Shown here: positions 1 through 64,000 of the stretch, one piece after another | Position numbering within the stretch: position 1 is the stretch's first letter | How the letters are laid out: each line of letters opens with the position of its first letter | From: Escherichia coli | GTDB lineage: Bacteria > Pseudomonadota > Gammaproteobacteria > Enterobacterales > Enterobacteriaceae | Assembly (NCBI RefSeq): GCF_017348835.2 | Contig: NZ_CP071375.1 | DNA: 64,000 nucleotides | Reading direction: 5' to 3' (one strand) | Notes under the pieces: generated by a model | The model's input: the letters and a program-made list of their open reading frames with translations, nothing else | Told to the model about the DNA's origin: nothing | The model's database searches: none | Position numbers and translations under genes: made by a program

Positions 1-125
1 GATGATGTCCTTATATTTGGCATTCCTGAACAAGGAAGAGTAACAACGGGCAGGACGCGAGGGGAATAAATGATTTCTGAAAAGTCCGGTAGCGGAACAT
101 TACCGCCACCGGGAGAATTTGCACG

Positions 126-953
126 TTAGCCGCCGAACTGGTCAGGATCGGGACCGAGACGCTTGCCCTGATCGAGTTTTGCAATTTCGCCGAGTTCGTC
201 TTTGTCGAGACGGAAATCCCAGACATCAAAGTTTTCGACAATGCGTGAAGGTGTGACCGATTTCGGGATCACCACCAGGCCGCTATCCAGATGCCAGCGG
301 ATAACAATCTGCGCCGGGGTTTTGCCATATTTATCTGCCAGATCGCGAATGACTTTCTGATCGAAAACGCCTTTCCCTCCTTGCGCTAATGGGCTCCAGG
401 ATTCGGTCTGGATTTTGTGTGTCGCGTTCCAGGCATGTAGCTGGCGTTGTTGCATCAGCGGGTGAAGTTCGATCTGATTAATAACAGGCGTCACGCCAGT
501 TTCATCAATCAGGCGTTGCAGGTGATGGATCTGGAAGTTGCACACGCCGATGCTTTTGATTAATCCCTCTTTTTGCAATTCGATCATGCCTTTCCATGCT
601 TCGACATAATGGTCGATAGCGGGAACGGGCCAGTGCATTAAGTAGAGGTCGATATAATCAAGCTGGAGTTTTTTCAGGCTGTCGAGCAGGGCTTCGCGGG
701 GGCGCTTGTGGTCGTCGTTCCACAGCTTAGTGGTGATGAACAGTTCTTCTCTGTTGACTGAGGCATTTTTCAGGGCTTTGCCGACACCTTCTTCGTTCTT
801 GTAGGCCGCGGCGGTATCAATCGAGCGATAACCCACTTCTAACGCTTTTTGAATGGCGGTGATTACTTCCTCATTACTTGCTTGCCAGACGCCCAGTCCC
901 AGCTGGGGCATGACATTGCCATCCTGTAGCTTAATAACGGTTGGATTAGCCAT
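126..953 (-). CDS. dkgA: 2,5-diketo-D-gluconate reductase A / methylglyoxal reductase (aldo-keto reductase)
   Basis: 275-aa ORF in track; translation MANPTVIKLQDGNVMPQLGLGVWQ... recognised from memory as E. coli DkgA; full length; synteny with yqhD/yqhC. Confidence 0.9.
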   Translation of the reverse strand: MANPTVIKLQDGNVMPQLGLGVWQASNEEVITAIQKALEVGYRSIDTAAAYKNEEGVGKALKNASVNREELFITTKLWNDDHKRPREALLDSLKKLQLDYIDLYLMHWPVPAIDHYVEAWKGMIELQKEGLIKSIGVCNFQIHHLQRLIDETGVTPVINQIELHPLMQQRQLHAWNATHKIQTESWSPLAQGGKGVFDQKVIRDLADKYGKTPAQIVIRWHLDSGLVVIPKSVTPSRIVENFDVWDFRLDKDELGEIAKLDQGKRLGPDPDQFGG

Positions 954-1057
954 ACGTTCCTCCTTTATATGAACTCACCGGAGCAGGCTCCGGTGAGGTG
1001 TTGTGAACTTAAGTCTGGACGAAATGCCCGAAAACGAAAGTTTGAGGCGTAAAAAGC

Positions 1058-2221
1058 TTAGCGGGCGGCTTCGTATATACGGCGGCTGACATCCAGCGTA
1101 ATGTCATGATTTTCGCCCAGTTGGGTCATGCCGTGCTCTTCCAGTTTTTTCAGCAAAGCCGGGATGGAGCTGCCGTCCAGACCGTAGTCGGAGAGGTGGG
1201 TAGGCACGCCTAATTGCTCAAAGAAATTGCGGGTTGCGGCAATCGCGGCGTCAATACGCTCATCGTCGGAACCTTCAGTGATGTTCCAGACGCGTTCAGC
1301 ATATTGCAGCAGCTTAGCGCGCTTGGTATCGCGTTTTTCATTCCACAGTGCAGGCAGGACGATAGCCAGTGTTTGCGCGTGATCCAGACCGTGCATCGCC
1401 GTCAGTTCGTGACCCAGCATATGCGTTGCCCAGTCCTGCGGTACGCCAGCGCCAATCAAACCGTTCAGCGCCTGCGTCGCCGCCCACATGACGTTGGCGC
1501 GCACATCGTAGTTTTCTGGCTCTTTCAGGGCTTTCGGACCATCTTCGATCAGCGTCAGCAAAATGCCTTCTGCGAAACGGTCCTGAATTTTGGCATCAAC
1601 CGGTTTGGTAACATACTGTTCCACGGTGTGTACAAAGGCGTCCACTACGCCGTTAGCCACCTGACGCGGCGGCAGGGTGTAGGTATAAACCGGATCGAGC
1701 ACGGCAAATACCGGCTGAACATGGGCAGAATGGAACGCCTGCTTATCGCCTGTGGTTTTACGGGAGATCACCGCACCGGCGTTGGATTCTGAACCGGTTG
1801 CTGGCAGCGTCAGCACACAGCCCATCGGGATGGCGCTTTTAATCTCTTTACCACCCGTTTGCAGAATGTGCCACGGATCGATATTTTCCGGATAGTTAGC
1901 CGCTGCGGCGATAAATTTGGTGCCGTCCAGTACAGAACCGCCGCCAACCGCCAGCAGGAAAGTCACTTTCTGTTCGCGAACCAGTTTCACGGCGTTCATC
2001 AGCGTTTCATAAGCCGGGTTTGGCTCAATACCGCCAAATTCCAGCACGTCCATGCCTTTCAGGGCATCCAGAACTTGATCGAGAACGCCGGTTTTTTTCA
2101 CGCTGCCGCCACCGTAGGTAATCAATACGCGAGCATCGTGAGGAATTTGTTCGCGTAAACCAGCGATTGCGCCTTTACCAAACAGAATGCGGGTTGGGGT
2201 GTGCAGATTAAAGTTGTTCAT
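1058..2221 (-). CDS. yqhD: NADPH-dependent aldehyde reductase, iron-containing alcohol dehydrogenase family
   Basis: Track ORF 1058..2245 (395 aa); native start most likely the internal Met of [17 protein letters not shown] (387 aa); Fe-ADH family features (GGGSVLD); recognised as YqhD. Confidence 0.9.
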
Positions 2222-2357
2222 TACTTGCTCCCTTTGCTGGGCCAATATGAGGGCAGAGAACGATCTGCCTGATGTTTTTCATTGTGATCGCCAGCGCCCT
2301 GGCTCTCAATGCTCATTTCTGCCTATGTCTTGCCTATTTCTCCAGAGTGCTGGAGAA

Positions 2358-3314
2358 ATGCTACAAAATTGCGCACAATCAAATTGCCGCATTATTCCTA
2401 AGAAATTACGCGATATGAAACGTGAAGAGATTTGCCGCTTGCTGGCGGATAAAGTTAATAAACTGAAAAATAAAGAAAATAGTTTGTCAGAACTGTTGCC
2501 TGATGTGCGTTTGTTGTATGGCGAGACGCCTTTCGCACGTACACCGGTGATGTACGAGCCTGGCATCATAATTCTCTTTTCCGGACATAAAATCGGTTAT
2601 ATCAATGAACGCGTGTTTCGTTATGATGCCAATGAATACCTGCTGCTGACGGTGCCGTTGCCGTTTGAGTGCGAAACCTATGCCACGTCAGAGGTGCCGC
2701 TGGCAGGGTTGCGTCTCAATGTCGATATTTTGCAGTTACAGGAACTGTTGATGGACATTGGCGAAGATGATCATTTCCAGCCGTCGATGGCAGCCAGCGG
2801 GATTAACTCCGCCACGTTATCAGAAGAGATTTTATGCGCGGCGGAGCGGTTACTCGACGTGATGGAGCGACCACTGGATGCGCGTATTCTCGGCAAACAG
2901 ATCATCCGCGAAATTCTGTACTACGTGCTGACCGGACCTTGCGGCGGCGCGTTACTGGCGCTGGTCAGTCGCCAGACTCACTTCAGCCTGATTAGCCGCG
3001 TGTTGAAACGGATTGAGAATAAATACACCGAAAACCTGAGCGTCGAGCAACTGGCGGCAGAAGCCAACATGAGCGTATCGGCGTTCCACCATAATTTTAA
3101 GTCTGTCACCAGCACCTCGCCGTTGCAGTATTTGAAGAATTACCGTCTGCATAAGGCGCGGATGATGATCATCCACGACGGCATGAAGGCCAGCGCGGCG
3201 GCGATGCGCGTCGGCTATGAAAGCGCATCGCAATTTAGCCGTGAGTTTAAACGTTACTTCGGTGTGACGCCGGGGGAAGATGCGGCAAGAATGCGGGCGA
3301 TGCAGGGGAATTAA
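2358..3314 (+). CDS. yqhC: AraC-family transcriptional activator of yqhD-dkgA
   Basis: Track ORF 2187..3314; start trimmed to Met of [10 protein letters not shown] (318 aa); C-terminal AraC-type HTH region; divergent from yqhD as in K-12. Confidence 0.85.
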
Positions 3315-3318
3315 ATAC

Positions 3319-3342
3319 GTTCCCGGTACAGCAACCGGGAAC
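3319..3342. terminator. GC-rich hairpin between convergent yqhC and yghB (putative bidirectional terminator)
   Basis: Inverted repeat gttcccggt...accgggaac seen directly between the two stop codons. Confidence 0.45.
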
Positions 3343-3353
3343 AGGGAAAATCG

Positions 3354-4013
3354 TCAGGCGTTACAGTATTTTTTTTTAATCACCACAAACAGCGTGCCCA
3401 ACAAGCCAGCGGTTAACAAGGCAATTGGCAGGATCATCAGGAACGTCATTACCTGATCTTCATGGCGTTTAACGAACGGAATCATACTTAAGGCATAGCC
3501 GAAACTGGTTACTACGCTGACCCACAGCAATCCGCTTAACCAGTTGAAAAACTGGAAACGGCGGTTTGGCAGACCGGAAATTCCCGCCATGGTTGGCAGC
3601 AACGTACGGACAAATGCAAGAAAACGTCCAGCCAGCAGCGCCAGCAGACCGTGGCGGTCAAACATGCAGGTGGCGCGCTGGTGGTATTTAGCAGGAAGCT
3701 GTGCCAGCCAGCCTTTCACCGTTTTGGTATTCCCTAACCAGCGCCCCTGAATATAACTTAGCCAGCAGCCCAGACTTGCTGCGGCGGTCAGAATCGCAAT
3801 CGTAGGCAGAAAATCCATAACCCCCTGGGCAATCAATGCGCCAGCCAATATCAACAAGCTGTCGCCTGGCAAAAATGAGGCGGGCAGCAGGCCGTTTTCT
3901 AAAAACAGCGTGGCAAACATGACAAAGTAAACAACGCTAACAATATGAGGATCCGCCAGCGCGGCAAAGTCGTGTTGCCAGAGCGCAGCGATGATATCTT
4001 GAATAACAGCCAT
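3354..4013 (-). CDS. yghB: DedA-family inner membrane protein
   Basis: 219-aa hydrophobic ORF; translation recognised as YghB; paralogue yqjA also present at 59642..60304. Confidence 0.85.
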
Positions 4014-4152
4014 GGACTTTCCTGTGGAACAGCGTTTAAGCCTTTATCTGCCTATTGTACTCCTGAATCGTCCGGGACGCCTTGATCCCGGACGCAACAA
4101 TTTAAGACTTTTCACAATAAAATGTCTGCAAAATTGTCCAAAAGTGGCAATG

Positions 4153-5340
4153 TTATACAATCCGCGCAAAACCGGCGTCCAGATCGGCAATCAGATCGTC
4201 GACATCTTCCAGACCAATATGCAGGCGAATCAAGGTCCCGCTAAAATCGATCTCGCCTTGTGGGCGAATGGCGGCGATATGTTCTGGTTGATTTGCCAGG
4301 ATCAACGATTCATACCCACCCCACGAGTAGGCCATGCTGAATAAACTGAAGTTATCCAGATAGTTCGCCAGCTCTTCATCATTGAGTTTTTTCTTAAGCA
4401 CAAAGGAAAATAGCCCGCTGCTGCCTGTAAAGTCTCGTTTCCAGAATTCGTGTCCTTTACTGCCAGGCAGGGCAGGGTGGTTAACTCGCGCAACTTGCGG
4501 ATGTTCTGCCAGCCATTCGGCCACTTTCAGACTGCTTTCATGATGTTGACGCAAACGCACACCTAATGTGCGCAGGCCACGGCTGGTTATATAGGCGGTA
4601 TCAGCATCGACCATTTGGCCCATCAGATAGGCATTTTCCCGTAGCTGCTCCCAGCAACGGGCATTGCACACCGCAGTGCCAATCATCGCATCTGAATGCC
4701 CAACCAGATATTTGGTGGCGGCCTGAATAGAAACATCGATGCCAAAATCCAGCGCCTTAAACAGCATACCGGCTGCCCAGGTGTTGTCGATCATAATGAT
4801 GGCATCCGGCACCACACTGCGCACGGCGGCAACAATCGCCGGAACGTCGTGGACTTCCATAGTGATGGAACCCGGCGATTCCAGAAATACGATTTTAGTG
4901 TTTGGCTGCAGATGCTTAACGATATCGGTACCAATCAGCGGATCAAACCACGATGTCGTTACGCCCAGTTTGCTGAGGATTTTGCTACAGAAATCTTGAC
5001 TCGGTTCATAGGCGGTGTTGGTCATCAACACATGATCGCCCTGTTCGACAAAAGCAAGAATGGAATTAGCAACCGCTGCCGCCCCGCAGGGAAATAGCAC
5101 GCAGCCTGCGCCACCTTCCAGTTCACACATCGCTTGTTGTAAGGAAAAATGGGTTAACGTTCCGCGCCGTCCATAGAACAACTCGCCATTGGCGCGATTG
5201 CGTGTCGCGTGCTTTTTGGCTTCCACACTGTCAAAGACCAGCGAAGAAGCGCGCTGAATCACGCTATTTACCGCGCCGAGAGTGTATTTTTTGCTGCGTC
5301 CTGCATTCACCAGTTGAGTATCAAGCTTTTTGTCCGCCAT
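4153..5340 (-). CDS. metC: cystathionine beta-lyase (PLP-dependent)
   Basis: Track ORF 4153..5475; start trimmed to Met of [15 protein letters not shown] (395 aa); recognised as MetC. Confidence 0.9.
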
Positions 5341-5503
5341 GTCGGGATTCCTGTTTTTATACGTCTGGATGTCTAAACTAGCATGAATATTCGCGGGCGC
5401 ATCCTGAAGAATTGGCATAAAGCAGAAAATTTTCGCAAATGGCGTGCTGGTGACTTTTTTACTGCGTAAACGCAAGGAAAAGAAAGCAAAGGTACGGCAG
5501 TAT

Positions 5504-5532
5504 GCAAATAGTAATGAGAACGACTATCAATT
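5504..5532. promoter_or_regulatory. Fur-box-like sequence upstream of exbB
   Basis: AT-rich element aaatagtaatgagaacgactatcaatt resembling the GATAATGATAATCATTATC Fur consensus; exbBD is Fur-regulated in E. coli (established); match is imperfect. Confidence 0.3.
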
Positions 5533-5591
5533 CGACGTCGTTTTGATATTATTATGCGCAGATTTTGTGACTTGCGTCCTGGAGATACACA

Positions 5592-6326
5592 GTGGGTAAT
5601 AATTTAATGCAGACGGACCTTTCCGTCTGGGGTATGTATCAGCACGCCGATATTGTCGTTAAGTGCGTGATGATTGGGCTTATTTTGGCCTCCGTAGTCA
5701 CCTGGGCAATCTTCTTCAGTAAGAGCGTAGAGTTCTTCAATCAGAAGCGTCGCCTTAAGCGCGAGCAGCAACTGCTGGCTGAAGCGCGTTCCTTAAACCA
5801 GGCCAACGATATCGCCGCTGATTTTGGTAGCAAAAGCTTAAGCCTGCATTTGCTCAATGAAGCGCAGAATGAGCTGGAACTGTCAGAAGGCAGCGACGAT
5901 AACGAAGGTATTAAAGAACGTACCAGCTTCCGTCTGGAGCGTCGGGTCGCCGCAGTAGGTCGTCAAATGGGCCGCGGTAACGGCTATCTGGCAACCATCG
6001 GCGCGATTTCGCCGTTCGTTGGGCTGTTTGGTACGGTCTGGGGCATCATGAACAGCTTTATTGGTATCGCGCAAACGCAGACTACTAACCTGGCAGTCGT
6101 TGCGCCGGGTATCGCAGAAGCTCTGTTAGCAACGGCAATCGGTCTGGTGGCAGCGATTCCGGCGGTCGTTATCTATAACGTATTCGCGCGTCAGATTGGC
6201 GGCTTTAAAGCGATGCTGGGTGATGTCGCAGCGCAGGTATTGTTGCTGCAAAGCCGTGACCTGGATCTGGAAGCCAGCGCCGCTGCGCATCCGGTTCGTG
6301 TCGCACAAAAATTACGCGCAGGATAA
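5592..6326 (+). CDS. exbB: TonB-system proton-channel protein ExbB
   Basis: 244-aa ORF with GTG start; translation recognised as ExbB; followed by exbD. Confidence 0.9.
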   Translation: MGNNLMQTDLSVWGMYQHADIVVKCVMIGLILASVVTWAIFFSKSVEFFNQKRRLKREQQLLAEARSLNQANDIAADFGSKSLSLHLLNEAQNELELSEGSDDNEGIKERTSFRLERRVAAVGRQMGRGNGYLATIGAISPFVGLFGTVWGIMNSFIGIAQTQTTNLAVVAPGIAEALLATAIGLVAAIPAVVIYNVFARQIGGFKAMLGDVAAQVLLLQSRDLDLEASAAAHPVRVAQKLRAG

Positions 6327-6332
6327 TGTCCG

Positions 6333-6758
6333 ATGGCAATGCATCTTAACGAAAACCTCGACGATAACGGCGAAATGCATGATATCAACGTGACGCCGTT
6401 TATCGACGTGATGTTGGTTCTGCTGATTATCTTTATGGTGGCGGCACCGTTAGCGACGGTAGATGTGAAGGTGAACTTGCCTGCTTCTACCAGCACGCCG
6501 CAGCCACGCCCGGAAAAACCGGTTTATCTGTCGGTGAAGGCAGACAACTCGATGTTTATCGGTAACGATCCGGTCACCGATGAAACAATGATTACGGCGT
6601 TGAATGCGTTAACCGAAGGCAAGAAAGACACCACCATCTTCTTCCGAGCGGATAAAACCGTCGATTACGAGACGTTGATGAAGGTAATGGATACGCTGCA
6701 TCAGGCGGGTTACCTGAAGATAGGTCTGGTCGGCGAAGAAACCGCCAAAGCGAAGTAA
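6333..6758 (+). CDS. exbD: TonB-system protein ExbD
   Basis: 141-aa ORF; translation recognised as ExbD; 7-bp gap after exbB. Confidence 0.9.
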   Translation: MAMHLNENLDDNGEMHDINVTPFIDVMLVLLIIFMVAAPLATVDVKVNLPASTSTPQPRPEKPVYLSVKADNSMFIGNDPVTDETMITALNALTEGKKDTTIFFRADKTVDYETLMKVMDTLHQAGYLKIGLVGEETAKAK

Positions 6759-6767
6759 AGTAGAATT

Positions 6768-6978
6768 GCCTGATGCGCTACGCTCATCAAGCCTACAAAA
6801 TCTATTGCAACATGTTGAATCTTCGTGCGTTTGTAGGCCGGATAAGGCGTTCACGCCGCATCCGGCATTAGGTGCTCAATGCCTGATGCGCTACGCTTAT
6901 CAGGCCTACAAAATCTATTGCAACATGTTGAATCTTCATGCGTTTGTAGGCGGATAAGGCGTTTTCGCCACATCAGGT
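6768..6978. repeat. REP/BIME cluster (tandem repetitive extragenic palindromes)
   Basis: Two near-identical ~100-bp units containing gcctgatgcgctacgct and ggataaggcgtt...gccgcatccggc motifs typical of E. coli REP elements; coordinates approximate. Confidence 0.7.
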
Positions 6979-6995
6979 AAGAGTGAATTCACAAT

Positions 6996-7030
6996 GATGC
7001 CCGGTTGCTTTTCACAACCGGGCATTTTTT
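6996..7030. terminator. Rho-independent terminator between exbD and yghA
   Basis: Hairpin gcccggttg...caaccgggc followed by T-run, seen directly. Confidence 0.55.
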
Positions 7031-7914
7031 TAACCTAAATGCTCGCCGCCGCACACGCCGTGCACTTCTGCGGTGACGTAGCTCGACTCCTGACTTGCCA
7101 GATAAACATATACAGGGGCCAGTTCCGCCGGTTGCCCCGCACGCTTCATCGGCGTTTTCTGACCAAACTGCGGGATCTTATCCTGCGTTTGTCCGCCGGA
7201 AATTTGTAGTGCCGTCCAGATAGGGCCTGGCGCGACAATATTCACCCGAATACCTTTCTCCGCGACCTGTTTTGCCAGGCCACGGCTGTAGTTCAGAATC
7301 GCCGCCTTCGTAGCCGCATAGTCCAGTAAATGCGGACTTGGCTGGTATGCCTGGATTGACGAAGTGGTGATGATACTTGCACCTTTCGGTAGCAGGGGGA
7401 TCGCTTCCTGGGTTAGCCAGAACAGCGCGAAAACGTTAATGGCAAAGGTCTTTTGAAACTGTTCGCTGGTGAGGTCTGCAATATCCGGAATGGCAACCTG
7501 TTTCCCGGCGACCAGCGCCATAATATCCAGCCCACCTAAGGCCTTATGCGCTTCGTGAACCAGCGAACGGGCAAATTTCTCATCGCTTAAATCGCCTGGC
7601 AGCAGAACGGCTTTGCGTCCGCATTCTTCAATGATCTTTTTCACATCCTGAGCGTCTTCTTCTTCCACGGGAAGATAACTGATCGCCACGTCAGCCCCTT
7701 CACGCGCGTAAGCGATGGCGGCAGCGCGACCGATTCCGGAATCGCCCCCTGTCACCAGGGCTTTACGATCTTTCAGGCGACCGCTACCAACATAGGTTTT
7801 CTCGCCGCAATCTGGTACCGGTGTCATCTTCGCCTGGATGCCTGGCGTCGGTTGTTTCTGTTTGGGATATTCACCAGTGTAATACTGCGTGGTCGGGTCT
7901 TTTAAATGAGACAT
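7030..7914 (-). CDS. yghA: short-chain dehydrogenase/reductase (NAD(P)-binding oxidoreductase)
   Basis: 294-aa ORF; TGGDSGIG Rossmann motif; recognised as YghA. Confidence 0.85.
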
Positions 7915-8035
7915 CGTTTTTCTCCCTTCAGGTTCAACGTCCTTTAAGGGTAGACGCTCTCGATGCGTTGATAAGGGAACCAGGAAGATCCCTAACCCTC
8001 AGAATTATGCGACAAAGGTTTAACGGATATGTTGA

Positions 8036-8599
<564 letters not shown>

Positions 8600-8605
8600 T
8601 CTGAT

Positions 8606-8628
8606 ACGGGCGCGGTTCTCGCGCCCGT
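8606..8628. terminator. Hairpin between convergent yqhA and gpr (putative bidirectional terminator)
   Basis: Inverted repeat acgggcgcg gttctc gcgcccgt seen directly. Confidence 0.45.
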
Positions 8629-8638
8629 AATTAACAGG

Positions 8639-9679
8639 TCATTTATCGGAAGACGCCTGCCACAGATTCAGCTCGCCATCGGCGATATGCTGATCAATCT
8701 GCGCCAGCTCCTCGGTGCTAAATGTCTGATTATTCAGCGCCTGCACGTTCTCCTCAAGTTGCTCCGCGCGGCTGGCACCAATCAATACCGACGTCACGCG
8801 ATCATCTTTCAGCAACCAGCTTAACGCCATTTGCGTCATTGATTGTCCACGCTGCTGTGCCATTTCATTCAATAAGCGCAGGCTGTTGAGGTTGGCTTCG
8901 GTGAGCATTTTCGGCGTCAGGCCACGAACTTTATTCCCTTCACGATGCATCCGTGAATCTTCAGGAATGCCGTTGAGATATTTTCCGGTCAGCAATCCCT
9001 GAGCCAGAGGAGTAAAGGCAATGCAGCCCACGCCGTTATTTTGCAGGGTATCCAGCAGGCCGCTTTTATCCACCCAGCGGTTCAGTAAATTGTACGAAGG
9101 TTGATGAATTAACAGCGGAATTTTCCACTCGCGCAGTAACTCGACCATTTTTTGCGTCCGCTCAGGCGAGTAAGAGGAGATCCCGACATAAAGCGCCTTA
9201 CCGCTTTGTACCGCATGAGCCAGCGCAGAGGCGGTTTCTTCCATCGGCGTATTTTCATCGACGCGATGAGAGTAAAAGATATCGACATACTCAAGCCCCA
9301 TACGCTTCAGGCTTTGGTCGAGGCTGGCGAGCAGGTATTTACGTGAACCGCCAGAGCCGTACGGGCCGGGCCACATATCGTAGCCAGCCTTGGTAGAGAT
9401 AATCAGTTCATCGCGATAAGCGGCAAAATCCTCCCGCAGCAGGCGACCAAAGTTCTCTTCTGCGCTTCCTGGAGGCGGCCCGTAATTGTTGGCTAAATCA
9501 AAGTGCGTAATGCCCAAATCAAACGCTTTACGCAGGATCGCACGCTGTGATTCCAGCGCGTTAACGTGACCGAAATTGTGCCATAAACCGAGCGATAACG
9601 CGGGCAGGCGTAAACCACTTTTTCCGCAATAGCGGTACTGCATCTGCCCGTAACGTTCGGGATTCGCTAACCAGACCAT
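8639..9679 (-). CDS. gpr: L-glyceraldehyde 3-phosphate reductase (aldo-keto reductase)
   Basis: 346-aa ORF; translation MVWLANPERYGQMQYRYCGKSGLRLPALSLGLW recognised as Gpr (YghZ). Confidence 0.85.
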   Translation of the reverse strand: MVWLANPERYGQMQYRYCGKSGLRLPALSLGLWHNFGHVNALESQRAILRKAFDLGITHFDLANNYGPPPGSAEENFGRLLREDFAAYRDELIISTKAGYDMWPGPYGSGGSRKYLLASLDQSLKRMGLEYVDIFYSHRVDENTPMEETASALAHAVQSGKALYVGISSYSPERTQKMVELLREWKIPLLIHQPSYNLLNRWVDKSGLLDTLQNNGVGCIAFTPLAQGLLTGKYLNGIPEDSRMHREGNKVRGLTPKMLTEANLNSLRLLNEMAQQRGQSMTQMALSWLLKDDRVTSVLIGASRAEQLEENVQALNNQTFSTEELAQIDQHIADGELNLWQASSDK

Positions 9680-9835
9680 GACCTCTCCTTTCCACCGTTC
9701 AATTTCGAAACAATGTTTCTAGTTTAGCGATTCGCCAGCGCGTATCCCGTAGTCTGGCTCACAGAGTGACGAAAAATTGGGCAAAAACACGCGCTTATGC
9801 TTTGCTTAAAACAACACCAGTTGAGGAGTGCAACG

Positions 9836-10723
9836 ATGCCGCGTTTAACCGCCAAAGATTTCCCACAAGAGTTGCTGGATTACTACGACTATTACGCTCA
9901 CGGGAAAATCTCGAAACGTGAGTTCCTCAACCTTGCGGCGAAGTATGCGGTAGGCGGGATGACGGCATTAGCGTTATTTGATTTGCTCAAACCAAATTAT
10001 GCGCTGGCGACTCAGGTAGAGTTTACCGACCCGGAAATTGTTGCTGAGTACATCACGTATCCTTCGCCAAATGGTCACGGCGAGGTACGGGGTTATCTGG
10101 TGAAACCCGCAAGGATGAGCGGCAAAACGCCAGCCGTGGTGGTGGTGCATGAGAATCGTGGACTGAATCCGTATATCGAAGATGTGGCACGGCGAGTGGC
10201 GAAGGCGGGGTATATCGCCCTGGCACCTGACGGCTTAAGTTCCGTTGGAGGTTATCCGGGTAATGATGATAAAGGTCGTGAGCTGCAACAGCAGGTTGAT
10301 CCAACCAAACTGATGAATGATTTCTTTGCCGCAATTGAGTTTATGCAACGCTATCCGCAAGCGACAGGCAAAGTGGGTATTACCGGATTTTGCTATGGCG
10401 GTGGCGTATCGAACGCGGCGGCTGTCGCGTATCCGGAACTGGCCTGCGCGGTGCCGTTTTATGGTCGTCAGGCACCCACTGCCGATGTGGCGAAGATTGA
10501 AGCGCCTTTACTACTCCACTTCGCGGAACTGGACACCCGAATCAACGAGGGCTGGCCTGCTTACGAGGCGGCGTTGAAAGCCAATAATAAGGTTTATGAG
10601 GCGTATATCTATCCGGGGGTTAATCACGGATTCCATAATGATTCCACGCCCCGTTATGACAAATCTGCCGCCGATCTTGCCTGGCAAAGGACACTGAAAT
10701 GGTTCGATAAATATCTCTCCTGA
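9836..10723 (+). CDS. yghX: dienelactone hydrolase-family protein
   Basis: Track ORF 9797..10723 (308 aa); probable start at MPRLTAKDF; alpha/beta-hydrolase features; recognised as YghX; reading frame uninterrupted here. Confidence 0.7.
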   Translation: MPRLTAKDFPQELLDYYDYYAHGKISKREFLNLAAKYAVGGMTALALFDLLKPNYALATQVEFTDPEIVAEYITYPSPNGHGEVRGYLVKPARMSGKTPAVVVVHENRGLNPYIEDVARRVAKAGYIALAPDGLSSVGGYPGNDDKGRELQQQVDPTKLMNDFFAAIEFMQRYPQATGKVGITGFCYGGGVSNAAAVAYPELACAVPFYGRQAPTADVAKIEAPLLLHFAELDTRINEGWPAYEAALKANNKVYEAYIYPGVNHGFHNDSTPRYDKSAADLAWQRTLKWFDKYLS

Positions 10724-10841
10724 TAGGTTTATCTCTTACGGGATTACGTCTTAAACAAGCATGAAAAAATAGCGTGCGCAAAAGTCGTTCTTTGCCTAAA
10801 ATATTGCTATATATGATGATATATAGCGAATGAGGTGAACG

Positions 10842-11129
10842 ATGAATAACCATTTTGGTAAAGGCTTAATGGCGGGATTAAAAGCAACGCATGCCGACAG
10901 TGCGGTTAATGTGACAAAATTCTGTGCCGATTATAAACGCGGTTTTGTATTAGGCTACTCACACCGGATGTACGAAAAGACCGGAGATCGCCAGCTTAGC
11001 GCCTGGGAAGCGGGTATTCTGACGCGCCGCTATGGACTGGATAAAGAGATGGTAATGGATTTCTTTCGTGAGAATAATTCCTGTTCTACGTTGCGCTTTT
11101 TTATGGCCGGTTATCGCCTCGAAAATTGA
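10842..11129 (+). CDS. yghW: DUF2623-family small protein
   Basis: 95-aa ORF in the position of yghW upstream of hybO; recognised from memory with moderate certainty. Confidence 0.7.
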
Positions 11130-11317
11130 TCAAACATACGTATTATCTTGCTTTAATTAATTACACTAATGCTTCTTCCCTTCGTTTTAGCACCCCGCCG
11201 CAGTATCATGATATCGATAACCATAATAAATGTGTGGTAAATGGCGCATCGATCGCATTATTGATTTTGCGATTGAGGCAAAATATATGCCAGGTCTTCG
11301 CAACGGAATAACTATAA

Positions 11318-12436
11318 ATGACTGGAGATAACACCCTCATCCATTCTCACGGCATTAACCGTCGTGATTTCATGAAGCTTTGTGCAGCATTAGCCGCCAC
11401 CATGGGGTTAAGTAGCAAAGCCGCTGCAGAGATGGCCGAATCGGTTACTAACCCGCAGCGTCCGCCAGTTATCTGGATTGGCGCGCAGGAGTGCACCGGT
11501 TGTACGGAATCTCTGCTTCGTGCAACGCATCCAACGGTAGAAAACCTCGTACTGGAGACTATCTCTCTGGAGTATCACGAAGTGCTTTCCGCCGCCTTCG
11601 GTCATCAGGTCGAAGAGAACAAACATAACGCTCTCGAGAAGTACAAAGGGCAGTATGTGTTAGTGGTGGATGGTTCCATCCCATTAAAAGATAACGGTAT
11701 TTATTGCATGGTTGCCGGTGAGCCGATTGTGGATCACATCCGCAAAGCGGCGGAAGGCGCAGCAGCCATTATCGCTATCGGTTCCTGCTCTGCGTGGGGC
11801 GGTGTTGCCGCAGCTGGAGTTAACCCAACTGGCGCAGTCAGCCTGCAAGAAGTTCTGCCAGGCAAAACCGTTATCAACATTCCGGGCTGCCCGCCGAACC
11901 CGCACAACTTCCTCGCGACCGTTGCGCACATCATCACTTACGGCAAACCGCCGAAACTGGATGACAAAAACCGTCCGACCTTCGCCTATGGCCGTCTGAT
12001 TCACGAACACTGCGAACGTCGCCCGCACTTCGATGCTGGTCGTTTTGCCAAAGAGTTCGGTGATGAAGGCCACCGCGAAGGCTGGTGCCTGTACCACCTC
12101 GGCTGTAAAGGGCCAGAAACTTACGGCAACTGCTCAACGCTGCAATTCTGCGATGTTGGCGGTGTGTGGCCGGTGGCCATTGGTCACCCGTGCTATGGCT
12201 GTAACGAAGAAGGTATCGGCTTCCATAAAGGCATCCATCAGCTTGCCAACGTCGAAAATCAGACTCCGCGTTCACAGAAACCGGATGTTAACGCTAAAGA
12301 GGGCGGCAACGTCTCTGCAGGCGCTATTGGTTTGCTCGGCGGTGTGGTTGGGCTGGTTGCCGGTGTCAGCGTGATGGCGGTGCGTGAACTGGGTCGTCAG
12401 CAAAAGAAAGATAACGCTGACTCACGGGGAGAATAA
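11318..12436 (+). CDS. hybO: hydrogenase 2 small subunit (Tat-exported, [Fe-S])
   Basis: 372-aa ORF; twin-arginine signal [11 protein letters not shown]; multiple Cys ligands; recognised as HybO. Confidence 0.9.
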
Positions 12437-12438
12437 CC

Positions 12439-23387: not shown

Positions 23388-24274
23388 TGCCACTGCTGGA
23401 TAAGCTGCGTGAGCAGTACGGGGTCGGACCGGTATGCAGCGAACTGCATATTGCCCCGTCAACGTATTACCATTGTCAGCAACAGCGACATCATCCGGAT
23501 AAACGCAGTGCCCGTGCGCAGCACGATGACTGGCTGAAGAAAGAGATACAGCGCGTATACGATGAAAATCACCAGGTATACGGTGTGCGTAAAGTCTGGC
23601 GTCAGTTGTTACGGGAAGGTATCAGAGTGGCCAGATGCACTGTGGCACGTCTCATGGCAGTTATGGGACTTGCCGGTGTTCTCCGGGGTAAAAAGGTCCG
23701 CACTACCGTCAGCCGGAAAGCCGTTGCCGCATGCGACCGCGTAAACCGTCAGTTCGTGGCAGAACGTCCAGACCAGTTGTGGGTGGCTGATTTTACCTGG
23801 GTAAGCACATGGCAGGGCTTCGTTTATGTGGCGTTCATCATTGATGTGTTCGCCGGATACATCGTGGGATGGCAGGTCTCATCATCCATGGAAACAACAT
23901 TCGTGCTGGATGCACTGGAGCAGGCGTTGTGGGCCCGTCGGCCGTCCGGCACAATCCATCACAGTGATAAAGGTTCTCAGTATGTATCGCTGGCCTACAC
24001 GCAGCGGCTTAAGGAAGCCGGATTACTGGCATCAACAGGGAGTACTGGCGACTCGTATGACAACGCGATGGCTGAGAGCATCAATGGTCTTTACAAAGCG
24101 GAGGTAATACACCGTAAGAGCTGGAAAAACCGGACAGAAGTGGAACTGGCCACACTAACGTGGGTGGACTGGTATAACAATCGACGATTGCTGGAAAGGC
24201 TGGGCCATATTCCTCCGGCAGAAGCAGAAAAAGCTTATTATGCTTCCATCGGAAATAATGATCTGGCAGCCTGA
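23387..24274 (+). CDS. IS3-family transposase OrfB (DDE catalytic domain; normally expressed as OrfAB fusion by -1 frameshift)
   Basis: 295-aa ORF overlapping OrfA stop in -1 frame; DDE-type integrase-core features (…HSDKGSQYVS…); A-rich run ggaaaaaataatg at the overlap. Confidence 0.85.
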   Translation: MPLLDKLREQYGVGPVCSELHIAPSTYYHCQQQRHHPDKRSARAQHDDWLKKEIQRVYDENHQVYGVRKVWRQLLREGIRVARCTVARLMAVMGLAGVLRGKKVRTTVSRKAVAACDRVNRQFVAERPDQLWVADFTWVSTWQGFVYVAFIIDVFAGYIVGWQVSSSMETTFVLDALEQALWARRPSGTIHHSDKGSQYVSLAYTQRLKEAGLLASTGSTGDSYDNAMAESINGLYKAEVIHRKSWKNRTEVELATLTWVDWYNNRRLLERLGHIPPAEAEKAYYASIGNNDLAA

Positions 24275-24366
24275 GTTCACAGATAAAACACTCTCCAGGA
24301 AACCCGGGGCGGTTCAGTATAATGCCACTGCATAACTGATTCCCATTTCGTAGAGGCTGTTAACTC

Positions 24367-24398
24367 TGTATCAAAGTCCTGACAAAGGACTGTATCAA
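24367..24398. promoter_or_regulatory. Operator-like composite repeat upstream of the 534-aa orphan gene
   Basis: tgtatcaa AGTCCT gacaa AGGACT gtatcaa: 6-bp palindromic arms flanked by direct tgtatcaa repeats, about 50 bp upstream of the ATG; function inferred only. Confidence 0.3.
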
Positions 24399-24445
24399 GT
24401 TTCTCTACTGAAACAGCTATGCAATAGACGGAAGAATTTAACATT

Positions 24446-26050
24446 ATGGTAACTAAAAAGGTAAAAACAAACCACCCGTACTATCGTGTTTTATCTGGCA
24501 CCTCCATGCCGTTTCCCCACATACATGAAGCTGTTTCCGAACAGTTGCTTCTACTCATTTTCAAAGCACGCAGATTGTATCTGGATCCAGAATATCGTCC
24601 CTGGTTTGATGAACAACATCGGATTCTCTCGGCATTACGCGCTAACACAAAACTACAAAATATTTTAGAGCAAAATAGAGAGGACTACTCCATAGGTGAG
24701 ACCGATAATCCACTATCTAAAGAGCTGTATGCTGCTTTTCAGGTTATGTGCCATTTATACAATGGTTTTGATAACAGACTCGTCAGCCTGAAAACCTGGG
24801 GAGATATGAACAGGGAACCAACAGCAAAATTTGTCGGCCAAAATAGTGGTGGCTGGAAAACACCTGAGATGGAAGAATTCGTCAGAAACGATTTGTTCAA
24901 TATTCTGACAGATTGCAAAGCTCATTGCTCACCACTTCCCGCTCTGGTTCGACAAGGATATTGCCATCAGGATCTTTCTGTTGCGCACTCATGTACTAAA
25001 GAATTACTGGAACAACTGAACCGATACCATCAAATTGATGAATCAGCGATACTTGCCAGAACCCTTGGTTTGGCTATTAACAACTGCTATCACTCAAAAA
25101 CAGAGATTCCTGAATGGCTTTCTCCTTTTGAAAATGAATACAAAAGTCCCTGGAATTGTGAGAAACCAGATACTAACGATGTGAGTAAACTTAGAAAACA
25201 ATTGCTAACAATCGGGCGTACAGAATTCGTGGACAAAATGTTTTCGCTAGCCAACAAAAATGCAACAAAGATAATATATGATGGATACGTTAAACTTTAT
25301 GCTCTGGAAATATATGAATGGTTAAATAAATTAGTGCAATATTTTAAAGGAAATGATTTTATTCGTTACACCTGGAAATTCACAACAATTATTTCCGATG
25401 AAAGTGACACGATTGAAAACACCACCGCATGGGAAAAAGACTATTGTCAAATCACTATACAGCGCGATGAACTTCTGAAACTGATTTATACCAATACCCT
25501 GCAGGATGCAGCAATGAATCTTGCTGGTTGCCTGCAACAGGCATACATAGAACCGTTAAAAAGGGAAATAAATTATCCAGGAATAAACATTGATGCAAAA
25601 GAGCGTGAAATTAGAAAATCTATTGAATTCAGGAGCGAACTGAATAACTTCACAAACATCATGAAACAACTGGAAACATTTGAAAAATGGTATAATGCCA
25701 ATAAAATTCTGTTGGTAAGTAACAAAAAGAAACGTACAGAAAAGATTGACGTGAATATTCGTCTTGCAGGACTGAAAGGCTATGATCTGAATGAAGGTAT
25801 ACCTGATGGTCAGGGACGCAAAATTAAAGATGGTGTGAATGAACTCGTCAAGGCAGATGGCAGTCTACAACTTCCACAAGATATCAGTGACACTTCGCTT
25901 AACCGTTACCGTCAAGCAGTTCAACACATTATTAAGGATGAGATCGACACGTTGCTGATAGCACAGAGGGAAAAAAATAAAATAAATCCATATAGCGAAG
26001 ATAGATACTCTATACGACCTTTATGGGGAAAATGTCTGGTCGAACAGTAA
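24446..26050 (+). CDS. hypothetical protein, 534 aa, no recognisable family (orphan accessory gene; AT-rich)
   Basis: Long uninterrupted ORF in visibly AT-rich DNA; no P-loop, no transmembrane segments, no signal peptide by eye; Cys/His cluster CKAHC...GYCH...HSC near residues 155-185; not recognised as any K-12 protein. Confidence 0.6.
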   Translation: MVTKKVKTNHPYYRVLSGTSMPFPHIHEAVSEQLLLLIFKARRLYLDPEYRPWFDEQHRILSALRANTKLQNILEQNREDYSIGETDNPLSKELYAAFQVMCHLYNGFDNRLVSLKTWGDMNREPTAKFVGQNSGGWKTPEMEEFVRNDLFNILTDCKAHCSPLPALVRQGYCHQDLSVAHSCTKELLEQLNRYHQIDESAILARTLGLAINNCYHSKTEIPEWLSPFENEYKSPWNCEKPDTNDVSKLRKQLLTIGRTEFVDKMFSLANKNATKIIYDGYVKLYALEIYEWLNKLVQYFKGNDFIRYTWKFTTIISDESDTIENTTAWEKDYCQITIQRDELLKLIYTNTLQDAAMNLAGCLQQAYIEPLKREINYPGINIDAKEREIRKSIEFRSELNNFTNIMKQLETFEKWYNANKILLVSNKKKRTEKIDVNIRLAGLKGYDLNEGIPDGQGRKIKDGVNELVKADGSLQLPQDISDTSLNRYRQAVQHIIKDEIDTLLIAQREKNKINPYSEDRYSIRPLWGKCLVEQ

Positions 26051-26062
26051 CTCACTGAGAAA

Positions 26063-26085
26063 GGGGATAGCAGTTCGCTATCCCC
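26063..26085. terminator. Hairpin between the convergent orphan genes
   Basis: ggggatagc agtt cgctatcccc inverted repeat seen directly; no U-tract. Confidence 0.35.
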
Positions 26086-26132
26086 AAGGGAGACTTTCCA
26101 GCAAGATCTCAAAAAACGAGACACTCGGCAAA

Positions 26133-26729
26133 TTATGCGGCTTTACCATTAACAGATTCAGCCACAAGAACGACAGCGTGTCTGTTTCGCTCAGGATGTT
26201 CACTCCAGATTTCTGATTCCGGGATGCTTTTCCCGTCATAACTGATCCGTTCGCCATCAAACGGGTAATACCGTGCGGAATCAGTATCTAAAATAAACAC
26301 CTTCAGATTCGTTGAACGACGCGCAATATGCTGCCAGAGAGCTTTACCTCCTTCATATTGCTCGTTATCACTTAATAGTACAACGCCCGCTTTTGTGACT
26401 ATCGTTTCATAAACAAACGTTGCAAGACCAACATCACGTACAGCGCCATCGACAACAATCCCTTCAATCTGAGCAACATCCTGTTCTTCCCAGAATTTCT
26501 GGACAAACACGCCTTCAAGCCGGGGACGACGCTGAAGCTCCAGAGTGGCAACAACCTTATGGCGAACATCACCATCAATAACAGAAGGTGCAGCTTCGAT
26601 TACCGCAGCAAACGGAGTCTTTGGATCCCAGATGATCTGGTAAAGCACGCCCTGAATAGTTACTCCATCCAGTATCGAAAAACGACGAGCTACAGTAGCA
26701 GGGGAGTAAGACATTGGAATTACAGCCAT
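26133..26729 (-). CDS. hypothetical protein, about 198 aa (orphan accessory gene)
   Basis: Track ORF 26133..26759 starts at a GTG; the downstream ATG at 26729 (MAVIPMSYSPATVARR) is preceded by a good Shine-Dalgarno (agagggga) and is preferred; soluble protein with no recognisable motif; same strand as integrase. Confidence 0.55.
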   Translation of the reverse strand: MAVIPMSYSPATVARRFSILDGVTIQGVLYQIIWDPKTPFAAVIEAAPSVIDGDVRHKVVATLELQRRPRLEGVFVQKFWEEQDVAQIEGIVVDGAVRDVGLATFVYETIVTKAGVVLLSDNEQYEGGKALWQHIARRSTNLKVFILDTDSARYYPFDGERISYDGKSIPESEIWSEHPERNRHAVVLVAESVNGKAA

Positions 26730-26858
26730 TTTTGAATCCCCTCTGAGTAATACCGGCACGAAAATTTACCTCAATAATTATAGTAAACAATACAAGAACC
26801 AAGTGCATCAACAATACCCATCAATTGTACACAATTCGTACAGCGACCAGGAACTCCC

Positions 26859-28175
26859 TCACCTTCTGCCAAACAGATTGACAACATTATTGCCTGTTTG
26901 CTGTTGATAGTTATTAACCCGGTCCTCCCAGATCTCAAGTGCTCTGCGTTTTTCTGGCAAATAATCGTATCGATCATAATGTTTTGAACTGACATCGTTC
27001 AACGCATGATTTTGAATACGATCGCGGATTTCCTTACTGATCCCAGCTTCTCCCATTAACGTTTTACAGGTCCGACGTAAGTCACGTGCTGTAAAAATTT
27101 TAAAGTCAGGATTAAAAGCCCGGAAATACATGATAGCGCGAGCCAGACTGTCCGTACGAACCGGACGCTTACCATTAGTCGAAAGTGGAAAAATGTAAGG
27201 GCTGGATTTTTCTTTTGTTAACTCCTGCACACAGGATAATTCCTGTAATGCTGATTCAGTCAACGGTATCAAATGCTCTCGTTTATTTTTAGAGACATCA
27301 GCAGTCACCAGCAGCGTTTTTTGTTGAAAATCAACATCACACCACTGACTGGCGATCATTTCGAAGGGACGTTGCCCTCCGGTATAGATACAGAATCGGA
27401 TCAAATGTTGCATCAATAATCCAACGTTGGTTGCTTCAGCAAAATGTTCCATTAGAAAACGCAACTCTTCAAGTGTCAGCCAGGTATCACCGACTTTTTC
27501 AGCAGATGACTGTTTCGGTATCACTGACACCGGATTTGCCTCCAGCCCAAAAGTAATCCCTGCACTTGTGTTCATCGGATCGTTATCTGCTTTCAGTCCA
27601 TAGTTAAATGCAGCCATCAGGTAAGAACGGATCCGGTTAGAGTGAACCACAGCACCACGCTGAATGATCCCGGCCAGGATATGTTTAATCTGTCCGGAAG
27701 TCACATCTTTAGCTTTAGTTTCACGGGGGATCACTGTATAGCATTCATTTTCAAGGCGTTTCAGAACATCCTGCCATGTCCTCTTATTATCAATTTTCAT
27801 TTTGTTAACATAACCATGAATCAATGCTTCAAATGAGCCCTGTGATTGATGGAGTTGTATCCGCTGCTGTTCTGCAAACTGTTGTCGTTCCAGTTCTGCC
27901 TGGGGATCCTTTCCTTCAATGAGCCAGGCACCATACTTTTTTGCCAGTTCATTCGCTGTGGCCAGTTTCATCTCAGGCCATATACCCAATTGAATGAATC
28001 TTTCTTTTTTCCCTTTTTCCACGTAATAGCGGAAATAGAAAATCTTGCTGCCAGAAGACTGAACTTTGACACCAAGTCGTCCAGTGCCACGTTGAGAGCT
28101 GTTGCTCCAGACATAGAACGATGTCTTTTTTGCTTTCAATGCTCGGATGGCTGTTTCAGTAAGATTGACGGCCAT
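26859..28175 (-). CDS. int: site-specific tyrosine recombinase, P4-type integrase (N-terminal arm-binding DUF4102-like domain)
   Basis: 438-aa ORF; N-terminus LTETAIRALKAKKTSFYVWSN...YFRYYVEKGKKERFIQLGIWPEMKLATANE matches the P4/CP4-57 integrase pattern; C-terminal R...HxxR...Y-type catalytic region (ARDLRRTCKT, HALNDVSSKHYDRYDY); Shine-Dalgarno aagagg upstream; adjacent to tRNA fragment. Confidence 0.85.
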   Translation of the reverse strand: MAVNLTETAIRALKAKKTSFYVWSNSSQRGTGRLGVKVQSSGSKIFYFRYYVEKGKKERFIQLGIWPEMKLATANELAKKYGAWLIEGKDPQAELERQQFAEQQRIQLHQSQGSFEALIHGYVNKMKIDNKRTWQDVLKRLENECYTVIPRETKAKDVTSGQIKHILAGIIQRGAVVHSNRIRSYLMAAFNYGLKADNDPMNTSAGITFGLEANPVSVIPKQSSAEKVGDTWLTLEELRFLMEHFAEATNVGLLMQHLIRFCIYTGGQRPFEMIASQWCDVDFQQKTLLVTADVSKNKREHLIPLTESALQELSCVQELTKEKSSPYIFPLSTNGKRPVRTDSLARAIMYFRAFNPDFKIFTARDLRRTCKTLMGEAGISKEIRDRIQNHALNDVSSKHYDRYDYLPEKRRALEIWEDRVNNYQQQTGNNVVNLFGRR

Positions 28176-28371
28176 AGAACCTCTTTTCTAAACCAGTAAC
28201 AATCAGAATAACTCGTGATTTTGGGTCAGGTAATGGGTCAGGTAACGATCGTACAATGAAGAAAAAACGGAACCAAGCGGAGACAGAGAAAATTACATAA
28301 TTCATTGATTATAAACAACTAATAAAGCAATCGCGAACAAACAAAAACAATATAGAACGAACTTGCCTCAT

Positions 28372-28418
28372 GACTCATAATCGCTTGGTCGCTGGTTCAA
28401 GTCCAGCAGGGGCCACCA
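28372..28418 (+). tRNA. ileX: tRNA-Ile2 (ileX, anticodon CAU/LAU) 3'-terminal 47-nt fragment; island attachment-site repeat, not a complete tRNA gene
   Basis: GACTCATAATCGCTTGGTCGCTGGTTCAAGTCCAGCAGGGGCCACCA matches the anticodon loop through CCA end of ileX as I recall it; the sequence 5' of it cannot pair with the acceptor 3' strand (no GGCCCCT), so the D-arm and 5' acceptor are absent. Confidence 0.7.
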
Positions 28419-28427
28419 GATACAGTA

Positions 28428-28461
28428 AAGGCTGACGAGAAATCGTCAGCCTTTTTCTTTT
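28428..28461. terminator. Rho-independent terminator (native ileX terminator, also downstream of yqjH)
   Basis: aaaggctgacga gaaa tcgtcagccttt hairpin followed by tttcttttc. Confidence 0.6.
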
Positions 28462-28471
28462 CATATATCAG

Positions 28472-29236
28472 TTACTTCGCGTGCCAGTAAGCCGCTGCAC
28501 GTACCTGTTGAGGGTCATACTGTTCCGCTTCAAAGCGACGGCTTAAATTCTTCACCACCTTCCCTTCGCCGGTTATCCAGATGAAGTAATCATCGGCAGG
28601 GATTTGCATCTGCGCCAGACGCGCATCTACCGCCTGCTCATCATGTGCCAGCCATTCGATATTAAAACCATCAAGGTGCGCGAGATAATCCTGACAGGCG
28701 TTATCCCGCACGCTAACCAGCGCGCTAACTTGCGGTTTAACGGCAAGTTTGCTCAACGTTTCCAGGCGGCGGCGCAGTGCGGGCATTCCGGATTCATCGC
28801 AGACATACAGCTGATACGCGTAATCTTCCGGCACCACCAGCGAACCGCGCGGACCTGCCACCGTGAGTTTATCGCCCGGTTGGGCCTGCATTGCCCAGCT
28901 ACTGGCGACGCCGTCTTCGTGAATAAAGAAATCAATCGCCAGTTCATGGCGTAGTTCGTCATACAACGGCGTATAGTCACGCGACGGTGGGCGTGGTCCT
29001 TCCGGCCAGACGATGCCCTCTTCCGTTACCGTTGGCGGCACAAAGTGAGCGTCAGGTTGAGGAAAGAAGAGTTTGCTGTGATCGTCAAAGCCGCGCGATG
29101 TAAAACCGTCCAGCGCCTCGCCGCCAAGGACAATGCGCTGAAAACCGGCGCTGATACGCTCAACGCGTAGCACAGTCAGTTCACGGAACCGCAGATCATT
29201 GCGAACGCGCTGCGGGTAGCGGGGGGTGTTATTCAT
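28472..29236 (-). CDS. yqjH: siderophore-interacting / NADPH-dependent ferric-chelate reductase
   Basis: 254-aa ORF; recognised as YqjH (NfeF); FAD-binding siderophore-interacting family. Confidence 0.85.
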   Translation of the reverse strand: MNNTPRYPQRVRNDLRFRELTVLRVERISAGFQRIVLGGEALDGFTSRGFDDHSKLFFPQPDAHFVPPTVTEEGIVWPEGPRPPSRDYTPLYDELRHELAIDFFIHEDGVASSWAMQAQPGDKLTVAGPRGSLVVPEDYAYQLYVCDESGMPALRRRLETLSKLAVKPQVSALVSVRDNACQDYLAHLDGFNIEWLAHDEQAVDARLAQMQIPADDYFIWITGEGKVVKNLSRRFEAEQYDPQQVRAAAYWHAK

Positions 29237-29258
29237 TGTTATCGCCTTCGTGATGGTA

Positions 29259-29274
29259 ATCAGATATATCTAAA
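29259..29274. promoter_or_regulatory. AGATATATCT palindrome, candidate YqjI (NfeR) operator, yqjH-proximal copy
   Basis: Perfect 10-bp palindrome at 29262..29271; a second copy lies at 29492..29501 near yqjI; PadR-type YqjI is known to repress both genes (established), assignment of these exact sites is inference. Confidence 0.4.
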
Positions 29275-29284
29275 TAAAACTCGC

Positions 29285-29315
29285 AAATGATAATGATTGT
29301 TAATCATGATAAATG
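29285..29315. promoter_or_regulatory. Fur box-like sequence in yqjH promoter
   Basis: aaatgataatgattgttaatcatgataaatg closely resembles GATAATGATAATCATTATC consensus; yqjH is Fur-regulated (established). Confidence 0.5.
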
Positions 29316-29349
29316 CAAGCGATTTGTAGAACTGATATGTCTATAGTCT

Positions 29350-29430
29350 GATAAGACGAACCGCCTCTTCTCAGGCATCATTACTCAACGCCGGATGCGG
29401 CGTGAACGCCTTATCCGGCCTACGTGTGAG
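29350..29430. repeat. REP element
   Basis: gccggatgcggcgtgaacgccttatccggcctac motif; approximate coordinates. Confidence 0.6.
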
Positions 29431-29473
29431 ATGAGTCCACGTTTAAAAATCATTTTTACACTTGCAAGAGCTC

Positions 29474-29506
29474 TCATATCAGATATAAATTAGATATATC
29501 TAATTA
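29474..29506. promoter_or_regulatory. AGATAT-repeat palindromes, candidate YqjI autoregulatory operator
   Basis: tcatatcagatataaattagatatatctaatta: repeated AGATAT half-sites just upstream of the yqjI Shine-Dalgarno. Confidence 0.4.
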
Positions 29507-29523
29507 AGCAAAAGGAGGCTGAT

Positions 29524-30147
29524 ATGAGCCATCATCACGAAGGGTGTTGTAAACATGAAGGCCAGCCACGCCATGAGGGCTGCTGCAAAGGTGAGAAGTC
29601 AGAACACGAGCACTGCGGACACGGTCACCAGCATGAACACGGTCAATGCTGCGGTGGTCGCCACGGTCGCGGCGGCGGTCGTCGACAACGTTTCTTTGGT
29701 CACGGTGAATTGCGTCTGGTGATTCTGGATATTCTCTCGCGCGATGACAGCCACGGTTACGAATTGATTAAAGCGATTGAGAATCTAACCCAAGGGAATT
29801 ACACCCCAAGCCCGGGCGTCATCTACCCGACGCTGGATTTTCTGCAGGAGCAGTCGCTGATTACCATCCGCGAAGAGGAAGGTGGTAAGAAGCAGATTGC
29901 GCTGACCGAACAAGGCGCGCAGTGGCTGGAAGAAAACCGCGAACAGGTGGAGATGATTGAAGAACGCATCAAAGCGCGTTGCGTTGGCGCTGCGCTGCGC
30001 CAGAACCCGCAAATGAAGCGGGCGCTGGATAATTTTAAAGCGGTGCTGGATTTACGCGTCAACCAGAGTGATATCACTGATGCACAAATAAAAAAGATCA
30101 TTGCGGTGATCGACCGCGCCGCTTTTGATATTACGCAACTGGATTAA
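29524..30147 (+). CDS. yqjI: PadR-family metal-responsive transcriptional repressor with His/Cys-rich N-terminal tail
   Basis: 207-aa ORF; N-terminus MSHHHEGCCKHEGQPRHEGCCKGEKSEHEHCGHGHQHEHGQCCGG; recognised as YqjI (NfeR). Confidence 0.85.
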   Translation: MSHHHEGCCKHEGQPRHEGCCKGEKSEHEHCGHGHQHEHGQCCGGRHGRGGGRRQRFFGHGELRLVILDILSRDDSHGYELIKAIENLTQGNYTPSPGVIYPTLDFLQEQSLITIREEEGGKKQIALTEQGAQWLEENREQVEMIEERIKARCVGAALRQNPQMKRALDNFKAVLDLRVNQSDITDAQIKKIIAVIDRAAFDITQLD

Positions 30148-30149
30148 TC

Positions 30150-30250
30150 ACCGATTGCCGGATGCGGCGTACCCTACACACCCCGTAGGCCTGATAAGAT
30201 GCGCCAGCATCGCATCAGGCATTGTGCTCCAACCGCCGGATCCGGCATAC
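30150..30250. repeat. REP elements
   Basis: gccggatgcggcgtaccc...taggcctgataagatgcgccagcatcgcatcaggc motifs; approximate coordinates. Confidence 0.6.
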
Positions 30251-30253
30251 CGA

Positions 30254-31774
30254 TTAATGCAGCACCGTCACCGCGTCTTCCAGTCGGCTGGCGCGGTGTT
30301 TCACCATCGCCGACACCTGCGCACTCTCTTCCACCAGCTCAGCATTTTTCTGGGTGATGAGGTTAAGCTCATCCACTGCACGGGTCAGGCTGGAAAGACC
30401 ATCGGCCTGTTCCAGCGTTGAATGGCTAATCTGGGCAATCAACTGGGTGACGTTTTTCACCTGTGCCACAATATCTTCCATCGTACGTCCGGCGGCGTGT
30501 ACCTGCTGCGAACCGGATTGCACCTTATCAGCACTGGCATCAATCAGCTTGCGAATATCGTTGGCAGCATTGGCGCTGCGGCTGGCTAAATGACGCACTT
30601 CCCCCGCCACCACTGCAAAACCTTTGCCCTGTTCGCCGGCTCGCGCCGCTTCCACCGCCGCATTCAGGGCCAGAATATTGGTCTGAAACGCAATATCGTT
30701 AATCAGCGAAGTAATGGTGCCAATGCGCTGGGTACTGTCGGCGATATCGTCCATAGTCTTGATCACCGTGGTCATCGCCTCCCCGCCCTGCACTGCCGCA
30801 TTACTGGCAGTGATTGACAGTTTATCGGCAGCCGACGCCGTGGCAGAGTTCTGTTTCACCGACGCCGCCATTTGGTTCATGGTCGCCACCGTTTGCTGAA
30901 CGTTATCAACTGTCTGCTGGGTATGTTCGTTCAGTTCATCGGTGCCTTTCGCTAGCGTCTCACTGCCATTTCTGACACTGGACACCTGGCTTGAGACATC
31001 GTTAATTAGCCAACGGCACATCAGGCCAAGCTGCCCTACCGCGCGTAATGTCAGCCCCAGCTCATCGCTGCGATTCAGATGCTCAACACTATTACGCTCT
31101 CCGGTCGCCACCTTCAGCGCCTGACGGGCGACATTTTCTATCGGGCGGACAATCTGCCATTCAAAACAGGCGCTTGCCAACAATACCACTAACGCACAGA
31201 GGATATACGTCACCACCGGGGCAGCAACAAACCAAAGCATGGCCGCCAGCAAGATAAACATCAGGGTCATCACTCCACGCGCCCGCCAGCGAAGCGGTAA
31301 TGAAGGCAGTTTACCCAGCCAGCCTTTACGCACCACCAGGCCTTTATGAATACGCTTACCGGTACGTCCGGCGTTCAGCGCTTTGTACAGCGGCTCCACC
31401 GCCGCGATCTCTTCATCCGTCGCCCGGGTACGAATCGACATATAACCACTGATTTTTCCCTCGCGCACCATCGGTACCGCATTGGCCCGCCCCCAATAAT
31501 GGTCACCATTTTTGCGGCGATTTTTCACGATGCCGCTCCAGGGCTCCCCTTTTTTCAGGGTGAACCACATATCCGCAAACGCCGCTTTTGGCATATCCGG
31601 GTGACGCACCATATTGTGCGGCTGCCCCTGTAACTCTTGCAAGGTATAGCCGCTCACCTGCACAAAAGTGTCATTAGCATGAGTGATATAGCTTTGCAGA
31701 TCGGTAGTGGACATCAGAGTGGTATCGTCCGCCAGCGGGGTATTTTGCTGGGTGACATACGGATGAGAAGACAT
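30254..31774 (-). CDS. aer: aerotaxis receptor (PAS-FAD sensor, methyl-accepting chemotaxis signalling domain)
   Basis: 506-aa ORF; N-terminal PAS region and C-terminal MCP signalling domain; recognised as Aer. Confidence 0.9.
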
Positions 31775-32056
31775 GTTCGCGTCCTGTGCAGGTTATATGG
31801 TTGTTAACTTCTTGTCAGAGTTTATGTCGGCCCCGCTGCGGTTATCTTTAACCGATTAATTTGATTTAGATCGCAATTTGCGATTAAAGCACAAATCTAA
31901 TTCGTTGATTTAAAATACTTTCACTCTGTTACTATACGAAAACGTTAATTATCTTGCCCAAAAATCAGGCAATTATTGCCCTGAAAACGTGCATTTGCGC
32001 AGCAATTATCAAATCCATACCCGACAAAAACCGTGCAAAATAACAACGGATGTTAA

Positions 32057-33571
<1,515 letters not shown>

Positions 33572-33576
33572 TATCA

Positions 33577-33612
33577 AATCGGATGGCGATACGACGTCGC
33601 CATCCGATCTTT

Positions 33613-33615
<3 letters not shown>
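33577..33615. terminator. Rho-independent terminator after patA
   Basis: atcggatggcga tacgac gtcgccatccgat hairpin followed by ctttttat. Confidence 0.55.
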
Positions 33616-43937
<10,322 letters not shown>

Positions 43938-43939
43938 TT

Positions 43940-44165
<226 letters not shown>

Positions 44166-44234
44166 ACAAACCCCGCACTCCCCTTTTCCCTTTTCTCCGG
44201 CGACGGCTAAATTAGAACTCATCCGACCACATAA

Positions 44235-46280
<2,046 letters not shown>

Positions 46281-46289
46281 ATCGTTATT

Positions 46290-46385
<96 letters not shown>

Positions 46386-46390
46386 CAATC

Positions 46391-47527
46391 TTACCGACGA
46401 CGCCCCAGCTTCACCGCTTTCAGCACCACAAATTTATTATTCGTCGCAATAGTGGTGCAGTTGCCGAAAATCTTCTTCAGTTTATGGAAGTAATCCAGGT
46501 GACGGTTGGCAACGATATACAGTTCGCCGTTGATTTTCAGGCAGCGGCGGGCGTGGTGGAACATCTCCCAGGCGACGTTATCGGTCAGCGCATGTTGCTG
46601 GTGAAACGGCGGGTTGCAGAGCACGGCGTTAAAGCGGAAAGGCTCCACGCCGGAGAGTGCGTTGTTGATCATAAACTCGCAGCGATCCAACGCCTCTGGC
46701 ATGTTGGTTTCTACGTTCAAACGGCTGGAAGCAACCGCCATCGGTGATTCATCGACAAACACCACTTTCGCCTGCGGGTTTTTATCAAGCAGCGTCAGGC
46801 CAATCACGCCGTTACCGCAGCCGAGATCAACAATCTCCCCTTCGAGATTTTCTGGCAGATGCTGCATAAAGAAGCGCGCGCCGATATCCAGACCGGTGCG
46901 GGAAAAAACATTCGCGTGGTTGTGGATAGTCCAGTCAGTGCCTTCCAGCTTCCAGCTAACGGTCTGCGGCGCATCAGCCAGCGGTGGTTCATTGAAAGTG
47001 CAGTTAATCAGGCGCGCTTTCTTCCATGCCAGCGTGGTGGTGGTCGGGCCGAGCACTTTTTCGAACAGTTCCAGCGTGGAAGTGTGAATGTCACGGGCCT
47101 TGGCACCGGCAATAATACGTGTATCCGACGTGACCACTTTGCGCAGCGCACGCAGTTGCTGTTCCAGCAATGCCAGTGTTTTCGGCACTTTGATCAGCAC
47201 CACACCCGGCTGTTGCGGGTAGTCGGCGGTGCTGTCGAGAAACTTCACGCTCGACTCATCAATCCCGTTGAGGCGTAAATTCTCGCGCGTCGCCAGTTCA
47301 CTGATGTATGAGTCGCCAATGCTGTACGGCTTATGTTCCGCCAGCGCGCAGCTTAACGCACCAAAGGCATCATTCAGGATCAACACCGGGCCGCGGATTT
47401 CTGTGTCGTCCAACTGTTGCAGCAAATATTCATCCGCCGCTTCCCACGCCTGTAGCGGGTTAACGTCATCCGTCGCCGGAAAACGTTGTAGTGTCAGTGA
47501 ACGGAAACCGTTGTCTAAGTGGCTCAT
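46391..47527 (-). CDS. rlmG: 23S rRNA m2G1835 methyltransferase
   Basis: 378-aa ORF; SAM-MTase motif VDLGCGNGV; recognised as RlmG (YgjO). Confidence 0.85.
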
Positions 47528-47611
47528 CGGCCCTCCTGAATGATAAAATTTCGACGTTGCCCCTGAAAAGGGTGCGTGAGTATACCCTTTTTCTCTTTTT
47601 CGTGGGCGGTT

Positions 47612-48115
47612 ATGAGCAATCTTACTTATCTTCAGGGTTATCCCGAGCAGCTACTTTCCCAGGTGCGAACGCTGATTAACGAACAGCGTCTGGGCGATGT
47701 GCTGGCAAAACGCTATCCGGGAACACACGACTACGCCACCGATAAAGCCCTCTGGCAATATACTCAGGATCTTAAAAATCAGTTTCTGCGCAATGCCCCG
47801 CCGATCAATAAAGTGATGTATGACAATAAGATCCATGTGCTGAAAAACGCGCTCGGGTTACATACCGCTGTTTCGCGTGTGCAGGGCGGCAAGCTGAAAG
47901 CAAAAGCAGAGATCCGCGTCGCTACCGTGTTTCGCAACGCGCCGGAACCGTTTTTGCGCATGATCGTGGTGCACGAGCTGGCGCACCTGAAGGAGAAAGA
48001 GCATAACAAAGCGTTCTATCAATTGTGCTGCCATATGGAGCCGCAGTACCACCAGCTTGAGTTCGACACCCGGCTGTGGCTAACGCAGTTGTCGCTTGGG
48101 CAGGACAAAATCTGA
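47612..48115 (+). CDS. ygjP: metal-dependent hydrolase (WLM/zinc-peptidase-like, HExxH)
   Basis: Track ORF 47576..48115; start trimmed to [14 protein letters not shown] (167 aa); HELAH motif; recognised as YgjP. Confidence 0.8.
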
Positions 48116-48191
48116 AAATGATGTCAGGCGTTATCTTTTCTTTCTTTAGCGCCTAAAATCGACCTCCCCCCTTTCGTTAAGGATAACGACC

Positions 48192-48884
48192 ATGCTGCGC
48201 GCATTTGCCCGCCTTCTTCTCCGTATTTGTTTTTCTCGCCGGACTCTAAAGATTGCCTGCTTACTGTTACTTGTGGCAGGAGCGACCATTTTTATCGCCG
48301 ATCGCGTAATGGTCAACGCCAGCAAACAGCTGACCTGGAGCGACGTCAACGTCGTTCCGGCGCGTAACGTGGGCTTATTGCTGGGGGCCAGGCCGGGTAA
48401 TCGCTACTTTACCCGACGTATTGATACCGCAGCAGAGTTGTACCACGCCGGAAAAGTGAAATGGCTGTTAGTCAGTGGCGATAACGGACGTAAAAATTAC
48501 GATGAAGCATCAGGTATGCAGCAGGCTTTGATCGCTAAAGGCGTACCGGCGAAAGTGATCTTCTGCGACTATGCCGGATTCTCAACGCTGGATTCGGTAG
48601 TGCGTGCCAAAAAGGTGTTTGGGGAAAACCATATCACCATTATCTCGCAAGAATTTCATAACCAACGCGCCATCTGGCTGGCAAAACAGTACGGTATCGA
48701 CGCTATCGGGTTTAACGCGCCAGACCTCAATATGAAGCACGGTTTTTATACTCAACTGCGGGAGAAACTCGCTCGTGTCAGCGCGGTGATTGACGCAAAA
48801 ATCCTCCATCGCCAGCCGAAATATCTCGGGCCATCGGTCATGATTGGGCCGTTTAGTGAGCATGGCTGTCCGGCGAAAGAATAA
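48192..48884 (+). CDS. ygjQ: DUF218-family membrane-anchored protein
   Basis: 230-aa ORF with N-terminal transmembrane segment; recognised as YgjQ. Confidence 0.8.
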
Positions 48885-48962
48885 TGCGTATCTGCGCACG
48901 TTGAAGATGAAAAAGGCGTGCTACATTGACGACAGAATCCCTTTATGGAGTATCCACGCGTT

Positions 48963-49949
48963 ATGATACGTTTCGCTGTGATTGGTACGAACTGGATCAC
49001 TCGCCAGTTCGTCGAGGCCGCCCATGAGAGCGGTAAATACAAGTTAACCGCCGTTTATTCCCGCAGCCTTGAGCAGGCTCAGCACTTCGCCAATGATTTT
49101 TCTGTCGAGCATCTGTTTACCTCGCTGGAAGCGATGGCGGAAAGCGATGCCATTGACGCGGTGTATATTGCCAGCCCGAATTCCCTGCACTTTTCCCAGG
49201 CACAACTTTTCCTTAGTCACAAAATTCATGTGATTTGCGAGAAACCGCTGGCGTCGAATCTGGCGGAAGTGGATGCCGCCATTGCCTGTGCGCGGGAAAA
49301 TCAGGTGGTGCTGTTTGAGGCATTTAAAACAGCCAGCCTGCCGAACTTTCATTTGTTGCGCCAGGCGCTGCCGAAAGTAGGCAAACTGCGGAAAGTCTTT
49401 TTCAACTATTGCCAGTATTCCTCGCGGTATCAACGTTACCTGGATGGTGAGAATCCCAACACCTTTAATCCGGCATTCTCTAACGGTTCAATTATGGATA
49501 TCGGCTTTTACTGCTTGGCGTCGGCGGTAGCGTTATTTGGTGAGCCGAAAAGCGTGCAGGCAACCGCCAGTTTACTGGCAAGTGGTGTAGATGCCCATGG
49601 CGTGGTGGTGATGGATTACGGTGATTTCAGCGTCACCTTGCAGCACTCAAAGGTCAGTGATTCTGTCCTGGCAAGCGAGATTCAGGGCGAAGCGGGATCG
49701 CTGGTGATTGAAAAACTGTCTGAATGCCAGAAAGTGTGCTTCGTGCCGCGTGGCAGCCAGATGCAGGATCTCACCCAGCCGCAGCATATTAATACCATGC
49801 TCTACGAAGCAGAGCTGTTCGCTACCCTGGTGGATGAGCATCTGGTGGATCATCCAGGGCTGGCGGTCAGTCGCATCACAGCCAAACTGCTGACCGAGAT
49901 CCGCCGCCAGACTGGGGTGATTTTTCCGGCAGATAGCGTAAAACTATAA
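48963..49949 (+). CDS. ygjR: Gfo/Idh/MocA-family NAD(P)-dependent oxidoreductase
   Basis: Track ORF 48945..49949; start trimmed to MIRFAVIGTNWITRQF (328 aa); recognised as YgjR. Confidence 0.8.
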   Translation: MIRFAVIGTNWITRQFVEAAHESGKYKLTAVYSRSLEQAQHFANDFSVEHLFTSLEAMAESDAIDAVYIASPNSLHFSQAQLFLSHKIHVICEKPLASNLAEVDAAIACARENQVVLFEAFKTASLPNFHLLRQALPKVGKLRKVFFNYCQYSSRYQRYLDGENPNTFNPAFSNGSIMDIGFYCLASAVALFGEPKSVQATASLLASGVDAHGVVVMDYGDFSVTLQHSKVSDSVLASEIQGEAGSLVIEKLSECQKVCFVPRGSQMQDLTQPQHINTMLYEAELFATLVDEHLVDHPGLAVSRITAKLLTEIRRQTGVIFPADSVKL

Positions 49950-49999
49950 TTGCCAAAGTAAAACAGTGTAAAAGGTATGTAACAGACCATTGACTGACT

Positions 50000-50231
50000 G
50001 AATGGTCTGTCATACTTTGTTACCTGCAAAGGGGAGTAACTTCATTGCCGGTCGATCGTCATTACGATGTGTGAAAAACCACATCCGGTCACCGGGCAAC
50101 CCGAAAGGAATACGCAGACGTATTCCTTTTTTGTTGTAAGTGAGACCTTGCCGGAAGGCGAGGTCTATGCATAAAAAGCAGCGGCTGACGTCTTCCGACG
50201 TTGGCCGTTTTTTTATGTGTAAGGAACTTCT
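50000..50231 (+). promoter_or_regulatory. alx 5' leader: pH-responsive / yybP-ykoY-type (manganese) riboswitch region
   Basis: Long structured leader before alx with several hairpins (e.g. ggaatacgcagacgtattcc); the alx leader is an established riboswitch-type regulatory RNA in E. coli; exact boundaries not determinable by eye. Confidence 0.5.
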
Positions 50232-51197
50232 ATGAATACTGTCGGCACGCCGTTGCTATGGGGCGGATTCGCTGTTGTTGTCGCCATTATGCTGGCTATC
50301 GACCTGTTGTTGCAGGGGCGTCGTGGGGCACATGCCATGACCATGAAACAGGCTGCGGCCTGGTCGCTGGTCTGGGTGACGCTGTCGTTACTGTTTAATG
50401 CCGCTTTCTGGTGGTATTTAGTCCAGACTCAGGGATGCGAAGTCGCGGACCCGCAGGCACTGGCCTTTCTCACGGGTTATCTGATTGAGAAATCGCTGGC
50501 GGTCGATAACGTCTTTGTCTGGCTGATGTTGTTCAGCTATTTCTCCGTTCCGGCGGCATTACAACGTCGCGTGCTGGTGTATGGCGTGCTCGGGGCGATT
50601 GTTCTGCGTACCATCATGATCTTCACAGGCAGCTGGCTGATTTCGCAGTTCGACTGGATCCTGTATATCTTCGGTGCCTTCCTGCTGTTTACCGGCGTGA
50701 AGATGGCGCTCGCCCATGAAGATGAATCAGGCATTGGCGACAAGCCGCTGGTGCGCTGGCTACGCGGTCATTTGCGCATGACCGACACCATCGACAATGA
50801 GCATTTCTTTGTGCGTAAGAATGGATTGCTGTACGCCACACCGCTGATGCTGGTACTGATTCTGGTGGAATTGAGCGACGTGATTTTTGCCGTGGATAGC
50901 ATTCCGGCTATCTTCGCCGTGACCACTGACCCGTTCATTGTGCTGACCTCAAACCTGTTTGCGATCCTCGGCCTGCGTGCGATGTATTTCCTGCTGGCGG
51001 GCGTAGCAGAGCGTTTCTCGATGCTCAAATATGGCCTGGCGGTGATTCTGGTATTTATCGGTATCAAGATGCTGATTGTCGACTTCTACCATATTCCAAT
51101 CGCCGTCTCGCTGGGCGTGGTGTTTGGCATCCTGGTGATGACGTTTATTATCAACGCGTGGGTGAATTATCGGCATGATAAGCAGCGGGGAGAATGA
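50232..51197 (+). CDS. alx: TerC-family membrane protein (putative Mn exporter)
   Basis: 321-aa polytopic ORF; recognised as Alx (YgjT). Confidence 0.85.
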
Positions 51198-51812
51198 TTC
51201 GCTGTATATTAAGCCATTACTAGAGATAACTCATTCCAGACAAAGGTGAGCTATTAATTATGTAATCGGCTTATAGCTCTTTACAAAAAGACCGCACGGG
51301 TGTTGGTGGCGTCAAAATCGCCGAAGCGTTCCCTGGAGGCCGGGGCGACGCGCATGGATGCGCGGCGAGGGCGCATCTTACAGGGACGTTACCTTGCGCC
51401 CGACCCGGTAGCCGCAAGGGATAAGCTGAGGGAACCGCGCAGCGGCGATTTTGTTCGCCAGAGCCTGGGGGTGCAGGGGGCGGCGGCGATTGGCCGCCCC
51501 CTGCGCGCTCCCTGCGCCAGTGACTTTATATGGCATAGCACATTAAAGGAGCGCAACCGTTCTCATATTCCAAATAGTTTTGCCCATATGTTATCTAATC
51601 AGCCTTAGTAGCCAGTCCTTCCCTCTGTTTATGTCAAATAAATGTAACCATTAAGTTGCAAAACATGACCTCCCTTTAAAATCCAGCATTTTTCGCTTCC
51701 CGAAGCTGTAACTTTCCTTATACTCGACCTTGCAAACACTTTGTTACATCCTGAAAGATGCGTCGACAGAACGCACCAGGGATGTGCGACAACACAATGA
51801 AAGGATCGAAAA

Positions 51813-53057
51813 ATGACTACGCAACGTTCACCGGGGCTATTCCGGCGTCTGGCTCATGGCAGCCTGGTAAAACAAATCCTGGTCGGCCTTGTTCTGGGGA
51901 TTCTTCTGGCATGGATCTCAAAACCCGCGGCGGAAGCTGTTGGTCTGTTAGGTACTTTGTTCGTCGGCGCACTGAAAGCTGTTGCCCCCATCCTGGTGTT
52001 GATGCTGGTAATGGCATCTATTGCTAACCACCAGCACGGGCAGAAAACCAATATCCGTCCTATTTTGTTCCTCTATCTGCTGGGCACCTTCTCTGCAGCT
52101 CTGGCCGCAGTAGTCTTCAGCTTTGCCTTCCCTTCTACCCTGCACTTGTCCAGTAGCGCGGGTGATATTTCGCCGCCGTCAGGCATTGTCGAAGTGATGC
52201 GCGGACTAGTAATGAGCATGGTTTCCAACCCCATTGACGCGCTGCTGAAAGGTAACTACATCGGGATCCTGGTGTGGGCAATTGGCCTCGGTTTCGCACT
52301 GCGTCACGGTAACGAAACCACCAAAAACCTGGTCAACGATATGTCGAATGCCGTCACCTTTATGGTGAAACTGGTCATTCGCTTCGCACCGATCGGTATT
52401 TTTGGGCTGGTTTCTTCTACCCTGGCAACCACCGGTTTCTCCACACTGTGGGGCTACGCGCAACTGCTGGTCGTGCTGGTTGGCTGTATGTTACTGGTGG
52501 CGCTGGTGGTTAACCCATTGCTGGTGTGGTGGAAAATTCGTCGTAACCCATTCCCGCTGGTGCTGCTGTGCCTGCGCGAAAGCGGTGTGTATGCCTTCTT
52601 CACCCGCAGCTCTGCAGCGAACATTCCGGTGAATATGGCGCTGTGTGAAAAGCTGAATCTGGATCGCGATACCTATTCCGTTTCTATTCCGCTGGGAGCC
52701 ACCATCAATATGGCGGGCGCAGCAATCACCATTACCGTGTTGACGCTGGCTGCGGTTAATACGCTGGGTATTCCGGTCGATCTGCCCACAGCGCTGCTGT
52801 TGAGCGTAGTGGCTTCTCTGTGTGCCTGTGGCGCATCCGGCGTGGCGGGGGGTTCTTTGCTGCTGATCCCGCTGGCCTGTAATATGTTCGGTATTTCGAA
52901 CGATATCGCCATGCAGGTGGTTGCCGTCGGCTTTATCATCGGCGTATTGCAGGACTCTTGCGAAACCGCGCTGAACTCTTCAACTGACGTGCTATTCACT
53001 GCGGCAGCTTGCCAGGCAGAAGACGATCGTCTGGCAAATAGCGCCCTGCGTAATTAA
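51813..53057 (+). CDS. sstT: Na+/serine-threonine symporter
   Basis: 414-aa polytopic [24 protein letters not shown]; recognised as SstT. Confidence 0.9.
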
Positions 53058-53061
53058 TTGT

Positions 53062-53613
53062 TTAACCCCTTTCGTCTATGGCGGGAGGGGTTTTCTCTAC
53101 TTTAAACGGATCAATTCCCCTTTTCTGCATCCGCCAGAAACGAATGATATTCAGGCCATTCATAAGCAGAAAACTACCCTCAATCATCGTGCCGCCTATC
53201 GACCCCGCCCAGAAGTTGTGAATCACCCAGCAACACGTTGAAAACCACATTACGCAGCGCATGGTGAGCCCTTTACAGCGGAACAGCGCCCAGGTACTGA
53301 CAATCGTACCGATAACCGGCAATAGTTCGACAGGATGATGGAACTTCGCGAGGCCAATTCCGCCAGTCAGCACAATAAAAATCGCCATTACCCATAAGCT
53401 GCGCGTGCGTAAGGTAATCAATGTACGAATGGCATTAAGGATGGCACTGGCACCAGCGGGATAGGTGCCCAGAAGAAAAAAATGTACGCCAATAACGGCG
53501 CTATAGACCGAAAGCTGCTTTTTGAAGCGACGTTCGTCACGATTGAAAAATGTTGTGATACCAATCAGAAAGGCGATGACACCCACGCCCTGGGCCAGCC
53601 AATACGCGGTCAT
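53062..53613 (-). CDS. ygjV: inner membrane protein
   Basis: 183-aa hydrophobic ORF; recognised as YgjV. Confidence 0.8.
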   Translation of the reverse strand: MTAYWLAQGVGVIAFLIGITTFFNRDERRFKKQLSVYSAVIGVHFFLLGTYPAGASAILNAIRTLITLRTRSLWVMAIFIVLTGGIGLAKFHHPVELLPVIGTIVSTWALFRCKGLTMRCVMWFSTCCWVIHNFWAGSIGGTMIEGSFLLMNGLNIIRFWRMQKRGIDPFKVEKTPPAIDERG

Positions 53614-53695
53614 GATAAATCCTTAGCAGGTATGGAAAAGCAAACGGCGCTTCACATTATGAAACGCCGTTTTTTATTAACAACTCATTTCGACT

Positions 53696-55183
53696 TTATA
53701 GCGTTACGCCGCTTTTGAAGATCGCCAGTTCGCGGAAGTCGTTACGCTCGTTACAGGTTTTCTTACCGTTGGCAAACTCAACGATGGTGTCGATAAATTC
53801 TTCCAGCAACTGCGGCATCGCTTTACCGTGGATCAGCTGACCCGCGTCAAAGTCGATCCAGTGTTTTTTCTTCGCCGCCAGTTCACTGTTGGTGGCGATT
53901 TTCACCGTCGGCACAAATCCACCATACGGCGTGCCACGACCAGTACTGAACAGCACCATATGGCAGCCCGCACCCGCCAGGGCGCTGGTCGCTACGGCAT
54001 CGTTACCCGGCGCACTTAACAAGTTCAGCCCTGGCGTTTTCAGACGCTCGCCGTAACGCAGCACGTCAACCACGACACTGGAACCCGCTTTCTGGGTACA
54101 GCCAAGTGATTTGTCTTCCAGCGTGGTGATACCGCCCGCTTTGTTCCCCGGCGATGGGTTTTCATAGATCGGCTGGTCATGGGCAATAAAGTACTGTTTG
54201 AAGTCGTTGACCATAGTGACCAGTTTTTCAAACGTTGCTTCGTCGCGGCAATGGTCCATCAGCAACTGCTCTGCGCCAAACATCTCCGGCACTTCGGTCA
54301 GTACGGTAGTACCGCCGTTAGCAATCACGTAGTCAGAGAAACGCCCCAGCATCGGGTTAGCAGTAATACCAGAAAGACCGTCAGAACCACCGCACTCCAG
54401 ACCAAACTTCAGTTCACTGAGTTTGCCTGGCTCGCGTTTATCGTTGCGCATCACGTTATACAGCTGATGCAAATGCTCGATCCCGGCTTCGATCTCATCA
54501 TCCTGCTGTTGGCAGATCATGAAATGAACGCGTTCAGGATCGATATCGCCCAGCGTTTCACGGAATGCGGCAACCTGGTTGTTTTCACAGCCCAGGCCAA
54601 TCACCAGCACTGCGCCTGCGTTCGGGTGGCGCACCATGTTTTGCAGCATGGTGCGGGTATTAATGTGATCGTCGCCCAGCTGTGAGCAGCCGTAGGTGTG
54701 GCTGAAGAGGAACACGCCGTCGGTACCTTCGGCGTTGTTGGTCTCTTTCAGGAAACGATTTTGGATCTGCCGCGCGATGCCGTTGACACAGCCCACGGTT
54801 GGCAGGATCCACAGCTCGTTACGCACCCCGACATCGCCGTTAGCGCGACGATAGATCTGCACTTCACGATCTGCCGCTTGCGCAGGCAGATCCTGAAAAT
54901 CAGGTTGATAGCGATACTGATCCAGATCGCTCAGATTCGTGCGCGTATTGTGGGCGTGAACGTGTTCCCCCGCCGCAATATCCGCCAATGCATAACCAAT
55001 CGGCAGGCCATATTTGATGACGTTGGCCCCTTTTGCGATATCCGTTAACGCAAATTTATGTCCACGAGCAACATCCTGGCGCAGCGTAACAGTCTGGTTA
55101 TCGACACTGACTTCTGTGCCTTCAGCCAAATCCGCTAAAGCGACCGCGACGTTATCCAGCGCATGGATCTTGATGTATTGCAT
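53696..55183 (-). CDS. uxaA: altronate dehydratase
   Basis: 495-aa ORF; recognised as UxaA. Confidence 0.9.
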   Translation of the reverse strand: MQYIKIHALDNVAVALADLAEGTEVSVDNQTVTLRQDVARGHKFALTDIAKGANVIKYGLPIGYALADIAAGEHVHAHNTRTNLSDLDQYRYQPDFQDLPAQAADREVQIYRRANGDVGVRNELWILPTVGCVNGIARQIQNRFLKETNNAEGTDGVFLFSHTYGCSQLGDDHINTRTMLQNMVRHPNAGAVLVIGLGCENNQVAAFRETLGDIDPERVHFMICQQQDDEIEAGIEHLHQLYNVMRNDKREPGKLSELKFGLECGGSDGLSGITANPMLGRFSDYVIANGGTTVLTEVPEMFGAEQLLMDHCRDEATFEKLVTMVNDFKQYFIAHDQPIYENPSPGNKAGGITTLEDKSLGCTQKAGSSVVVDVLRYGERLKTPGLNLLSAPGNDAVATSALAGAGCHMVLFSTGRGTPYGGFVPTVKIATNSELAAKKKHWIDFDAGQLIHGKAMPQLLEEFIDTIVEFANGKKTCNERNDFRELAIFKSGVTL

Positions 55184-55197
55184 ATCAACCCCAGACC

Positions 55198-56712
<1,515 letters not shown>

Positions 56713-56904
56713 TCAATAAACGTAGTTAAAAAAATTACTCTCAAAGTGGTAAATCTCGCTGCAGGCCGCGCCAGTACTGGCCTCGCTGTCGTCAGGTAAT
56801 GTCCCTACAAATATTCGCACATTTGTGATGGCTCTCACCTTTTAAAGTTGTATGACAAGTTATCTTTCTGCCGTCGCAAATCATAAGTCGACGGAATGCA
56901 AATT

Positions 56905-56933
56905 GCCGATTCATTCATTTGTTAGATGAATCG
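56905..56933. promoter_or_regulatory. Palindrome in the uxaCA/exuT divergent control region (candidate ExuR/CRP operator or RNA hairpin)
   Basis: ccgattca...tgaatcgg 8-bp inverted repeat with 13-bp spacer, followed by ggttaacc palindrome; assignment to a specific regulator is inference. Confidence 0.3.
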
Positions 56934-57092
56934 GGTTAACCGGTACGGAAGCCGAATTAGCACGAAACTTTCATGGCAACGTTCGGGGCGTGCCGGTTTT
57001 TTTTCGGTTACCCGGTCGTAACTAACATCTTCAGCCTCTGGCGGGATGATGGCCGCGCTTCCTGCGGATATAACAAAACGATGAGGTTTTAC

Positions 57093-58391
57093 ATGCGTAA
57101 AATTAAAGGGTTACGTTGGTATATGATCGCACTGGTGACGCTCGGCACCGTGCTTGGTTACCTGACGCGTAACACTGTGGCGGCAGCTGCGCCAACTCTG
57201 ATGGAAGAGTTAAACATCTCCACCCAACAGTATTCCTATATCATCGCAGCCTATTCTGCTGCTTATACGGTCATGCAACCGGTAGCAGGTTATGTACTGG
57301 ATGTGCTGGGTACGAAAATCGGTTATGCAATGTTTGCTGTGCTGTGGGCCGTGTTCTGTGGTGCAACCGCGCTGGCAGGTAGCTGGGGTGGCCTGGCTGT
57401 TGCTCGTGGTGCGGTCGGTGCCGCGGAAGCAGCGATGATCCCGGCGGGTCTGAAAGCCAGCTCCGAATGGTTCCCGGCGAAAGAGCGTTCCATCGCAGTA
57501 GGCTATTTTAACGTAGGTTCTTCGATTGGTGCGATGATTGCGCCGCCGCTGGTGGTATGGGCAATCGTGATGCACAGCTGGCAGATGGCATTTATCATCT
57601 CCGGTGCATTGAGCTTTATCTGGGCGATGGCATGGCTGATTTTCTATAAACATCCGCGCGACCAGAAGCATCTGACCGATGAAGAACGCGACTATATTAT
57701 TAATGGTCAGGAAGCCCAGCACCAGGTGAGCACGGCGAAGAAAATGTCCGTTGGTCAGATCCTGCGTAACCGTCAGTTCTGGGGTATCGCGCTGCCGCGT
57801 TTCCTGGCAGAACCGGCCTGGGGTACTTTTAACGCGTGGATCCCGCTGTTCATGTTTAAAGTTTACGGCTTTAACCTGAAAGAGATCGCGATGTTCGCCT
57901 GGATGCCGATGCTGTTTGCTGACCTCGGTTGTATCCTCGGTGGTTACCTGCCGCCGCTGTTCCAGCGTTGGTTTGGTGTGAACCTGATCGTTTCCCGTAA
58001 GATGGTCGTAACGCTGGGTGCTGTGCTGATGATTGGCCCGGGTATGATCGGTCTGTTCACCAACCCGTATGTCGCAATTATGCTGCTGTGTATCGGTGGT
58101 TTTGCTCACCAGGCACTGTCTGGCGCACTGATTACGCTCTCTTCCGACGTGTTTGGTCGTAACGAAGTGGCAACGGCGAACGGTTTAACCGGGATGTCCG
58201 CATGGCTGGCAAGTACGCTGTTTGCACTGGTTGTCGGTGCACTGGCTGACACCATCGGCTTCAGCCCGCTGTTCGCAGTTCTGGCAGTATTTGACCTGCT
58301 GGGTGCGCTGGTTATCTGGACCGTATTGCAGAACAAACCGGCGATTGAGGTGGCGCAGGAAACACATAACGATCCCGCACCGCAACATTAA
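57093..58391 (+). CDS. exuT: hexuronate (galacturonate/glucuronate) MFS transporter
   Basis: Track ORF 56973..58391; start trimmed to MRKIKGLRWYMIALVTLG (432 aa); recognised as ExuT. Confidence 0.85.
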   Translation: MRKIKGLRWYMIALVTLGTVLGYLTRNTVAAAAPTLMEELNISTQQYSYIIAAYSAAYTVMQPVAGYVLDVLGTKIGYAMFAVLWAVFCGATALAGSWGGLAVARGAVGAAEAAMIPAGLKASSEWFPAKERSIAVGYFNVGSSIGAMIAPPLVVWAIVMHSWQMAFIISGALSFIWAMAWLIFYKHPRDQKHLTDEERDYIINGQEAQHQVSTAKKMSVGQILRNRQFWGIALPRFLAEPAWGTFNAWIPLFMFKVYGFNLKEIAMFAWMPMLFADLGCILGGYLPPLFQRWFGVNLIVSRKMVVTLGAVLMIGPGMIGLFTNPYVAIMLLCIGGFAHQALSGALITLSSDVFGRNEVATANGLTGMSAWLASTLFALVVGALADTIGFSPLFAVLAVFDLLGALVIWTVLQNKPAIEVAQETHNDPAPQH

Positions 58392-58419
58392 CGCTTCGTG
58401 TAAGTTTTAGTTTCCCTTC

Positions 58420-58447
58420 AAAGCCGCCTTCTCAGGCGGCTTTTTCA
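58420..58447. terminator. Rho-independent terminator after exuT
   Basis: agccgcct tctc aggcggct hairpin followed by ttttt. Confidence 0.6.
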
Positions 58448-58520
58448 TCACTGCGAGTAGAGCTAAACTCGCAAAAGTGGTATAACAAATATAGTCTGCC
58501 GTATCATGCCTGGAGCGCAT

Positions 58521-59297
58521 ATGGAAATCACTGAACCACGCCGTTTGTATCAACAACTTGCCGCTGACCTGAAAGAGCGCATCGAACAGGGCGTCTATCT
58601 GGTGGGTGATAAACTGCCTGCCGAGCGCTTTATTGCCGATGAAAAGAACGTCAGCCGTACGGTAGTTCGTGAAGCCATCATCATGCTGGAAGTTGAGGGC
58701 TATGTCGAAGTGCGTAAAGGTTCAGGTATTCACGTGGTTTCCAACCAGCCGCGCCATCAGCAGGCGGCGGACAATAATATGGAATTCGCCAATTACGGTC
58801 CGTTTGAGTTACTCCAGGCTCGCCAGCTCATCGAAAGTAATATTGCCGAGTTCGCGGCAACTCAGGTAACGAAACAGGACATCATGAAATTGATGGCCAT
58901 CCAGGAGCAGGCACGCGGCGAACAATGCTTCCGTGATTCCGAGTGGGATTTGCAGTTCCATATTCAGGTAGCCCTGGCGACGCAGAACTCCGCCCTGGCG
59001 GCTATCGTTGAAAAAATGTGGACCCAGCGTAGCCATAACCCGTACTGGAAAAAACTGCACGAACACATTGATTCCCGTACCGTCGATAACTGGTGTGATG
59101 ACCACGATCAAATCCTCAAGGCGCTGATTCGCAAAGATCCTCATGCTGCTAAGCTGGCAATGTGGCAGCACCTGGAAAACACCAAGATCATGTTATTCAA
59201 CGAAACCAGCGACGACTTCGAGTTCAATGCCGACCGCTATCTATTCGCCGAAAACCCGGTGGTGCATCTCGATACAGCCACCAGCGGCAGTAAATGA
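58521..59297 (+). CDS. exuR: GntR-family repressor of hexuronate utilisation
   Basis: Track ORF 58506..59297; start trimmed to [13 protein letters not shown] (258 aa); recognised as ExuR. Confidence 0.9.
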
Positions 59298-59310
59298 AAT
59301 TCCTGTCCGA

Positions 59311-59337
59311 CAGGCGCTGCGACGCGCCTGTTTGTCT
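59311..59337. terminator. Terminator after exuR
   Basis: caggcgctgcgacgcgcctg hairpin followed by tttgtct. Confidence 0.5.
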
Positions 59338-59641
59338 CGTCGGTAAGCGAAAAGTATAAAGTGTCAGCCTGTGTAAATCCTCTCGCCACCCTCCCCTGCA
59401 TTCAGCAAAATCAGACTCCACGGACATGTAATTTTGATAACGAACAACGTTGACCTTTGTTACAATTAGATTCAATTTGAATTTATGTTTTTGAATGCTT
59501 TCTTATCTCACGATTTTACAGGGAATAGTTCAGGCTGTGTTGATGTATCAAACCCGCAGAACATACCAAAACAGCAATAACATTGCGGTAGTGCATCTTT
59601 TAAAACCAGCGTGGCGTTAACCGATTCACCAGGAATAATGA

Positions 59642-60304
59642 ATGGAACTTTTGACCCAATTGCTGCAAGCCCTGTGGGCGCAGGATTTTGAAACCCTGGC
59701 CAATCCATCGATGATTGGCATGTTGTATTTTGTCTTGTTTGTAATTTTGTTCCTTGAAAACGGCTTGCTTCCGGCGGCCTTTTTACCGGGCGACAGTTTA
59801 CTGGTATTGGTCGGCGTGTTGATTGCGAAAGGCGCGATGGGCTATCCGCAAACGATTCTGCTGCTGACCGTTGCCGCCAGCCTCGGCTGCTGGGTCAGCT
59901 ATATTCAGGGGCGATGGCTGGGCAATACCCGCACCGTACAAAACTGGCTATCTCATTTACCCGCACATTATCATCAACGCGCACACCATCTTTTTCATAA
60001 ACACGGTTTATCGGCGCTGTTAATTGGTCGCTTTATTGCGTTTGTCAGAACACTGCTGCCGACGATTGCCGGGTTATCAGGGCTGAATAACGCGCGCTTT
60101 CAGTTCTTCAACTGGATGAGCGGTCTGCTGTGGGTATTGATCCTGACAACTCTGGGTTACATGCTCGGCAAAACGCCGGTATTTTTAAAGTACGAGGACC
60201 AGCTGATGTCATGCCTGATGCTGCTCCCGGTGGTGCTGCTGGTGTTTGGCCTGGCAGGTTCTCTGGTCGTGTTATGGAAAAAGAAATATGGAAATCGGGG
60301 GTAA
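59642..60304 (+). CDS. yqjA: DedA-family inner membrane protein
   Basis: 220-aa ORF, paralogue of yghB at 3354..4013; recognised as YqjA. Confidence 0.85.
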
Positions 60305-60307
60305 GGG

Positions 60308-60691
60308 ATGCAAATACCTCGCATGTCGCTTCGCCAGCTAGCCTGGTCCGGCGCTGTTTTACTTCTGGTCGGCACGCTGTTGCTGGCCTGGTCCGCGGTT
60401 CGCCAGCAAGAGTCTACGCTGGCGATTCGTGCCGTTCATCAAGGCACAACGATGCCAGACGGTTTTTCAATCTGGCATCACCTTGACGCTCATGGCATTC
60501 CTTTCAAAAGTATCACCCCCAAAAACGACACTCTGTTAATTACATTTGACTCCAGCGACCAGAGCGCCGCCGCAAAAGCGGTCCTCGACAGAACATTGCC
60601 CCATGGCTACATCATTGCGCAGCAGGACAATAACAGTCAGGCTATGCAGTGGCTGACCCGGTTACGGGATAACTCTCATCGCTTCGGATAA
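60308..60691 (+). CDS. mzrA: modulator of EnvZ/OmpR (single-pass membrane protein)
   Basis: 127-aa ORF with N-terminal transmembrane segment; recognised as MzrA (YqjB). Confidence 0.85.
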
Positions 60692-60837
60692 CTTCCTGTT
60701 ATCCGAAACATATCACTCACTTTGGTGATTTCACCGTAACTGTCTATGATTAATGAGGCGGTGGTTAACACTACCGCTTCGTTGTCTGGACAATCGTTCC
60801 TTTGTAATAGGTCCGAATCACAATGGAAGGTTCAAGA

Positions 60838-61206
60838 ATGAAATACCGCATCGCTTTAGCTGTTTCTCTCTTTGCTCTTAGTGCCGGTAGTTATGCCACT
60901 ACCCTGTGTCAGGAAAAGGAGCAAAATATCCTTAAGGAGATCAGCTATGCCGAAAAACACCAAAACCAGAATCGTATTGACGGTCTGAATAAAGCCCTGA
61001 GTGAAGTCCGGGCCAACTGTTCAGATAGCCAGCTGCGTGCCGATCATCAGAAGAAAATCGCAAAGCAGAAAGATGAGGTGGCGGAACGCCAGCAAGATTT
61101 AGCCGAGGCGAAGCAAAAAGGCGATGCCGATAAGATTGCCAAACGCGAACGGAAACTGGCAGAAGCGCAGGAAGAGCTGAAAAAGCTGGAAGCGCGCGAC
61201 TACTAA
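60838..61206 (+). CDS. yqjC: DUF1090-family periplasmic protein
   Basis: Track ORF 60823..61206; start trimmed to MKYRIALAVSLFALSAG (signal peptide); recognised as YqjC. Confidence 0.8.
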   Translation: MKYRIALAVSLFALSAGSYATTLCQEKEQNILKEISYAEKHQNQNRIDGLNKALSEVRANCSDSQLRADHQKKIAKQKDEVAERQQDLAEAKQKGDADKIAKRERKLAEAQEELKKLEARDY

Positions 61207-61243
61207 CTCACAATAGTCACTACTTACTCACCTGGAGAAAACT

Positions 61244-61549
61244 ATGTCGAAAGAACACACTACGGAACATCTGCGTGCTGAGTTGAAATCCCTTTCCGAT
61301 ACGCTGGAAGAGGTGCTTAGCTCATCTGGCGAGAAGTCGAAAGAAGAGTTGAGTAAGATTCGTAGCAAAGCGGAGCAGGCACTGAAACAGAGCCGTTATC
61401 GCCTGGGTGAAACCGGTGATGCCATCGCCAAACAAACCCGTGTCGCGGCGGCACGTGCCGATGAGTATGTGCGCGAAAATCCGTGGACCGGCGTGGGAAT
61501 TGGCGCTGCAATCGGTGTAGTGCTCGGCGTTCTGCTGTCGCGTCGTTAA
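61244..61549 (+). CDS. yqjD: ribosome-associated membrane-anchored protein (ElaB/YgaM/YqjD family)
   Basis: 101-aa ORF with C-terminal transmembrane anchor WTGVGIGAAIGVVLGVLL; recognised as YqjD. Confidence 0.85.
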   Translation: MSKEHTTEHLRAELKSLSDTLEEVLSSSGEKSKEELSKIRSKAEQALKQSRYRLGETGDAIAKQTRVAAARADEYVRENPWTGVGIGAAIGVVLGVLLSRR

Positions 61550-61551
61550 TT

Positions 61552-61956
61552 ATGGCGGACACTCATCACGCGCAAGGGCCCGGTAAAAGCGTTCTGGGCA
61601 TCGGGCAGCGAATTGTTTCCATCATGGTTGAAATGGTGGAAACACGTCTGCGGCTGGCGGTGGTGGAGCTGGAAGAGGAAAAAGCTAATCTCTTTCAACT
61701 TTTACTGATGCTGGGCCTGACGATGCTTTTCGCTGCATTTGGTCTTATGAGCCTGATGGTGCTAATTATTTGGGCGGTTGATCCGCAATATCGCCTGAAT
61801 GCGATGATTGCCACCACCGTGGTGTTGCTGCTACTGGCACTGATTGGCGGTATCTGGACGTTACGTAAATCGCGTAAATCCACCTTGCTGCGCCATACAC
61901 GCCATGAGCTGGCAAACGATCGGCAGCTGCTCGAGGAGGAGTCCCGTGAGCAGTAA
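61552..61956 (+). CDS. yqjE: inner membrane protein (DUF1469)
   Basis: Track ORF 61483..61956; start trimmed to MADTHHAQGPGKSV (134 aa); recognised as YqjE. Confidence 0.8.
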   Translation: MADTHHAQGPGKSVLGIGQRIVSIMVEMVETRLRLAVVELEEEKANLFQLLLMLGLTMLFAAFGLMSLMVLIIWAVDPQYRLNAMIATTVVLLLLALIGGIWTLRKSRKSTLLRHTRHELANDRQLLEEESREQ

Positions 61957-62245
61957 AGTCGAACGTGAACGACGTAAGGCGCAACTGCTTAGCCAGATCC
62001 AGCAACAACGGCTGGATCTTTCTGCCAGTCGTCGTGAATGGCTGGAGGCAACAGGCGCTTACGATCGTCGCTGGAATATGCTGCTCAGTCTGCGCTCTTG
62101 GGCGCTGGTTGGCAGTAGCGTGATGGCGATCTGGACGATTCGCCATCCTAATATGCTGGTCCGCTGGGCCAGACGCGGTTTTGGCGTATGGAGCGCCTGG
62201 CGTCTGGTTAAAACGACCCTCAAGCAGCAACAGCTTCGCGGTTAA
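61946..62245 (+). CDS. yqjK: small membrane-associated protein
   Basis: Frame of track ORF 61844..62245; GTG start at 61946 (SSKVERERRKAQLLSQ) overlapping yqjE stop by 11 bp; recognised as YqjK with moderate certainty. Confidence 0.7.
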   Translation: MSSKVERERRKAQLLSQIQQQRLDLSASRREWLEATGAYDRRWNMLLSLRSWALVGSSVMAIWTIRHPNMLVRWARRGFGVWSAWRLVKTTLKQQQLRG

Positions 62246-62427
62246 CTTCCCTCTGGCCGGAGCCATTCCGGCCTTACCCATCAAATTTTTTGAAGATTTT
62301 TGACAGTTTTCCTTGCTAACAATCATCATTCACCACGTTTATGATTCTCTCCATCGACAGCAACGACGCTAATACCGCGCCCTTGCACAAAAAAACAATC
62401 AGCAGCCTGAGTGGCGCAGTGGAGAGT

Positions 62428-62823
62428 ATGATGAAAAAATTAGAAGATGTTGGTGTACTGGTAGCGCGCATTTTAATGCCGATTCTGTTTATTACCGCAG
62501 GCTGGGGAAAAATTACTGGTTACGCGGGTACCCAACAATATATGGAAGCGATGGGCGTCCCGGGTTTTATGCTGCCGCTGGTGATTCTGCTTGAGTTTGG
62601 TGGTGGTCTGGCAATCCTGTTCGGTTTCCTGACTCGCACCACAGCCCTGTTTACTGCGGGCTTTACGCTGCTGACGGCATTTTTATTTCACAGCAACTTT
62701 GCTGAAGGCGTCAACTCGCTGATGTTCATGAAAAACCTGACAATTTCTGGCGGATTCCTGCTGCTGGCAATTACCGGTCCGGGCGCGTATAGCATCGACC
62801 GCCTGCTGAATAAAAAGTGGTAA
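62428..62823 (+). CDS. yqjF: DoxX-family inner membrane protein
   Basis: Track ORF 62341..62823; start trimmed to MMKKLEDVGVLVARIL (about 131 aa); recognised as YqjF. Confidence 0.8.
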   Translation: MMKKLEDVGVLVARILMPILFITAGWGKITGYAGTQQYMEAMGVPGFMLPLVILLEFGGGLAILFGFLTRTTALFTAGFTLLTAFLFHSNFAEGVNSLMFMKNLTISGGFLLLAITGPGAYSIDRLLNKKW

Positions 62824-62848
62824 GCACGCGCTATACTTAACGATAAAA

Positions 62849-62873
62849 AACGAGGAGGAAGCTCCTCGTTTTT
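62849..62873. terminator. Hairpin plus T-run between yqjF and yqjG (terminator or attenuator)
   Basis: aacgaggag gaag ctcctcgtt followed by tttg, 20 bp before the yqjG Shine-Dalgarno. Confidence 0.5.
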
Positions 62874-62892
62874 GCTATTGGAGGAGAGAAAA

Positions 62893-63879
62893 ATGGGTCA
62901 ACTGATTGACGGCGTCTGGCATGACACCTGGTACGATACCAAATCTACCGGCGGTAAATTTCAACGTTCAGCTTCCGCATTTCGTAACTGGCTCACTGCC
63001 GATGGCGCTCCTGGCCCCACTGGCACAGGCGGTTTTATCGCAGAGAAAGATCGTTATCATCTCTATGTTTCACTCGCCTGCCCGTGGGCACACCGCACGC
63101 TGATCATGCGCAAACTTAAAGGACTGGAACCGTTTATTTCCGTTTCCGTAGTGAACCCGCTGATGCTGGAAAACGGCTGGACCTTTGATGACAGTTTTCC
63201 GGGAGCAACCGGAGACACGCTCTATCAACATGAATTTTTGTATCAGCTTTATCTCCACGCCGATCCACACTACAGCGGACGAGTTACTGTTCCCGTGCTG
63301 TGGGACAAAAAGAACCACACCATCGTCAGCAACGAATCAGCAGAAATCATCCGCATGTTCAATACCGCGTTTGATACGCTGGGCGCGAAAGCGGGTGATT
63401 ACTACCCACCAGCCCTGCAAACGAAAATTGACGAACTTAACGGCTGGATTTATGACACCGTTAACAACGGCGTGTATAAAGCTGGTTTTGCCACCAGCCA
63501 GCAAGCCTACGACGAAGCGGTGGAGAAAGTGTTTGAATCGCTGGCGCGACTGGAACAGATTTTGGGTCAGCATCGTTACCTGACCGGCAACCAGCTAACC
63601 GAAGCCGATATTCGCCTGTGGACCACGCTGGTCCGTTTTGATCCAGTGTATGTGACCCACTTCAAGTGTGATAAGCACCGCATCAGCGATTACCTTAATC
63701 TGTATGGCTTCCTGCGTGATATCTACCAGATGCCGGGAATTGCCGAAACAGTCAATTTCGATCACATCCGTAATCATTACTTCCGCAGTCATAAGACCAT
63801 CAACCCTACGGGGATTATTTCAATTGGTCCGTGGCAGGATCTCGATGAACCGCATGGACGAGATGTTCGCTTCGGTTAA
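62893..63879 (+). CDS. yqjG: glutathionyl-hydroquinone reductase (Xi-class GST)
   Basis: Track ORF 62872..63879; start trimmed to MGQLIDGVWHDTWYDTKS (328 aa); CPWA active-site motif; recognised as YqjG. Confidence 0.85.
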   Translation: MGQLIDGVWHDTWYDTKSTGGKFQRSASAFRNWLTADGAPGPTGTGGFIAEKDRYHLYVSLACPWAHRTLIMRKLKGLEPFISVSVVNPLMLENGWTFDDSFPGATGDTLYQHEFLYQLYLHADPHYSGRVTVPVLWDKKNHTIVSNESAEIIRMFNTAFDTLGAKAGDYYPPALQTKIDELNGWIYDTVNNGVYKAGFATSQQAYDEAVEKVFESLARLEQILGQHRYLTGNQLTEADIRLWTTLVRFDPVYVTHFKCDKHRISDYLNLYGFLRDIYQMPGIAETVNFDHIRNHYFRSHKTINPTGIISIGPWQDLDEPHGRDVRFG

Positions 63880-63924
63880 AAAAAGGCACCTTACGAGGTG
63901 CCTCTGATAATTAGCTAAGTGCAT

Positions 63925-63965
63925 GTTGTTCATGTCGGATGCGGCGTGAACGCCTTATCAAACCT
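63925..63965. repeat. REP element
   Basis: gtcggatgcggcgtgaacgccttatc motif. Confidence 0.55.
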
Positions 63966-64000
63966 ACAAAACATTTATATTCAATATGTTGCAATGACCG

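Follow-up and report, generated by a model that had tools for sequence, protein, structure and literature searches.

The DNA analyzed here, a 64,000-nucleotide stretch of an Escherichia coli genome that we call the window, carries on its + strand one unbroken open reading frame of 308 codons (9797..10723), running from an ATG at 9797 to a TGA stop at 10721-10723. An in-frame ATG at 9836 opens a 295-residue protein, and we consider it almost certain that this is the true start of yghX, since it follows a GAGGAG Shine-Dalgarno sequence that can be read 7 nt upstream (9823-9828, + strand), since RefSeq annotates the same DNA in strain PE164 from this codon (WP_001625980.1, 'YghX family hydrolase'), and since homologues from other genera all start with M(P/T)RLTAKDF at the corresponding position. 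The intact coding sequence, 9836..10723 on the + strand, thus comprises 295 codons plus TGA. The 13 in-frame codons that give the 308-residue reading (MLCLKQHQLRSAT; 9797..9835, + strand) precede the point at which homologues begin, hold the Shine-Dalgarno sequence and differ from strain to strain; they are probably untranslated leader and not coding. The GAGGAG itself is conserved in K-12, 19KM1776 and 1162C. A sequence-only reading of this DNA had placed an intact yghX frame of 295 or 308 residues at 9797-10723, and both the lengths and the coordinates are exact; that the frame is intact follows from the uninterrupted ORF and from family scores, given below, that lie far beyond those of a chance ORF. 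A simple promoter and terminator scan of 9600-10900 found nothing resembling a sigma-70 site on the + strand and is uninformative, the number of matches being no greater than in shuffled controls.

Profile comparisons identify the predicted protein as a YghX-family enzyme of dienelactone-hydrolase fold. Residues 3-294 align with the whole of the NCBIfam model NF041440, 'YghX family hydrolase' (positions 1-292 of 292), at 586.5 bits (E=8e-177; curated cutoff 460 bits), and residues 85-294 align with positions 2-217 of 217 in the Pfam DLH model PF01738 at 163.9 bits (E=5e-48; gathering threshold 21 bits). A second Pfam family, PF23678 ('YqhI-like'), matches residues 1-36. The dienelactone-hydrolase (alpha/beta hydrolase) domain proper, residues 85-295 (10088..10720, + strand), holds Glu106, Cys186, Asp233 and His264, with Cys186 in a GFCYG nucleophile elbow. 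Alignment with the ClcD chain 4U2C pairs C186 with position 123, D233 with D171, H264 with H202 and E106 with E36; the 4U2C chain has Ser at position 123, which we take to be the site of the Cys123 nucleophile. The Cys-His-Asp triad of the PF01738 family is therefore present in YghX at the Cys123/His202/Asp171 positions of ClcD. In a set of 26 diverse homologues (37-68% identity), D233 never varies, and conservation reaches at least 90% at both C186 and H264. By analogy with its family, YghX may be expected to hydrolyze esters or lactones in a cysteine-dependent manner.

The closest solved relative is an orthologue from E. coli O157:H7 Sakai, whose PDB 4ZV9 chain matches YghX residues 59-294 at 538 bits. 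This 2.0-angstrom crystal structure was deposited as an 'uncharacterized protein' (PMC8533429). Since the match begins at residue 59, the crystallized protein evidently lacked the 58-residue leader. Over 59-294 the two proteins are near-identical, and the alignment shown has four differences (T59A, V68F, R93K and S135N); they share family and catalytic residues, and the differences are allelic only. The O157:H7 orthologue has also been expressed and purified in soluble form, under the name 'EcoDLH', in a 2026 preprint, where it had no phosphotriesterase activity, being negative on paraoxon and FDDEP, although this would in any case be only a promiscuous activity (bioRxiv 10.1101/2025.10.30.685675). 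The next-closest solved relative, a putative dienelactone hydrolase of Klebsiella pneumoniae (PDB 3F67, E=2e-23), has a GFCxGG elbow as in YghX but is far more distant than 4ZV9 (86 vs 538 bits). ClcD, the carboxymethylenebutenolidase of Pseudomonas knackmussii (PDB 1DIN, 4U2C), shares the alpha/beta-hydrolase DLH fold at an E value of about 1e-14, and its Cys-His-Asp triad and the Glu beside the cysteine align with those of YghX. It is nevertheless distant in sequence, cytoplasmic and without a leader. Since the neighbors of yghX (gpr, yghW and the hyb operon) provide no chlorocatechol pathway context, dienelactone is unlikely to be the YghX substrate.

The same locus is broken in K-12. In NC_000913.3, yghX (b4658) is annotated as a pseudogene, with a small gene, yqhI (b4755), laid over its 5′ end, between gpr and yghW-hybO; an independent MG1655 assembly describes it as 'YghX family hydrolase, frameshifted'. 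The statement, in the sequence-only reading, that MG1655 yghX is an annotated frameshifted pseudogene was thus accurate, and the alignment with MG1655 that it proposed does locate the K-12 lesion, as two deletions instead of one. At the yghX locus K-12 and the window are 98.5% identical in nucleotide sequence, and in pairwise alignment the coding sequences differ by eight substitutions (seven synonymous, and one non-synonymous, R93K) and the two deletions. The first removes 2 bp in codon 37, the TA at 9944..9945 (+ strand; GTATGC to GTGC), and the second 1 bp in codon 157, the C at 10305 (+ strand; CCAACCAAA to CCAACAAA). With a net change of −3, codons 38-156, about 120 in all, fall in the +1 frame, and frame 0 resumes for the C-terminal 138 codons. 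One could suppose that the deletions compensate and leave a functional protein, a notion ruled out by a frame-0 stop at codon 48, at which K-12 translation from the native start ends, and by several more stops before codon 157. Both deletion sites are intact in the window, so that its yghX is not the K-12-type pseudogene allele; without either deletion, it encodes the 295-residue enzyme, and yqhI does not exist there as a gene of its own.

These lesions also account for the makeup of YqhI. The 47-residue K-12 peptide (MPRLTAKDFPQELLDYYDYYAHGKISKREFLNLAAKCGRRDDGISVV) consists of the first 36 residues of YghX followed by 11 out-of-frame residues, whose codons were created by the 2-bp deletion, and it corresponds to window positions 9836-9979. 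The Pfam 'YqhI-like' family, 36 positions long, is likewise the leader found at the N terminus of full-length YghX proteins. A 2018 paper reported YqhI as a new small protein, placed between 'yghX_2' and gpr (PMC6001520), and its translation in K-12 has been detected by tagging and by ribosome profiling (PMC6001520, PMC11429745). It has since been studied among small proteins induced by low Mg2+, where the growth defect of a yqhI deletion was not complemented by the peptide; that study makes no mention of yghX (PMC11429745). The small-protein literature may have overlooked the relation of YqhI to YghX. The simple reading of the sequences is that YqhI is the remnant of a broken gene, yghX, in which case YqhI studies on K-12 should be read as work on a truncated YghX N-terminus.

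Outside E. coli, 295-residue orthologues with both Pfam domains and 85-92% identity occur in Citrobacter koseri, Pseudescherichia, Enterobacter, Kosakonia, Leclercia and others, and neither Y37 nor K158 varies among them. Because these orthologues are full length, the K-12 state is derived and the intact state ancestral. Within the species, we drew on 5,426 complete genomes, 5,415 of which hold at least 80% of the yghX region. The exact K-12 junction of the 2-bp deletion is present in 1,247 of the 5,426 (about 23%) and that of the 1-bp deletion in 1,197; sampled carriers include many natural isolates (human, pig and cattle) as well as laboratory strains. An evenly spaced sample returned 39 full-length matches, 27 with undisturbed coding length and 12 frameshifted. 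An intact yghX is the usual state of E. coli, found in about 70% of this systematic sample, and is a weak strain marker and no surprise. Since an inactivating lesion is carried by about 30% of sampled genomes, the gene appears to be dispensable in some lineages. In strain AVS0467, whose yghX is flagged as frameshifted, only the 2-bp deletion is present; this allele is consistent with the 2-bp deletion having arisen first and is a likely intermediate toward that of K-12. Other lesions are independent: IAL7252 has an additional A at window position 10076, either a genuine change or a homopolymer sequencing error, and NCTC9041 has lost yghX save for the final 174 bp of the region queried, at its 3′ end, adjoining an IS1. 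In the latter strain, which like AVS0467 and IAL7252 is a natural isolate, the IS1-adjacent 3′ remnant has moved beside mdtM.

We hold with high confidence that positions 9836-10723 are the intact ancestral allele of yghX, encoding a two-part 295-residue enzyme, and that the K-12 copy was inactivated in two steps. The enzyme would consist of a leader (residues 1-58), which may be a Lys-Arg variant of a Tat signal that delivers the mature protein to the periplasm, and a DLH-fold alpha/beta hydrolase (residues 59-295) that would cleave an ester or lactone bond; its nucleophile would be Cys186, its base His264 and the third member of its triad Asp233, with Glu106 beside the cysteine as in ClcD. 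In the lineage of K-12, the 2-bp deletion in codon 37 would have come first and the 1-bp deletion in codon 157 second, an order with which AVS0467 is consistent, leaving as the product from the native start the 47-residue YqhI with its 36 leader and 11 out-of-frame residues.

It is conceivable, though unlikely, that the frame in the window strain is intact but silent or decaying, a cryptic gene kept by chance. The several independent inactivations in E. coli, the lack of any function on record, and the failure of our simple scan to find a promoter-like site upstream on the + strand would all fit such a history. Against it, however, stand the signs that selection has long acted on the protein. 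The dN/dS ratio (Nei-Gojobori) is 0.04-0.07 when the window allele is compared with two divergent intact alleles; relative to strain 1162C, for example, the window allele shows 38 synonymous and 6 non-synonymous differences, the latter all conservative. Intact yghX alleles, in other words, are under purifying selection, and the full-length identity in other genera and the intact catalytic residues point the same way. Moreover, since the same start is translated in K-12 as YqhI (PMC6001520, PMC11429745), the yghX promoter and ribosome-binding site are evidently active. The suggestion of the sequence-only reading that this strain may keep a functional copy is accordingly supported, insofar as the conserved triad, the dN/dS values and the full-length orthologues can speak to function. 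One position in the allele sets it apart: codon 93 (10112-10114) is Arg in the window and PE164 and Lys in K-12, in O157:H7 (4ZV9), in the other E. coli alleles examined and in all other genera aligned. Arg93 of the PE164 allele is a conservative, lineage-specific substitution.

It is very improbable that the intact allele is secondary, derived from a K-12-like frameshifted ancestor by recombination with an intact donor. E. coli recombines often, and a difference from K-12 of only eight substitutions in the coding sequence might be taken to suit a repair of this kind; nothing requires it, however, the outgroup genera are intact, and intact alleles span the full diversity of E. coli, down to 95.5% identity, whereas the K-12 lesions sit in one narrow class at about 98.5%. 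The prospect that the difference between the window and K-12 is an artefact of K-12 sequencing or annotation errors, or of window assembly errors, is negligible, for although small indels are typical of sequencing errors and the additional A of IAL7252 could be one, both deletions are identical in NC_000913.3 and the independent MG1655 assembly and recur in about 1,200 complete genomes, many of them natural isolates, which refutes sequencing error as the source of the K-12 lesions, and the intact sequence is found in thousands of genomes and matches the crystallized protein.

The N-terminal part of the intact protein deserves separate consideration. The leader (residues 1-58; 9836..10009, + strand) is near-invariant across Enterobacteriaceae and comprises a conserved, acidic and aromatic n-region of 25 residues (with LLDYYDYYAH), the motif S26-K-R-E-F-L31, a weakly hydrophobic core and a putative signal-peptidase site at A56-L-A58. 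Residues 26-58 (9911-10009) thus form a Tat-signal-like segment behind an n-region that is unusually conserved. Tat signals follow the pattern S/T-R-R-x-F-L-K, then a mildly hydrophobic h-region, then A-x-A. Set against that pattern, YghX offers S-K-R-E-F-L, with KR and not RR, a core whose maximum Kyte-Doolittle mean over 15 residues is 1.55, and A56-L-A58, after whose last alanine the protein might be cleaved. Distant homologues mostly carry R-R in place of this K-R (D/S-R-R-x-F-L), with R28 and F30 at least 90% conserved. Two features count against export: the KR motif in E. coli itself, and the 25-residue conserved n-region, which is unusual for a signal peptide. To judge from these sequence features, the case that YghX is a Tat-exported periplasmic enzyme is about evenly balanced; alternatively, the leader could anchor the protein in the membrane, or could have a regulatory role or bind a chaperone. 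When the literature was searched for a dienelactone hydrolase exported by Tat, the only matches were genome papers in which the terms co-occur by chance.

We speculate, and somewhat doubt, that the whole of a larger proposition holds, namely that YghX is an overlooked E. coli Tat substrate with a Lys-Arg motif and a long conserved n-region and that YqhI is merely its truncated leader peptide. If it does, a Tat substrate would have escaped notice because K-12, the reference strain, has the pseudogene only, and the roughly 70% of E. coli with an intact yghX would not make YqhI as a product of its own.

In a larger context, the intact frame is a correct but ordinary observation, since the gene is already known and annotated and a structure exists for a near-identical protein. 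Only mildly new are the two-step history of the K-12 lesions, the recognition of YqhI as the leader of YghX, and the possibility of a Tat signal of KR type. A practical point concerns strain construction. In the engineering of W3110/K-12, yghX is regularly described as a pseudogene and serves as a neutral site for integration (e.g., PMC7677707); the neutrality of this site should not be assumed in strains with an intact gene.

The window is identical at 63,999 of its 64,000 positions to DNA of E. coli PE164, a pig isolate from China. It corresponds in reverse-complement orientation to NZ_CP114128.1 630522-694521, and the single mismatch, at window position 32807, lies inside ygjG (putrescine aminotransferase). 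The claim that this strain is not MG1655 is thereby confirmed. The window does not come from the K-12 lineage and the route by which K-12 lost yghX is now documented exactly, which in itself matters little. Elsewhere in the window, at 22756-28175 (context 21208-29236), the gene order differs from that of K-12: after pitB come a 5′-truncated yghT (dTMP kinase) fragment, an IS3-family element, two hypothetical genes, and a tyrosine integrase abutting nfeF (yqjH). By K-12 gene numbers, we take this arrangement to join b2986 directly to b3070. A search of window positions 20000-31000 for tRNA genes found none; in strain H202 a tRNA-Ile is annotated beside nfeF. The pitB-to-nfeF arrangement, which is present in 3 of the 5,426 complete genomes, looks like an island- or IS3-associated rearrangement and is possibly an inversion breakpoint.

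Follow-up and report, generated by a model that had tools for sequence, protein, structure and literature searches.

The foreign DNA at the tRNA gene ileX is what remains, on the integrase side, of a CP4-57-like integrative element that had inserted into the 3' end of that gene, and the slot between its integrase gene (int) and the position of alpA is filled by two independently mobile, selectively maintained genes and not by one operonic system. We have considerable confidence in this structural account of the island, that is, in the element, its truncation and its cargo slot. To the explanation as a whole, a truncated CP4-57-like element with two independently mobile cargo genes acting in the roles proposed below, we would give about an even chance. 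The window is the whole 64-kb stretch of Escherichia coli DNA that was analysed, and its relevant features are the following.

23007..24316, plus strand: IS629-like element of the IS3 family, 1310 bp, replacing the rest of the island (RefSeq: 'IS3 family transposase')
24317..24445, plus strand: residual native sequence of 129 bp upstream of ORF534; homology to intact islands begins at 24317
24446..26050, plus strand: ORF534 (WP_000256686), 534 aa, orphan family, mostly alpha-helical, candidate conflict/defence gene
26051..26132, no strand: 82-bp spacer on which the stop codons of ORF534 and ORF198 converge
26133..26729, minus strand: ORF198 (WP_000268404), 198 aa counted from RefSeq's ATG, GNAT-fold protein of divergent sequence, N-terminus resembling PmgF, motif R98-x-x-G101-x-A103
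26859..28175, minus strand: P4-type tyrosine integrase (WP_000290292), 438 aa
28176..28371, no strand: AT-rich spacer (GC about 40%) separating the integrase start from the att repeat; end of the element, with the presumed int promoter or arm region
28372..28418, plus strand: 47-nt direct repeat of the 3' end of tRNA-Ile(CAU) ileX, island boundary (att)
28427..28454, plus strand: native ileX terminator hairpin, start of the resumed backbone
28472-29236, minus strand: nfeF/yqjH, after the ileX terminator

In K-12 MG1655, nfeF/yqjH directly follows ileX, as the first-pass annotation of this DNA had stated, and this excludes the possibility that the two ORFs are ordinary backbone at ileX in K-12-like strains. 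In the window, about 4 kb of foreign DNA (24317-28418) lies at this site. The last 47 nt of ileX are copied exactly at the att repeat, immediately 5' of which identity with K-12 is lost; it is regained through the ileX terminator into yqjH. ARAGORN found no tRNA in the whole window and detected ileX in K-12. The P4-type integrase that had been proposed beside the repeat was confirmed by the domains PF13356 (Arm-DNA-bind_3) and PF00589 in identical or near-identical copies of the protein, and its specificity is for ileX and a near-identical site beside ypjA. The AT-richness remarked on for the larger ORF is also real, GC being 34-42% in ORF534 and 50-57% in the backbone on either side. The positions first given were right to within 1-2 nt for every element; the island, for instance, starts at 24317 and not at 24318.

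The other end of the island had been described as replaced by an IS element, leaving a possibly incomplete module, and both statements proved correct. The IS629-like element is bounded by terminal inverted repeats TGAACCGCCCCGG and contains orfA/orfB with a programmed frameshift (ORFs 23061-23387 and 23387-24274), an ALIL frameshift pseudoknot being matched at 23342-23458 with 120 bits. Its junction with the island is at 24316/24317, and intact islands in related genomes continue leftward with alpA and further genes. Six intact islands were aligned over the alpA-ORF534 intergenic region, and the other 650 bp or so of this region, with a conserved TGTGA-N6-TCACA palindrome, are gone from the window. 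The IS629-like element removed everything past ORF534, probably by an IS-mediated rearrangement that joined the island to the pitB region; the part lost includes alpA, replication/Gp2-type genes, most of the ORF534 upstream control region and the intact copy of ileX. Because most of its native upstream region has been lost, ORF534 may be unexpressed in the window.

CP4-57-like elements have the order int, cargo slot, alpA and yfjI/yfjJ-type genes, and past the slot the intact relatives carry alpA, then hypothetical proteins or YfjI/DUF3987, then Gp2/YfjJ-type genes. The P4/P2 markers psu/sid/delta and alpha-primase were not seen in the window's element. The original description of a P4-like element has to be replaced; this is a CP4-57-type integrative element and not a P4 satellite. 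Parts of the island are found in 8-15% of complete E. coli genomes: among 5426 such genomes, 805 have a member of the ORF198 family, 689 one of the ORF534 family and 438 the window integrase.

ORF534 and ORF198 are convergent across the 82-bp gap, in which no terminator-like site was called, and therefore cannot form an operon or be co-transcribed; ORF198 has the orientation of int, opposite to ORF534. Outside Escherichia, none of the ORF534 homologues examined has an ORF198 neighbour, and they are paired instead with variable small divergent genes (acidic, Gly-zipper or HTH). Likewise, the ORF198 homologues examined in phage-plasmids, an F-like plasmid and a chromosomal site all lack an ORF534 neighbour. 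Between island variants, dS is about 1.1 for ORF534 and 0.05-0.2 for ORF198 and int, and this 5- to 10-fold difference within the same islands indicates that ORF534 alleles have been swapped independently. All of this argues against the suggestion that the pair makes up a single undescribed, integrase-borne system for defence or abortive infection, such as a large sensor acting with a GNAT effector or modifier, which we consider unlikely. Such a system would, however, agree with a near-perfect co-inheritance on E. coli chromosomes (identity classes of 261 and 432 genomes for ORF198, 259 and 430 for ORF534), with the retention of the pair by island variants in ileX, in thrW and near ypjA, where the site resembles ileX, the pair being present in some 250 genomes more than the window integrase, and with PADLOC matching neither gene. 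The chromosomal co-inheritance could reflect functional coupling, against our reading of independent cargo. The two-gene system first proposed is supported only in part, as a pair inherited together in E. coli chromosomes, even at thrW, where the window integrase is absent; elsewhere each member occurs without the other.

Sequence searches place ORF534 in an orphan, undescribed family with 42 representatives among 1.84 billion proteins. There was no match in Pfam, NCBIfam, PHROGs, PDB or the systems of PADLOC-DB v2.0.0, nor to the new systems described in the text of a 2026 preprint on defence hotspots (10.64898/2026.02.27.708500), and no annotated AlphaFold match, AFDB50 yielding only its own family and, at 11% identity, two uncharacterised proteins. 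The name 'tRNA-dihydrouridine synthase' given to two members of the family is unsupported. ORF534 is a soluble, mostly helical protein of about 530 aa with a basic, HTH-like C-terminal domain; its AF2 model has pLDDT 76.7 and pTM 0.79. The invariant polar residues are E32, Q33, R42, D109 and R169-x-x-Y172-x-H174.

Homologues of ORF534 were found in Serratia, Enterobacter, Buttiauxella, Siccibacter, Pantoea, Citrobacter, Atlantibacter and IncF plasmids, and in a Klebsiella P2-like prophage, where the gene occupies the late-gene slot between gpS and gpV. Their neighbours include type II RM systems (E values of 1e-170 and 8e-176), a McrB-like AAA gene with WYL, an AbiO/Nhi fragment (5e-78), a pPIWI_RE REase with HEPN_LA2681, DUF4145 and AbiEii. 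Defence hotspots have been reported within P2 late/tail genes, and unannotated loci in P4 hotspots were protective in six of eight cases tested (10.64898/2026.02.27.708500). We regard ORF534 as a plausible, though unproven, novel gene of the anti-phage or conflict kind. We propose tentatively, at somewhat less than even odds, that it is a sensor/effector that binds nucleic acid and excludes phages or MGEs, and the R-x4-H cluster might form its catalytic site. No recognisable effector domain for defence was found in ORF534, and guilt by association in these neighbourhoods also fits anti-defence or other accessory roles. An undescribed family recurring beside anti-phage genes is nevertheless worth testing as a new defence gene.

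ORF534 might instead be the island's own regulator, a large DNA-binding repressor or sensor of excision and replication analogous to Stl, the hypervariable master repressors of SaPIs. In intact islands it is divergent from alpA across an AT-rich region of about 700-780 bp containing the palindrome, a homologue in a further locus (L020) also lies between int and AlpA, and no other gene differs as much as ORF534 from one island variant to another. However, many homologues have no alpA, integrase or island around them, being located in the P2 late-gene slot, in IS-flanked IncF accessory regions, or on the chromosome beside RM genes, McrB-like genes or mnmE, and no HTH family of Pfam was significant in ORF534. 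A regulatory function is accordingly improbable in our view, and phage or MGE exclusion is preferred.

The first-pass annotation could assign neither ORF to a family, which is right for ORF534 and not for ORF198, a divergent transferase of the GNAT fold that probably depends on acetyl-CoA. This assignment comes from a model of medium confidence (pLDDT 72.9) together with the R-x-x-G-x-A of GNAT motif A, nearly invariant in the family; the Pfam GNAT HMM reached only E = 0.17, and a PDB profile search found no GNAT. PHROG 7522 spans the full length of the protein. Homologues are carried by SJ46/RCS47-type P1-like phage-plasmids, in an F-like leading region and at one chromosomal site, with 135 full-length plasmid matches. 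In the one leading region examined, the relative is found some 3 kb from traM/oriT and follows an Antirestrict (PF03230) gene and a DarA-C-terminal-like gene. Enrichment of anti-defence genes in plasmid leading regions has been described (PMC11541004). Defence had been the hypothesis for both ORFs; it gains genuine contextual support for ORF534 from the RM, McrB-like, AbiO, AbiE and pPIWI-RE neighbours and the P2 slot, and for ORF198 the best contextual reading is anti-defence or establishment. Perhaps ORF198 assists the establishment of a mobile element, for instance through an acetylation that inactivates a host defence or some other host target, although we put this, too, below an even chance.

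That ORF198 is a toxin or defence enzyme of the GNAT type, comparable to the aminoacyl-tRNA acetyltransferases TacT, AtaT and KacT, appears quite unlikely. No small antitoxin gene of the RHH/DUF1778 type adjoins ORF198, which has the integrase upstream and the convergent ORF534 downstream; the SJ46 homologue stands alone after tail genes; the helices typical of GNAT toxins are replaced at the N-terminus by a beta-rich, PmgF-like region; and a leading-region position beside antirestriction genes is better suited to counter-defence. It is also very improbable that the two ORFs have no function and are simply carried along as passengers in a decaying remnant. The truncation, the loss of most of the ORF534 upstream region, the lack of any promoter-like excess and the lack of a known function for either gene would suit passengers, but both are intact in hundreds of genomes and under purifying selection, with dN/dS well below 1 between island variants (0.02-0.21 for ORF198 and 0.23-0.54 for ORF534, against 0.03-0.09 for int), and members of the ORF534 family from different genera, with identities as low as 18%, still have the full length (about 490-550 aa) and the invariant residues.

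Several known systems share features with the two genes. P1 PmgF (98 aa, 'putative morphogenetic function') is 44.6% identical to residues 4-66 of ORF198, and SJ46 gp016, a full-length homologue with 87% identity, has exactly the place of pmgF, with bplB on one side and the rlf/repL region on the other. Unlike ORF198, PmgF has nothing of the GNAT core, motif A included, and resembles a truncated derivative. Its 'morphogenetic' label is a prediction in the P1 annotation only. The anti-CRISPR AcrVA5 is a GNAT acetyltransferase acting in genetic conflict. With it and with TacT, AtaT and KacT, ORF198 shares the GNAT core and the Q/R-x-x-G-x-G/A acetyl-CoA motif, carriage by mobile elements and, in one relative, a place beside antirestriction genes, but no significant sequence similarity to characterised GNATs. 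ORF534 resembles the HEPN abortive-infection RNases (R-x4-6-H) in being all-alpha with an invariant R169-x4-H174, and the homologue adjoining the HEPN_LA2681 protein and pPIWI-RE module is a distant one. As in P2 prophage and P4 satellite hotspots (Rousset et al. 2022, PMC9122126; 10.64898/2026.02.27.708500), one ORF534 clade occupies a recognised variable slot as a single large gene with its own divergent partner, although the window's element is neither a P2 phage nor a P4 satellite.

For the element itself, the closest model is CP4-57 of K-12, inserted at ssrA, in which intA-yfjH-alpA-yfjI-yfjJ-abpBA-rnlAB shows the same backbone order as the intact island relatives. The differences are that the window integrase shares 25% identity with IntA and has ileX or ileX-like sites as its targets, that the slot holds ORF198 and ORF534 and not yfjH (no detectable homology, BLASTP E = 0.57), that the window-type variant has two hypothetical proteins where YfjI stands, and that the window keeps nothing beyond ORF534. 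Both have, at the att end, a P4-type integrase, next to which come a short cargo slot of variable content and a regulator of the AlpA family; in most island variants a DUF3987/YfjI-type gene is next, then Gp2/YfjJ-type genes, and deeper inside lies conflict or anti-phage cargo, namely AbpAB/RnlAB in K-12 CP4-57 and a TOTE primase in one island relative (L024).

In K-12, nfeF/yqjH directly follows ileX with nothing inserted between them, and this bears out the proposal of the first-pass annotation that the window carries foreign DNA at ileX that is absent from the K-12 backbone. The alignment with K-12 passes from yqjH through the ileX terminator into the final 47 nt of ileX, which are identical, and identity then ends 5' of this repeat. 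The repeat is exact, with a chance expectation of 0, and it lies about 200 bp from the integrase gene int in every int-bearing variant of the island. The second boundary, an intact tRNA copy, is missing from the window; ARAGORN found no tRNA in the whole 64 kb and did detect the K-12 ileX. The island in the window is a remnant; integrative elements are already on record as inserting at ileX (PMC7067040, PMC7545054). Its features lie within 1-2 nt of the positions first assigned to them:

23007-24316: IS629-like element of the IS3 family, 1310 bp, bounded by terminal inverted repeats and containing an ALIL frameshift pseudoknot; replaces the left end of the island
24446-26050, plus strand: ORF534, 534 aa (WP_000256686), convergent with ORF198
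26133-26729, minus strand: ORF198, 198 aa (WP_000268404), start at the ATG chosen by RefSeq
26859-28175, minus strand: int, 438 aa (WP_000290292)
28372-28418: ileX 3' repeat, exact 47 nt

The island's other end was rightly read as replaced by an IS, with the junction at 24316/24317, and the larger ORF does lie in AT-rich DNA (34-42% GC versus 50-57% in the backbone). The E. coli pig isolate PE164 matched positions 24275-28470 at 100%. There were 32 matches to this genome, probably because the IS is present in multiple copies. A promoter and terminator scan of the island gave no excess over shuffles and was uninformative, and the only Rfam matches were the IS3 ALIL pseudoknot and, outside the island, a REP/naRNA4-like element. 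The latter match, on both strands at 29345-29420 between nfeF/yqjH and nfeR/yqjI, is sub-threshold (46.5 bits, gathering score 59.5).

To the left of the IS we found a kinase-like pseudogene fragment (78 aa, 'thymidylate kinase', 22756-22992, minus strand) and then pitB, so that in 21208-24316 pitB, the fragment and the IS629-like element are directly joined to the ileX island. In K-12, pitB and ileX are presumably about 80 kb apart with the essential genes rpoD and dnaG in between. Given this distance, an IS-mediated rearrangement is likely to have produced the junction, and because essential genes separate the two loci an inversion is more likely than a deletion.

The integrase beside the ileX repeat had been called P4-type, and this was confirmed by the presence of an N-terminal PF13356 (Arm-DNA-bind_3) and a C-terminal PF00589 (Phage_integrase) domain, the Pfam search having been made on 98-99% identical integrases from four relative loci (L011-L014). 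The int of the window matched PHROG 1 integrase (E = 1.5e-45) and scored 78 bits, under the cutoff, with NCBIfam PRK09692. Its translation, read by eye and unaligned, has the stretches YTGGQRPFE, ARDLRRT and KHYDRYDY, which fits boxes I and II with the box II His replaced by R. It is only 25% identical to IntA of K-12 CP4-57.

Among 5426 complete E. coli genomes, int was present in 438, the ORF534 family in 689 (about 13%) and the ORF198 family in 805, with 129 of the ORF198 places on plasmids. The int-ORF198-ORF534 module with the same repeat of at least 44 nt also adjoins ypjA, and because ileY is presumably located there in K-12, we infer that this is the paralogous ileY site. An integrase-less version of the module abuts thrW.

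The first-pass annotation had treated the two ORFs as one candidate system and asked whether they always co-occur with this integrase. They are convergent and therefore cannot be co-transcribed. In E. coli chromosomes their identity classes agree almost perfectly: 261 genomes have ORF198 at ≥99% and 259 have ORF534 at ≥95%, and 432 have ORF198 at 90-99% and 430 have ORF534 at 60-80%. The two genes are therefore co-inherited there, also where the window-type integrase is absent. Outside Escherichia, none of the ORF534 homologues examined had ORF198 beside it, and outside these islands none of the ORF198 homologues examined had ORF534 beside it; among the contexts examined, co-occurrence is confined to Escherichia chromosomes. 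Comparison of the island variants shows high amino-acid identities for int (98-99%) and ORF198 (91-98%), lower ones for AlpA (75-79%) and the lowest for ORF534 (58-60%). The synonymous divergence of ORF534 (about 1.1) is far above that of ORF198 (0.05-0.2) and int (about 0.1), and old ORF534 alleles have therefore been swapped into otherwise similar islands. We conclude that ORF198 and ORF534 are independently mobile cargo genes in a common slot and not one module. Their linkage in E. coli keeps open a functional interaction, which we consider quite unlikely.

For ORF534, the view that it could be assigned to no family stood up well. Pfam gave no match with the single sequence or with 16 divergent members, and NCBIfam, PHROGs and a PDB profile search gave none either. 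When 1.84 billion representative proteins were searched exhaustively with an HMM, only 42 ORF534 representatives came up, about 14 of them full length, and a one-genome-per-species scan (alignment A1) found the family in 7 Enterobacterales species. A known defence system was not detected, PADLOC-DB v2.0.0 giving 0 families at E <= 1 for ORF534, ORF198 and ten divergent ORF534 homologues. The name 'tRNA-dihydrouridine synthase' on two AFDB relatives was without support and we disregarded it. The C-terminal third of the protein is basic (pI 9.1), and E32, Q33, R42, D109, R169, Y172, H174, W310, D447, S481, R487, P525 and W527 are invariant down to 18% identity. R169 and H174, invariant in 16 members, form an R-x4-6-H motif. 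An assignment as a HEPN RNase would be speculation on this R169-x4-H174 motif, with no HEPN profile or fold match, and we keep it as no more than that. The gene is intact and constrained (dN/dS 0.23-0.54, several-fold above int or ORF198).

The suggested defence role has some backing from the genomic contexts of the ORF534 relatives, which in about a dozen cases are repeatedly co-located with defence genes or mobile-element hotspots. Relatives with about 42% identity (clade B) always have a divergent partner of about 145-150 aa with a net charge of about -35. In a Klebsiella P2-like prophage this pair occupies the space from gpS to gpV. In Enterobacter its neighbours are a recombinase-like gene and a type II RM pair (PADLOC E = 1e-170 and 8e-176), in Buttiauxella a McrB-like AAA protein and a WYL regulator, and in Siccibacter an AbiO/Nhi fragment (5e-78), and on IncF plasmids it is found in IS-flanked accessory regions near a type II RM pair, DUF4145 and AbiEii. 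The acidic partner (pI about 4, tail end rich in D, E and Y; minus strand at 7225-7662 of locus L007, about 7170-7625 of L028-L031 and 7173-7622 of L037) looks like a DNA mimic, and searches against PADLOC, NCBIfam and PHROGs gave no match for it.

In clade C, which comprises relatives with about 35-39% identity from Atlantibacter, Citrobacter and a metagenome contig, the divergent partners are a hydrophobic Gly-zipper protein of about 105 aa and an 88-aa protein. The Gly/Ala-rich 'glycine-zipper' protein is 76-81% identical across distant contexts (minus strand at L017:7062-7667, L018:1974-2588 and L020:6891-7217, also L032 and L033, with an 88-aa or 78-aa HTH protein), and in PADLOC it gave only a weak match to PDC-M09A (E = 0.006). 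Possible roles for it are those of a membrane effector or a microcin-like peptide. The partners of distant members (about 18-25% identity) are 78-88 aa long with a sigma-region-4-like HTH; one such member, accompanied by a Gly-zipper gene, is flanked by an integrase and AlpA, and another has a pPIWI_RE REase module on one side and a HEPN_LA2681 protein on the other. No small partner gene was found upstream of ORF534 in the E. coli islands by tblastn with the acidic, Gly-zipper and HTH partners (locus L027 and the window), and six-frame inspection of the alpA-ORF534 intergenic region showed no convincing ORF.

These contexts are a classic guilt-by-association signature, which can also mark anti-defence genes. 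A 2026 preprint describes defence hotspots within P2 late and tail genes and found six of eight randomly chosen unannotated P4 hotspot loci to be phage-protective, and none of its newly named systems resembles ORF534 (10.64898/2026.02.27.708500).

In intact islands the alpA-ORF534 intergenic region (L003:19352-20130, from a window-type variant with its left part intact; alignment A5) is very AT-rich and poorly conserved except for a palindrome resembling the CRP consensus. This TGTGA-N6-TCACA palindrome, about 370 bp upstream of ORF534, is the one conserved block in six otherwise divergent intergenic regions. It was lost from the window through the IS, which left only 129 bp of native DNA upstream of ORF534. 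Because this upstream DNA and the palindrome are lost and the promoter scan gave no excess, the expression of ORF534 in PE164 is uncertain.

ORF198 had likewise been called unassignable, and here the claim did not hold. The protein is predicted to have the alpha/beta fold of GNAT acetyltransferases, and its R98-D-V-G101-L-A103 stretch corresponds to GNAT motif A (Q/R-x-x-G-x-G/A, acetyl-CoA pyrophosphate binding) and is nearly invariant in 15 full-length homologues. No GNAT profile match was significant (Pfam Acetyltransf_1, E = 0.17), a PDB profile search gave no GNAT and NCBIfam gave no match; PHROG 7522 (function unknown) spans the full length, one source names one family member 'N-acetyltransferase', and a third search, with an ORF198 alignment, recovered only the close relatives found before and none more distant. 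ORF198 is a new GNAT superfamily member that has diverged very far, and it is under strong purifying selection (dN/dS 0.02-0.21). An adjacent RHH/DUF1778 antitoxin is absent, the neighbours being int (129-bp gap) and the convergent ORF534; the homologue in the P1-like phage-plasmid SJ46 stands alone, and no ORF198-family context examined had an antitoxin-like neighbour. The literature on the RefSeq accessions and on pmgF yielded nothing relevant.

Homologues with 87% identity occupy the pmgF slot of P1-like phage-plasmids of the SJ46/RCS47 type, with the tail gene bplB on one side and the rlf/repL/antirepressor region on the other, and PLSDB contained 135 full-length matches, mostly on non-mobilisable replicons of about 95-103 kb. 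P1 PmgF (98 aa) is a truncated relative of the ORF198 N-terminus. The P1 gene (L006:4995-5291, 'putative morphogenetic function') aligns to the family N-terminus and an 'LSDN' strand, without the GNAT core. From this alignment PmgF looks like a deletion derivative of a longer SJ46-type gene, and its morphogenetic label is therefore doubtful. A further homologue (73% identity) is carried by an F-like plasmid of 160 kb, in which traM/oriT is about 3 kb away. Genes for SLT, DUF5983, Antirestrict (PF03230), a 151-aa ORF and a 116-aa ORF precede it (L034:3036-6606), and the match of the 151-aa ORF to P1 DarA (E = 9e-36) is confined to the last ~160 residues of DarA. Given its proximity to traM/oriT and its place after the SLT, Antirestrict and DarA-C-terminal-like genes, we place this homologue in the leading region.

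AcrVA5 is a precedent for a counter-defence acetyltransferase. ORF198 is probably used by mobile elements, and we tentatively consider it possible that it is an establishment or counter-defence acetyltransferase, with a putative activity. Anti-defence genes are enriched in leading regions (PMC11541004). Of the defence role first suggested for both ORFs, the part concerning ORF198 gives way to counter-defence, which its context fits better. ORF198 would be a candidate counter-defence factor of the acetyltransferase type common to P1-like phage-plasmids, F-like leading regions and islands, and this role would bear on the spread of plasmids and phage-plasmids, including the AMR carriers SJ46 and RCS47.

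ORF534 occurs across Enterobacterales on islands, prophages and plasmids and is recognised by no domain, structure or defence database that we searched. We regard this orphan family as a credible candidate for a new gene of conflict or defence, whose function and mechanism we infer. A fuller reading, possible and somewhat doubtful, is that it founds a new stand-alone anti-phage or anti-mobile-element family with a fold unlike solved or annotated structures, carried in cargo slots of CP4-57-like islands, P2-like prophages and IncF plasmids. The protein would use an invariant E-Q / R / D / R-x-x-Y-x-H site and would be controlled or triggered by interchangeable small divergent partners (the DNA-mimic-like protein of net charge -35, the Gly-zipper membrane peptide or the sigma-region-4-like HTH protein). 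In E. coli islands it converges on a GNAT-fold gene for counter-defence, so that one slot would hold both a defence and an anti-defence gene. If ORF534 protects against phages or mobile elements, it would represent a mechanistically new defence family with interchangeable partner genes; if neither ORF has a phenotype, there is nothing unusual about this truncated island remnant.

The genes past the position of the IS could be recorded in intact relatives, in which ORF534 is followed by an AT-rich intergenic region of about 700-780 bp and a divergent AlpA-family gene. Next come either a YfjI/DUF3987 gene or a pair of hypothetical proteins, and after these Gp2/YfjJ-type genes. The distal cargo varies, and a TOTE-system primase and two-partner-secretion/CDI genes are among it. 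The window-type variant has 248-aa and 186-aa hypothetical proteins in place of YfjI/DUF3987 (L003:17533-19061, minus strand); the first had no matches and the second has a weak C-terminal HTH like sigma region 4 or a DNA invertase (PHROG 125, E = 4e-6). A 'TOTE conflict system archaeo-eukaryotic primase' gene lies just past the Gp2/YfjJ gene in two variants (L024:405-2765, minus strand, and L025:2049-2439), and the same island family therefore bears further conflict-system cargo. We also considered CP101363.1, an 11.7-kb Salmonella enterica 'plasmid pIndS102_4' with the order aer-nfeR-nfeF-int-ORF198-ORF534-alpA and onwards, as an excised circle. It is a linear chromosomal contig with aer-nfeR-nfeF and is therefore not evidence of excision; its ORF198 is 100% identical to that of E. 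coli, and either the contig bears a wrong label or the Salmonella assembly includes E. coli-like DNA.

In the window, tblastn found no alpA, YfjI or Gp2, and of the CP4-57-like order only int and cargo are left. The element is probably of a known kind, a CP4-57-like tRNA island, truncated by an IS. ORF534 occupies the same slot as K-12 YfjH, and homology of the two was rejected (BLASTP E = 0.57). If the proposed role of ORF534 is true, the int-alpA slot of CP4-57-type elements would be a hotspot in which cargo can be searched for, as has been borne out for the hotspots of P2 and P4. K-12 CP4-57 itself has the same architecture as the intact relatives, running intA-yfjH-alpA-yfjI-yfjJ and then into the anti-phage systems AbpAB and RnlAB.

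Follow-up and report, generated by a model that had tools for sequence, protein, structure and literature searches.

On an Escherichia coli chromosome, between an integrase gene on its own strand and a convergent gene for a 534-amino-acid (aa) protein, lies a gene of 198 codons that is annotated as encoding a "hypothetical protein". What does this gene encode, and does it act by itself or together with one of its neighbors? An earlier note on this DNA had called the product an orphan, and had offered as its role a regulator, an immunity or antitoxin-like partner of the 534-aa protein, or unrelated cargo. We analyzed the gene within its window, by which we mean the whole stretch of 64,000 nucleotides of E. 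coli chromosome under study, and among its relatives in bacteria, plasmids and phages.

Start codon and expression signals

The open reading frame occupies positions 26133..26729 on the minus strand, with 198 codons counted from an ATG at 26729, and its limits are those of RefSeq WP_000268404.1 ("hypothetical protein"), in agreement with the earlier note. The note had also credited this ATG with a strong ribosome-binding site. A Shine-Dalgarno sequence, GAGGGG, can indeed be read 8 nt 5' of the ATG (26738..26743, minus strand), and the GGGGA(Y) element of this region is kept in most homologues. A GTG at 26759 in the same frame is preceded by a Shine-Dalgarno sequence of its own, GAGGT, and rivals the ATG as the start. 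Initiation at the GTG would add the N-terminal extension MPVLLRGDSK (26730..26759, minus strand) and yield a 208-aa form. On the 5' side of the GTG, a TATAAT at 26782..26777 and the GAGGT at 26772..26768 make up a candidate promoter and ribosome-binding site, read in the sequence at 26768..26782 on the minus strand.

Comparison with homologues bears on both starts. In the form MPVLxxGDSxM, the amino acids of the extension are kept in homologues that are only 32-50% identical, with codons that vary synonymously, and the internal Met is missing in some homologues of the 198-aa protein. In other loci (L037, L038, L009 and L010) the extension is absent or interrupted, in some by a stop codon, so that translation must start at the internal Met there. 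Both the GTG and the ATG are plausible starts, and the source strain probably produces the longer form of 208 aa. The block ACTAYAATTATTGAGGTA is common to the island copy and to the copies on P1-like elements, which have no integrase upstream. Although a consensus promoter scan did not call the TATAAT at 26782..26777, this shared block suggests that the 198-aa gene has a promoter of its own and perhaps two protein forms.

The integrase gene (int) ends on the same strand with a stop codon at 26859, leaving the gap of 129 bp that had been described before. A terminator scan predicts no terminator-like site in this gap, and shuffled versions of it fold just as well (z = +0.78). Because the gap has neither a terminator nor a stable structure, read-through from int is possible, and the co-transcription with int that the earlier note envisaged keeps its place among the options. 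On its other side, the gene is separated from the 534-aa gene by a stem-loop at 26063..26085, with a 9-bp stem of the form GGGGATAGC-loop-GCTATCCCC, that the note had likewise placed between the convergent genes. The convergent spacer (82 bp between the genes, folded as a stretch of 91 nt) folds better than its shuffles (z = -3.7), and the stem is preserved in other alleles through a compensatory G-C to A-T change; for these two reasons we consider the hairpin a real, selected element. The terminator scan did not call it, and the T-run behind the stem is weak (TTTCT). Most simply, this hairpin would be a terminator. We propose that expression of the gene probably relies on a weak promoter of its own, on transcription running through from int, or on both, and that its transcript would end at this hairpin, which it would share with the convergent gene.

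A predicted GNAT fold with a conserved CoA-binding motif

The AlphaFold model of the 198-aa protein (pLDDT 90.9, pTM 0.87) has a mixed alpha/beta fold with the beta4-alpha3-beta5-alpha4 core of the GNAT superfamily. GNAT structures named beside the model include the GNAT-like domain of isocitrate lyase 2, NatD and insect arylalkylamine N-acetyltransferases. A Foldseek search of AFDB returned members of the same family first, some of them named as N-acetyltransferase domain proteins, from Escherichia, Shigella, Rahnella, Buttiauxella, Pectobacterium, Vibrio, Yersinia and Dickeya, and then more distant GNATs. When a profile of the family was compared with the PDB, its beta4-alpha3 region aligned, as a weak match, to the RGKGLA of arylalkylamine N-acetyltransferase 4fd5.

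Motif A of the GNATs, Q/R-x-x-G-x-G/A, which forms the loop that binds the pyrophosphate of CoA, is present in the protein as R98-D-V-G101-L-A103. Among 113 family members, [R/Q/K] at position 98 is kept in 85, G101 in 95 and [A/G] at position 103 in 94, and seven further residues (Q87, Y107, S120, D121, W132, Y164 and W175) are nearly invariant. Curated GNAT sequence models did not reach significance with the protein: Pfam Acetyltransf_1 gave an i-E of 0.16 (1.1e-3 for the best family member), and the NCBIfam GNAT models gave no match. The homology and structure searches that had been proposed as a check thus returned a GNAT fold in the model and a family of homologues, but no significant curated GNAT sequence model.

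Judged by the predicted structure, the fold is that of a GNAT with a conserved CoA-binding motif, an assignment that is ordinary in itself and partly anticipated by automatic annotations. We consider it very likely that the gene is an autonomous cargo gene encoding a GNAT-fold protein, and we predict that the protein is catalytically active, with good if lesser confidence.

Conservation and distribution of the family

Of 5426 complete E. coli genomes, 805 carry the 198-aa gene, which occupies 731 chromosomal and 129 plasmid places. Its dN/dS is 0.034 against the P1-like copy, a comparison in which dS is saturated (~2), and 0.13-0.25 against other copies. The gene is real and under strong purifying selection. 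An exhaustive search of 1.84 billion representative proteins at E <= 1e-3 puts the family at no fewer than 285 clusters when grouped at 50% identity, with lengths of 190-235 aa in almost every case, and the label "orphan" does not hold. PHROG 7522 matches the protein over its full length (residues 1-198, E 6e-124). Neither Pfam nor NCBIfam has a model for the family, sequence searches of NCBIfam, PADLOC and the PDB with the 198-aa protein gave no significant match, and in the full-text literature we found no paper naming the RefSeq accession of the 198-aa or the 534-aa protein.

A locus scan for relatives was run from an alignment of 18 closer sequences. On chromosomes, single-gene relatives stand between rsmI and aga genes in Buttiauxella and Cedecea, behind an ECF sigma/anti-sigma pair in Pantoea, and ahead of glyQS in Erwinia-group genomes (Winslowiella, Erwinia). 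Phage relatives include a 30%-identical member on a T4-like contig, located between dNMP kinase and nuclease genes with topoisomerase II, RNA ligase 1 and NUDIX genes near; a member behind an NAD-dependent DNA ligase gene, with a QueE-like gene near, on another phage contig; and a member in the Ralstonia jumbo phage RsoM2USA. Paralogues also occur together: some single phage contigs have two or three of them inside 5 kb, and on two uncultured phage contigs of 92-96 kb (L072 and L073) we noted two clear paralogues and a weak third match at 1680..6456. When isolated phage genomes were searched with a distant homologue (P0152), the only matches were RsoM2USA and P1-like phages, so that the lytic-phage branch is known from metagenomes only.

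Two further settings involve transfer or integration genes. A plasmid copy with 73% identity lies beside F-type transfer genes (traM/traA), 1.3 kb from an Antirestrict-domain gene on the opposite strand, and its site resembles a conjugative plasmid's leading region. On a metagenome contig (L006, 2339..3080), a 32%-identical homologue lies directly downstream of a different integrase. This homologue is followed by a gene with an Ntox44 toxin domain and a small gene, possibly for its immunity protein.

Full-length and short forms of PmgF

The plasmid copies of the 198-aa gene sit on P1-like phage-plasmids. Full-length copies of ~87% identity are found at the pmgF position in SJ46 (gp016), RCS47 and ~30 IMG/VR contigs, and these P1-like copies lie after the tail gene bplB and before a variable stretch 5' of repL. 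The name pmgF stands for "putative morphogenetic function". In P1 itself, pmgF (L003, 4995..5291) encodes a protein of only 98 aa (PmgF, P1_gp053) that aligns to residues 4-66 of the 198-aa protein with 45% identity. By alignment, the window gene is a full-length PmgF-like gene, of which P1 has the short form only. Short forms were also seen elsewhere: the PmgF of P1 and P7 (98 aa) and genes on Pantoea megaplasmids comprise only the N-terminal third to half of the protein, without the CoA-binding core. These could be remnants or a separate short form.

The island and its surroundings

The window is E. coli chromosome, and positions 24300..28500 are identical to strain PE164. Features follow one another in the order gss, pitB, a truncated pseudogene, an IS3-family element, the 534-aa gene (plus strand), the 198-aa gene (minus), the tyrosine integrase gene (minus), a tRNA-Ile fragment, nfeF, nfeR and aer. 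The integrase (26859..28175, minus strand, 438 aa) is annotated in RefSeq and matches an NCBIfam integrase domain (E 6e-22) and PHROG 1 (E 1.5e-45). The 534-aa gene, a separate and apparently exchangeable piece of cargo, occupies 24446..26050 on the plus strand.

Between int and nfeF, at 28372..28425 on the plus strand, lies a 3' fragment (~50 nt) of a tRNA-Ile gene that carries no annotation. ARAGORN found no complete tRNA in the window and Rfam did not recognize the fragment, which was identified by its similarity to annotated E. coli tRNA-Ile genes, being 98-100% identical to their 3' part. In all likelihood the fragment is the island's attachment-site repeat on the integrase side.

At the other end, an IS3-family insertion sequence of 1310 bp (23007..24316, plus strand) is recognizable by its transposase ORFs and inverted repeats, its terminal repeats beginning TGAACCGCCCCGG, and is annotated in strain PE164. 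Homology to intact islands begins just past this element, at 24317. The element joins the island to a truncated thymidylate-kinase-like pseudogene (22756..22992) beside pitB and gss, and the same IS-mediated rearrangement (23007..24316, 22756..22992) is present in strain PE164. An intact island without the IS, in strain C7, contains int, the 198-aa and 534-aa genes, a small HTH gene, two hypothetical genes, and Gp2-family and YagK/YfjJ genes. The annotation of the C7 island lists no psu, and a P4-like location between psu and int was not found for it. Because islands without the IS extend leftwards, we read the locus as one end, the one next to the integrase, of a tRNA-Ile-associated integrative element cut by the IS.

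The earlier note had judged the composition of the 198-aa gene to be near that of the backbone, unlike its AT-rich neighbor, and had argued from this for a mosaic island. Its composition argument fails: GC3 is 36.2% in the 198-aa gene, near the 34.8% of the 534-aa gene and the 40.5% of int, against 55-62% in the flanking core genes, and overall GC is 46.6% against 51-56% in the flanking core genes. The 198-aa gene is as foreign in composition as its neighbors. Mosaicism itself stands, and is seen instead in protein identities between island variants, where int and the 198-aa protein are 98-99% identical and the 534-aa protein drops to 58-60%.

Proposed role and its main alternatives

We propose that the product of the 198-aa gene is a GNAT-superfamily N-acyltransferase, dependent on acyl-CoA, that stands alone and is probably active. 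The family to which it would belong is found on mobile elements and takes in the full-length P1 PmgF relatives, and the gene would be an autonomous cargo gene (a 'moron') of the tRNA-Ile-associated integrative island, held in the slot beside the integrase. It would be independent of its 534-aa neighbor, a separately exchanged cassette. With acyl-CoA as the donor, the enzyme would acylate an amine on a protein or small molecule of the host or of a competitor, to the benefit of the carrier element. Taken as a whole, this account, an autonomous PmgF-like acyltransferase carried as mobile-element cargo and acting on a host or competitor target, is the best explanation we can offer, and we hold it with somewhat more confidence than doubt.

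Because relatives occur in lytic phages, on phage-plasmids, in islands and near a plasmid antirestriction gene, the most likely role of the modification is counter-defence or host modification. This assignment of a counter-defence or host-takeover (host-modifying) role rests on where the relatives occur, and we put it forward tentatively, with rather less than even confidence. It is unlikely, if conceivable, that PmgF-like GNATs form a new enzymatic class of counter-defence or host takeover that acetylates and disables an immune protein or signaling molecule. A variant of that reading, in which the GNAT and the fold-less 534-aa protein would be a new defence pair, is less likely. Relatives that are stable, single-copy chromosomal genes, as in Buttiauxella and Cedecea, would be in keeping with a housekeeping-like or detoxifying role as well.

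The alternative that survives best is that the enzyme is a detoxifying or resistance acetyltransferase for a small molecule, such as an antibiotic, a microcin, a polyamine or a toxic amino-acid analogue, and benefits the host cell rather than the element. The chromosomal relatives are compatible with detoxification, but relatives also occur in strictly lytic-type phage contigs and in a jumbo phage, and host antibiotic resistance would bring a phage no obvious gain. A search for specific similarity to any resistance subfamily found none, and we regard this alternative as distinctly unlikely. Next in order is a GNAT-like scaffold without catalytic activity, which would exert its effect through binding, for example as an inhibitor or an adaptor protein. 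Motif A and the polar residues S120, D121 and Q124 (beta5/alpha4) are nearly invariant in a family that averages only 23% identity, which is the pattern expected for a cofactor-using active site and makes such a scaffold improbable.

Probable independence from the convergent 534-aa gene

The third alternative is that the GNAT and the convergent 534-aa protein are a two-gene functional module, such as a defence system or a toxin joined to an immunity or modifying enzyme, and that one protein controls the other. The two genes are undoubtedly neighbors in many genomes. A query spanning both of their 3' ends was covered to at least 80% in 670 E. coli genomes, out of 729 chromosomal places, so that the genes are almost always adjacent and convergent; they are linked on chromosomes of E. 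coli and E. albertii, and the pair stays together also in loci that have an IS or other cargo in place of the integrase. In addition, the 534-aa protein evolves fast between alleles, like immune sensors, and in one variant (L037) the pair adjoins PD-T4-3 and a defence-type protease.

Set against this linkage, the genes are convergent and form no operon, and PADLOC 2.0 matched neither protein to any model at E <= 1. In the same island pairs, dS is 0.05-0.20 for the 198-aa gene versus ~1.2 for the 534-aa gene, a gap of at least sixfold, and the two genes have not diverged jointly. The 534-aa gene thus exists as deeply diverged alleles. An alignment of window positions 26051..26132 with three other loci (L033, L036 and L007) showed near identity to ~10 nt past the stop codon of the 198-aa gene and then divergence that includes the hairpin. 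The gap in dS, the protein identities and this break point argue that 534-aa cassettes have been swapped beside a block of int and GNAT genes that is itself conserved, which is cassette replacement and not co-divergence. The tight linkage in E. coli would then stem from one shared island lineage.

Each family also occurs without the other. The 534-aa homologue was absent from ~130 P1-like plasmid copies of the 198-aa gene, and at 17 of 17 loci outside the genus Escherichia no 534-aa homologue stood beside the member of the 198-aa family. Members of the 198-aa family without a 534-aa homologue were likewise found on the plasmid with F-type transfer genes and on lytic phage contigs. Conversely, members of the 534-aa family, which is small (20 clusters), stand without a 198-aa relative in an accessory slot of a Klebsiella P2-like prophage, flanked there by tail genes S and V, as well as in Serratia close to an IS110 and beside mnmE. 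Co-occurrence of the two families was not found beyond one element lineage.

The separate occurrence, the dS gap and the break in homology all argue against an obligate partnership, which is not supported by these comparisons, and the two-gene module as such appears improbable too. Of the roles offered by the earlier note, unrelated cargo is the one that these data favor; a regulator, immunity protein or antitoxin-like partner is not supported, given the enzyme fold, the finding of the two families apart and a linkage that traces to one island lineage. The co-occurrence statistics that the note had called for show the junction of the two genes in 670 genomes, out of 729 chromosomal places, and each gene alone elsewhere.

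The 534-aa cassette is more obscure than the 198-aa gene. Its product gave no match in Pfam, NCBIfam, PADLOC or PHROGs or in a tblastn search of phages, and its structure model is mostly alpha-helical, with no related fold found. It is a candidate for a stand-alone defence or exclusion gene. In the L037 variant, 2543..4997 holds the validated defence gene PD-T4-3 (PADLOC E 8e-140) together with a gene for a trypsin-like protease similar to those associated with defence, directly upstream of the pair and downstream of a prophage tail-fibre and Pin-invertase module. The presence of PD-T4-3 beside the pair in one variant points towards defence rather than counter-defence. A survey of E. coli defence islands made no mention of the flanking genes.

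GNAT toxins of the AtaT, TacT and KacT type acetylate aminoacyl-tRNA, and their antitoxin, usually a ribbon-helix-helix protein, is encoded in the same operon. That the 198-aa protein is such a toxin, in a toxin-antitoxin or abortive-infection pair, is very unlikely. It lacks an adjacent antitoxin gene, with no small antitoxin ORF on either side and no conserved ORF in the 129-bp upstream gap, and it matches these toxins no more closely than it matches other GNATs; its relatives are solitary in diverse loci, and the gene is widespread, with intact but partnerless copies in hundreds of genomes. That the protein serves phage morphogenesis, as its name in P1 implies and as the position of the gene after tail genes on the same strand in P1-like genomes might suggest, is hardly credible, given that pmgF is dispensable in P1 (PMC10695390) and lies within a highly variable region of P1-like phage-plasmids (PMC9603915), that the gene also occurs in islands and chromosomes without virion genes, and that the fold is that of an enzyme. 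An excisionase or regulator of int was also considered and rejected, in view of the enzyme fold and of the separate small HTH gene in the island.

Implications and comparison with known systems

Should the family be an active acyltransferase that mobile elements direct at functions of the host or of rivals, counter-defence would gain an enzymatic mechanism extending across very different element types, and the long-unassigned P1 gene pmgF would gain a function. With this spread over element types, the PmgF-like family is a reasonable candidate for counter-defence experiments. For annotation, a "hypothetical protein" of ~15% of complete E. coli genomes becomes a probable GNAT-fold cargo gene, and the 198-aa and 534-aa genes should not be labeled a pair. 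The 534-aa gene can be flagged as a separate cassette with no recognizable fold that is worth testing in phage defence.

Within the GNAT superfamily, examples to compare with the 198-aa protein are HAT1 (1bob), insect arylalkylamine N-acetyltransferases (4fd5, 4fd7 and 3te4) and Naa40/NatD (4u9w). The 198-aa protein differs from the superfamily in falling below the threshold of every sequence model, in its beta-strand-rich N-terminal part, and in a loop of ~37 residues between the last two strands that bears the family-invariant Y164 and W175. Its likeness to PmgF (PHROG 7522, PHROG 7349) lies in the full-length match to PHROG 7522 and in the identity of 45% to P1 PmgF at residues 4-66, whereas the P1 protein ends at 98 aa and misses the CoA-binding core altogether. 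Unlike the P1-like copies, the window copy lies in a chromosomal integrase island and not in a P1-like genome.

With AcrVA5, the 198-aa protein shares a likeness in concept only, and we know of no Cas12a in E. coli. AcrVA5 is a GNAT of mobile elements that inactivates Cas12a by acetylation (PMC9114340). Both are small stand-alone GNAT genes on mobile elements, and AcrVA5 sets a precedent for counter-defence by acetylation.

Prophages and their satellites have cargo slots, among them the P4-like psu-int hotspot and the P2 old/tin hotspot, in a description that does not mention acetyltransferases (PMC9122126). The island differs from P4-like satellites in that P4 genes such as psu are not annotated in its intact copy. 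It resembles these cargo slots in its layout: the 198-aa gene adjoins the integrase in a short stretch of high turnover, and in one variant PD-T4-3 occupies that same stretch.

Follow-up and report, generated by a model that had tools for sequence, protein, structure and literature searches.

Islands that insert into tRNA genes are the subject of the Islander resource, in which an island restores the tDNA that it has split, so that the regenerated gene and the displaced fragment mark the two ends of the element (PMC4383910). Anticodon-centred islands, termed the 'A' class, make up 2,083 of the 3,919 islands in that collection (PMC4383910). In E. coli, ileX is a known site for integrative elements and pathogenicity islands (PMC7067040, PMC5539235, PMC7545054). 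The ileX elements of STEC bear an integrase, are not phages, and carry cargo of the Ag43/Cah type (PMC7067040; LAA modules, PMC5539235; reviewed in PMC7545054), and one integrative element has been described that was made by inversion between two such elements (PMC7067040).

Two further systems are relevant here. In CP4-6, a cryptic prophage of K-12, intF lies on the minus strand and is followed, after 109 bp, by an exact 49-nt 3' fragment of thrW. In P4-type elements the core is short and lies at the T-loop/3' end of the tRNA gene, and int comes directly after the intact tRNA and reads in the same direction, an arrangement that also appears in the PE164 and F2_81 annotation.

The locus described here lies in a stretch of 64 kb of E. 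coli DNA, the whole of which is referred to below as the window. Its central feature, a piece of ileX next to an integrase gene, is a textbook attR of a common island and is a feature already known. We consider it very probable, taking the account as a whole, that a displaced native half of ileX stands beside an integrase-carrying island that was later split by inversion and deletion.

The ileX fragment and its integrase

The original prediction held that 47 nt of the window are a 3' fragment of ileX followed by the native ileX terminator and yqjH, and named two findings that would speak against this: a complete tRNA at 28343-28418, and a failure of the 47-mer to match ileX when aligned with a reference. 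Neither was seen, and the observation is confirmed. The letters at 28372-28418, GACTCATAATCGCTTGGTCGCTGGTTCAAGTCCAGCAGGGGCCACCA, match positions 30-76 of K-12 ileX (b3069) at 47 of 47 nucleotides. In the tRNA, position 30 is the fourth base of the anticodon stem on its 5' side; the piece takes in the final 2 bp on that side, the loop CTCATAA, and all that follows through CCA. Comparison with K-12 ileX revealed no recognisable tRNA 5' part in the 29 nt upstream of the fragment, and ARAGORN found 0 tRNAs over the whole 64-kb window. Rfam, at gathering and at permissive thresholds, likewise gave no tRNA in the window and only noise matches over the fragment, where the permissive scan is uninformative either way, a half tRNA scoring poorly in Rfam. 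At the gathering threshold, Rfam also matched ES173 sRNA and naRNA4 (REP-derived) in core parts of the window, at 992-1055 (minus strand), 6836-6906, 17879-17955, and 43998-44079; these matches are unrelated to the ileX scar.

The features on the integrase side of the locus are as follows.

24446-26050, plus strand: island gene of 534 aa, found in the same island copies as the gene at 26133-26759
26133-26759, minus strand: island gene of 198-208 aa, matching phrog_7522 (unknown function) at 2e-129
26859-28175, minus strand: int, encoding a tyrosine integrase of 438 aa and directed away from the fragment (Pfam, PHROG)
28176-28371, no strand assigned: island DNA comprising the att-site P arm and the region upstream of int, with 100% identity to F2_81 and no counterpart in the K-12 attB
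28372-28418, plus strand: displaced native ileX 3' fragment (positions 30-76), the attR core, by identity with K-12 ileX
28427-28454, plus strand: native ileX intrinsic terminator, a 12-bp stem-loop and T-run, with the same sequence after ileX in K-12
28472-29236, minus strand: nfeF (yqjH), the host gene flanking attB, an open reading frame annotated as nfeF in PE164, F2_81, and K-12

Apart from a few SNPs, the stretch from fragment through terminator to nfeF is collinear with K-12, which bears out the predicted order of native terminator and yqjH. K-12 itself carries mug-ileX-terminator-nfeF with no insert, that is, an empty attB.

The integrase gene begins 196 bp from the fragment, and a tyrosine integrase inside the island and near its att site is what Islander looks for. 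Pfam recognises Arm-DNA-bind_3 at residues 5-97 (1.7e-14), Phage_int_M at 115-195 (4.8e-4), and Phage_integrase (PF00589) at 232-391 (7.8e-10), giving the arm-binding, central SAM-like, and catalytic domain set by which P4-like/DUF4102 integrases are defined. Among PHROGs, the protein matches phrog_1 ('integrase') at 1.5e-45; its match to the NCBIfam integrase model PRK09692 is weak and far below the cutoff. In a pairwise alignment with IntF, R269, R367, H390, and Y400 fall on catalytic positions, and an arginine, R364, occupies the first His position, where most family members have His. The nearest phage integrase is that of Providencia phage PSTCR3, at 38% identity. A simple scan of the int upstream region found no sigma-70-like promoter.

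Both orphan genes lie directly inside int and are present in every island copy examined. The product of the 26133-26759 gene had no match in NCBIfam or PADLOC and is assigned by phrog_7522 alone, and the gene is kept beside int in Santai, F2_81, FORC 064, and C7. The 534-aa protein gave no significant match in Pfam, NCBIfam, PADLOC, or PHROGs. The two genes thus fill an integrase-proximal cargo slot, a position in which defence genes are often found.

Attachment-site anatomy and the regenerated tRNA

An uninterrupted form of the island is found in the sister strain F2_81, where a contiguous 32.6-kb island is bounded by the tRNA and the fragment as same-strand repeats, with int inside. Its order begins with nfeF, the fragment (plus strand), int (minus strand), the two orphan genes, an AlpA-like HTH gene, and YfjJ; continues through a type I R-M system, Cah/Ag43, DUF932, an antirestriction gene, YeeS, and YeeT; and ends with CbeA/CbtA, DUF5983, DUF957, DUF4942, the full-length tRNA, and mug. 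The cargo set of the CP4-type elements (CP4-6/-44/-57-like) is all present there, namely the AlpA-like HTH, YfjJ/YagK, Ag43/Cah, DUF932, antirestriction, RadC/YeeS, YeeT, CbeA/CbtA, DUF5983, DUF957, and DUF4942 genes, of which island cargo the window keeps only int and the two orphan genes. The element is a CP4-type integrative element, and the piece in the window is its attR.

The same precise att junctions recur in hundreds of genomes. Among 5,426 complete E. coli genomes, the junction of int, fragment, and nfeF (attR) was found, at a coverage of at least 80%, in 357, and the attL junction in 453. Eighteen genomes could be cross-matched between the attL and attR match tables, a set that is not a random sample; both island ends are on the same strand and 24-66 kb apart in 14 of these, and on opposite strands and 85-136 kb apart in the other four (PE164, FORC 064, C7, and CD45).

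The att sites were compared in an alignment of attB from K-12, attL from PE164, F2_81, and FORC 064, and attR from the window, F2_81, and Santai. The block of identity between attL and attR covers tRNA positions 30 to 76, and 43 of its 47 positions are identical, with all 4 differences in the T-arm. The first difference falls at position 50, leaving one exact segment:

28372-28391, plus strand: 20-nt block identical between attL and attR (tRNA positions 30-49), including the anticodon loop

Because the first difference is at position 50, the crossover is bounded to positions 30-49, and, as far as the alignment can tell, strand exchange must have occurred within this anticodon-loop region, a bound of 20 nt that the sequence makes no finer. 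The block of identity runs from the anticodon stem/loop to the 3' end of the gene, as in the anticodon-loop sublocation, and the bound on the crossover is consistent with an att site of that kind. The proposal that integrase-encoded recombination used the 3' part of tRNA-Ile2 is supported. The proposed 47-nt attachment-site repeat held in part: a repeat does exist at the other end of the island, but it is identical at only 43 of 47 positions, with 20 nt exact. In the window, the 47-mer occurs once when up to 3 mismatches are allowed (0 matches in 100 shuffles), so that the suggested search for a second copy found nothing there by which to delimit the island; such a search would miss the other end, since attL and attR match at only 43 of 47 positions.

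The differences indicate which copy is which. From fragment to regenerated tRNA, C50U is compensated by G64A, so that positions 50 and 64 still pair, and the other two changes, G59A and U60C, fall in the T-loop. An E. coli T-arm and the native terminator go with the fragment; in the full-length gene, the T-arm is foreign and the terminator is another one, borne by the island. The fragment is therefore the original host copy, as had been predicted when it was taken to mark the host side of the insertion. The further expectation that a full-length tRNA is rebuilt at the other end of the island agrees with both F2_81 and PE164, and the regenerated gene is accepted by ARAGORN as a CAU tRNA. In PE164 this intact ileX (CAU) lies next to mug (751,715-751,790 of the record), with the fragment at 666,104-666,150. 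The concern that the strain might be left with ileY alone for AUA decoding does not apply, ileX being intact next to mug, and ileX function in the strain of the window is predicted to be retained by means of the 3' part that the island supplied. Taken together, the core interpretation, in which the fragment is the host-side attR of ileX beside an island integrase, is supported, also by the proposed comparison of the ileX locus with other strains, in which K-12 is empty and F2_81 has a contiguous island.

The 3' part carried by the island is not peculiar to it. In a scan of one genome per species, the island-type ileX 3' part was found at 82 loci across Enterobacterales, among them Kluyvera, Kosakonia, Atlantibacter, Edwardsiella, Serratia, Dickeya, Brenneria, and Citrobacter. 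Of the matches, 54 are full-length tRNAs identical at 76 of 76 positions to the regenerated E. coli gene; by nucleotide identity, the 'chimeric' regenerated ileX is the native tRNA-Ile2 of many other Enterobacterales genera. Since it is identical to the wild-type tRNA of related genera, the regenerated tRNA would be expected to decode normally. A further group of about 20 matches consists of attR-like fragments, whose 5' boundaries are of at least 3 different kinds. Such tRNA-Ile2 3' fragments occur in many genera, with boundaries ..ATGACTCATAA (as in the window), ..TTCTCATAA, and ..AACTCATAA. At least three distinct boundaries indicate that several integrase lineages use the anticodon-loop site of tRNA-Ile2, and the anticodon loop of this tRNA is thus a widely used integration site for several lineages of elements.

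Short repeats flank both att cores:

28223-28245, plus strand: tandem GGGTCAGGTAA x2, candidate arm-type Int sites, the only exact matches in the window

The same tandem, on the same strand, is found at the other end of the island (PE164 attL, locus L003, 16849-16871). In the window the pair is 127-149 bp from the core, on its upstream side; at attL it is 59-81 bp beyond the tRNA. Exact copies occur nowhere else in either stretch of 50-64 kb, and the observed count was reached in 0 of 100 shuffles. These tandems are probably arm-type integrase-binding sites and are put forward as candidates. The pair in the window also sits in the int upstream region, a position that could permit autoregulation.

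The split island in the window and in PE164

The window and strain PE164 (NZ_CP114128.1) differ by 1 mismatch in 42.5 kb, and the larger chromosomal context can be read from that public assembly. The single difference is at position 32807, inside ygjG/patA, so that the window would stem either from PE164, perhaps in a different version of its assembly, or from an isolate very near to it. On the side away from nfeF, the island in the window gives way to host DNA through an IS element.

21208-22707, plus strand: pitB, which opens the core segment whose orientation is reversed with respect to nfeF, judged from its strand in comparison with K-12
22756-23006, minus strand: truncated yghT, of which the C-terminal 252 bp are left, a partial 'thymidylate kinase' without its N-terminus in the annotation
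23007-24316, plus strand: IS3-family element of 1,310 bp at the rearrangement junction (Rfam, annotation)
24317-28371, no strand assigned: island remnant of 4,055 bp on the attR side, 100% identical to the F2_81 island (locus L005, 17318-21372)

Island homology ends exactly at 24316|24317. The window from 24317 to 28500 is 100% identical to F2_81, and 20000-24316 matches gss-pitB-yghT'-IS3, which in F2_81 is ~100 kb away. The IS3-family element contains an ALIL frameshift pseudoknot recognised by Rfam (23342-23458), is annotated as a transposase with a programmed frameshift, and bears TGAACCGCCCCGG terminal repeats; we take it to be IS629/IS1203-like from its size and ends. The frameshift and terminal repeats of a simple IS3 insertion are thus present, and its target-site duplication is absent: no duplication was found at 23007-24316, where the flanks read ctt and gta and derive from two K-12 loci separated by ~80 kb. 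Because the flanks differ and are distant in K-12, the element marks a rearrangement junction rather than a simple insertion. The yghT/IS junction maps 441 bp into K-12 yghT. In K-12, pitB and nfeF are both on the minus strand, 80.7 kb apart; in the window, pitB is on the plus strand and nfeF on the minus strand. The junction pitB-yghT'-IS-island was found in PE164 only, 1 of the 5,426 genomes.

The PE164 assembly supplies the other side of the rearrangement. There, a ~100-kb segment that reaches from the region on the pheV side as far as ileX is reversed with respect to nfeF, and ileX and the fragment lie on opposite strands, 85.6 kb apart, with pitB...rpoD...mug, including dnaG, between them. 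Reading from ileX, DUF4942-DUF957-DUF5983' is followed by IS1 and then by unrelated island genes up to pheV. The ~25 kb of island interior is missing at both PE164 junctions, and with two island-interior probes F2_81 was among the best matches and PE164 was not. A complete tRNA gene and its cognate 3' fragment thus share one replicon in PE164, as Islander has it, but they do not have the same orientation with only island DNA between them, which is the state of F2_81 and of 14 of the 18 cross-matched genomes. By this failure of orientation and separation, the island in the genome of the window is a disrupted member of its group, and, being split, it should no longer be able to excise as a unit. 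Just past the ileX-side stump, after the IS1 that truncates DUF5983, lies a gene for a 2,978-aa protein with a TcdA/TcdB-type glycosyltransferase domain (PE164, locus L003, 19554-28490; FORC 064, locus L011, 7104-16040); FORC 064 also has efa1/lifA nearby.

The origin of the split is clearest in C7 and FORC 064. In both, the int-side island is complete through DUF4942 and is followed by a 3' fragment of pheV (TTCGATTCCGAGTCCGG-CACCA), the pheV terminator, and yghD with its neighbours, flipped; ileX is ~100-136 kb off, on the other strand. The pheV fragment, with one G missing, is at ~20700-20760 of locus L010 in FORC 064 and ~27730-27760 of locus L095 in C7. An island with 3' fragments of two different tRNAs at its ends is the signature of homologous recombination between an ileX island and a pheV island, and windowed identity puts the crossover close to the DUF4942 3' end. 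These junctions are direct evidence that the inversion in C7 and FORC 064 arose by recombination between the two islands. PE164 shares with FORC 064 12.8 kb of the ileX-side product, at 99.75% identity, and recombination with an oppositely oriented homologous pheV island is the most likely cause of its inversion as well. Against this stands the PE164 ileX-side stump, which is 100% identical to the F2_81 island and so does not mark its own crossover point. The junction of pitB, yghT', IS, and island probably arose by an IS-associated deletion.

Three other routes were considered and rejected. Inversion by way of the two IS3-family copies of PE164 fails in that these are direct repeats with four unrelated flanks. 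A one-step IS-mediated inversion from an F2_81-like ancestor predicts a reciprocal junction, with an IS by the HTH side, that is absent, and the second IS is wrongly oriented. F2_81 itself is not the exact state before rearrangement, its pheV island differing (Qat system, two-partner secretion genes) and its yghT::IS lacking a target duplication. The non-inverted F2_81 has the same yghT::IS junction, with other DNA on the far side of the IS, and the presence of this junction in both F2_81 and PE164 is not explained by a single vertical history.

The preferred sequence of events is as follows. A CP4-type element inserted into ileX (tRNA-Ile2, anticodon CAU) by site-specific recombination, which its own tyrosine integrase would have catalysed, its attP carrying its own copy of tRNA positions 30-76 and its own terminator. 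Exchange within positions 30-49 joined the host 5' part to the island 3' part, making a complete tRNA next to mug (attL) whose expression is predicted, and left the host 3' part, with its terminator and nfeF, as a promoterless stump beside int (attR). Inversion between the ileX island and the pheV island would have come next, and deletions last, associated with IS1 on the ileX side and with the IS3-family element on the int side, where the loss would begin in yghT and stop 130 bp ahead of the 534-aa gene.

This account must be weighed against readings in which the fragment itself means something else. Were the fragment a decayed tRNA pseudogene, the 5' end of ileX would have been lost by deletion or through an IS and the strain would use ileY for AUA. 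The window, with no complete tRNA and with an IS and a deletion 4 kb away, might look like that, but the boundary at position 30 is the same in 357 genomes and abuts integrase-arm DNA rather than an IS, the same genome holds a full ileX with the complementary island junction, and matching arm repeats stand at both ends; such decay is extremely improbable. Nor do we give any real weight to an exchange of roles, with the 47 nt beside int borne by the island and the native 3' half in the full-length gene. Identical repeats would normally be indistinguishable in this respect, yet here the copies differ: the K-12 T-arm belongs to the fragment, which runs on without a break into the native terminator and nfeF, while the T-arm of the full-length gene is absent from the empty K-12 site, is followed by the island terminator, and equals the native one in other genera.

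Other readings dispute the split. That the fragment and the full ileX are direct 47-nt repeats around one contiguous island just upstream is true of F2_81, with its 32.6 kb, and of 14 of the 18 cross-matched genomes, but is very unlikely for the window, where the island stops after 4.1 kb at the IS fused to yghT'-pitB and the 64 kb contain neither a second core (up to 3 mismatches) nor a tRNA; in PE164 the tRNA is 85.6 kb off on the other strand, and even the F2_81 repeat is 43/47. An assembly artefact at IS repeats, hiding a true chromosome that is F2_81-like with a contiguous island, would fit a junction seen in 1 of 5,426 genomes and seated at a 1.3-kb repeat of many copies. We nevertheless regard it as unlikely, because the other junction (DUF5983'|IS1) involves another element and recurs in FORC 064 (99.75% over 12.8 kb), inversions of the same kind are present in the independent assemblies of C7, FORC 064, and CD45, the absence of ~25 kb of interior is unlike a simple mis-join, and the two IS copies point the same way instead of forming inverted repeats. 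The preferred account, insertion at ileX followed by inversion and deletion, also leaves room for a more speculative sequel. The attL and attR of PE164 are inverted around the 85.6-kb rpoD/dnaG segment, which the still-intact integrase, with the recombination directionality factor of another island, could conceivably flip reversibly, though we hold this to be very improbable. If it were so, a flip between attL and attR would restore the native ileX-terminator-nfeF and the K-12 order on one side and rejoin the stumps around attP on the other. The island's own AlpA-like gene is deleted in PE164.

Comparison with described elements

Our current understanding of tRNA-targeting integrases is unaltered by this locus, and its value lies in annotation and method. 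The tRNA fragment is rightly labelled as an attR scar, not as a lost tRNA gene. The ends lie on opposite strands in 4 of the 18 cross-matched genomes, probably because ileX and pheV islands have recombined, and finders that need an exact fragment in the same orientation will miss or mis-delimit such islands.

Among described elements, the anticodon-centred islands of Islander share with this one a tyrosine integrase that splits a tRNA gene and a block of identity from the anticodon stem/loop to the 3' end. Unlike those islands, the fragment and the tDNA here are in opposite orientations, 85.6 kb apart, with the essential genes rpoD and dnaG between them, and would fail the orientation and length filter. 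CP4-6 of K-12 is similar in layout: an intact tRNA on the plus strand is followed by the TA/RadC/antirestriction end of the island on the minus strand, with int, also on the minus strand, at the far end and, ~110-200 bp past it, a plus-strand tRNA fragment from anticodon stem to CCA (49 nt for thrW, 47 here). The cargo is alike as well, with YagK/YfjJ, DUF932, RadC-like, and CbtA/CbeA-like TA genes. CP4-6 differs in its target, thrW; in its integrase, IntF being ~25% identical over the catalytic domain; in its repeat, exact at 49/49 as opposed to 43/47 here; and in being contiguous, whereas the present island is split by an inversion.

The published ileX elements are likened to this one by site and cargo, not by sequence, and the att anatomy given here is not part of those papers. 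Finally, the P4-type integrases and their islands (CP4-57 at ssrA, and the leuX and pheV islands) resemble the present element in joining Arm-DNA-bind_3 to a tyrosine recombinase core and in carrying similar cargo. They differ in the site of exchange: the pheV fragment is ~22 nt long, whereas the element in the window uses the anticodon-loop site and has its int beside the displaced fragment.

Follow-up and report, generated by a model that had tools for sequence, protein, structure and literature searches.

The nfeF-nfeR locus and its surroundings

The window, that is, the whole 64-kb stretch of Escherichia coli DNA that was analysed, contains the regulator gene nfeR and, divergently oriented to it, nfeF. 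The chromosomes of E. coli PE164 and F2_81 matched the region 28400-30300 with 100% identity and are annotated there with nfeF, nfeR and aer, and the RefSeq product name of the regulator is 'DNA-binding transcriptional regulator NfeR'. The preliminary description of this DNA had called the gene YqjI, and this name was right, because the identical DNA in RefSeq is nfeR, formerly yqjI. The features of the locus and the predicted parts of the regulator are as follows.

28472-29236, minus strand: nfeF (yqjH), the divergent target gene, encoding an NADPH-dependent ferric-chelate reductase (Pfam; RefSeq nfeF)
29257-29277, no strand assigned: nfeF-proximal operator-like palindrome TAATCAGATATATCTAAATAA (repeat analysis; kept at the equivalent place in loci L011 and L009)
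29283-29313, no strand assigned: Fur-box-like AT-rich element GCAAATGATAATGATTGTTAATCATGATAAA (14 of 19 Fur consensus positions)
29478-29507, no strand assigned: operator-like site ATCAGATATAAATTAGATATATCTAATTAA on the nfeR side, made up of one half-site and one full palindrome (repeat families D1, D2, I1, I7 and I10)
29512-29518, plus strand: Shine-Dalgarno motif AAGGAGG, 5 nt upstream of the ATG (read from the sequence)
29524-30147, plus strand: nfeR (yqjI) coding sequence, 207 aa plus stop codon (ORF list; 100% DNA identity to the annotated nfeR of E. coli PE164)
29524-29676, plus strand: predicted disordered low-complexity tail, aa 1-51, with a Gly/Arg run at its end and CC at aa 8-9, 20-21 and 42-43 (composition; pLDDT below 50)
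29677-29703, plus strand: conserved junction, aa 52-60 (G-RRQRFFGH), leading from the tail to the first PadR helix (orthologue conservation)
29704-29934, plus strand: predicted PadR winged helix-turn-helix DNA-binding domain, aa 61-137 (PF03551, AlphaFold2, Foldseek)
29938-30135, plus strand: predicted C-terminal helical domain, aa 139-204 (AlphaFold2, Foldseek)

The nfeF product contained the domains FAD_binding_9 (E = 1.5e-37) and SIP (E = 1.2e-25), as in siderophore-interacting ferric reductases. The intergenic region between nfeF and nfeR has a length of 287 bp. The palindrome core AGATATATCT occurred in two copies in the 64 kb, both of them within this intergenic region, and the composite site ATCAGATATAAATTAGATATATCTAATTAA is situated just upstream of the nfeR ribosome-binding site. 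Binding of NfeR to intergenic sites is indicated by the title of Wang 2014, as cited in PMC7981267, and the AGATATATCT-type palindromes are operator-like and thus candidate NfeR operators. The title of Wang 2011 states that yqjH is under Fur control. The Fur-box-like element at 29283-29313, one of only four matches with at least 14 of 19 positions within the window, might represent the respective Fur site.

The same intergenic layout was found together with a divergent SIP gene at a Lelliottia locus (L011) and at the locus of a 54%-identical orthologue (L009). At both loci, one palindrome lies beside an GATAATGAT-type element close to the reductase gene, and the ribosome-binding site of the regulator gene is preceded by a double site; the AATGATAATGATTGCTA part of the Fur-box-like element is also conserved at both. 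The window additionally contains a REP-like imperfect palindrome or hairpin at 29390-29419 (GCCGGATGCGGCGT / ACGCCTTATCCGGC). It lies centrally in the regulatory region, flanked by the two operator-like sites, and is not present in the intergenic regions of Lelliottia or L009. Further REP-like sequence follows nfeR at about 30157-30245. A scan of 29200-30300 for sigma-70 promoters did not reveal any site.

Within E. coli, the gene is nearly universal. A 281-nt query spanning the tail region was covered to at least 80% in 5422 of 5426 complete genomes, with an identity of at least 90% in all matching records and of at least 99% in 4227 of them. A K-12 (C600) derivative has the same residues 1-58, and T185S is the sole difference over the full length of the protein; therefore, experiments with K-12 YqjI can be transferred directly. 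[quoted passage not shown] In E. coli UTME-3 (L005, NZ_CP168984.1, 697-1954), which belongs to the 5426 genomes, only a 5′-truncated pseudogene is left of nfeR. The remnant starts directly after a truncated integrase and an IS3 element, and the entire His/Cys-rich tail, the operators and nfeF are gone, so this strain represents a natural loss of the system.

In comparison with K-12, the left-hand neighbourhood is rearranged in the window, whereas the nfeF-nfeR unit is untouched. At 28365-28455, the tRNA-Ile2 gene ileX is represented by a 3′ fragment (...CTCATAATCGCTTGGTCGCTGGTTCAAGTCCAGCAGGGGCCACCA), and its terminator hairpin comes next. The fragment is unique in the window, and ARAGORN detected no intact tRNA within the 64 kb. 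It seems to be a displaced att-site remnant from the integration of an island into ileX. The segment 21208-28175 contains a tyrosine integrase gene (26859-28175, minus strand), two hypothetical genes, an IS3-family transposase gene with an ALIL frameshift pseudoknot (23342-23458) and a truncated thymidylate-kinase pseudogene. Through this segment, pitB, gss, yghU and the hyb operon are directly linked with the ileX fragment and nfeF. In K-12, the nfeF side and the pitB-hyb side are roughly 70 kb apart, and the direct joining thus indicates that the PE164-like background was rearranged, with the junction in the island remnant and the IS3 element. Rfam matches at the gathering score were obtained for naRNA4, a REP-derived nucleoid-associated RNA (6836-6906, 17879-17955 and 43998-44079), and for the ES173 sRNA (992-1055); these matches are unrelated to the NfeR tail.

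Composition, start codon and predicted structure of the tail

The N-terminal sequence of NfeR, as obtained by translation of 29524-30144 on the plus strand, is MSHHHEGCCKHEGQPRHEGCCKGEKSEHEHCGHGHQHEHGQCCGGRHGRGGGRRQRFFGHGELRL. Its first 45 residues include 18 His and Cys residues, in comparison with a background frequency of 4.3%, taken over the window's 59 long ORFs. By the binomial distribution, this count has a probability of about 1.6e-13 per stretch of 45 aa and still of about 3e-9 after multiplication by all such stretches. The next highest value for any long ORF was 10, reached by a 4Fe-4S protein and by a hypothetical ORF on the reverse strand. Residues 1-58 consist of 13 Gly, 12 His, 7 Glu, 7 Cys, 6 Arg, 4 Gln, 3 Lys, 2 Ser, 2 Phe, 1 Met and 1 Pro, and the other 149 residues of the protein contain just 2 His and 1 Cys.

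The preliminary description had claimed about 45 residues of almost pure His, Cys, Glu and Gly at 29524-29700. The coordinates were correct and correspond to codons 1-59, and the enrichment was borne out. However, 'almost pure' was a mild overstatement, because Lys, Gln, Arg, Ser and Pro also occur in the tail and the four residues account for 34 of 45 positions (76%). All of the motifs that had been quoted were found in the translation, namely HHH (aa 3), CC (aa 8, 20 and 42), HEH (aa 28 and 37), CGHGH (aa 31) and CCGG (aa 42); Cys residues 42 and 43 are thus present in the NfeR of the window. In addition, HEGCCK occurs twice, at aa 5-10 and 17-22. The two copies differ in their codons and therefore do not stem from a recent duplication in E. 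coli, and Tandem Repeats Finder detected no repeats at the DNA level in 29400-29800. Neither Pfam nor NCBIfam yielded a match on aa 1-60. In summary, the tail consists of three parts: about 45 residues rich in His, Cys, Glu and Gly, a short Gly/Arg run, and the conserved junction RRQRFFGH (aa 53-60).

A low-complexity N-terminus is sometimes the product of a mis-called start, and in this case the tail would be an annotation artefact, with the real initiation further downstream. However, the ATG at 29524 is the sole in-frame ATG, GTG or TTG between the upstream stop codon (29491) and codon 63, and codon 63 already falls within the first PadR helix. A mis-called start was rejected on the basis of this single available start codon and the AAGGAGG motif in front of it. 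The preliminary description had regarded absence of the tail from orthologues as a sign of a mis-called start, but the tail was found in 111 of 111 full-length close orthologues. The lengths of these tails differ by whole codons, and the reading frame is therefore kept. Furthermore, three other E. coli alleles differed from the window within codons 1-58 at four synonymous sites and only one non-synonymous site (H3Y). Aberrant NfeR database entries with MKA... starts in another frame (P0005, P0062, P0063 and P0123) could be cited in favor of a different start, but they turned out to be frameshifted hybrids. Taken together, the tail is translated and the start at 29524 is secure, and the probability of a mis-called start is practically nil.

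Several 'NfeR' database entries (P0005, P0062, P0063, P0123, P0126, P0128 and P0234) begin in the MKA... frame and then switch to the NfeR frame; they are probably due to frameshift sequencing errors in GC-rich low-complexity DNA. Two ORFs in other frames overlap with the tail, at 29555-29722 (plus strand) and 29599-29754 (minus strand). They were rejected as genes, since they are by-products of the composition and match frameshifted database entries only.

The preliminary description had placed the tail N-terminal to a PadR fold. The Pfam match to PadR begins at aa 67 and the solved PadR structures match from aa 61, and therefore the tail precedes the fold. The domain PF03551 covered aa 67-136 with 56.6 bits, at a cut-off of 27 (E = 2.5e-15). 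An AlphaFold2 model of NfeR was built from 66 homologues. Its pLDDT was below 50 at aa 1-51 and rose across aa 52-60 (76 in the block aa 51-60); for the following parts, means of 10-residue blocks are given. The winged-helix part was modelled with helices at aa 62-73, 78-88 and 97-109 and a wing at aa 113-127 (pLDDT 94-98 for aa 61-140), and the C-terminal part with helices at aa 139-160, 162-179 and 186-204 (pLDDT 86-98 for aa 131-207). According to the model, aa 1-51 are thus predicted to be disordered, and aa 62-204 are confidently predicted to form a PadR fold with a helical domain.

The best Foldseek matches of the model were PadR and LmrR structures with a probability of 1.00, and the two-domain PadR structures of B. 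subtilis PadR (5X11) and Rv0047c (8JXK) aligned over 150-170 columns. In analogy to the two-domain PadR proteins, the C-terminal helical domain might serve for dimerisation. A search of the PDB sequences did not yield a solved NfeR structure; the nearest entries were PadR proteins, aligned from aa 61.

Variation of the tail and conservation of the junction

Two sets of homologues were compared. The close set comprised 111 full-length orthologues from Escherichia, Citrobacter, Salmonella, Phytobacter, Lelliottia, Leclercia and others, and tails were measured up to the equivalent of G61. The distant set comprised 127 cluster representatives at 50% identity, so that both sets together contained 238 full-length proteins.

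All 111 close orthologues have an N-terminal extension, but its length varied from 17 to 98 aa and its number of Cys residues from 0 to 10. A His content of at least 15% was found in 107 of the 111 tails, at least two Cys residues in 79, and a CC pair in 51. The tails of Citrobacter are lengthened by HEGCCKGEGHxHEG-like units. Where E. coli has GQCCGG with C42-C43, Citrobacter has a single Cys (HEHGCGHRHG), and the pair is missing at this position in Citrobacter as well as in Salmonella. Outside Escherichia, the position of the C42-C43 pair is not conserved. The tails of Lelliottia and Leclercia do not contain any Cys. Nevertheless, the single Lelliottia locus that was examined, L011, has kept nfeF as its partner together with the operator-like sites. 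Cys-free tails thus occur beside the same nfeF and operators, and therefore the cysteine-dependent step cannot be general to the family.

In contrast to the tail, the junction is conserved. Of the 111 close orthologues, 108 have RRQRFFGH and the remaining three RRPRFFGH, and R56 and F58 were conserved to at least 90% (alignment A1).

The extension persists also in the 127 distant representatives, with a median length of 59 aa. It is mainly Gly/Arg-rich; 25 extensions are His-rich and seven contain CC. The distant extensions end in R-x-G-R-[LMF]-F-[DE]-[HQ]. A gene for an SIP-type reductase was not found beside the distant homologues at the Morganella locus L006 and at the metagenome loci L007, L008 and L010. 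Among the loci examined, the partnership with nfeF is limited to the closer, enterobacterial-type orthologues. Within the single species Morganella psychrotolerans, the homologues P0213, P0287, P0289 and P0291 differ in size (227, 245, 263 and 281 aa), because their tails contain about one to four copies of an 18-aa His-rich unit, HGCHGDHHEHGEHHGRGE. The respective genes are not adjacent to an SIP reductase gene.

As far as the compared sequences go, the His/Cys-rich tail of E. coli seems to have been elaborated in its own lineage from a disordered arm that is shared by the family. A more far-reaching view would be that E. coli shows just one state of a module that is built from repeats and evolves fast, with the Arg-rich junction R-x-G-R-[LMF]-F as the sole constant element; we regard this view as tentative and rather unlikely. 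If tail length and Cys content tune the metal selectivity or the set-point in each lineage, the mechanism involving C42 and C43 would be the solution of the E. coli lineage, and the general allosteric element would be the junction arm. In any case, the tail is far more variable between genera than the description 'conserved cysteine' suggests, and the junction was conserved in the 238 sampled proteins.

Probable nickel sensing, alternative readings and known systems

The metal-dependent derepression that had been mentioned in the preliminary description is the published mechanism of NfeR (PMC7981267), and the metal is nickel. The preliminary description had neither named the metal nor mentioned that the tail has been the subject of experiments. 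NfeR represses nfeF, and excess nickel relieves the repression (PMC7981267, citing Wang 2011 and Wang 2014). In Klebsiella pneumoniae, deletion of nfeR increased the expression of nfeF 85-fold, and the nickel sensitivity of the deletion mutant was unchanged (PMC7981267). In nickel-stressed E. coli, nfeR was up-regulated (PMC9508795). Our results are in congruence with this literature: the stretch very probably is the N-terminal metal-sensing tail of NfeR (YqjI), a nickel-responsive PadR-family repressor. The Cys/His-rich extension had reportedly been noted by Wang, Wu and Outten in 2011 (J Bacteriol 193:563) and likened to the nickel-binding C-terminus of SlyD. Blahut and coworkers are said to have characterized nickel binding by NfeR in 2018 (J Inorg Biochem 184:123) with XAS, ITC and mutagenesis and to have found a plastic binding region; reportedly, C42 and C43 were needed for the nickel response in vivo and were dispensable for nickel binding in vitro. 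The same study is said to have proposed a vicinal disulfide between C42 and C43 as well as allosteric communication between the domains, and to have renamed the genes nfeR and nfeF. The His/Cys-rich tail is thus already known as the nickel-sensing N-terminal region of NfeR/YqjI, its proposed nickel-binding domain.

The proposed mechanism is as follows. Metal-free (apo) NfeR would bind to the AGATATATCT-type palindromes and repress nfeF and nfeR. When cytoplasmic Ni(II) increases, the predicted disordered His/Cys-rich tail (aa 1-51) would bind nickel, and binding might be relayed via the Arg-rich junction (aa 52-60) to the winged-helix domain. The affinity for DNA would decrease, and nfeF, encoding the ferric reductase, as well as nfeR would be derepressed. 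From its conservation, the junction seems to be the obvious candidate for the coupling of the tail to the DNA-binding domain. Four points count against this explanation: the unchanged nickel sensitivity of the Klebsiella mutant, the non-conservation of C42-C43, the Cys-free tails, and the lack of a composition-corrected similarity of the tail to known nickel-binding proteins.

Two other functions of the tail have to be weighed against nickel sensing. The tail might be a broad-spectrum binder or buffer of metals (Zn, Co, Cu, Fe and Ni) or a reservoir resembling the His-rich segments of SlyD, HypB and Hpn, rather than a nickel-specific sensor, and the specificity in vivo would then result from metal availability. 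The plasticity of the tails in sequence, length and Cys number is more in keeping with a non-stereospecific binder that has multiple sites than with a defined site, the order of residues is closer to that of the SlyD tail than in shuffled versions, and the nickel site was reportedly described as plastic in Blahut 2018. However, the literature gives a regulatory output, namely derepression by nickel (PMC7981267, PMC9508795), and a transcription factor of low copy number would be a poor metal buffer. A metal buffer or multi-metal sensor accounts for the regulatory output less well than a nickel sensor, and we consider this alternative unlikely.

Still less probable, and in our view quite improbable, is that the vicinal Cys pairs form a thiol-disulfide redox switch, so that NfeR would sense oxidative stress or the redox state would gate metal sensing. 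The tail does contain three CC pairs (aa 8-9, 20-21 and 42-43), the target gene encodes a flavin reductase tied to iron and redox homeostasis, and a C42-C43 vicinal disulfide was reportedly proposed in Blahut 2018. On the other hand, 60 of the 111 close orthologues have no CC pair, and the literature examined did not yield any evidence for redox regulation. The existence of Cys-free orthologues also weakens the case for a redox switch, because some of them keep the gene partner and the operator-like sites. Nickel sensing by the tail is therefore retained as the preferred function.

The finding itself has little weight, since it rediscovers what has been published on a named E. coli regulator, which connects nickel stress with iron acquisition. 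The comparative results are mildly new; they concern the tail, which varies through repeats, the C42/C43 pair, which is not kept outside Escherichia, and the junction motif, which is conserved. The combination of a variable tail and a constant junction could guide work on the control of a PadR domain by a disordered metal-binding tail.

Among known proteins, the tail recalls the C-terminal tail of SlyD (residues about 146-196; 2KFW), which has a similar composition (His, Gly, Cys and Glu/Asp) and shares the 4-mers GHGH, CCGG, HEHG and EGCC with NfeR. The SlyD query sequence was verified against PDB entry 2KFW and was identical over residues 1-196. An unfiltered Smith-Waterman comparison of the NfeR tail with SlyD 145-196 gave a score of 102. 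Shuffled tails scored 63.6 ± 10, and 102 was reached by only 0.15% of them. The observed score is thus above 99.85% of the shuffles, and therefore the order of residues resembles SlyD beyond composition alone. BLASTP yielded no alignment of the tail with the SlyD C-terminus, and phmmer with the tail alone yielded no match up to E = 10 in the PDB sequences, which include full-length SlyD (2KFW). These composition-corrected searches thus revealed no significant similarity to known nickel-binding proteins. At the level of sequence, the two tails appear to resemble each other in residue order, which is not proof of common descent.

The fold of NfeR connects it to other proteins. The winged helix-turn-helix is common to NfeR and the solved PadR structures (B. 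subtilis PadR 5X11, LmrR, Rv3488 and Brachyspira PadR 9QBC), and like the PadR proteins of subfamily 1, NfeR has an additional C-terminal helical domain. The solved PadR proteins match NfeR from about their residue 10 and are therefore devoid of a long N-terminal extension. The effectors of these proteins are mostly small organic molecules, which are bound between the domains or at the dimer interface, and the structure of Rv3488 was solved in complex with a ligand. In contrast to those proteins, NfeR has an appended disordered, putatively metal-binding tail instead.

Low-complexity clusters of His, and sometimes Cys, bind Ni(II) at the N-terminus of HypB, the C-terminus of UreE, a loop of RcnA, and in Hpn. 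These are chaperones, transporters or storage proteins, whereas NfeR is a repressor. The tail of SlyD is unstructured, and that of NfeR is predicted to be disordered. However, the SlyD tail is attached to the C-terminus of an FKBP chaperone and functions in the delivery or storage of nickel for hydrogenase maturation, not in transcription control. The dedicated nickel regulators of E. coli, NikR and RcnR, have structured sites, unlike the NfeR tail. Such a tail on a repressor is unusual, but it has already been described.

Follow-up and report, generated by a model that had tools for sequence, protein, structure and literature searches.

Riboswitches of the yybP-ykoY family are expected upstream of genes for metal-homeostasis membrane proteins (TerC, MntP, P-type ATPase), and Bacillus subtilis ykoY, like Escherichia coli alx, encodes a TerC-family protein. 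The transcriptional members of the family in Firmicutes (B. subtilis yybP and ykoY, L. lactis yoaB) resemble alx in being ON switches, in which P1.1 stabilized by Mn2+ prevents formation of an intrinsic terminator (PMC12153347). In these leaders the 3' strand of P1.1 competes directly with the terminator, whereas the alx leader uses a relay, with P1.1 set against P5 and P5 then set against stem C/D or P6. Occlusion of the ribosome-binding site (RBS), a second terminator inside the aptamer and sensitization to pH are further features of alx beyond those of the Firmicutes members.

The closest relative within E. coli is the mntP riboswitch, a canonical four-way junction represented by Rfam family RF00080. 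Common to mntP and alx are an L1 core, GGGGAGUA...GAGACC, lying between P1.1 and P1.2, and a P3 element built of a 10-bp helix, a one-sided loop of 7 nt and a second helix; both control an Mn2+ exporter and both act on translation (PMC12153347). Unlike alx, mntP possesses helix P2 and does not respond to pH; its L3 reads ACAUACU, and its short P4 lacks a terminator. Beyond the L1 core and the layout of P3, the two aptamers have little in common.

The alx leader of E. coli K-12 goes in the literature by the names SraF and PRE and is described as a yybP-ykoY-type Mn2+ riboswitch (PMC9472077, PMC3874183, PMC10197570, PMC12153347, PMC12934788). Alkaline pH induces translational fusions 68-fold and Mn2+ 21-fold, and the PRE leader is required for this (PMC10197570). 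Mn2+ binding and the crystal structure PDB 9JGM, which shows a three-way junction whose L2 capping loop tunes pH sensitivity, are cited in PMC12934788. Element, ligand, fold and mechanism are thus already known and are not a discovery here: the identity, anatomy, conservation and covariation reported below come from the present analysis, and the Mn2+ and pH responses, termination efficiencies and three-dimensional fold from the literature. The DNA analyzed, hereafter the window, is a stretch of 64,000 nt from E. coli. Its positions 50025-50231 are almost certainly the 5' leader of the alx mRNA, i.e., the SraF / PRE / alx yybP-ykoY-type Mn2+ riboswitch, working as in the mechanism set out below.

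Genomic context of the alx leader

Positions 49950-50300 of the window match the chromosome of E. coli XH990 at 100%, and 5419 of the 5426 complete E. coli genomes carry this region with at least 95% identity. The gene order around it is ygjQ-ygjR-alx-sstT, with the ygjR stop codon at 49949 and 282 nt from there to the alx ATG. Aptamer and leader lie directly upstream of alx on the same strand, an arrangement repeated in 72 orthologous loci. The preliminary description, made from the DNA letters, had named the downstream gene as alx of the TerC family; the product scores 181.8 bits against Pfam TerC (PF03741) and is named 'TerC family membrane protein Alx' in RefSeq and 'Mn(2+) exporter Alx' in the K-12 annotation, which agrees with that name and with the kind of metal-homeostasis gene expected for the family.

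The K-12 leader is the same RNA at the same locus and in the same gene order; its numbering, L3, L2 capping loop, hairpins B, C and D, stem C/D and both terminators map exactly onto the window. Over 285 nt around the leader, two substitutions separate the two sequences: A in the window for G in K-12 at 49997, within both the promoter spacer and the loop of an inverted repeat, and C for A at 50079 (+55), in the apical loop of P3.2. The K-12 allele for which induction by Mn2+ and pH is reported (PMC10197570, PMC12934788) therefore differs from the leader RNA of the window at one loop base. This near-identity, the fit of the published residue numbering (below) and the literature support the earlier statement that this is a known regulatory RNA locus with riboswitch-type control.

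Downstream, a 437-nt segment (51191-51627), starting 7 nt ahead of the alx stop codon, takes the place of 220 unrelated nt of K-12 and alters the C-terminus of Alx. About 1659 of 5426 E. coli genomes have the segment at this position, and the median number of places with related pieces is 3 per genome; it looks like a repeat family. Within it, 51301-51466 (+) matches the TwoAYGGAY family (RF01731) at 36.6 bits, below the gathering score of 43 (E = 2e-4); the loop of hairpin 1 is CAUGGAUG, loop 2 is degenerate (AGGGAC), and the fold has z = -3.2.

Transcription start and promoter

The numbering was fixed with the help of 13 residues that papers on the alx riboswitch mention by name (A11, U17, U18, C19, A20, G23, U35, A37, A114, A115, A132, C135 and A137). 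All 13 fit when +1 is placed at 50025 and at no other offset, the next best accounting for 6 of 13. The leader is accordingly 207 nt long (50025-50231), with the alx ATG at +208 (Table 1). Of the interval 50000-50231 given in the preliminary description, 50025-50231 stands as leader; the first 25 nt (50000-50024) do not, since the published residues fit only +1 = 50025, and they hold promoter spacer, -10 box and discriminator.

The promoter is inferred to be TTGACT / TACTTT from conservation and the published numbering. Its -10 box ends 6 nt upstream of the inferred +1, lies 17 nt from the -35 box and reads TATTTT in most relatives. A simple sigma-70 scan called no plus-strand promoter at the alx leader, because the -10 box matches only 3 of 6 positions. 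Another -10 candidate, CATACT, with a 15-nt spacer, was dropped in favor of TACTTT with its 17-nt spacer.

A perfect 10-bp inverted repeat (49982-50010, ACAGACCATT / AATGGTCTGT with a 9-nt loop) surrounds the -35 box and stops just short of the -10 box. Across 69 distinct orthologues, pairing is kept in 65% of its cells, against 33-41% in slid controls, and 8 of the 10 pairs show compensatory changes. The repeat is probably the terminator hairpin of ygjR with the T-rich -10 region as its tail, in which case terminator and promoter overlap; alternatively, it could be a protein-binding site.

Table 1. Features of the alx promoter, leader and gene in the window
Feature	Position	Strand	Basis or remark
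Putative alx promoter -35 box TTGACT	49990-49995	+	TTG invariant, A nearly invariant in 71 orthologous upstream regions
Putative alx promoter -10 box TACTTT	50013-50018	+	T, A and T at positions 1, 2 and 6 of the hexamer invariant in 71 orthologues
alx leader transcription start (+1)	50025	+	Published residue numbering
Mn2+-sensing aptamer, alx-type three-way junction	50025-50152 (+1 to +128)	+	Match of covariance model R1; conserved pairing
P1.1 switch helix, 5' strand GCAAAGG	50026-50032	+	Pairs with 50146-50151; 6 pairs, 72/72 leaders
L1, 5' strand GGAGUA	50033-50038	+	Invariant in 72 leaders; includes A11 = 50035
P1.2, 5' strand ACUU	50039-50042	+	Pairs with 50138-50141 (AAGU); 4 pairs, invariant, 100% paired
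L2 capping loop CAUUG, in place of helix P2	50043-50047	+	5 nt between P1.2 and P3.1
P3.1, 5' strand	50048-50058	+	Pairs with 50086-50095; 10 pairs, 5 compensatory, 98.9% paired
L3 metal-binding loop UCAUUAC	50059-50065	+	A37 = 50061; published alx-type consensus (PMC12153347)
P3.2 hairpin GAUGUG / CACAUC, loop UGAAAAAC	50066-50085	+	4 of 5 counted pairs compensatory, 98.1% paired
P3.1, 3' strand	50086-50095	+	Pairs with 50048-50058
P4 helix	50096-50137	+	Base 50096-50100 with 50133-50137, where 3 of 5 pairs covary
Intrinsic terminator B, inner P4 hairpin plus U-tract	50103-50130 (hairpin)	+	Terminator scan
3' strands of P1.2 (AAGU), L1 (GAGA) and P1.1 (CCUUGC)	50138-50151	+	GUAAGUGAGACCUUGCCG (+112 to +129) invariant in 72 leaders
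P5 / hairpin C (OFF state)	50143-50166	+	RNAalifold and minimum free energy (MFE) fold; sequesters P1.1 3' strand
Stem C/D, 5' strand GGAAGGCG, ON-state antiterminator	50153-50160	+	Pairs with 50189-50196; 8 pairs, 99.3% paired
P6 / hairpin D intrinsic terminator	50180-50216	+	Stem-loop 50180-50209, U-tract to 50216; terminator scan
Stem C/D, 3' strand CGUCUUCC	50189-50196	+	Shared with P6 5' arm and loop
Shine-Dalgarno (SD) AAGGA (50221-50225) and spacer	50221-50231	+	OFF-state pairing with L1/P1.2 5' strand 50032-50042 in MFE fold
alx coding sequence	50232-51197	+	321 aa, TerC family; ORF list, Pfam, RefSeq annotation

Aptamer architecture

The L1 core is of the yybP-ykoY type: GGGGAGUAAC at 50031-50040 and GUGAGACC at 50140-50147 are invariant in 72 leaders and align to the core of mntP. 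Within it, A11 is the cross-helix A-minor adenosine (PMC12153347), and the pairs U18-A114 and U17-A115 of the adjoining P1.2 are named in PMC12934788. P3, with 10 bp, a one-sided 7-nt L3 and at least 5 further bp, follows the consensus architecture of RF00080, with the sequence variant UCAUUAC in the loop and not ACAUACU. U35, C36, A37, A40 and C41 of L3 are invariant, and U38 and U39 nearly so, in the 72 leaders; A37 coordinates Mn2+, and the A37U mutant abolishes the response, including activation by pH (PMC12934788). None of the 72 leaders has room for a P2 helix between P1.2 and P3.1, where the spacing is constant. For the L2 loop at this position, closure by C19-G23 and a role in the pH response have been described (PMC12934788).

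All four features by which an alx-type element is recognized from sequence are present: the position upstream of alx, L3 as UCAUUAC, the lack of P2, and hairpins C and D able to form stem C/D. As for the wider yybP-ykoY family, the leader has the L1 core (5' GGGGAGUA, 3' GAGAC), the P3/L3 layout and a metal-homeostasis gene downstream; it has no four-way junction with P2, a trait typical of every member whose structure was solved earlier, and stays under the 45-bit threshold of RF00080. Here P2 is treated as typical and not as defining, because the metal core is retained, and membership is based on the core features and the published experiments, not on Rfam.

Conservation and covariation

The region 50000-50240 folds at -100.4 kcal/mol, compared with -63.6 +/- 4.7 kcal/mol for 200 dinucleotide shuffles (z = -7.88), none of which folds as well. 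This value, two terminator-like hairpins and the conserved structure described next bear out the earlier view that a long 5' leader with several hairpins precedes alx. For comparison, 80 loci encoding Alx relatives were collected, with one genome per species, from Enterobacteriaceae, Erwiniaceae, Yersiniaceae and Pectobacteriaceae, and an alignment (A1) spanning +1 to the ATG was made of the 72 distinct leaders of standard layout. Invariant or near-invariant blocks are GCAAAGGGGAGUAACUU (+2 to +18), CGUCA..ACG (L3 and its flanks), CCGGU and the 3' block GUAAGUGAGACCUUGCCG; the helices between them vary. This is the conservation pattern of a riboswitch.

Unguided RNAalifold recovered P3.1, P3.2, the base of P4, P5 and P6. 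The published ON structure, counted as P1.1, P1.2, P3.1, P3.2, the P4 base and stem C/D, has 99.2% of cells paired across the 72 leaders, with 15 of its 38 pairs changed on both sides; these values were reached by none of 500 shuffles, and sliding the partners by 1-3 columns left 32-45% paired. The OFF structure (P3, P4, P5 and P6) is paired in 96.3%, with 17 compensatory pairs. Compensatory changes fall in P3.1 (for example, G-C to A-U in 12 sequences), P3.2, P4, P6 (5 of 13 pairs) and stem C/D, where pair 214:262 changes from G-C to A-U in 11 sequences and pair 216:260 from A-U to U-A in 2. P1.1, P1.2 and L1 are invariant, and covariation is neutral on them because they never vary. No covariation was seen in P5 among the 72 leaders; its inner 6 pairs are paired in at least 98%, and its outer 4 are often broken.

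Compensatory changes in five helices are hard to reconcile with unregulated hairpins, i.e., the ygjR terminator plus chance structure, however common terminator-like hairpins are between genes. A leader-peptide attenuator, for which open reading frames called mechanically at 50002-50139, 50067-50174 and 50140-50235 could be invoked, fares no better: the distance from L1 to the ATG ranges over 172-251 nt, in increments not divisible by three, and P4 over 13-64 nt, so no leader frame is conserved, and the RNA starts at 50025, downstream of the start codon of the first frame. Attenuation was rejected on the lack of conservation in length and frame, and we give next to no credence to either form of this explanation.

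Expression platform and proposed mechanism

Downstream of the aptamer the strands are shared. CCUUGC (50146-50151), the 3' strand of P1.1, doubles as the 5' arm of P5; the P5 loop together with the 3' arm supplies the 5' strand of stem C/D, and the 3' strand of C/D coincides with the 5' arm and loop of P6; stem C/D itself has been described (PMC3874183, PMC12153347). A scan found two terminator-like hairpins with U-tracts, and their extents (+79 to +108 and +156 to +192) agree with the published products of about 108 and 190 nt, at which about 46% and 13% of complexes, respectively, terminate in vitro (PMC9472077). All 72 leaders contain the P6 hairpin motif, most of them with a T-rich tail. 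P4, in contrast to P6, is terminator-like in 17 of the 72 only.

In the published model, which the anatomy of the leader fits, L1 (GGAGUA / GAGA) and L3 (UCAUUAC, with A37) would form the metal site and P1.1 (GCAAAGG / CCUUGC) the switch helix. Without Mn2+, the 3' strand of P1.1 would be captured by P5 (C) and the terminator P6 (D) would form, while the freed 5' strand of L1/P1.2 would pair with the Shine-Dalgarno region; the predicted outcome is some termination at about +190 and read-through transcripts that are not translated. Binding of Mn2+, favored at alkaline pH, would hold P1.1 and P1.2 and block P5, the P5 loop and 3' strand would then pair with the 5' arm of P6 as stem C/D, the terminator would be disrupted, and the exposed RBS would allow the Mn2+ exporter Alx to be made. 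Folding would be under kinetic control during transcription, through pauses and the first terminator inside P4. The folding pathway and RBS occlusion are described in PMC12153347 and PMC3874183.

The MFE structure of +1 to +226 is the OFF state at -95.1 kcal/mol, with P5, an extended P6, and GGGAGU..CUU of L1/P1.2 paired to the SD region; the SD-occluding duplex in the window has -10.7 kcal/mol (z = -1.8). Enforcing the ON state (P1.1, P1.2 and C/D) gives -76.5 kcal/mol, a penalty of 18.6 kcal/mol, and the ON state therefore needs ligand-stabilized tertiary docking and co-transcriptional folding. The excess stability of OFF, which calls for kinetic control, also suits the original PRE model of a ligand-free pH element, in which pH alters RNA polymerase pausing at two sites and thereby redirects folding, with no role for Mn2+; so do the substitutions A132G, C135U and A137G near pause C, which shift pausing and raise expression with predicted stability unchanged (PMC3874183). 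The pauses are, however, shorter and not longer at alkaline pH (PMC9472077), the pH response requires Mn2+ binding (PMC12153347), A37U abolishes pH activation (PMC12934788), and an invariant L1/L3 metal core in 72 species is left unexplained. We therefore hold a purely ligand-free element to be very unlikely, and the pause-only pH model (PMC3874183) is now seen as describing folding kinetics, not the sensor.

The short products invite another reading, in which the main product of the locus is a trans-acting small RNA, SraF, ending at about +108 or +190 and regulating other genes, with control of alx secondary. SraF was first detected as an abundant small RNA, according to work as cited in PMC9472077, both terminators are active in vitro at the efficiencies given above, and P6 with its U-rich tail is conserved across the 72 leaders. 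Yet the conservation follows the logic of an aptamer and expression platform, not of a single-stranded seed, and the P4 terminator is absent in 55 of the 72 relatives. We know of no trans target of SraF. A role in trans would also be compatible with cis control of alx, and as the main function of the locus it appears highly improbable beside the Mn2+ riboswitch.

Covariance-model searches

The preliminary description had proposed an Rfam search for yybP-ykoY / PRE as a check, and had said that no Rfam hit together with no conserved structure would speak against it. With Rfam 15, six matches reached the gathering score in the window, none of them at the alx leader. RF00080 was absent from 49900-50300 both at its gathering score and at E of 10 or less; the nine matches returned by the permissive search of this interval (STnc370, STnc240, RydC and others, E = 0.33-5.7) are chance matches to terminator hairpins. 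The first half of that objection thus applies as worded, and the second clearly does not, given the compensatory pairs in the 72 leaders. Matches at gathering level elsewhere in the window include an ALIL pseudoknot (120 bits), an ES173 sRNA (99 bits) and three naRNA4/REP-type elements (listed at 23342-23458 (+); 992-1055 (-); 6836-6906, 17879-17955 and 43998-44079). The ALIL pseudoknot is a frameshift signal in insertion sequences of the IS3 family.

The miss is a sensitivity limit, i.e., a false negative. RF00080 gave nothing at gathering score in the K-12 alx leader or at 20 orthologous alx loci of other genera. As a control, the crystallized E. coli K-12 mntP riboswitch (L083:7462-7558) scored 41.6 bits (E = 6e-10), under the gathering score of 45; because the canonical mntP element also falls below it, absence from Rfam is not counted against the alx element. 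According to the literature, the alx aptamer is missed because it is a three-way junction without P2, has a divergent L3 and carries an intrinsic terminator inside P4 (PMC12153347, PMC12934788). The RefSeq records of XH990 and K-12 at alx, and of K-12 at mntP, carry no riboswitch feature at these loci.

A dedicated covariance model, R1, was built from 70 orthologous aptamers and comprises 116 positions and 31 pairs. Its search of the window returned a single match, the aptamer of Table 1, at 119.1 bits (E = 2e-28). On the mntP leader R1 gave no match with default filters, and with filters off 5.9 bits, from the outer L1 shell UUGGGGAGUAGCC...GGCGAGACC alone. In sequence, this shell is all that the alx and mntP aptamer types have in common.

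Altered leaders in related species

Several relatives carry altered alx leaders. In Escherichia albertii NBRC 107761 (L002:817-1121), the aptamer is split within P4 by an insertion of about 150 nt with REP-like palindromes; the P4 hairpin is partly duplicated, and the 5' portion of the aptamer, which R1 scores at 66 bits, is displaced about 130 nt upstream of its usual position. In Atlantibacter sp. RC6 (L023:1091-1115), the interior of the aptamer (P3, L3, P4 and the 3' strand of L1) is missing and GGGGAGTCACTTCCTTGCCGGAAGG is fused to P5/P6, apparently through deletion between direct repeats CCTTGCCG; A. hermannii (L029) keeps the full aptamer. Upstream of alx in Rouxiella aceris (L076), R1 found no match at E of 10 or less, and the P6 hairpin and its U-tract are kept just before alx. 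ERIC-like palindromic repeats of about 70-130 nt interrupt the leader in several genera, either inside P4 (L012, L035 and L081) or between P6 and the RBS (L028 and L037); in all five leaders the aptamer is still recognized by R1 at 58-100 bits.

Implications for annotation and for the riboswitch class

Two points are worth recording for this locus: the corrected coordinate of the leader (+1 = 50025) and the false-negative database check for the alx subclass. A usual covariance scan misses alx wholly and its sister mntP by 3.4 bits, and a dedicated three-way-junction alx model, which reaches 119 bits here, would close this annotation gap.

The comparison across relatives also separates the conserved parts of the published E. 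coli mechanism (the metal core, P3, the P4 base, P6 and stem C/D) from the P4 terminator and the SD-occluding duplex, which are not conserved. In most relatives this duplex is no better than in shuffles (median z = -0.5), so that its conservation is supported for E. coli and some relatives only, and the SD-sequestering step may be lineage-specific. A broader view, which we put forward tentatively and think possible but doubtful, is that the conserved ancestral output in Enterobacterales is a terminator/antiterminator switch between P6 and the covarying stem C/D, to which occlusion of the RBS by the L1 strand and the P4 terminator would be lineage-specific additions. If this is true, the label 'translational riboswitch' would fit E. 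coli, not the whole class.

Follow-up and report, generated by a model that had tools for sequence, protein, structure and literature searches.

TRIP1 elements, the function of which is unexplained, represent the repeat family of Rudd (Rudd, 1999; PMC10888264). The literature covers these elements in E. coli only, as recombination substrates: the copies occupy the same five loci over thousands of genomes, are located 38-96 bp past stop codons, show a GC content of 62-65%, are predicted to adopt a "double Y" fold as RNA, and mediate chromosomal rearrangements (inversions) by acting as homology (PMC10888264). One copy, TRIP1d, already known as a genomic element, is 264 bp long and lies 96 bp past the alx stop codon and 255 bp ahead of the sstT start codon (Li et al., 2024, Genes 15:236, PMC10888264).

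The second relevant system is TwoAYGGAY (Rfam family RF01731), found in gammaproteobacteria. A "very large P1" has been described for this family (Weinberg et al., 2010, supplement), and its alignment includes several multi-copy members from Psychromonas with ACAUGGAUGU and ACAGGGACGU loops (Weinberg et al., 2010). TwoAYGGAY has also been matched by a CsrA-site model and proposed to bind CsrA (Gardner and Eldai, PMC4333381). SELEX with CsrA yielded the consensus RUACARGGAUGU, the GGA of which is located in a hairpin loop, and the selected ligands had mostly no more than 4 contiguous pairs; for RsmE, the contacted element is an ANGGAN hexaloop, and a single CsrA dimer bridges sites 10-63 nt apart, best when the distance exceeds 18 nt (reviewed in PMC7652899).

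We analyzed a 64-kb stretch of an E. coli genome (64,000 nucleotides of NZ_CP071375.1, hereinafter the window) that contains TRIP1d. Beyond the published account (PMC10888264), the present analysis provides homologues in five other genera, covariation in support of the fold, the strand that folds, conserved GGA hexaloops, a link to TwoAYGGAY, and a 348-bp strain-variable unit that carries the element. TRIP1 has been unexplained since 1999 and TwoAYGGAY since 2010; linking the two yields one testable hypothesis.

TRIP1d in the alx-sstT spacer

The alx and sstT genes of the window are separated by 615 bp. Across 51300-51549, the GC content in 100-nt windows is 0.64-0.71, versus 0.38-0.45 in the spacer on either side, and the core of the block reaches 65.9%, versus 51.5% for the entire window. 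The block is dense in inverted repeats (11 pairs), and its + strand folds with a minimum free energy of -144.5 kcal/mol (published ensemble energy of TRIP1d, -145.37; PMC10888264), with z = -4.0 relative to dinucleotide shuffles and none of the 200 shuffles equalling this value; the - strand yields -129.5 kcal/mol. The original prediction of a GC-rich, palindrome-dense block at 51280-51560 was correct with respect to both position and composition, and its limits can be refined, the conserved unit proper being distinct from the strain-variable segment that carries it (Table 1).

Table 1. Positions of the features discussed in the text; coordinates are those of the window, except in the last row, where they refer to the loci L033 and L056.
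Feature	Position	Strand	Basis and remarks
alx	50232-51197	+	ORF calling
Strain-variable segment bearing TRIP1d	51239..51586		348 bp = 55-nt leader + 264-bp core + 29-nt tail
AT-rich leader	51239..51293	+	34.5% GC; missing from the O157 allele
TRIP1d core repeat	51294..51557	+	264 bp, 65.9% GC; similarity to TRIP1a/b/c
Closing helix system	51295-51344 with 51404-51470	+	consensus fold
Domain 1, TwoAYGGAY-like core	51305..51462	+	covariance model R1, 177.2 bits
Hairpin 1, CGACGCGC-AUGGAU-GCGCGGCG	51346..51367	+	helix 7; hexaloop 51354-51359
Hairpin 2, apical ACAGGGACGU at 51380-51389	51369..51401	+	helices 8 and 9; AGGGAC hexaloop 51382-51387
Invariant AGGGAUAA motif	51417..51424	+	alignment A4, but included in the retrieval pattern; mean unpaired probability 0.24, mostly paired in the model
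Small hairpin CCGC-GCA-GCGG	51435..51445	+	helix 10
GC-rich hairpin GCAGGGGGCGGC-GGCGAUUG-GCCGCCCCCUGC	51473..51504	+	inverted repeat I2, helix 11
Terminal helix GCGCUCCC (51505-51512) / AGGAGCGC (51547-51554)	51505..51554	+	helix 12; variable loop 51513-51546
3' tail CGTTCTCATATTCCAAATAGTTTTGCCC	51558..51586	+	missing from the O157 allele
sstT	51813-53057	+	ORF calling
Module B passing TwoAYGGAY	L033 2218-2281; L056 4104-4167	opposite module A	49.2 bits

We identify the block at 51294-51557, virtually without doubt, as TRIP1d, an ordinary member of the described TRIP1 family. The limits obtained by aligning the copies are exactly those implied by the published position of TRIP1d, and the published distances of 96 bp and 255 bp fit the alx stop at 51197 and the sstT start at 51813. 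When similarity is assessed along the entire TRIP1 unit (~264-273 bp), TRIP1d shows 88-91% identity over 259-267 bp to TRIP1a, TRIP1b and TRIP1c, the copies in the aqpZ-lysO, putP-efeU and dusC-yohP spacers. Strain XH990, which also carries TRIP1d, is 100% identical to the window here. Sequence family, length, locus, GC content and the predicted "double-Y" fold are all those of published TRIP1, and the element itself shows no difference. The BLASTN search for further genomic copies that had been proposed for this block found them: by megablast, 5425 of the 5426 complete E. coli genomes contain a TRIP1 match, at a median of three places per genome (range 1-5). Of the origins initially considered for the block, "decayed repeat family member" was half right, in that this is a family member but an intact one, whereas a "recombination relic" finds no support. 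The original prediction had named a known, annotated repeat as a refuting observation, and half of this applies: the repeat has been published, but among the matches listed, none has a RefSeq annotation under it. In genome annotation, the block should be labelled TRIP1d, and ORFs should not be called through it.

The same interval is polymorphic across E. coli strains. The limits of the variable segment were derived from alignment with O157:H7 TR01, ATCC 25922 and K-12. O157:H7 TR01 matches the outer flanks in the window, up to ...ACTCATTCCA and again from ATATGTTATC..., and contains, in place of 51239-51586, a different GC-rich palindromic repeat, which is also a dispersed one (median, 14 places per genome). 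Because the O157 allele shares the outer flanks and differs over precisely this interval, the unit that distinguishes the window is 348 bp long. The K-12 spacer consists of 398 bp, has a filler different from that of the window, and lacks TRIP1d. A flanks-only query, with the core removed, detects the TRIP1d-type spacer in 1667 of the 5426 complete genomes (~31%). No empty site was found among the 5426 genomes with a query that simulates precise deletion of the core, so that a target-site duplication could not be defined. The last ~30 nt of the leader resemble the 5' flanks of other TRIP1 copies, and a CATAT(T)CC motif located ~20 nt past the core recurs in other copies and genera.

The orientation of the element varies as well. 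In the aqpZ-lysO and dusC-yohP spacers, the element is present in either orientation depending on the strain. TRIP1a and TRIP1c are found both ways round, and TRIP1b is antisense to its neighbours. In both of these spacers, the 40-65 bp adjoining the core also differ between the orientation alleles, which indicates that the two orientations are distinct alleles and rules out a simple inversion behind the opposite orientations at aqpZ-lysO.

Covariation and the + strand fold

The fold was assessed using an alignment (A4) of 44 non-identical full-length homologues from six genera, namely Escherichia, Klebsiella, Enterobacter, Pseudescherichia, Kluyvera and Pseudocitrobacter. The consensus comprises 80 pairs, and 95.9% of the alignment cells pair, versus 38.9-44.5% when the 3' partners are slid by 1-3 columns. 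Changes on both sides are found at 29 pairs, versus 5-10 when slid, and in 218 cells, versus 13-41; the observed covariation score was reached in none of 500 shuffles. Within the consensus pairs, G-U cells (96) outnumber A-C cells (21), so that the structured strand is the + strand of the window, in agreement with the energies of the two strands. Thus, TRIP1 very probably specifies a folded single strand of ~265 nt, under selection, on the + strand, the same as that of alx and sstT. Covariation and the G-U asymmetry are equally compatible with a folded single-stranded DNA intermediate and with RNA. The initial suggestion of a structured RNA is borne out insofar as it concerns a folded strand, as demonstrated by covariation and strand asymmetry; that this strand is RNA is a prediction.

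The fold consists of domain 1, in which a long closing helix surrounds two adjacent hairpins, and domain 2, a GC-rich hairpin followed by the terminal helix. In domain 1, both hairpins are enclosed by helices 1-6, with helix 2 alone accounting for 13 pairs, of which 6 are compensatory. Hairpin 1 (helix 7) has 9 pairs, 3 of these compensatory, and 99.5% of its cells are paired; the apical pair of hairpin 2 is A-U in 23 and G-C in 21 sequences; and the pair at columns 158/164 in helix 10 is G-C in 35 and A-U in 9. In domain 2, the arms of inverted repeat I2 (12 nt) are 100% complementary, and helix 11, which they form, includes 5 compensatory pairs, with 97.3% of the cells paired. Helix 12 contains 4 compensatory pairs, and its two strands covary as GCGCUCC/GGAGCGC, GCGCUCU/AGAGCGC (Enterobacter) and CGUUCAC/GUGAACG (Pseudescherichia).

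The two palindromes that had been singled out in the original prediction fared differently. The second, ggggcggcggcgattggccgcccc, is the core of the conserved hairpin at 51473-51504, with compensatory changes. The first, gatgcgcggcgagggcgcatc, straddles two successive conserved hairpins, taking in the 3' half of the former and the 5' half of the latter; in other copies, its place is taken by GATGTGGGCTGAGGGCGCGTC, which is not self-complementary, and being specific to the TRIP1d copy, it is ruled out as a structural element.

Relationship to TwoAYGGAY and the wider family

In the Rfam scan, the top match of TRIP1d is TwoAYGGAY, at 36.6 bits over 51301-51466 on the + strand and along the full model, versus a gathering score of 43. 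No Rfam family reaches its gathering score at this site, and direct membership of TRIP1d in TwoAYGGAY is ruled out by the score. TwoAYGGAY is likewise the top match, on the same strand, for copies from E. albertii, a second Escherichia species and a further E. coli; the other TRIP1 copies score 27.0-36.9 bits, and the four Escherichia sources taken together span 27-37 bits.

The family extends well beyond E. coli. Klebsiella copies detected by blastn in a plasmid collection are ~80% identical to TRIP1d, and up to 13 places are found in a single K. pneumoniae chromosome. In the "plasmid" records that we inspected, the surrounding genes are those of chromosomes, and several of these records are of chromosome size or are large non-mobilizable sequences filed as plasmids; among 50,697 phage records, there is no match to TRIP1d. 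On the basis of the phage search and of the "plasmid" records inspected, a phage or plasmid origin is rejected. A single scan of species-representative genomes with a pattern drawn from the conserved blocks yielded 41 loci in Escherichia species, Klebsiella, Enterobacter sp. ENT03, Pseudescherichia, Kluyvera and Pseudocitrobacter; three further pattern matches without a BLAST match to TRIP1d are apparently due to chance. The element also turns up in a few contigs assigned to unrelated taxa, which are apparently contaminants.

In Enterobacter sp. ENT03, Pseudescherichia, Kluyvera and Pseudocitrobacter, the element is part of a ~640-bp unit that combines a TRIP1-like module A with a module B located on the opposite strand, head to head. 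The two modules have the same architecture, and the small hairpin at 51435-51445 has a counterpart in module B, GUGCGAAGCAC. In Enterobacter sp. ENT03, Pseudescherichia and Kluyvera, the ~640-bp pairs possess inverted-repeat-like ends, TTCCGTTCAC...GTGAACGGAA, and the ENT03 copies are 89-94% identical to one another.

Module B provides the connection between the two families. The module-B sequences of Pseudocitrobacter and Kluyvera sichuanensis score 49.2 bits with the TwoAYGGAY model, above its gathering score of 43. A covariance model built from domain 1 of module A only (R1) matches the same two module-B sequences along its full length (1-157), at 58.8 and 65.6 bits with E-values of ~1e-12 to 1e-13, and ten more module-B copies at 22-68 bits; in the 64-kb window, R1 recognizes domain 1 of TRIP1d (51305-51462, 177.2 bits) and nothing else. 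Given that the module-B intermediates match both models, TRIP1 can be viewed as a below-threshold relative of TwoAYGGAY, and from these model matches, we consider the relationship likely.

The two families share the long closing P1 helix and the two adjacent hairpins, and both are multi-copy. The loops agree with AYGGAY in part: loop 1 of TRIP1d is an exact AYGGAY (AUGGAU), loop 2 of TRIP1d (AGGGAC) has a purine at the Y position, and some other family members have AUGGAU or ACGGAC in loop 2. Furthermore, TRIP1 is ~100 nt longer than the Rfam model of TwoAYGGAY, the difference being accounted for by the GC-rich hairpin and the terminal helix.

Conserved GGA loops and competing explanations

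A C-G pair closes each of the two hexaloops, AUGGAU in hairpin 1 and AGGGAC in hairpin 2, and all 44 sequences of A4 have GGA in both. The mean unpaired probability of GGA is 0.99 in loop 1 and 0.81 in loop 2, with the other GGA triplets of the element being mostly paired. Across the family, loop 2 conforms to A-N-GGA-Y, where N is G, C, U, A or a gap. The pattern used for retrieval demanded ATGGAT and GGGATAAG, so that, in module A, loop 1 and GGGAUAAG owe part of their invariance to the retrieval itself; loop 2 and the module-B sequences were outside the pattern. In module B, which was not selected by the pattern, GGA is present in loop 1 of 12 out of 12 and in loop 2 of 10 out of 12 sequences.

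In TRIP1d, CAUGGAUG at 51353-51360 and CAGGGACG at 51381-51388 place GGA in loops within an ANGGAN / CANGGANG context, and the first letters of the two GGA triplets, at 51356 and 51384, are separated by 28 nt. With respect to sequence, these are the features of CsrA sites, that is, GGA in an ANGGAN loop at a spacing that falls inside the 10-63 nt range bridged by one CsrA dimer, a geometry known for CsrA/RsmE homodimers. A GGA in a C-G-closed ANGGAN hexaloop is also characteristic of CsrA/RsmA-binding RNAs, such as CsrB, CsrC, RsmZ and the hcnA hairpin bound by RsmE, and the flanks of the TRIP1 loops resemble the SELEX consensus RUACARGGAUGU, with ACAUGGAUGU in most copies along with (U)ACAGGGAYGU. 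On the basis of these similarities, domain 1 of TRIP1 is a putative CsrA docking site, an assignment that we put forward tentatively. The 9-bp, GC-rich stem of hairpin 1 argues against it, as compared with the mostly no more than 4 pairs in the SELEX ligands. In the CLIP-seq study of CsrA in E. coli (Potts et al., 2017), neither dusC nor ybjE is flagged in the supplements, and no entry matches the K-12 TRIP1 positions (915,018-915,281 and 2,229,122-2,229,386), a weak negative because the tables are gene-based, reads from repeats were perhaps discarded, and K-12 lacks TRIP1d. In the literature collection searched, no paper linked CsrA to the TRIP1 spacers, including those of aqpZ and yohP.

TRIP1 differs from small RNAs of the CsrB type in several respects. 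CsrB contains roughly 18-22 sites versus two per TRIP1 copy; TRIP1 has no recognisable dedicated promoter, and its sites are embedded in a large rigid fold; and it occurs as dispersed copies, unlike a regulated sRNA gene that is present once. A sponge of the CsrB/CsrC type would have more than 10 GGA sites, a dedicated, strongly regulated promoter and a terminator, whereas TRIP1d has only two accessible GGA loops and neither a + strand promoter-like nor a terminator-like site. At 1-5 TRIP1 copies per genome, each with two sites, the total falls far short of a CsrB-like sponge.

With regard to transcription, TRIP1d in the window is co-oriented with alx, and a scan of 51198-51812 revealed no terminator-like site between the two. 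No convincing + strand sigma-70 promoter is detectable near TRIP1d, the only promoter-like site being located on the - strand and pointing away, and the aligned 5' flanks of TRIP1 copies contain no conserved -35/-10 elements. Given the lack of both a terminator and a + strand promoter, read-through from alx, which is an alkali-induced gene, is the simplest source of a TRIP1d RNA. The reading that we favour, and to which we assign close to an even chance, is that TRIP1d is an RNA module of the TwoAYGGAY class, probably produced by alx read-through, that would dock a CsrA dimer. Also in favour of this reading, none of the 38 family loci with ORFs on both sides (see below) lies between divergent genes, and the solo copies of Klebsiella run in the direction of the upstream gene at 11 loci and against it at 1. 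Under this scenario, the read-through transcript would fold, with one CsrA dimer bridging both loops, and the docked CsrA would place the neighbouring transcripts under Csr control; alternatively, the element would titrate CsrA to a small extent. The fact that the E. coli copies vary in orientation relative to their neighbours speaks against all of them acting strictly in cis. If the CsrA hypothesis is correct, differences among strains in the presence and orientation of repeats next to transporter genes (alx/sstT, aqpZ/lysO, putP/efeU, dusC/mdtQ, copA) would represent regulatory variation in E. coli and Klebsiella; should it fail, TRIP1d would still be a recombination substrate, well described as such, the fold of which is conserved to an unusual degree.

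The strongest competitor of CsrA docking, which we nevertheless consider unlikely, is a selfish, now mostly immobile non-autonomous element, the fold and loops of which would serve its own spread through a single-stranded DNA or RNA intermediate, with an enzyme provided in trans and with no host function except as homology for rearrangements. The variable copy number (1-5 places in E. coli genomes; as many as 13 in one K. pneumoniae chromosome), the strain-dependent presence or absence at a locus, and the occurrence of either orientation in the same spacer with unlike immediate flanks, suggestive of independent arrivals, are all consistent with this possibility, as are the closely similar ENT03 copies and the inverted ~640-bp pairs with their inverted-repeat-like ends in the three genera. 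In addition, the element, like tolerated mobile repeats, avoids divergent promoter regions: crude context calling (ORFs of at least 110 aa only) yields 38 family loci with ORFs on both sides, none of which is between divergent genes, with 18 between convergent genes and 20 with one flanking gene ending toward the element. Klebsiella copies adjoin REP sequences, being located ~45 bp past a REP-like sequence. Conversely, the solo TRIP1d lacks the terminal inverted repeats and target-site duplication by which MITEs are recognized: its ends, CCGCACGG... and ...GGAGCGCAAC, are not inverted repeats, the solo-element junction alignments show no target-site duplication, and there is no clean empty site. 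Neither a transposase nor a reverse transcriptase gene is linked to the element at the loci inspected, with the neighbouring genes being different at each of them; the phage and "plasmid" searches described above, as well as the confinement of the E. coli copies to the same five loci over thousands of genomes, also count against a selfish element. Such an element would be compatible with CsrA binding.

A broader version of the CsrA hypothesis, in our view quite improbable, would cast TRIP1 and TwoAYGGAY as portable CsrA docking cassettes, dispersed and formerly mobile in Enterobacteriaceae and beyond, each contributing one bridged high-affinity pair of sites. If so, a cassette before or after a gene would put its transcript under Csr control or buffer CsrA locally, and turnover of the repeats would rewire the Csr regulon by strain, as with alx/sstT in ~31% of the genomes.

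Even less probable is a general structural element of 3' ends, similar to REP/BIME, which would block 3'-5' exonucleases or insulate convergent transcription without a specific partner. The very stable GC-rich helices would suit such a role, and at each of the 38 loci flanked by ORFs, one or both of the neighbouring genes end toward the element; moreover, the alternative alx-sstT alleles carry the other palindromic repeat (median of 14 places per genome). However, there is no U-tract terminator, the orientation in E. coli is variable, and neither an 80-pair multi-domain fold nor invariant loops would be needed for this function, the GGA triplets being kept while the stems covary. TRIP1 and REP/BIME are both GC-rich, palindromic, dispersed and strain-variable and are both found past genes and between convergent genes, but TRIP1 is about ten times longer, has a multi-helix fold with conserved loops, and is present in far fewer copies. 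Identity with REP/BIME is ruled out: naRNA4 matches are located at 6836, 17879 and 43998 in the window, and none at TRIP1d.

Several other identities can be dismissed. No terminator-like site is present on either strand of 51198-51812, which rules out an intrinsic terminator, and an IS110/IS621 bridge RNA, a retron msr-msd, a group II intron fragment and a hok/sok-type locus are rejected, given that there is neither an Rfam match nor a linked enzyme or toxin gene. A small protein gene, whether the Ala/Arg/Gly-rich ORF of 102 aa at 51300-51608 or an ORF on the reverse strand, has a negligible probability: although ORFs exist and proteins called "hypothetical" or "uncharacterised" overlap family members or lie close to them in some public annotations, the 102-aa ORF is, as originally judged, real but non-coding, with no Pfam match, frameshifting 1-nt indels among close copies, compensatory, pair-preserving substitutions, and no RefSeq annotation under any of the matches listed. 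Several TRIP1 copies have an ATG at GGAGCGCAAC(N)ATG. A Shine-Dalgarno sequence followed by a small ORF or by the start of a lost transposase is rejected here, because GGAGCGC, which covaries with GCGCUCC, is the 3' strand of a helix and the ATG is not conserved.

Alternative repeats at one spacer and opposite orientations at two others

The alx-sstT spacer is a hotspot where one repeat can take the place of another. Other E. coli alleles carry, at the place of TRIP1d (the TRIP1-family repeat of the window), a different GC-rich palindromic repeat with the sequence pattern CCCTCTCCC..GGGAGAGGG..GGGGTGAGGG..CCCTCACCC. This second repeat is likewise dispersed (median 14 places per genome) and probably resembles BoxC-type repeats. 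TRIP1 itself lies in opposite orientations in different strains within the aqpZ-lysO spacer (L004 vs L010) and the dusC-yohP spacer (L001 vs L007). The immediate flanks of these alleles are also unlike, and the aqpZ terminator hairpin is present in the K-12 aqpZ allele and absent from that of O157. These observations favour separate arrivals, or the replacement of one allele by another, over inversion in place.

Rearranged, deleted and oddly filed copies

On an Escherichia-like MAG contig (L032), the 5′ flank of a TRIP1 copy is that of the dusC side and copA lies 3′ of it, an arrangement that matches the c/e rearrangement, for which one count is given by Li et al. (2024; PMC10888264); a second copy, diverged, partial and in inverted orientation, is found at the contig end. 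TRIP1b, the putP-efeU copy, also occurs in an internally deleted form, in which roughly 125 bp of domain 1 are missing and with them both GGA hairpins. This is the form present in K-12, and it recurs on the 243-kb plasmid pEC16-AU-EG1 together with an efeUOB-putP-putA chromosomal segment. Copies of the E. coli or Klebsiella type, with 76-95% identity, are also found on contigs filed under unrelated taxa, namely a 583-bp ‘Bacillus sp.’ contig (L050), a ‘Sporobacter termitidis’ MAG (L043) and a ‘Desulfacinum’ MAG (L017), most likely through contamination or mis-binning; the L050 copy is a hybrid with the aqpZ flank on one side and the putP flank on the other.

Head-to-head modules and REP-like sequences in other genera

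In Enterobacter sp. ENT03, Pseudocitrobacter, Kluyvera and Pseudescherichia, TRIP1-like modules form head-to-head pairs of ~640 bp in which the partner, located on the other strand, is a diverged sister module, and the ends of the pair resemble inverted repeats (TTCCGTTCAC...GTGAACGGAA). Seven such loci were found in ENT03, with copies mutually 89-94% identical. In Klebsiella, a REP-like sequence, GCCGGATGGCGGCTGCGCCTTATCCGGCCTAC, lies some 45-90 nt before each copy, together with a conserved ~45-nt linker (…TTAATTTATTCAC…GCTGAAACTGCCGGTG); either REP sites are targeted by the element or the REP belongs to the unit.

Features compared (positions outside the window are internal to each locus; window Rfam matches taken at gathering score)
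Feature	Sequence	Position	Strand
Alternative spacer repeat, matching window 51239-51586	L058 (O157:H7 TR01)	~390-520	
Same	L003 (K-12)	~2090-2215	
dusC/copA TRIP1 copy	L032	1-716	
Deleted TRIP1b	L011 (K-12)	4856-4994	
Deleted TRIP1b	L008 (pEC16-AU-EG1)	3936-4086	
Module pair	L031	6617-7270	
Module pair	L033	1868-2340	
Module pair	L056	3756-4225	
Module pair	L021	6300-6830	
Klebsiella copies with REP-like sequence	L012, L013, L039-L043, L051-L055		
ALIL pseudoknot	window	23342-23458	+
ES173 sRNA	window	992-1055	-
REP-derived naRNA4	window	6836-6906	
REP-derived naRNA4	window	17879-17955	
REP-derived naRNA4	window	43998-44079	
STnc250-like match	L034 (Escherichia sp. ESNIH1)	294-367	-

Other RNA matches

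The ALIL pseudoknot is a frameshift signal of the IS3 family, and an insertion sequence therefore lies at that position. Upstream of alx (leader 49950-50231), the yybP-ykoY manganese riboswitch, a type of element reported to control that gene, had no match in Rfam, whether the search was run over 49900-52000 at E <= 10 or at the gathering score; either the E. coli alx leader has diverged too far for the model to recognise, or the match was dropped by filters. In Escherichia sp. ESNIH1, a TRIP1-like copy has, about 100 nt upstream, a below-threshold match (33.9 bits vs 42 needed) to STnc250, an Hfq-binding sRNA.
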